A DNA stretch of 22,817 nucleotides from Patellaria atrata CBS 101060 (taxonomy: Eukaryota), in contig MU006108.1 in assembly GCA_010093705.1 (NCBI GenBank), positions 124,001 to 146,817 of the forward strand. Reading direction: 5' to 3'. This document shows positions 1 through 22,817 of the stretch, piece after piece. The first letter of the stretch is position 1; the number at the start of each line of letters is the position of its first letter. The notes beneath the pieces were generated by a model. That model made no database searches and was not told where the DNA came from. It was given only the letters and a program-made list of their open reading frames with translations. The position numbers and the translations under genes are program-made.

Positions 1-418
1 TCCGGTGCTTTAACAATGATCAATGCCGGCTCAAACTGTAGATCGGGCAAGCCAGCAATCCTACTCTTACAGATGCTACCGAACAATGAGACTCATCAAT
101 TGCTTCACCATTATTCGACAGAGTCTGCACCCTAAAGGCCCTTGTTAGGTAAGAGTCACATGGAAGTCAGAATCTGGAGGCTCTCCGAACTGCGCGACAT
201 CAGTCCGGCTGACATGGTGCATGGCAGTCTTCAAAAGCAGGTCTTATGTACAGTAGAGTAGCTCGGTAAGATGAATTTCGTGCATCTGGTCGCCTGGCGT
301 GGCTGCGCATTTACATGGAAATGCATCCTGAACTCGATAGAGATGACTTGTGATGCAGTAGGAAAATGAGGGGTGCATGCAAGTCATACGAGTCAGGTCA
401 GGGCTCCCAAGCAAGCGC

Positions 419-500
419 TACCTCAAGGTATGCCTAAGGAGCCCTGGGAGCCCTTCGAGCCTTGAGCTTTGAGCCTTCAAGGCTTCAAGGTTTCAAGGTT
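419..500. repeat. Degenerate 7-9 nt tandem repeat (GAGCC(T/C).. units, then TTCAAGGY x3) containing CAAGGT cores similar to zinc-response elements
   Basis: TACCTCAAGGTA at 419-430; gagccctgg/gagcccttc/gagcctt/gagcttt/gagccttcaa at 439-480; TTCAAGGC TTCAAGGT TTCAAGGT at 476-499. The repeat is directly visible; the regulatory role is inferred. Confidence 0.55.
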
Positions 501-3041
501 TCCAACCTAACAAGTGCCTAATAAGTTAACCCTCGAGGCTCGAAGCGGGGAGAAAACGCTAAGATAGATCGACGCTTTTGTGGGGTAATAAAGTTGCGAC
601 GGACCTCTGCCTGTATAAGTCTATAAGAGGCTTGATAAAGCCTGTACAGTAGAACTATGGGACCAAGGACCAAAATAGAAGAGACATGGTTCTGTACAGT
701 GACAGTATGATGGTCGAAAGCACTCGCATTGCACTATTTGCAAACCCATGGAAACTATTACCCCATCGTGCTGGTGCGCTTCGTAAAAATCGAGTAATAT
801 CAGAAGCGTCGTTCGTGCAGAGTTACGGTATAGGCCGAGCTAGAATCTTTTGCAAAACGTGGGATTCCGTCTTTCCAAACTCTCGTCGTCGGCGTTCGTC
901 AAGTTACGGTTATGGATGGGTTCGCGAAGTTGTTCCTTGCCATATTTGAAGGTCCCAGACTGTTCTTATACTGCCGATGTACAGCAGCCGCGTGGGGGTT
1001 TTTCCTCTGCCACCCATTCTCCGATTCTGCTGGTCTCAGGAACACGGCATGAAACGGGCAAATGTGAATCGACTGTGCATCCTTGGGCCTGCCATTAACA
1101 GCCATTTGGGTGATAAAAAGCAAATCGAGGCTGAATCTTTCCAACCCATTGGGTCGCAAAAACATCTTCAAGTACTGTACAGTAACTCCAAGCATCTTCA
1201 ACCATAATCATCCGGAAATGGACGTTGAAAGTCGGAAACCCACGACGACGCGAGGGAAGGAATTGCAGTACAGTAGTACTCTGTAATATCGACGTAAGGT
1301 AGCCGTTTAGAAGAGATATCGAGTCGGTTCGTTCCAGCGCCAAGCGTAGGTTAGTCCTGGGGAAGTATAATGATGGATACTTCGGTACAGTATGGGTAAA
1401 GTACTCTTTTCATATCTCGTCACTCGTGAGTCGTGGATGGATGTCATTCATAGTCGATGATCAAAGGTTAAACTTAGTTATGCCCCCATGGAGGGAAAAG
1501 GCTCCTCTGGAATTTTTTAGTATCTTCATAATTTCCCCATGATTCAAATTCCCATTAATTGAACGCCCAAAATCCCATTTATTTGCTACACTGCTACTGT
1601 AGAACTTGAGCAGTGTTACATACGGTGCTAACTCGAATGCTTGCTGATACAAAAGTAACGCCACCGGATGGAATTACGTGGGGGTTCGGTCTGAGGAGTC
1701 GTCATCCAATCCCCGTACTTCCTGCGCTTACTCGGGCGTATCCCTTGCAAAACTGACGAAGCTTATACGGTCCAGTACAGTAGCAAACAAAATAGCGAAC
1801 TCGATTGCCAGATCATTCACCAGAAAAGGCCCTCGTATGAGAAAAACGGCGGGAAATGGGGGTAAGGCAATCGGCTCGGAAAGAGGAGCTCATACATATG
1901 TGCACGATCTTGTGACAACGATGGAAATTTGCTACCCAGCATGAACAACATGGCCAACATCGCATGCTGCCACGTCTTTCATTCTCATACGAGCATCATT
2001 CAGCGGTCAGGGTGATTCTCTCCGCAGGTAGAGACGAATAACAAGCCTCAAACAGGCGTTGAGGAGACCGAAATGGGTCACAAACATGCCCAAAGACCCA
2101 GTTTCGGGGGCTTCATTGGCACCACGAACCTGCTACACTTGCCCATGCGAGCTCCTTGGTCCCACCGACGCGGTCTCTGATATCAGATGATGAGATTGAT
2201 GAGATACTGCAAAGGCCGGAAACAGTGCCCAGGATGGATCGAACGGGGGGCCTACAGGGGGAACAATTGCAGACATTCACAGCCCCGGCAGACGACGGCC
2301 GTGACGGCCTGGGCGTGCTGGGATCTCCAGTGGACCTCTCCACCCCCACACTAACATGCCTAACGTCCTAGCTGAGCCCGGCAGGATGGAGGCGGATGGA
2401 TGCAACGGAGAGGGCGATCTGCCTATCACAGCGGTTCTACGCCTGGATGATCGTCACAAGGCGACGAGAGCACAAGGTGCTAACCTCAACTTTCGGTCTG
2501 AGGTAGTCTTCCTAAACTCACTCTCGTCACTCTTTGTCGCCCTGAAAAAGAAAGCTTTAGAGGAACTAGAACGGTAATTGGTGGCGCCCGTGATGCTCAT
2601 TGGTTCCGGTTCGCACTCCGGCTCTCACAGAACCTTCTCTTTGTTCCTGGCCGCGGCTGCTGAGCAACGTGCTGCTAAGAAAATAGACAGAGCATTCCGC
2701 GAAGCACCTTGCGTGGTCCCCATCCCTCATTATTACTGACAATCAAGTCAGCTGGACCCCCACGGTATCATTTGTGCGGCTTAGCCCTTTCTCCGGTCAT
2801 GTATCATATTCCCTCATCACCATCCTTCCAGCTTTTGGTACTTAAGCCTGGACAGCTCCACCCCTTTGAGAATACATCGCATCCTTCATTCCACCAGTCA
2901 ACCAACGGGTGGCGTCTGCGTGACAGTATAATCTTTCCTCAACCTCAACTTCACCACCATTCATATCAATACATCAATTGGAGCTTGAATCTCAGCGCCT
3001 TTTCACTCACTTAGAAACACACCTCCCTTTATATCTCCACC

Positions 3042-4139
3042 ATGTCCCCACACAATGATGCCCCTTCCCCAGCCGGAAGCTTTAATGCTGGCTTCAACGA
3101 TATCTCTCTCCGATCAGGGGCAGTTCAATCTCTATACTCTGCTCAATTCCATGACCGCTTCGATTCTAGCTCGATTGAGTCCACAGATATGGGAATCAAT
3201 CGCCCCCTCATTCCTGGAATCTATGTCCCCACGGTGGCATTTTTCGACCCGGTAACCGAAGAACTCGACTTAGAGACCATCGCTAAACATACCGTACGTC
3301 TTGCTGAAGCAGGAGTTGCTGGTATCACTACCCAAGGATCCAACGGAGAAGCAGTCCATCTATCTCACAAGGAACGGGACTTGGTGACTCGAACTACTCG
3401 GAAAGCACTCGATGATGCTGGCTTTGGCTACATGCCTGTTATCGTTGGAACTGGCTCGCAATCTACCCGAGAGACCATTGAACTCTGCCACGAGGCTTAT
3501 GCCGCTGGTGGGGATTATGCTTTGATCCTTCCTCCTGCATACTATCAGGGGTTATTCGCGACAGATACGGTCAAAACATTTTTCCGCGACGTCGCCAACG
3601 CATCGCCGATCCCGATCTTGATCTACAACTACCCGGGAGCAGTCAGTGGCATGGATCTCAATTCGGACGTTATCGTTGAACTTTCCAAGCATCCCAATAT
3701 TGTCGGCTGCAAGCTTACCTGCGGAAACACTGGTAAGCTCAACCGAGTCGCTGCCGCTACTAGAGCTGCAACTCCTTCAGAACCTGGCTCAGGATTCATG
3801 TGCATGGGAGGGTCCGTGGACTTCACACTCCAAACACTTCTTGGGGGTGGATCAGGTATCATCGGAGGCATGGCCAACATTGCTCCAAAGGCGTGTGTTA
3901 AGCTGATGGCATTGTTCGAATCCGGTGATCTCAAGGAAGCTCGCAAACTGCAAGCCATCATAGCCAGGGGTGACTGGGCAGCAATTCAGGGTGGTATCGT
4001 GGGTACCAAAAGCGCAATGCAGTCGCATTTCGGTTACGGTGGTTATGGGCGCAAGCCACTTCCCAGACCAAGCAAAGAAGAAGCGAGGATTTGGAGGGAA
4101 AGGTTCGATGAGTTGGTCAAGTTGGAGAAATCGCTTTAG
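3042..4139 (+). CDS. DHDPS/N-acetylneuraminate-lyase family class I aldolase, related to fungal L-threo-3-deoxy-hexulosonate aldolase (Lga1/GaaC); probably a paralogue, substrate unconfirmed; 365 aa
   Basis: Single-exon ORF with caccATG start. Family motifs: PGIYVPT, QGSNGEAVHL (GxxGE), LPPAYY, ILIYNYPG (catalytic Tyr), HPNIVGCKLT (Schiff-base Lys) and CGNTGKL. The C-terminal GTKSAMQSHFGYGGYGRKPL resembles Lga1/GaaC. A second Met at 3189 lies just before the conserved core. Confidence 0.9.
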   Translation: MSPHNDAPSPAGSFNAGFNDISLRSGAVQSLYSAQFHDRFDSSSIESTDMGINRPLIPGIYVPTVAFFDPVTEELDLETIAKHTVRLAEAGVAGITTQGSNGEAVHLSHKERDLVTRTTRKALDDAGFGYMPVIVGTGSQSTRETIELCHEAYAAGGDYALILPPAYYQGLFATDTVKTFFRDVANASPIPILIYNYPGAVSGMDLNSDVIVELSKHPNIVGCKLTCGNTGKLNRVAAATRAATPSEPGSGFMCMGGSVDFTLQTLLGGGSGIIGGMANIAPKACVKLMALFESGDLKEARKLQAIIARGDWAAIQGGIVGTKSAMQSHFGYGGYGRKPLPRPSKEEARIWRERFDELVKLEKSL

Positions 4140-7100
4140 CCCCACAAATCTCGTTCGAAGTGTGCAGAATCCCCTCCCGTCTTCCGCGTTGGTTGACCAA
4201 CTAGCATCAGCATTGTTCGGCGTAAGAGATGGCGTTCAGGGAGATATGCAAGAGCTCGTGCATCATGGGATGGCGTGTTGGCGTTTTATTTTTTATTTCC
4301 CCATGATTTCGCTTCTCGAAAAAGTCTGTTTCATGAGGACAAAAGCTATTGTAATGACTCCTTTTTTATTACCTTTTGCTATCAGCGCCGAAGAGAGGTT
4401 TCTGACAAAAGCATCGATGTCGCTGGTTTTCATTTCCGTTTCTCGTTAGTTCCAGAGTTGTTTCTGTAAATACTTGGCGATTATCTCCTTTTTTGCTTTT
4501 TCTATCTTCATCTCCGGTGACGGAAATGGCTCCTTCACCGCTTACCTGTAGTGTGTACACCCACACCATCAAGGGCCTACGGCAAAGTTATTGGTAAAGA
4601 AATGAATAACATTGACATAGATTTTCCGGAACCATCCGAATGAACCGCAATCTCGGTGCATATGGTACCTTTTGAGTCTTTTTAGATCGCCCATCCCAAC
4701 CGGTTCCCTTTGCGGTGTGCTACTTGGGGGACAGCCATGCATAGTGACATGTGGGACGCACGTGCGCCGTTGTTTGATACCTGCTGAGGTTGGAACTGCG
4801 AAATAGCTTGATCGAGGGAGTTCTGAATTCCGTCTGCACTGTTTAGTGACTTTAGTCCAGCATCTAGCATTCAGTAGCTAGCAGCTCCAGCTGGAAACTA
4901 CCGTAGGATCGTCAGCCCTACAAAACAAGTTTTGAAATAGTGCCGTTCTAACTCATGTTGAACCGCTAGTCGCGAACTTACGCATGCAAACGTTTGGTGT
5001 GCACGCCAGACGTGTGGTTTTGAGGTTCGGGTTACGGGTCGAACTACAAGAACGGGTAAGTTGAATTATTCCCGAACGTGTGCGGCAGATCGGGACGCCC
5101 AGGACGTTAGGACGAATCAGCGAGGATGCATTTCGGTAGATTAAGCTTCCTCAAGCAGACAAAGCGTTGAAGGGACCTTGGAACCATGTGGGAATTGACG
5201 GGGGGGGACGCCCGCAAAAAGAAATTCAGGTATGGTAGCCATGTGAGAACGGAAAGGTGGCGGCATGCTGGGAACCCAAGTCTCTTCGGGCCGAAGCAGC
5301 TGATTTCCGGCATGCCACTCGGCTTACATCTCCCAAACAGCGGCGATGTATCCGTAATCTATTGTAATCAGACTGATGCACGACGGGCATTATGTGCAGC
5401 AGCCTCCGACGGACTTGGGCATCAACAAGCTCAGCACTTTTGACGAGCCGTAACATCTTGCTCAAGCGCCGCGACTGAGATCCGAAAGGATTGCTTTTCG
5501 CAGGAAGCCACATAACGTCGCTTGTAAAAGCCACAGTGAGACCGTTAGTGTTAGCGGCCAAGGGATCTAGATCGAGCAAATGCTGAAAGATCTTGAGAGA
5601 TCTTTATTCTGACTTACAACATGTTTGTCTTGGTCCACCAGTCTGTGTAAAAATGCCGTTCACTGAAGAAATATTAAGCTCTCCCTTTGGCACGTCACGT
5701 GTGCAAAGTGTCCATCGAACCATCTTTCATTCTGTCTCATTATGCTGTCGTTAGAAAGGAAAGTCTTTTCTTCTCAGTGTTATCAGACTGCGATACAGTT
5801 ATGGTTTGGAATATCCCAGCCATGCCATTAGTATCATACAGGTCGATGAGCTCCCACCGCACAGGACGCAATGTTGAAACAGTTACGATTCATGAGCGAG
5901 GAATTCCAAATGCAACAGAGGATGTCATCCATCAAACTAAATATTTTCAGGTAGCAGGGCCAACCAGAAATCACCTGAATCGATTTTTGATGTTTCTGTG
6001 CGGTAGAGTATCCTGGTACTACAAAGATCACTCGAAAAGAAATCCCATAGAATCCGAGCTCTTTCATATTCGTTCGCTATCCATTAATCATCTATTAGGA
6101 TCCAAGAATAATGAGCCGGTTATTAGAGCGGGTTGAGGACTATAGTAGCTGGTCTGAGATGGAGGGGAACCAACACTTTAGCCGGCGAATAGACGCAGTA
6201 GAAAACAGATAGAAAGAGAAGTGACCAGAAAGAAACACGAAACGATCCAGGAAGATATTTTACCAACCGATGCATCATTACACCCTGCTAACGCGTACTA
6301 CCCTTATTTGTGAGTTGAAGGGTCATTCCTCCCCCTTATTACGGTTTTCATGGCTCACCGTATGTCCACAACGAAAATACCTTCCAACCCAAGCTTTGCA
6401 GACTCTCGGAATCCTCACGGGCGTGGTCGTACATCATTCAGTGTGCAACGAATGCACGGTAACTGAGGGTTGTCTACCATGACTGGAGAGAAGGTACCCA
6501 TACTCCCTGTTGTTCTGCATGCACAGACGCTCCGCAAGTGAAAAGAAAAAAATGACGAAGAAAACACTATAAAGAAACAGAGTGTCAAAAAGAGATCAAC
6601 ACTATACTGTCCTTTTAACATACAAGAAAGAGTAGCAGGATTAGTTCCGTAATCGGAAGTTATCCGCAAGACGAGCAGCGTAACGGATGAATAAAGAGAA
6701 CATTGAGCATCAACGGTGTAGGCTCTTTTCACGGTGTCGAGTCGGGATCAATGAATAGCTCTTTGCTCCCGGTACTGTGGAAATACGTCAACGGGAAGAG
6801 GTACGCAAGGGATATGGATTGATGAGTGAATCTCAGGCAGCTTGAAGAGGCGAGGTTGGAACTGCGTTTGTTGTGGGTCTGCCAAGGGACAGACAACCAC
6901 AAGTTCCGCAGCAATTGACGAGAGAACCTCAGCCTCATTTCTCAATCCCTAGACTTGTATGCAACTTTGTATCCAATTCCATACCATACCATCGACCTGC
7001 CAGACATTGGGTGGTATCCCGAGCTTTCTCCTGGCTCAAATGAACCGTTTGCTAGTTGGTATCCCGATGGGAATGATGGGGAAGCATAAGTTGAGAAGTT

Positions 7101-8369
7101 GGTTTGCCTCTGTTCTGTGGATGGACGTCCTCCCCTATTTCGACTGGTGGAGCTGAAGAATTCGTATTGAATTGGCGATTCTATCCGTTATCGCGTCTTA
7201 ACCGAGCTTTCTGCATAGTCTCTATGAGACTACTGATACCATCGACCGGATTCGTTTAGCCCTGGGGATTCTTGTTTCTCATATTCCACTCGCAGTTCTC
7301 TTGGATAGATGCACAGCGCCATAATAATGGTTTCACTGCGATAGAATATCGACTTAATGGTGCTGTTATTTCACGTACGACTAGCACAACATGCCAGTCA
7401 GATCAAATTAACCCTCATTGTTTTGGGAATCACTTGTTGGTACCCTATCAACTGTCACTTCTCATTTTGACTAAACGGATTGAACAGTACTACACCGCAT
7501 CCTTTTTCAGACCACCGATAATCTTGGATAAGCAACATGGGTAGAAATCGGTGTCCCTCCTTCGTCACGGTTGGATTGAGCTGTTACTGAAATTTCCTAT
7601 ACCGACCACAGCTACTACTAGGTCCAATTGCATTAAACTTTGAGACTAATTCTATCTGTTGTAAGCTTACAGTCCTCTGACGATCCCGTAACGAGGAGAG
7701 ATCGTCCCTTTTTCTGTTTCATCTTTCGAATATACGTCACCAGTGTCTTTTCTTAAGCACTGAGATACCTCCAAGGCCTTGAAAAATATATCCACATACC
7801 TGATAATATTAGCAACCATCCACTGCGTGTGTACCCAGGGTTGGGTTTCTCCGACGGTATTGCCAGATGCGGGAATTGCCACACAAAATAACTTGAATAA
7901 TCAAGCGGTGGAGAATCTGTTCAATTGTCCTAATGGATTTATTGACCGGTTGTCGTTAATTCCATGGGCTGAGGCTCCGCAAACGGGCCTGATGGGAGTA
8001 CAAGAATCGCTAAACCGGGGGTTTTCAGAGGCTTTCTGCTAAGCGTTTAGTGAACTGTCTCCTAGAATTGAGAACATCGCCTACCGTTACCATATCTCCA
8101 AGAATCACTACACAGCGTATAATAAGACATTGCAAATTCATAGCACTCACCGCTCCAGCCCGGGAGATGGGCGTATATAATTCTTCAACCCCTTACTTCT
8201 TGCTCGCAATCAGCCTGCCCTTCTATATCCACTCCTCAAATATCGACTGCTGACCCTTTTTAAAGTTATCAAAGCATTCAATTCGGCTCTCAGTCCTCAG
8301 TGTTGAATAACCTCTATTCCTCTTACTCCATCACATCCAAACTATCACGGCTATCTTGCGAGCTTCAAC

Positions 8370-8552
8370 ATGACTCAGGATTCTACATCAGGCACTGATA
8401 TCCACAATTATATGGCGCAAGAAGAAGTCAAGTACTGGATATGCTGCAAATGCCGTAACCCCATAGCCACTTGCACAGGCACTTGTTGTCCCTTCTGCTT
8501 TCATCCTCGCCCGTGCGCGAACTGTATCGAAAGTCCGCCTCCGAAAATTTGA
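8370..8552 (+). CDS. Candidate 60-aa Cys-rich zinc-ribbon-like microprotein
   Basis: Good start context caacATG, TATATAA at 8174-8180 and a pyrimidine-rich leader. Pattern W-x-CC-x-C-x6-C-x3-CC-x2-C-x-H-x3-C-x2-C (9 Cys + His). No signal peptide. Confidence 0.6.
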   Translation: MTQDSTSGTDIHNYMAQEEVKYWICCKCRNPIATCTGTCCPFCFHPRPCANCIESPPPKI

Positions 8553-9819
8553 TAAAAATATCCACTATGGTCCCTGACTACCTTCTTCTCCATCGTTTCG
8601 GGTCGGAACTAGACTCAGTAACAGACAAAAAACACCTAGAGGCGGGAATTTAAGGGGCTCTATTCAACGGCCGGGTTTGGTTGAGATTTCATGGTGCGAT
8701 GGAGTTTCTTACTTCGGGGTTTCCTTTTCACTATCGGTATTCGGGGACAGAAGGCGAATGTGAATGCCGATGAGGGTTTTATGGTGTTTTTCAGCTTCTT
8801 CTGTATCCTGGATGGGTCTAATGACTTGAACATTGGTATTTGGATCACACTAATGTGTGGATTTGTACTAGGAGACCTTGGCTGGCTGTGGCATAATGGG
8901 GTTGAAACTTCGGAGGATAACATTCTTTGATCAAATCTCTAGACATCATTGATAAACTCACACTCCCCCCCAAAAAAAAGACTTAGTTCTTCGTAATCAT
9001 GACTGAAAATGCCCCGTCGAAAGATGCGTCCAAGCCAATGGCAGAACGAGACCGTTGCTCGTATGACTCTCAGTTTAGCAAGGCTAACTTAACAGTAAAT
9101 GAACACCATAACAAGATAAACGCTCATTCAACTGTTCGTGACCCCATTGTTTCAGCACAGTCCAATGAGTATTGCTGCTTTGTTATTAAAGCTGAGTTAC
9201 GTGACGGTAATAGGAAAGTCGGTTAGGTCACGCTACGGATATCAGAAATACGACTCCTGAGTAAGATCCACGCCCGCACAGAGGAATCTTAGAGAAGGTA
9301 CGAAGGCTAGAATACTGTGAAGATTCTCTGACATTCCTACAGGTATGTGTTCTACTCAGATCCAGGGAGAAAACTAGTACCTCAACCCCCCGTAGTATCC
9401 CCTTTGCTGATTATCGTTTCAGCATCCTCAGAGTCCGGGAATCTCTAAAATTCCACTACATTATCGACGCTACGGGATATCACAGAATGATCATACACCA
9501 GAATATTGACTTATAGCCACAGTCCACAGGATCATGAGCAACTTATGTACATCAGGTTTCCCAGAGTGACTCTATTCGATGACCAAGGTATCTCTATAGC
9601 ACTGTGACATCCAGAGGCCCTTTGGACACTGGATATGACGTCGCACAAACACTTAAACACCTCTGCTACCATTCTTCCTCCATCCCCAACACAACCCCCA
9701 TTGCGAAGCCTCCGACTTCTCCGACTGATACGTCCTCAGGACGACTTAAGCAGAGAACACACTCAGCTTCTAACCTTCACACAATCATACCTGTTCCTTA
9801 TACCAGCCTCTTCGCCAAG

Positions 9820-9930
9820 ATGTCCATCAAGTGGCCAGACAGCAAGCGTCGTCCCAGCCAAGATAGCGACCAAGAGATGGAGAAGGAATACGAGAGACGC
9901 CGGCGCGATCATGACAAGGTTGAAGCATGA
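9820..9930 (+). CDS. Candidate 36-aa charged micropeptide (MSIKWPDSKRRPSQDSDQEMEKEYERRRRDHDKVEA)
   Basis: Start context gccaagATGtcc after a ~170-nt C/A-rich leader resembling a fungal 5'UTR (9650-9819). It is the ATG-initiated tail of the listed ORF 9604-9930. No family recognised. Confidence 0.35.
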   Translation: MSIKWPDSKRRPSQDSDQEMEKEYERRRRDHDKVEA

Positions 9931-11730
9931 TCTTATCTCCCCCTCAGTCTATACAGAGGCTAAGACGTTCTCATATTGTAGGTTATGCGTGCGGCTCTTA
10001 TTAGCACAGTCGTGTTGGCGCTCATGACTGGAGTCTATTTGAAGAAGGAGCGCAACCGGAGAGAGGGAGCGTGGTGATGTGGGAAGACAAGAGTGTAGGA
10101 GGTGTTGAAGATGCCGAGTTCATACCTGAATGGGGTTACTGTCTTTCGAGGTATAATTATTGGTTCCTTGGAAAAGTTTGGCTATTTCAACATCGAACGC
10201 GACGAGTTCTGGTTCGAAGGAGAAGATGCAGACATGATTCTTTCAAATTGCTGTGGTGGCACGAAAGTCTGATCAGCTGGGGTCTCTCTTGCTTCAGTAC
10301 AGACAACAATTCGACTGCGATTGCAAGAGCAGATTTGAGCTACCAATGAAATGAGTTTGAAACTGACTACAAAGACCTTACACATTGCTGGTGAACCTCC
10401 GCGGAAAACACAAAGTTCTTACCCGCAACCATGGCTGTCAATGTACGATAACCATCTGCCGTTAAGCATCCCGCAAGTAGAGTACATAAATATTTTGACT
10501 ACTTCGTGCGCTTGCATGCCAATGTAGCGAAGATATGACTGCTCACAAGTCAAATGTAAGCTTGATGCCTTCCTTCACCACAAAGCAGATTGATTTCTCT
10601 TCCTCGGACTTGACGATAGTAGCGATGCTATCTTCAATCATGTGGGACTTATCAGTAAAGGACACGTATGAAACATCCTTAAGAAATTCGTCCGGTCAGT
10701 GATACCAGAAGGCGCAAGAGATCAAAAAAAGTTCCACCTATATGCAAAGAGTAGAGGTAGGACAGAACATGTGTAAAGAAAATATATCCGCCTATCACAT
10801 AATCCTCTCAAGCGAGAAAAGTGTTGCATCTAGAAATTCTAGACCCTATGCTGGAGAGTAACTCAATATGAAAAGTCCGTAACTATGTCTTCCTATCCGA
10901 GCACCCCACTCATACATCGGGACGATGCAGTACGTCATCCGCCGCACGATTCGGGAACGTGCAAGCCACGATGCTGCAAGTGATGATGAGTTGTCAATTC
11001 TGAACCAGCCACTTGGCTCACCGGGAGTAATGCATGCGAGAAAGAGTGAAAACGTGGGATGGAGACAAGGATGAAATAGCGGTCTGGGTTACCTAGCTCT
11101 TGACAGAATGATTTATCAAAACATGTGGTAGTGATTCTATCCTTACATGCTACATAGTTCCTTATCGAGACTTTTTAGGATAGGAGTACTGACGGAGGAG
11201 AGAAAATAGAGGGAGGAAGTGAACATAGAGACCGATAAAGTATGGAGGTTCGGGAGCCAAGACCAGAGTAACAGGGACAGTATTCAAGCCTTAAGACCAA
11301 TCAAGCGTAATATATGGATCGAGAGAAGGAGTTCAAAGTGGCGTTCGAAGACTGAAAGAAAAGAAATGTACGAATGTCAACGGATTGGCGGTTTAAATTT
11401 CAATCACTGTACTGTACAAGGGCTTGTACCGTACTGTACAACAATTATTCCAGGGGCTTCAGGACAGATAGAAACCAGCGAATACTTACTTTTGCCCCTC
11501 GTCGCGCCGGCTTAGTACAGGTAATCGTCCATCCGGAAAGCTACTTTCAATTCCTGAAAGAGGAAAACTCGCATGATCATGGAAAAAAAGTTGTATTCGT
11601 ATACTGCACATTTCACTAACCAATCAGACCCATGACGACATGCTTGTCAGATGTCCCCATCCCCAACCGCATTCTTCCAAAAATATCGGAGTATACTAGG
11701 AAAATCGTGCAAGCTTCCTAGAATCAGAGC

Positions 11731-11938
11731 TCATCTGAATAGATTGTATCTATCATAGTCAGCGAGACGTAGTTCCTATAAGCAAGTTAGCTGAGATGTA
11801 ATCCAATTGAGGGCATATCCTGACCTCAAAAGAAAAGTTCTTATGCGGTTCTAGGACTGTGATCGACTGATATGAACCAACCGGTCCTTTCTCATACTCC
11901 GAAATTTCATATGATGAGAAGGGTCTCTCACCTGTTCC
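11731..11938 (-). other. GLEBS (Gle2/Rae1-binding sequence)-like motif at the dynamin C-terminus, split by intron 11824-11776
   Basis: Spliced translation GTGERPFSSYEISEYEKGPVGSYQSITVLEPHKNFSFE|ELRLADYDRYNLFR*. This matches the Nup98/Nup116 GLEBS pattern GT..PF......(F/Y/H)QxIT....Y...S(F/L)EELR..DY, as recalled from the family. Confidence 0.85.
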
Positions 11939-14423
11939 ATGACTCTTATTCGGAGTTCCCACATTGGGATATATCCCACCCCCGTTGTTGGTCGCAAAGT
12001 TCAAAAGTGGCATCGTTGGCTTGTTAGCCGGTGACAAGGAGACCTTTCGGTTTTCTTCATTTTCGCCGAGCTTGTTTGTAGTACTTGGAGACCTCGAAGG
12101 TTTTGGAGTGCTCGCGGGAGTTATCAACTGGCCCTGGCCAGTCACTGTAGGTGGGAAAAGTGCATGTGGCTGGCTCAGCGGGGTTTGAAGAGGCTGGGAC
12201 TCGCCGGTCTTCTTGGAACCTCGTGCCAACTTTTTCGCTACTGTGGCATGTATCAGCATATATCTTCCAGGTAAAGGCCACGCATGTGGGCTGGAGAGAT
12301 CTTTTTCCTGTTACCTGTAGGTGCCCTGGCTACATGACGATTGCATGTCTTCAGACTGATCTCGAGGACCTTTATCTTCTCAGTAAGATAATTACGCTCG
12401 CGCTGCACGTCTTCGCGCTCGGCCGCCAGTATCGCAATATCCTCACTAGACATATGTGATATGGTTGTGGGAGAGAATATTTCGGGAAGGTCGGACATCA
12501 AACAATTCTCCACGGCGAGAACTGCAACGTTATCGATGAATACATCTAAAGCGACCTGGAAAGCATGAGTAGTGTAATAATTGATTATGATGGGACTAAG
12601 AGAGTCATATGTACCTTATAGTATCTGTCCATTAGATCAAGAAGGTCGGAAAACGAAGCTTCGGTATTGCCAACGGACCTCTCTTTTTGTCTCCGCTCGT
12701 AGTCTTCTTCTAGTGCGAGATATCGGGGATTGTAGGTGATGGGATGCCCGCTTTCATGTTGCTTGAGGAGCTCATTCAGTTTCTCTCTTAATGCACTTAG
12801 TCGCTCATCCATACGAGGGTCAACATGTTCCTTTAGGACGATGTCAAAGGTGGACGCATTCGTAGCGCTACCGAGTGCAAGTTCTAAGAATTCCTTTGCC
12901 GCCTCCCAAACATTTGTAATATGTTCCTCGGCTATCTCTCTCCAAGGTCGGGCTTGTTGATAGAATAGATGCCCGACAAGTTTAGGGTCTGTAGTTCTAG
13001 GCAGTTCAGTTCCTCTGTTCACCCTAACAAGGTCGCCAATTTCCGACATAAACGCAGTGCGAGAAATTTGATTACGTGCGGTATTACCGAATCCCTGAAA
13101 ACCATCCACTATTTGTCGGGAATGGCCGTGTTTGGTCATTCGGCGGGAAAATTCCTCGTTGAGATTTTGGATGATGGCCCTCAGATTGGGGTTCAACTCA
13201 GACTCGGCGCGGAAAAAATGGTCGTTATAGATTCCATCGCATGCGTACTTGACAAGATCCGAGAACCTCTTACCAATACCGATGAGATAGGTTCTTTGCT
13301 CATCTGTTGTTGGCCTTGAGGGTCCAAGTTTTGCTACTCTTGATTTTGATGTTGTAATCTCTTCTCGAATTTCCCGAACGACGTTCTCCAAATCTTTAGC
13401 GATATGCTGTAGAAATATCCCACTAAGACGGGAACGTAACGCTGTTATGCCGAGTGATGATTGCTTACAGCTCAACCATTCACTATCCCGGAAATACTCA
13501 GCCTCTGCTTTGTCTCTCTCCTCGGCGGTAGCATTCTTCTCCTTCTGACCCTTATTCTTGAGTACATGCCAGCCGAGGGCAAGAAGATTTCTCTTGTCTC
13601 CATTCTTTGCGAGCTTGATCCAATCAGCTTTCTTTCCGAAACCAGCATCCAAAGTATCAGGTTTAGTGATAATCCCTAGTGTTCTCTCTCCATTAGGATC
13701 AAAGTTGCGAGCCATCTTTAGCACCTCCTGGTTGGCATAGTCGTTCTGCGCCGATACCACAGCCAAAATGATAGTCCGGGGCTGTTCCATGTACGATTCA
13801 ACTAACTGTTTCGCAACTTCGATATCCTTATCGGTTTGACGCTCTGTTTCATTCCTAATCAACCCTGGAAGGTCAACAAGTGTAAGGTGAGGTCGATCGG
13901 GGCCAGAATTTTCGATACAAAGGACATCGTCGCTGAATGCATTCGTATTTGAGCCGATTGGCATCAAGTCCAATACCTTTCTTGCCTGCTCGATTATCCC
14001 GGGGAAATCCTCAGGAGAAGAGAACTTTGGATGAAAATTGAGGAGTCGTTGCCTTTCTTCTTCTGTACGGGTTGGACCAGGTCTGATGCTCACAGAAACA
14101 CGAGGCTTATCTGTTCGTCTCATAATAAGTTCAGTTGCAAACCGAGTGCACAATCCCTCATTAGTCGGAAATTTGGTAAGAGAAATAGCTTCCAGTACTG
14201 AACTCTTTCCCGCAGACTGGTCGCCGCATACCACGAGTTGGGGAAGACTGATATATTTACTGATTCCCAAAGATTTCAGCTTGTCGATATCGTCAAGAAG
14301 CTGAGATTGCTCTTGGGGGTGGAGTTGTGGAGGTGTGAGTGATTTGGGAACATCATGTTTTCCAGGTGGTGGAAAGTCTGAAGGTTGACTCGTCGGTTCG
14401 GAGACCTGCTCGTTGGTTGCCAT
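11731..14423 (-). CDS. Mx-like dynamin-superfamily GTPase (GTPase, stalk, GED) with a Pro/Ser/Thr-rich linker and a C-terminal Nup98-type GLEBS motif; ~836 aa; exons 14423-12615, 12555-12315, 12240-11825, 11775-11731
   Basis: G1 LPQLVVCGDQSAGKSSVLEA, G2 CTRF, G3 LTLVDLPG, G4 IITKPD. Stalk motifs RGTELP and HPITYN; GED YYK|VALDVFIDNVAVLAVENCL...LAAE...ER..L. Introns 12614-12556 (GTACAT..CAG), 12314-12241 (GTAACA..GCTGAT..CAG) and 11824-11776 (GTCAGG..GCTAAC..TAG) join the three listed ORFs plus a final 45-nt exon in frame (2511 nt). The first in-frame ATG is 14423; the listed start 14483 is TTG. Confidence 0.9.
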
Positions 14424-15747
14424 AATGATTGCGATGATTTCTAAAAGCAGTAGAGAGGGTAAGAAAAAATTAAGGATGAACAATGTTGAGTTGTTTGATA
14501 CTAATTCAATTGGAAGTATATGAATGTTGGAGGTCGTGGTGATTATAAGATTGGAACGATGGCGCTACCAAATATATATGGTGATATACTGAAAGAGAGC
14601 CTCGTGAAAGCCGAGTAGGCACCCATTCACGGGTGAGCGACGTTCAAAGCGGCTCGGGGAGTGAACACCTCTACGTGGAGGAGATGCGAACAGACCATCC
14701 GGTCCCACGTGCGCATAACTATCGATTTTACGTTCCAAATGTTGTGAAACGGTAAATGCTGCACCTCCCCACCAATCCACTATCTTCTGAACTGGATATA
14801 ACAGAGTGTTCGAAACGATGTTCTCCTCAACATGTTGTTGGATTGGTCTGTAAGGGTTTAACCTGGCGAGATTTGTATGGATGCTATACATATAGAGTGA
14901 CTGAATGAGGAACTCAGTGAAAATGTCTGTTGAAAATCATTGGTCGCCATCGTGGAGGCGCAAGCACATTCCCGCCCGTGGCTGACCTTTCTGTAGTTCT
15001 ACGATAAAAAGAAGCAAGGCTGGCCAGGCTGACGAGGCTGAAGAGATGATAGAAGTACGTAGGGAGTAGGCTGAGAATAGAAAGTGGAATTGAAAATATA
15101 CACTTTGCAGAAGAGAAAACAACATATGTAGAAGATAGTACCTTTGATATTAATGAGGGTATGAAATCAACGAGATCAGACTTACAGGCCAGCATCTACA
15201 GTAATTGTTTGGTGATCATGTTTAGAATCGAAACGTGGAACGTGGGACAAACTACTATGTACAGATAACCTCAAACAATAATAAACGCCACATATGTTTG
15301 CAGATATGTTGGTGATCGAATGTGGACATCCATCGAAACGTATAGCGATTCAAGGCCTCAATGGTAGTGCCGCAGTCGTGCATTCATTGGGGAGCTCCCT
15401 GCGCTTACGCCCAACTGGTGATAAACCTGTGGGCTATCCAATGAAGCCTCACACCGTATGCGCATCCACAGCCACACTCGCTTCCCCTTGACTGCCATCA
15501 TTGAACGGGTATTGACAAAGCTTGAGGTTGAGATATACGCCAAAAGTGTTCTTGCGGATGATGTTGGTGGTGCTTAAGAATCCCCTTGGTTGTTCCCGCC
15601 TGAAGATAACGGCAGAACTAAGGTACAGTATTTGTACCTACAGTAAAAATAAGAGTGCCGCTAATTACTAGACCCTTGGCACATCGCGACATAATCCGAC
15701 GTCAAACAGTAGTTCATATCGATCTTAATCGAGATGTGAACCTTAAG

Positions 15748-16751
15748 ATGGATCCCGAAGCGCCTGAGGAAGGGTTATGGCTATTTGGCTACGGGTATGC
15801 TTGAAGCGTCTTCTCTCTCGAATTCCGCTGAATATACTGTAGCAGTCTAATATGGAAACCACCACCCCACTATGGTACGGAACGATTTTCCCGGCGGCAC
15901 AGTCCTCTTCTGAAACACAAGCTGAGCGCGAAATCCAGATCAACGCGTTCCTGGCTACATCGAAGGATATGTTCGGCGGTTCTGGCAGGTGAGTCTCGTG
16001 CCATTCTAGAACACTGATTCTTGAGGCCATGGATTCACCGTGACTAAACCCTTGTTATAGGCGAGGTAATCCGTATCAACATCTACAACCCCTTCAGCAG
16101 GCTAATTCTCGCATAGTGAGGATCACCGGGGCACGCCTGAGTCACCCGGACGTGTAGTTACGCTCATTGACAGAGCGCATTGGTTGACCTTGACTGACCA
16201 TGTGTGTTTTATTATGACCTCCCTTGTGTTCTGCGACTCATGAATTTCAGCATTCTACAGCTACTGAAAGGGTTTGGGGTGCTGCGTATCATATTCCTCC
16301 ATCAAAAGTCGAGGAAGTACGCTCCTATCTCGATATTCGCGAGATCAACGGCTACAGCGTTCAGTATACGCCGTTTCATAAACCGTTCTCGCAGCCTGAA
16401 TCAACCCAAACTCCAATCAGTTGTTTAGTATACATAGGACTGCCTTCTAACCCCCAGTTCCTTGGTCTCCAAGACCCACAAGCGCTTGCTGCACGCATCC
16501 TCAAATGTCGTGGGCCTAGTGGGGAGAACAGAGAATATTTGTACCAGCTCGAGGCTGCTATGAAAGAGCTCTGTCCAGAGAGTGGAGATGACCACATCAC
16601 CGATTTAACTGAAAGGTGCCGAGCGATCGAGCGGCAGGAGATGTCATATAGCAGTAATCGAGATCAGCCTGATACGGATGATTCGAGAGGAGTTGACACT
16701 GAGCTGAAAAAGGTTGGTAGTACGGATAAACAGGAAGAGGTAGAGAAGTAA
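15748..16751 (+). CDS. GCG1: ChaC-family glutathione-specific gamma-glutamylcyclotransferase; ~239 aa; exons 15748-15794, 15843-15874, 15939-15988, 16061-16065, 16117-16201, 16251-16751
   Basis: Spliced translation LWLFGYGSLIWKPPPHYDQRVPGYIEGYVRRFWQASEDHRGTPESPGRVVTL...VWGAAY...YLDIREINGY...CLVYIG...GPSGENREYL contains the ChaC signatures, including the catalytic Glu in LDIRE. Five GT-AG introns keep the frame (720 nt). Confidence 0.93.
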
Positions 16752-17179
16752 TTGGATAACCTTTGATACCACGCTACCGTATTGAAAGTCTTAAACTAAG
16801 CTTCTCACTGATTCGATGAACCTTCCCAAAAAAGATCAAACCTGTGTTTGATACGCAGACCAGACGTATCGTCAATGTCTAGAGTAGGGATTCATCCTTC
16901 CTTTGTAGGGTAAGGTGATCGCTCACTGATTTTCGATCGAGGGGGTAATTTGAGTATTCGAAGTGTCGGTAGCATTGGGACGATATAGTTCCATGATACC
17001 TAATATCCGATATCTATGATCTGAAGACTTCTCTTCCCCCTCTTGTATATCGTATAATCCATTCAAGCGGTAATAACTACGAGAAGAGTGAAACATCATA
17101 GATGAGGACGCAATCGTTGCTGAGAGCCGCATAGTATTCACTCATAGCTCGATTAATGGTTGTTTGACTGTATATATCT

Positions 17180-19770
17180 TCAATCAGAACGGTATTCTTC
17201 ACTGAGGCGAATTGGGATGGGGAGATCGACGGCGAGAACCCCGACCTTGGTAGGCACCATGCCCTTATGAAAGAATTTATCATTACCTTGAGCGGTTTTT
17301 CTCGGATATAAGGTCGCTTCAATCCCAGGCTCAAGGATTCCGGCCGACATTTTGCAGAGGCGAGAGGCCCTTGGTTGTGTTTTCCTTATACTTGGCTTCC
17401 AGTTGTTCAGTGAGCTGTTCCGGGAATGTCGAGAATGTTCATACCGATCATGTCTGCTGGTAAATTTTCCAGCAGCGGTCTCCTCCCTCCCGTACGTCCT
17501 ATGAGAAAATGACTCTACGAATTCGGGCATGTCCTTTAAATACTCGCCGATTCTTGGGCTGAGTTCGTCTGCTAGCGGATCAAATGTAGCATTAGGGACC
17601 TGCGAGAGCGAGGAACTCTCAAACCAGTGAAAGCGGTCCCACAAAGAGTCCTCCAACGGTATTTGGAGGCTCTCGTCCACATCAGGACTAGGAGAAAGGG
17701 ATGCTTCGCGCTCGACCTTAGCATTGTACATATCGTCCCAGAGGCTGGCAGCAAACCTGTCCATTGTAAACGCGCTCCATAGGCATTGCTGTAGTCGAGA
17801 GACGAGCTCGTCGTACGAATTGATGTCATATTCGGCACATGCCACAGATACTTGATAAACAAACCACGAGCTCTCTGAGGAACCCTGAGCACAGATTGCT
17901 CCTATTACTAGCACCCAGAGTAATAAACCCGGGGATTCGTACCAATCGTCGCTGGATGTGCGTATGATGGCCTGTTGTAATCGCTTGATTGCTGTAAAGT
18001 GTAGGGGGTCAAAACTGGTTTTGGTTATTAGCATCTAACACGATCGTTTGATTCTAGATAACTTAATATCTTACCTCCGATAGCCCGTTTCCGAAATCCG
18101 AAACGTGAATATTAATAGAGATATACAAAGTGTTTCATCTAGGGGCCGAAGGCTTTCCTTCGTTAGATGGCGGAGGAGACGACGGTTTAAGATATTAGCA
18201 TGATTCTGAAGAGCTGCAGGATCCAATGATGAATCATCTTCCTCAAACCAAGAATCTAGTGCGGACGTATATCGGCTTAGGTCAGCCGCAATATTGACAA
18301 CATCTTCGTTGACCCTAAGAAGACGGCAAAAAAGAGCTATTGTTCCCAGTGGTTGCGAGATCAATTTATCGGACAAGACTGTCGCCGATGTTAAAGTACC
18401 ATAATTGTCCGGTAATGGAGTGTATGGTGGATAGAAAGATGCAATCGCATGTGCTGTACTATGCCTAGGACTATCAGTCAGCATTGTCCATGTGATGTAT
18501 TCTCGTTACGTACCACAAGATTAAAGCTTGTAGACACTTATTTGTGCTAAGTGCATGCAGGCCACCCCTTAGCTCCAACATTCGCTTCAGCCCACTTAAG
18601 TGCGTTAGTCGTTGACTGGAACTATCCTCATCATGTTCCCCGTTCTTTTGAAAAAGAGGTAGACTCTCCTCCACACACAAAAGGCCAAAGACAGCTCCAA
18701 TATTGGCGTCGTCAAGAGCGAGTTCAGGATTTGATATATTTGCTCTGATCTCTGCGATAGCTTGCGCTCTGTGGTACATAATATCGTAATACGACCTCCT
18801 ACCAAGCATACACATGTGCACTGCAGTCCCGCAAAGAAAGCTATGCATAAAAGCACGACTTGAGAAAGCCAATGTGAGCCAACCAGACCTAAGCAAATCG
18901 GACTGATGGCGAATGTCCAGGGGTATAGAATTTGGGCTGATGACGGAGAGAACTAATGAAAAGATCAGTAAACATTTGTGCCTACAAATGGAGAGAAAGA
19001 ATCAGAAAAGATGATCCTTCTTCGTGGTGTAAATTGCCGCATATTCCACCTTGCCTTGACTAGTACGTGCCTCCTTCAAGTCTGAGCAGATTCTGTGTCG
19101 TCTATGGGACCTCAGCATTTAATGCAGCGCATCCCATCATGAACGGCCCCCAAGATCACTTTCCATAAGGGGAATTGTCGACAAAGTAAAAGTATTTCTT
19201 ACAATGATCTATAACTTCAGCGTTTTTGGAATCCATTTTGACGGGAAATACTTGGAAGGGGTCCATCAATCCCTCAAGTGATGTGTGCCTCCACATCTCA
19301 GGGGTCATCCCTCCAGAGTGTTTTCGGTGACAACGGCAACGATCTTCATAGTTCCCTTGAATACTTTGCCCGCAATCTTCACAATGGTAAGACCTTTTGT
19401 ATGATCGACGTTGCAGAACGGTCTGACGGGTCACGCTCTCCTCGTTCCCTTCGGCGCTGGGGCTTCGCGTTGTAGGTGGCGTTCTGCGGGCCGATGATGC
19501 CCCTGAAGTAGCCTCAGGTGTCCCTCCCGTGCTGCCGCTTTCCGGACTATTCCTCAGAGGAAGAGCTTTGAGGGAGTTCTTGCTCGTTGACCACGGCCGT
19601 TGCCGTCTGGCTTTTTGCATCACAAAGGACCTGACATTTTGACGTCCCTTGCCCCGGCTGTGATCAGGGTTGGAAGAATCGACGAACAGAAATTCTTGCT
19701 GCACTGGATGCCTTTTTCTTGCGACGCCCTGGGCTCCTATAGTTTCTGAAGAGCTATTTGGTGGTTGCAT
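17180..19770 (-). CDS. Fungal-specific transcription-factor-domain protein (Fungal_trans_2/DUF3468 type) lacking an N-terminal Zn2Cys6 cluster; ~743 aa; exons 19770-19203, 18952-18514, 18464-18075, 18014-17180 (3' end uncertain)
   Basis: Family-typical FLFVD...VRSFVMQKARR, GLMDPFQVFPV, AFMHSFLC, HRAQAIAEIRANIS...DDANIGAVFGL, HLSGLKRMLELRGGL and LLLWVLVIG. Introns 19202-18953, 18513-18465 and 18074-18015 have GT-AG ends and CTRAY branch sites and join four listed ORFs in frame. Confidence 0.8.
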
Positions 19771-21015
19771 GCTGCAGTAGGACGACGAGGCCCTGCTTTT
19801 AGAGCCAGTCTCCTAAAGAAGTGACGGCAGAAAAGCAAAAGCAAGGAATGGGAGCAATACTCAGTTGCAGGAACGATGCTCTTGGATTTCCATATTCGTT
19901 GCTTTAACTTGCTTCGTAAGCTATTTAGTATCTGGGGGCCCACGATATCGTGGCCTTGGCGGATCTGAGGGGCAATGGCTGCAATGTTGTACTGTACCAA
20001 GCTGTTTTGGGACAATTTTATTCGCATATGCAGCGGATGCCTGTAGTCGCAGGATGATCCCTCTCAGAACCCGTCTTGTAAGGCTGTTAGGCTGACATAG
20101 GAAAAAGATCGAATGCTTTTCATGCATGGATTGAATTGCGTTGAAAGTAAAGAGGGTAAAGTATGTGAAGCCCTAGAATTGGAGAATCCTAGAGTATAAA
20201 AAGGGGTCATGCATGCAGCAAGCTTACCGGAAGACTGACAGTATTCAGGTATTCGGTCGCTACAGAAATACGAAGCGCTGGGAAGTGATCGGTGGTCAGC
20301 AAAACGGAGAATAAAGGAACGGTTCTAGAAACGATTGACGAGTGTCAGGGGAAAGTGAGATGGTAGTGGATTGGTTTCATAATTGTCGACCCCCATACAC
20401 AGTATCAAGTCGGGTGCTCCATCTCCATATTCGGTGTCAGCGTGTCAGCAGATTTGACGGTGAAATGCAGCCACGGAGCGCGGGCTTGTACTGCTGTATA
20501 GAGCCATAACTTGCACCCCTTGAACAGAGGTTAAGGTACGATGTCGGATTTTGGCTTCGAGAGGTAGTTCTAGAGACATTGATAGAGGAGAAGGAGGTCG
20601 TGAGGTAGAACTAACTTGCTGCAATTCCCTTATTAAACGCTTCTAAAAACGGTATGACATCTGTGACATCTGCTTCCATTATTCTCGGGACACCTTGCAG
20701 GATAACAGAATACGTCGGCACTCGGCTCAAGATCCCGTTCCGTGTGTTTGGCTTGTTTGCGCAGCCCTAACAAGTAGTAACACAAATCTACCTACAAGCC
20801 GTCGGATAGTCGATTACAATAATAATAAGTTCGATAGCCACGAGGTCAAAGAACATACCCTAGTCACCCATTTTCATCACTTCACTCGCACTGACCTCAC
20901 CTCACCTTAGACACAGTTGAACGTGGGCGAGAGTAGGTAGTAGGGAGGATGAGAGGTTGCTTTCTCTACCAGTCCCTGAGGTGAGCGCGTCGCATTCGTC
21001 CCCTATTTCAACAAA

Positions 21016-21039
21016 CCCCCCCTCCCCCTCCCCCCTCCC
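21016..21039. repeat. C-run tract C7-T-C5-T-C6-T-C3 (G-quadruplex-capable on the minus strand) just upstream of the ZIP start codon
   Basis: Four runs of at least 3 C separated by single T, ending 5 nt before the ATG at 21045. Confidence 0.6.
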
Positions 21040-21044
21040 GGATC

Positions 21045-22601
21045 ATGACGGCCCATGATGGCCTGTCTCCCATAAGAGGTCAGTTATACCCAAAGAACAT
21101 AGCAGATCCATTATCCTCCATACTGACCGTCGTGTCGGGACACCGCTAGATCTAGCGTCGCAATGGTTAGATATACCCACCGCGGTGTTGCAAGCTGAGC
21201 TCCGACGGAGACAGGAAGAGACAAACGAACGGCCGCCATGTGGAACCAAGGGTGCCAGAGCATCTTATAATACCCCGTTACATGTATTTGCTTTAGCTCT
21301 AATCTTAATACTCAGCACCTTGGGTGAGTGAGCGAAAAATGCTTTGGCAATAATGGGGCCGCGTGGACATTTTGCTAACGCCAATATCAGCGTGTTCGTT
21401 TCCCATTATCGTTCGACGATTCCCACGTCTACCTGTCCCTCATCACTTCCTCTTCCTCTCAAGACACTTCGGAACGGGCGTTCTGATAGCAACTGCCTTT
21501 GTTCATCTTCTCCCAACTGCCTTTGTTTCTTTAACGGACCCATGTCTCCCCCCGTTTTGGAACGAAAGCTACCCTGCGATGCCCGGCCTTATTGCCATGA
21601 CGTCAGTGTTGATCGTTGTTGGAATTGAAATGTTCTTCGCAAGCAGAGGCGCTGGACACATCCACGGCAGCGAATGGGACACCATCCCTTCAGAAGAACC
21701 AACAACAAACCCTACACATCATATGAGCCTTGGACTGAACAGGCCGGAGAGGGCAGGTCACAATAGAACCAACAGCTTCAGTCGATTCAGACAAGGCAGG
21801 ATAGGCATAGACCACAGGCCACCGGACATCCTCTTACAAGATGTCGACGGAGCCAGTCAAAGTCTCATAGAAGGACGCTCACCCACTTCCCCCCTCCCGC
21901 CTCCACAAAACCCCAAACCCGACGACGGAGACTCAGACTCCGACCTCTCCCTCGACGAACTCGACCCCATCCCCACGGGCACCGACTCCACCGGTCTCCT
22001 AAACGGCCACCCAAAACCGCACGCCAAACCCCGCAATCCCTCTCCAAACCCCTACGACCCATCCCCCTCGCCCGCCCCCTCTATCACCCCCCTAACTCCC
22101 CTCCAACACCAAAAAAAGCTCCTCCTCCAATGTCTCCTCCTCGAAGCGGGTATCCTCTTCCACTCCGTCTTCATCGGCATGGCGCTCTCCGTCTCCGTCG
22201 GTCCTCCCTTCCTAATCCTCCTCCTCGCAATCTCCTTCCACCAGACCTTCGAAGGCCTAGCCCTCGGCTCCCGCATCTCCGCCCTCGCCTTTCCCTCCCG
22301 CTCCCCGAAACCCTGGCTCATGGCCCTCGCTTACGGCACCACGACACCCTTGGGCCAGGCTATCGGGCTGGGCGTGCATAATCTTTATGACCCCGCGAGT
22401 CGGACGGGGTTACTGATGGTGGGCGTTATGAACGCGATTAGTAGCGGCTTGTTGCTTTTTGCGGGATTGGTCGAGTTGCTTGCGGAGGACTTTCTGTCCG
22501 ATGCGAGTTATGTTTCTCTGACGGGGAGGAGGAGGGTGGAGGCTTGTGCGGCGGTGGTTGGAGGCGCGGCGCTCATGGCGCTCGTGGGCGCTTGGGCGTA
22601 G
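21045..22601 (+). CDS. ZIP-family (Zrt/Irt-like) zinc/divalent-metal transporter; ~472 aa; exons 21045-21078, 21150-21323, 21391-22601
   Basis: Motifs YNTPLHVFALALILILSTLACSFP, RHFGTGVLIATAFVHLLP, LEAGILFHSVFIG, FHQTFEGLALG, TTPLGQAIG, ISSGLLLFAGLVELLAEDF and terminal LVGAWA. Introns 21079-21149 and 21324-21390 (GTGAGT..GCTAAC..CAG) give 1419 nt in frame. Exon 1 is less certain than the rest. Confidence 0.92.
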
Positions 22602-22758
22602 GGAGAGGGGAGAACGGGTTGGTGGGGGGATGGAAGATGGGGATATCGCTGACTTGCATACGAGGCGTTGGGCCGCGGTCATGGTTTCCTGCTTTTGAAA
22701 TCCTTTCCGTCGACAGTCGGGGATTCAAATAGGGGAGAAAAGGTGCCAGCTGGTGTCG

Positions 22759-22795
22759 GTAGAGTGGAGTAGAGTATAGAGTAGAGTAGAGTAGA
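22759..22795. repeat. Imperfect (GTAGA)n pentanucleotide microsatellite downstream of the ZIP gene
   Basis: gtagagtggagtagagtatagagtagagtagagtaga, about 7 units. Confidence 0.8.
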
Positions 22796-22817
22796 TTAAA
22801 TGAAAACGCTCCCAGAC

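Follow-up and report, generated by a model that had tools for sequence, protein, structure and literature searches.

The GLEBS motif of the nucleoporins Nup98, Nup116 and Nup145N (PF21240; Rae1-Nup98 complex, PDB 3MMY) is a hairpin of about 50 aa with the pattern ...GT..PF...YQSIT...S[FL]EELRLADY. According to the cited part of PMC3783196, the top face of Gle2/Rae1 holds the nucleoporin's own GLEBS, and the pair of glutamates (EE) of the motif makes salt bridges with Gle2/Rae1. An excerpt of PMC2133102 gives residues 181-224 as the minimal RAE1-binding piece of NUP98 and reports that the overexpressed Nup98 GLEBS titrates RAE1 and blocks the export of poly(A)+ RNA. Portable GLEBS motifs by which an unrelated protein recruits a WD40 propeller are also present in Bub1, BubR1/Mad3 and BuGZ, where they are of the Bub3-binding type. 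In Neurospora, BuGZ binds Bub3 by its GLEBS through the EE pair, which is essential (PMC9203020, passages cited here).

The Rae1-GLEBS unit is also met in complexes with the viral proteins VSV M, SARS-CoV-2 ORF6 and KSHV ORF10 (PDB entries 4owr, 7vpg/7vph and 7byf). VSV M and SARS-CoV-2 ORF6 attach to the Rae1-GLEBS complex once it has formed and are not mimics of the GLEBS. The same is described for KSHV ORF10 in the section cited of PMC7604486. These viral proteins are binders of Rae1-GLEBS, whereas the protein described here carries a GLEBS itself.

Animal Mx1 and Mx2 and the fungal MxF proteins share with this protein a dynamin GTPase domain and a stalk, and the PH domain is absent. Mx2 gets to the pore by means of an N-terminal extension, whereas in the present protein a nucleoporin-derived motif is placed at the C-terminus. 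As stated in an excerpt of PMC11789081, the nuclear pore is one site at which Mx proteins are able to act, and the Mx-like GTPases of fungi (MxF), recognised only in 2025, are uncharacterised in function.

The gene in question lies on the minus strand of the window, which is the whole stretch of 22,817 nt of Patellaria atrata CBS 101060 DNA that was analysed. When exons 14423-12615, 12555-12315, 12240-11825 and 11775-11731 were joined by a script, 2511 nt encoding 836 aa with a single terminal stop were obtained. The introns of 59, 74 and 49 nt all begin with GT and end with AG. The features of the locus are as follows.

12615..14423, minus strand: exon 1, aa 1-603, open frame from the ATG at 14423, with an N-terminal extension, the GTPase domain and the larger part of the stalk
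13662..14237, minus strand: Dynamin_N GTPase domain, aa 63-254 (PF00350, E 1.7e-35, 123 bits, profile 1-167 of 168)
12759..13583, minus strand: dynamin middle/stalk region, aa 281-555 (PF01031 Dynamin_M, E 3.6e-23, 82.6 bits)
12556..12614, minus strand: intron 1, 59 nt, GTACAT..CAG, removed in the deposited model P0001 too (...YYK joined to VALDVF)
12315..12555, minus strand: exon 2, which encodes aa 604-683 with 1 nt left over and contains the GED-like region of the bundle-signalling helix
12241..12314, minus strand: predicted intron 2, 74 nt, GTAACA..CTGAT..CAG, read through by the deposited model
11939..12240, minus strand: first part of exon 3, disordered linker, aa 684-784, within a 183-codon open frame (11759-12310)
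11825..11938, minus strand: last part of exon 3, aa 785-822, N-arm of the GLEBS with the first half of its core, GTGERPF...YQSIT...FSFE
11776..11824, minus strand: intron 3, 49 nt, GTCAGG..GCTAAC..TAG, lying between the glutamates of the EE pair in the GLEBS core
11731..11775, minus strand: exon 4, aa 823-836, ELRLADYDRYNLFR and the stop, second half of the GLEBS core and extreme C-terminus

The GTPase and the stalk are matched strongly by their Pfam families. In a phmmer search restricted to the PDB, Mx2 (133 bits; 4whj, 1e-37) and Mx1 (117-120 bits) scored above Vps1 (106), Drp1 (at most 102) and dynamin-1 (at most 72), which agrees with the Mx-like nature proposed in the sequence-only reading. 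The G motifs are present as GDQSAGKS (G1, aa 67), DLPG (G3, aa 184) and TKPD (G4, aa 253), and the homologues carry the source names Mx or dynamin GTPase. A complete GTPase-stalk-GED arrangement had also been described. The GTPase and stalk are borne out by the Pfam matches, but the GED is weakly backed, as PF02212 reached 14.8 bits on P0001 (aa 590-670, profile 5-85 of 92) against a cut-off of 21.4, and on exon 2 alone its E-value was 0.088. The GTPase is in keeping with the fungal MxF family as outlined in the cited part of PMC11789081.

The homology of the tail to nucleoporins was assessed against a set assembled from metagenomes, and the exon-3 part of the tail played no role in picking it. 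A scan with the degenerate pattern [FL]EELRLADY gave 93 loci, 34 of them FG-flanked, and the Nup98-96 autopeptidase and FG domains were present in all seven FG-flanked loci that were tested. The alignment of nucleoporin GLEBS from the FG-flanked loci (A1) matches, at about 6e-9, the Rae1-bound Nup98 GLEBS chains 3mmy_B, 4owr_B, 7vpg_B and 7byf_B. When the 52 aa of the exon-3 tail were compared with A1 by hhalign, a probability of 95.4% and an E-value of 1.9e-8 were obtained over 41 ungapped columns. Moreover, an HMM of the N-arm only, built on the 45 residues that precede the pattern and that had no part in the selection, gave the tail 27.1 bits (an E-value of 1e-6 over 6796 sequences) and the best unrelated ORF 7.7 bits. 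The suggestion of a Nup98/Nup116-type GLEBS is thus upheld over the whole hairpin of about 50 aa and not in the EE core only, and on this homology the tail can be regarded as a true Nup98-type GLEBS.

In length and register the tail equals the GLEBS of fungal Nup98-96. Some 54 aa align free of indels, and the salt-bridging EE pair is kept. Identity to the nearest nucleoporin is 14/45 upstream and 9/9 in the core; the counterpart of NUP98 181-224 is the best-conserved section. Ten of the 11 A1 columns with at least 90% conservation are retained, the only loss being E21 (Ile here), and after DY the sequence continues as DRYNLFR-stop in place of the usual GR[RK]. The motif further differs from Nup98-type GLEBS by its diverged N-arm and by being split by an intron. 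As the sequence-only reading had noted, the EELR..DY core exists only when the 49-nt intron 11824-11776 is removed, because exon 3 closes with FSFE and exon 4 opens with ELRLADY; its removal restores all nine invariant columns of A1 (S, then EELRLADY), whereas its retention takes the frame to a stop at 11759. This intron has a branch-point-like GCTAAC 12 nt ahead of its TAG. The degenerate ELRLADY pattern matches once in the window (11755-11775, minus strand) and in none of 100 shuffles.

Pfam found no family on exon 3 alone, neither PF21240 nor Mad3/BUB1. The lack of a GLEBS profile hit had been put forward as grounds for refuting the motif. It cannot serve for this, because true fungal Nup98-96 proteins also score under the PF21240 cut-off of 27 (20.7-24.7 bits in six of seven, no match in the other); isolated 62-aa nucleoporin segments reached 29-30 bits in three of six cases and 14-19 bits in the other three. 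The Pfam GLEBS model is therefore too insensitive for fungal sequences. FG-repeat and Nucleoporin2 families, both found in 7/7 reference loci, were not detected by Pfam in the protein of the window. In contrast to the nucleoporins, its motif lies outside any GLFG/FG domain, without an autopeptidase and at the extreme C-terminal end of a GTPase. The protein carries the motif but is not itself a nucleoporin.

The deposited protein P0001, to which exon 1 is 100% identical, has 703 aa and is devoid of this tail, as it runs through intron 2 to a stop at 12253-12255. The public model probably truncates the protein, and we infer that exons 3 and 4 are part of the mature mRNA. The sequencing runs X1 and X2, which come from a single sample and study, consist of DNA contigs that are identical to the window and from which it may stem. 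Intron 2 is one among 35 frame-preserving GT..AG pairs nearby and leaves the GED-like exon whole. Its donor, GTAACA, is missing the G at position +5, as is the accepted donor of intron 1 (GTACAT). The frame of the tail has 183 codons without a stop and reaches the GED-like exon, and its stop is located 7 codons past the motif. The linker claimed earlier, of about 100 aa and rich in Pro, Ser and Thr, was recovered with 102 aa and 34% of these residues (21% protein-wide), and it opens with the basic patch KKLARGSKK. Its codon log-odds came to +7.4 bits in the tail frame, while the two remaining frames had -34.2 and -9.6, which is a weak test because the presumably non-coding stretch 11730-11440 scores +3.2 in one frame. 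Around the gene there are no direct repeats and two weak inverted pairs.

Post-GED tails are common among the relatives of this protein. Of the 120 best homologues, the nearest of which has 48% identity, 26 are of at least 740 aa and have comparable tails after the GED, and 15 of these 26 have a polybasic patch, a short motif of a different kind, as their C-terminal end. None of the 120 has a GLEBS motif. The exon-3 tail had no match in the PDB by phmmer and no usable match in the ESM Atlas, and a word-indexed search for longer proteins gave 291 candidates, none with E at or below 10. When the 52-aa tail was searched without a profile against 1.84 billion representatives, a single protein was returned, P0121, which was judged unrelated: it is a 1995-aa repeat protein matched in six stretches by way of a EEPFSSYDISEF-like repeat, and its score is repeat-inflated. 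The pattern [FL]EELRLADY was found in no viral contig.

Nup98-type GLEBS was also observed in several metagenome ORFs that are not nucleoporins and have BTB, zinc-finger, P-loop or DUF7924-like domains. In a region search started from the ORF of L075, which was aimed at GLEBS proteins of 361-1152 aa, no dynamin domain was found in the seven proteins scored among 46 candidates. The family P0122-P0126 has its conservation peak at the GLEBS (0.79, with 0.35-0.55 in the flanks), a biased value because the GLEBS region served as the query by which these proteins were found. No account of a Nup98-type GLEBS moving between proteins was found in the literature, where for filamentous fungi only BuGZ-Bub3 was relevant and where, judged by titles and abstracts, nothing pertinent was found on GLEBS with BTB. 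Taken with Nup98 overexpression and BuGZ, these ORFs indicate that GLEBS is able to work as a portable module.

We tentatively favour the explanation, although we would put it somewhat below an even chance, that the gene encodes an MxF-type GTPase of P. atrata with a disordered tail of about 150 aa ending in a captured GLEBS of Nup98/Nup145N type, a predicted binder of Gle2 that is completed by splicing. From the sequence we infer the binding of Gle2 as well as every effect downstream of it. The tail would most likely bind the top face of the WD40 propeller of Gle2/Rae1 by the EE pair and flanking hydrophobic residues, and oligomerisation of the GTPase would put several Gle2-binding tails on show. 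Docking on Gle2 at the pore, one of the roles offered in the sequence-only reading, would be mechanistically awkward. Since the top face is shared, a second GLEBS would be expected to compete with the pore instead of riding on it. Gle2 accommodates a single GLEBS, and the protein would therefore draw Gle2 from the free or shuttling pool, in competition with the Nup98 of the pore. The Gle2-GLEBS unit could then act as an adaptor to export-competent RNPs, or less Gle2 could be left for mRNA export. Counting against the favoured explanation are the tail-less deposited model, the 34 other frame-preserving GT..AG pairs, the non-consensus donor of intron 2, the absence of the motif from the 120 best homologues, the blank Pfam and representative searches with the exon-3 tail, and the changes at E21 and after DY.

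It could be argued that the 703-aa model is right and that the GLEBS frame, a piece captured from a nucleoporin, lies in the 3' UTR or in intergenic DNA and belongs to no protein. The stop of the public model at 12253-12255 would agree with this, as would the non-consensus donor of intron 2 and the fact that the tail is common to no homologue found. Nevertheless, such a relic would hardly be expected to leave 183 codons open with a stop 7 codons past the motif, or a canonical branch site in intron 3. Moreover, 10 of the 11 highly conserved GLEBS columns are intact despite only 14/45 N-arm matches to the nearest nucleoporin, a sign that the core may be under constraint; the FG repeats expected beside a raw nucleoporin fragment are absent around the motif, and the homologues are normally tailed. 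We regard this explanation as unlikely, if worth keeping in mind. A separate small product, either an ORF starting from an internal Met (...KPTMPLL..., about 77 aa when spliced) or an alternative transcript, would give a free GLEBS titrating Gle2 without involvement of the GTPase. There is an in-frame ATG about 240 nt past the deposited stop, and a free GLEBS peptide does titrate RAE1 in the part of PMC2133102 cited, but the frame has no stop in the roughly 100 codons before this Met and is continuous with the GED-like exon, the codon log-odds of the linker favour coding, and promoter room is scant. Its chances appear slim. That a low-complexity tail resembles GLEBS by chance can practically be dismissed. 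The motif is short, and exon 3 alone was blank in the Pfam, PDB and representative searches, but the hhalign E-value (1.9e-8), the N-arm score (27.1 bits, with the background at 7.7 or less), the 0/100 shuffles containing ELRLADY and the identical register without indels are all against it.

Other readings accept that the tail is translated and differ on what it does. It may have lost Gle2 binding, bind another WD40 propeller such as Bub3, or be a degenerate leftover. In favour of this, the GLEBS of BuGZ binds Bub3 through the same EE pair (PMC9203020, in the passages cited), and here the N-arm has diverged, E21 is missing and the residues after DY are not the usual basic ones. However, the sequence is of Nup98 type and A1 matches chains of Nup98 bound to Rae1; in Pfam the relevant family is Nup98_GLEBS and there was no Mad3/BUB1 match on exon 3; and the minimal RAE1-binding piece, NUP98 181-224 in the excerpt of PMC2133102, corresponds to the best-conserved part of the tail. 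We consider it improbable. A more speculative possibility, to which we give very little weight, is that the motif is an integrated bait. The Gle2-GLEBS composite surface is the target of viral export blockers in animals, and an oligomer of the Mx-like GTPase would show many such surfaces, with which it could capture or sense a nuclear-replicating mycovirus, a retroelement or another parasite that makes contact with the Gle2-Nup98 unit, GLEBS being in filamentous fungi a mobile address label. If this were true, the bait would be off when intron 3 is retained and on when it is spliced out, and the GLEBS labels on BTB adaptors, zinc-finger proteins and P-loop NTPases would form a hidden network centred on Gle2 outside the pore.

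The combination of an Mx-like GTPase with a Nup98-type GLEBS appears to be unreported, and, as the sequence-only reading had supposed, no description of a dynamin-GLEBS fusion was found in the literature. Under the favoured explanation of a Gle2-binding MxF-type GTPase, the GLEBS would provide a testable predicted link from the MxF family to the mRNA-export and nuclear-pore machinery. The protein would echo Mx2 of animals, whose action at the pore relies on other means. Taken with the non-nucleoporin ORFs described above, it may indicate that the Nup98-type GLEBS moves between proteins as a short module.

When the four exons of the minus-strand gene were joined by script on the window sequence, a reading frame of 2511 nt was obtained, encoding 836 aa with one terminal stop:

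14423-12615, minus strand: exon 1
12555-12315, minus strand: exon 2
12240-11825, minus strand: exon 3, ending in ...FSFE
11824-11776, minus strand: intron 3, with a branch-like GCTAAC site 12 nt upstream of its TAG
11775-11731, minus strand: exon 4, starting with ELRLADY

All three introns (59, 74 and 49 nt) are bounded by GT..AG and, as joined exons, introns and composition agree, the coordinates and translation in the sequence-only reading are correct, including its Pro/Ser/Thr-rich linker of about 100 aa (102 aa, 34% Pro/Ser/Thr). Without removal of intron 3 the tail frame terminates at 11759. Since FSFE closes exon 3 and ELRLADY opens exon 4, the key glutamate pair is split by the exon border and becomes adjacent only after splicing, just as had been noticed for the core of the motif. 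This dependence would make the removal of intron 3 a possible on/off switch.

Judged by sequence, the GTPase part belongs to the dynamin superfamily and is Mx-like by score. Exon 1 matched Dynamin_N (1.7e-35) and Dynamin_M (3.6e-23) in Pfam, and its product has intact G1, G3 and G4 motifs. The GED is weakly recognised (14.8 bits, under the cut-off of 21.4, with 81 of the 92 profile positions covered), so that of the complete GTPase-stalk-GED proposed earlier the last part falls below threshold. The closest solved structures are Mx2 (4whj, 1e-37, 133 bits) and Mx1 (117-120 bits), with Vps1 (106 bits), Drp1 and dynamin ranking below them, which bears out the Mx-like assignment. Of 8000 candidates that were scored in the word-indexed protein search, 5148 were related at E<=0.001 (120 are listed), with source names such as 'dynamin GTPase' and 'interferon-induced GTP-binding protein Mx'. 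The best match was P0001, the deposited model of this gene (100% identity, hypothetical protein, Patellaria atrata CBS 101060), and the second-best homologue was 48% identical. PMC11789081 describes uncharacterised fungal proteins of this type, named MxF, which fall into two clades and show strong turnover in copy number. Elsewhere in the window, four successive open frames at 17180-19812 on the minus strand (284, 144, 175 and 218 aa) had no Pfam match at E<=0.01; they probably represent the exons of one unannotated gene or of two.

Exon 3 alone had no match in Pfam, PDB, Atlas or the word-indexed search, and its sole match among 1.84 billion representatives was P0121, a highly repetitive protein of 1995 aa with six matching stretches (E 5.9e-10). 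P0121 was rejected as unrelated to the tail, its score being judged repeat-inflated; its repeat contains EEPFSSYDISEF, similar to ERPFSSYEISEY in the window. Because these direct searches were blank, real GLEBS (Gle2/Rae1-binding) motifs were gathered instead by scanning metagenome contigs for [FL]EELRLADY with a degenerate pattern at the DNA level, which gave 93 loci. Thirty-four have at least nine FG dipeptides inside 100 aa to each side, 14 have fewer FG and an N-arm score (45 residues upstream of the pattern) of at least 15 bits, seven have an N-arm score of 5-15 bits, and the other 38 are chiefly bacterial or stop-ridden frames. All seven FG-flanked loci tested have the autopeptidase of Nup98-96 (E<=1e-50) together with FG-repeat domains, and A1, an alignment of 19 GLEBS segments from FG-flanked loci, matches the Nup98 chains solved in complex with Rae1 (3mmy, 4owr, 7vpg/7vph and 7byf) at about 6e-9.

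The N-arm was not selected by the pattern. When scored with an HMM of it (26 distinct sequences from 33 FG-flanked loci), the exon-3 tail reached 27.1 bits (E 1e-6 in a set of 6796 sequences) and the top unrelated ORF 7.7 bits. Moreover, hhalign aligned the 52-aa exon-3 tail to A1 over 41 ungapped columns (95.4% probability, E 1.9e-8), stopping exactly at the exon 3 border, and exon 4 contributes the rest of the invariant columns, ELRLADY. About 54 aa are in the same register as fungal nucleoporins (identity 14/45 upstream and 9/9 in the core), with 10 of the 11 columns that are at least 90% conserved retained. Together these results establish, at the level of sequence, the homology of the tail to Nup98-type GLEBS, in agreement with the sequence-only reading, and are a strong argument for intron 3 being genuine. 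The absence of a GLEBS profile hit, which that reading would have taken as refutation, proved an invalid test: on true fungal Nup98-96 (L049, L051, L011, L017, L007, L038 and L003) Pfam's Nup98_GLEBS model, PF21240, gave 20.7-24.7 bits in 6/7 and no match in 1/7, its cut-off being 27 bits, so fungal GLEBS are missed by default annotation.

In P0001 (703 aa) intron 1 is removed, but predicted intron 2 is translated as far as a stop codon at 12253-12255, so that the linker and GLEBS motif are absent from the model. Predicted intron 2 lies at 12241-12314, and the public annotation may be short by 133 aa. For the longer model counts the tail frame, with 183 open codons reaching the end of the GED-like exon; its codon log-odds, a weak test, are +7.4 vs -34.2 and -9.6 in the other frames. 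Against it count the off-consensus donor of intron 2 (GTAACA), the accepted intron 1 donor GTACAT being equally so, and the fact that 35 GT..AG pairs in this area, intron 2 among them, preserve the frame. The sequencing runs that contain this stretch consist of DNA contigs that match the window exactly; the predicted exons 3 and 4 are probably part of the mature mRNA. That the GLEBS tail is an untranslated relic, as the stop in P0001 would have it, appears unlikely but deserves attention, and its production as a separate small peptide seems quite improbable. A translated tail could also have no binding partner, or bind Bub3 instead, as BuGZ is described to do in Neurospora (PMC9203020), which we hold to be rather improbable. 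Chance resemblance to GLEBS is practically excluded.

The tails of the homologues also count for the longer model. Among the best 120 of 5148, 26, those of at least 740 aa, have disordered post-GED tails. A C-terminal polybasic patch (at least five K/R within seven residues) occurs in 15 of these 26 (P0010, P0022, P0038, P0041, P0047, P0054, P0063, P0096, P0111, P0113-P0116, P0118 and P0119; five are near-identical Aspergillus flavus entries) vs 0/26 in an internal control stretch, and might serve as a signal for nuclear localisation or membrane binding. A short motif at the tail end therefore looks like a family habit. The window protein's own tail opens with KKLARGSKK.

The GLEBS hairpin is described as resting on the propeller of Rae1/Gle2, at its top face, with salt bridges between two glutamates and two arginines, and the Rae1-GLEBS unit as binding single-stranded RNA in vitro (PMC3783196). 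According to PMC2133102, a free GLEBS fragment strips RAE1 from the nuclear envelope and poly(A)+ RNA accumulates in the nucleus, an effect undone by extra RAE1. Stalk-mediated self-assembly of the GTPase might display several GLEBS tails that would capture Gle2. Since the Nup98 of the pore uses the same Gle2 face, the tail would be expected to compete with the pore for Gle2 and not to hang from it. The outcome may be an adaptor, in which Gle2-GLEBS would give the GTPase a head for binding RNA/RNP, or a dampening of Gle2-dependent export.

Although it shares the GLEBS sequence type of Nup98, the predicted protein lacks both an FG domain and an autopeptidase and so is not a nucleoporin. A portable GLEBS is already described for the Bub3 binders Bub1, BubR1 and BuGZ (PMC9203020). 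No dynamin-GLEBS fusion, and no Nup98-type GLEBS in other fungal proteins, was found in print, and the motif occurs in 0 of the best 120 of 5148 homologues; so far the fusion is confined to one species. Other GLEBS ORFs that are not nucleoporins were found among the metagenome loci (L) and database proteins (P):

L006:3-1238, minus strand: one frame with BTB/POZ (PF00651, 2e-06), GLEBS (PF21240, 21.5 bits), then an FG/LFG-like low-complexity tail
L015:2881-3168 (minus strand), L028:2860-3159 (plus), L062:740-1069 (plus), L068:2881-3180 (minus): related short ORFs, GLEBS-like ...QYQAISAQ..FS[LF]EELRLADY
L073:1908-3416, minus strand: 503-aa frame with several C2H2 zinc fingers, then GLEBS (N-arm 38 bits; core FEELRFADY)
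L045:982-3153 (minus strand), L089, L012, P0128: GLEBS, then FFGL-type repeats and a P-loop NTPase region, GSQGSGKS
L075:1531-3504 (minus strand), L092, P0122-P0126: DUF7924-like N-terminal region, GLEBS ending ...EELR[LVM]ADYDRGRRY, acidic tail

The protein of L006 is possibly Cul3-adaptor-like with a Gle2-binding motif. A weak BTB-like ORF (E 0.002-0.007) follows the GLEBS in L015 and L062, and Tc5/psq transposase HTH domains are encoded by ORFs near the GLEBS-like ORFs of L015 and L028. L073 is similar in architecture to BuGZ, but its motif is of Nup98 type. The P-loop NTPases carry the motif on the N-terminal side, and P0128 has weak AAA/FtsK matches. One member of the DUF7924-like family is named, as a hypothetical protein from Aaosphaeria arxii CBS 175.79; conservation in this family peaks locally at the GLEBS, but that region was the query with which the family was retrieved. 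Three groups of related loci (L040, L044, L067 and L084; L058 and L061; L076 and L090) have the exact [FL]EELRLADY core in stop-interrupted frames, and may be either decayed GLEBS copies or chance matches. The occurrence of the motif in BTB, C2H2, P-loop and DUF7924-like ORFs suggests that in filamentous fungi the Nup98-type GLEBS is mobile as a module, and this adds plausibility to a functional tail on the Mx-like GTPase.
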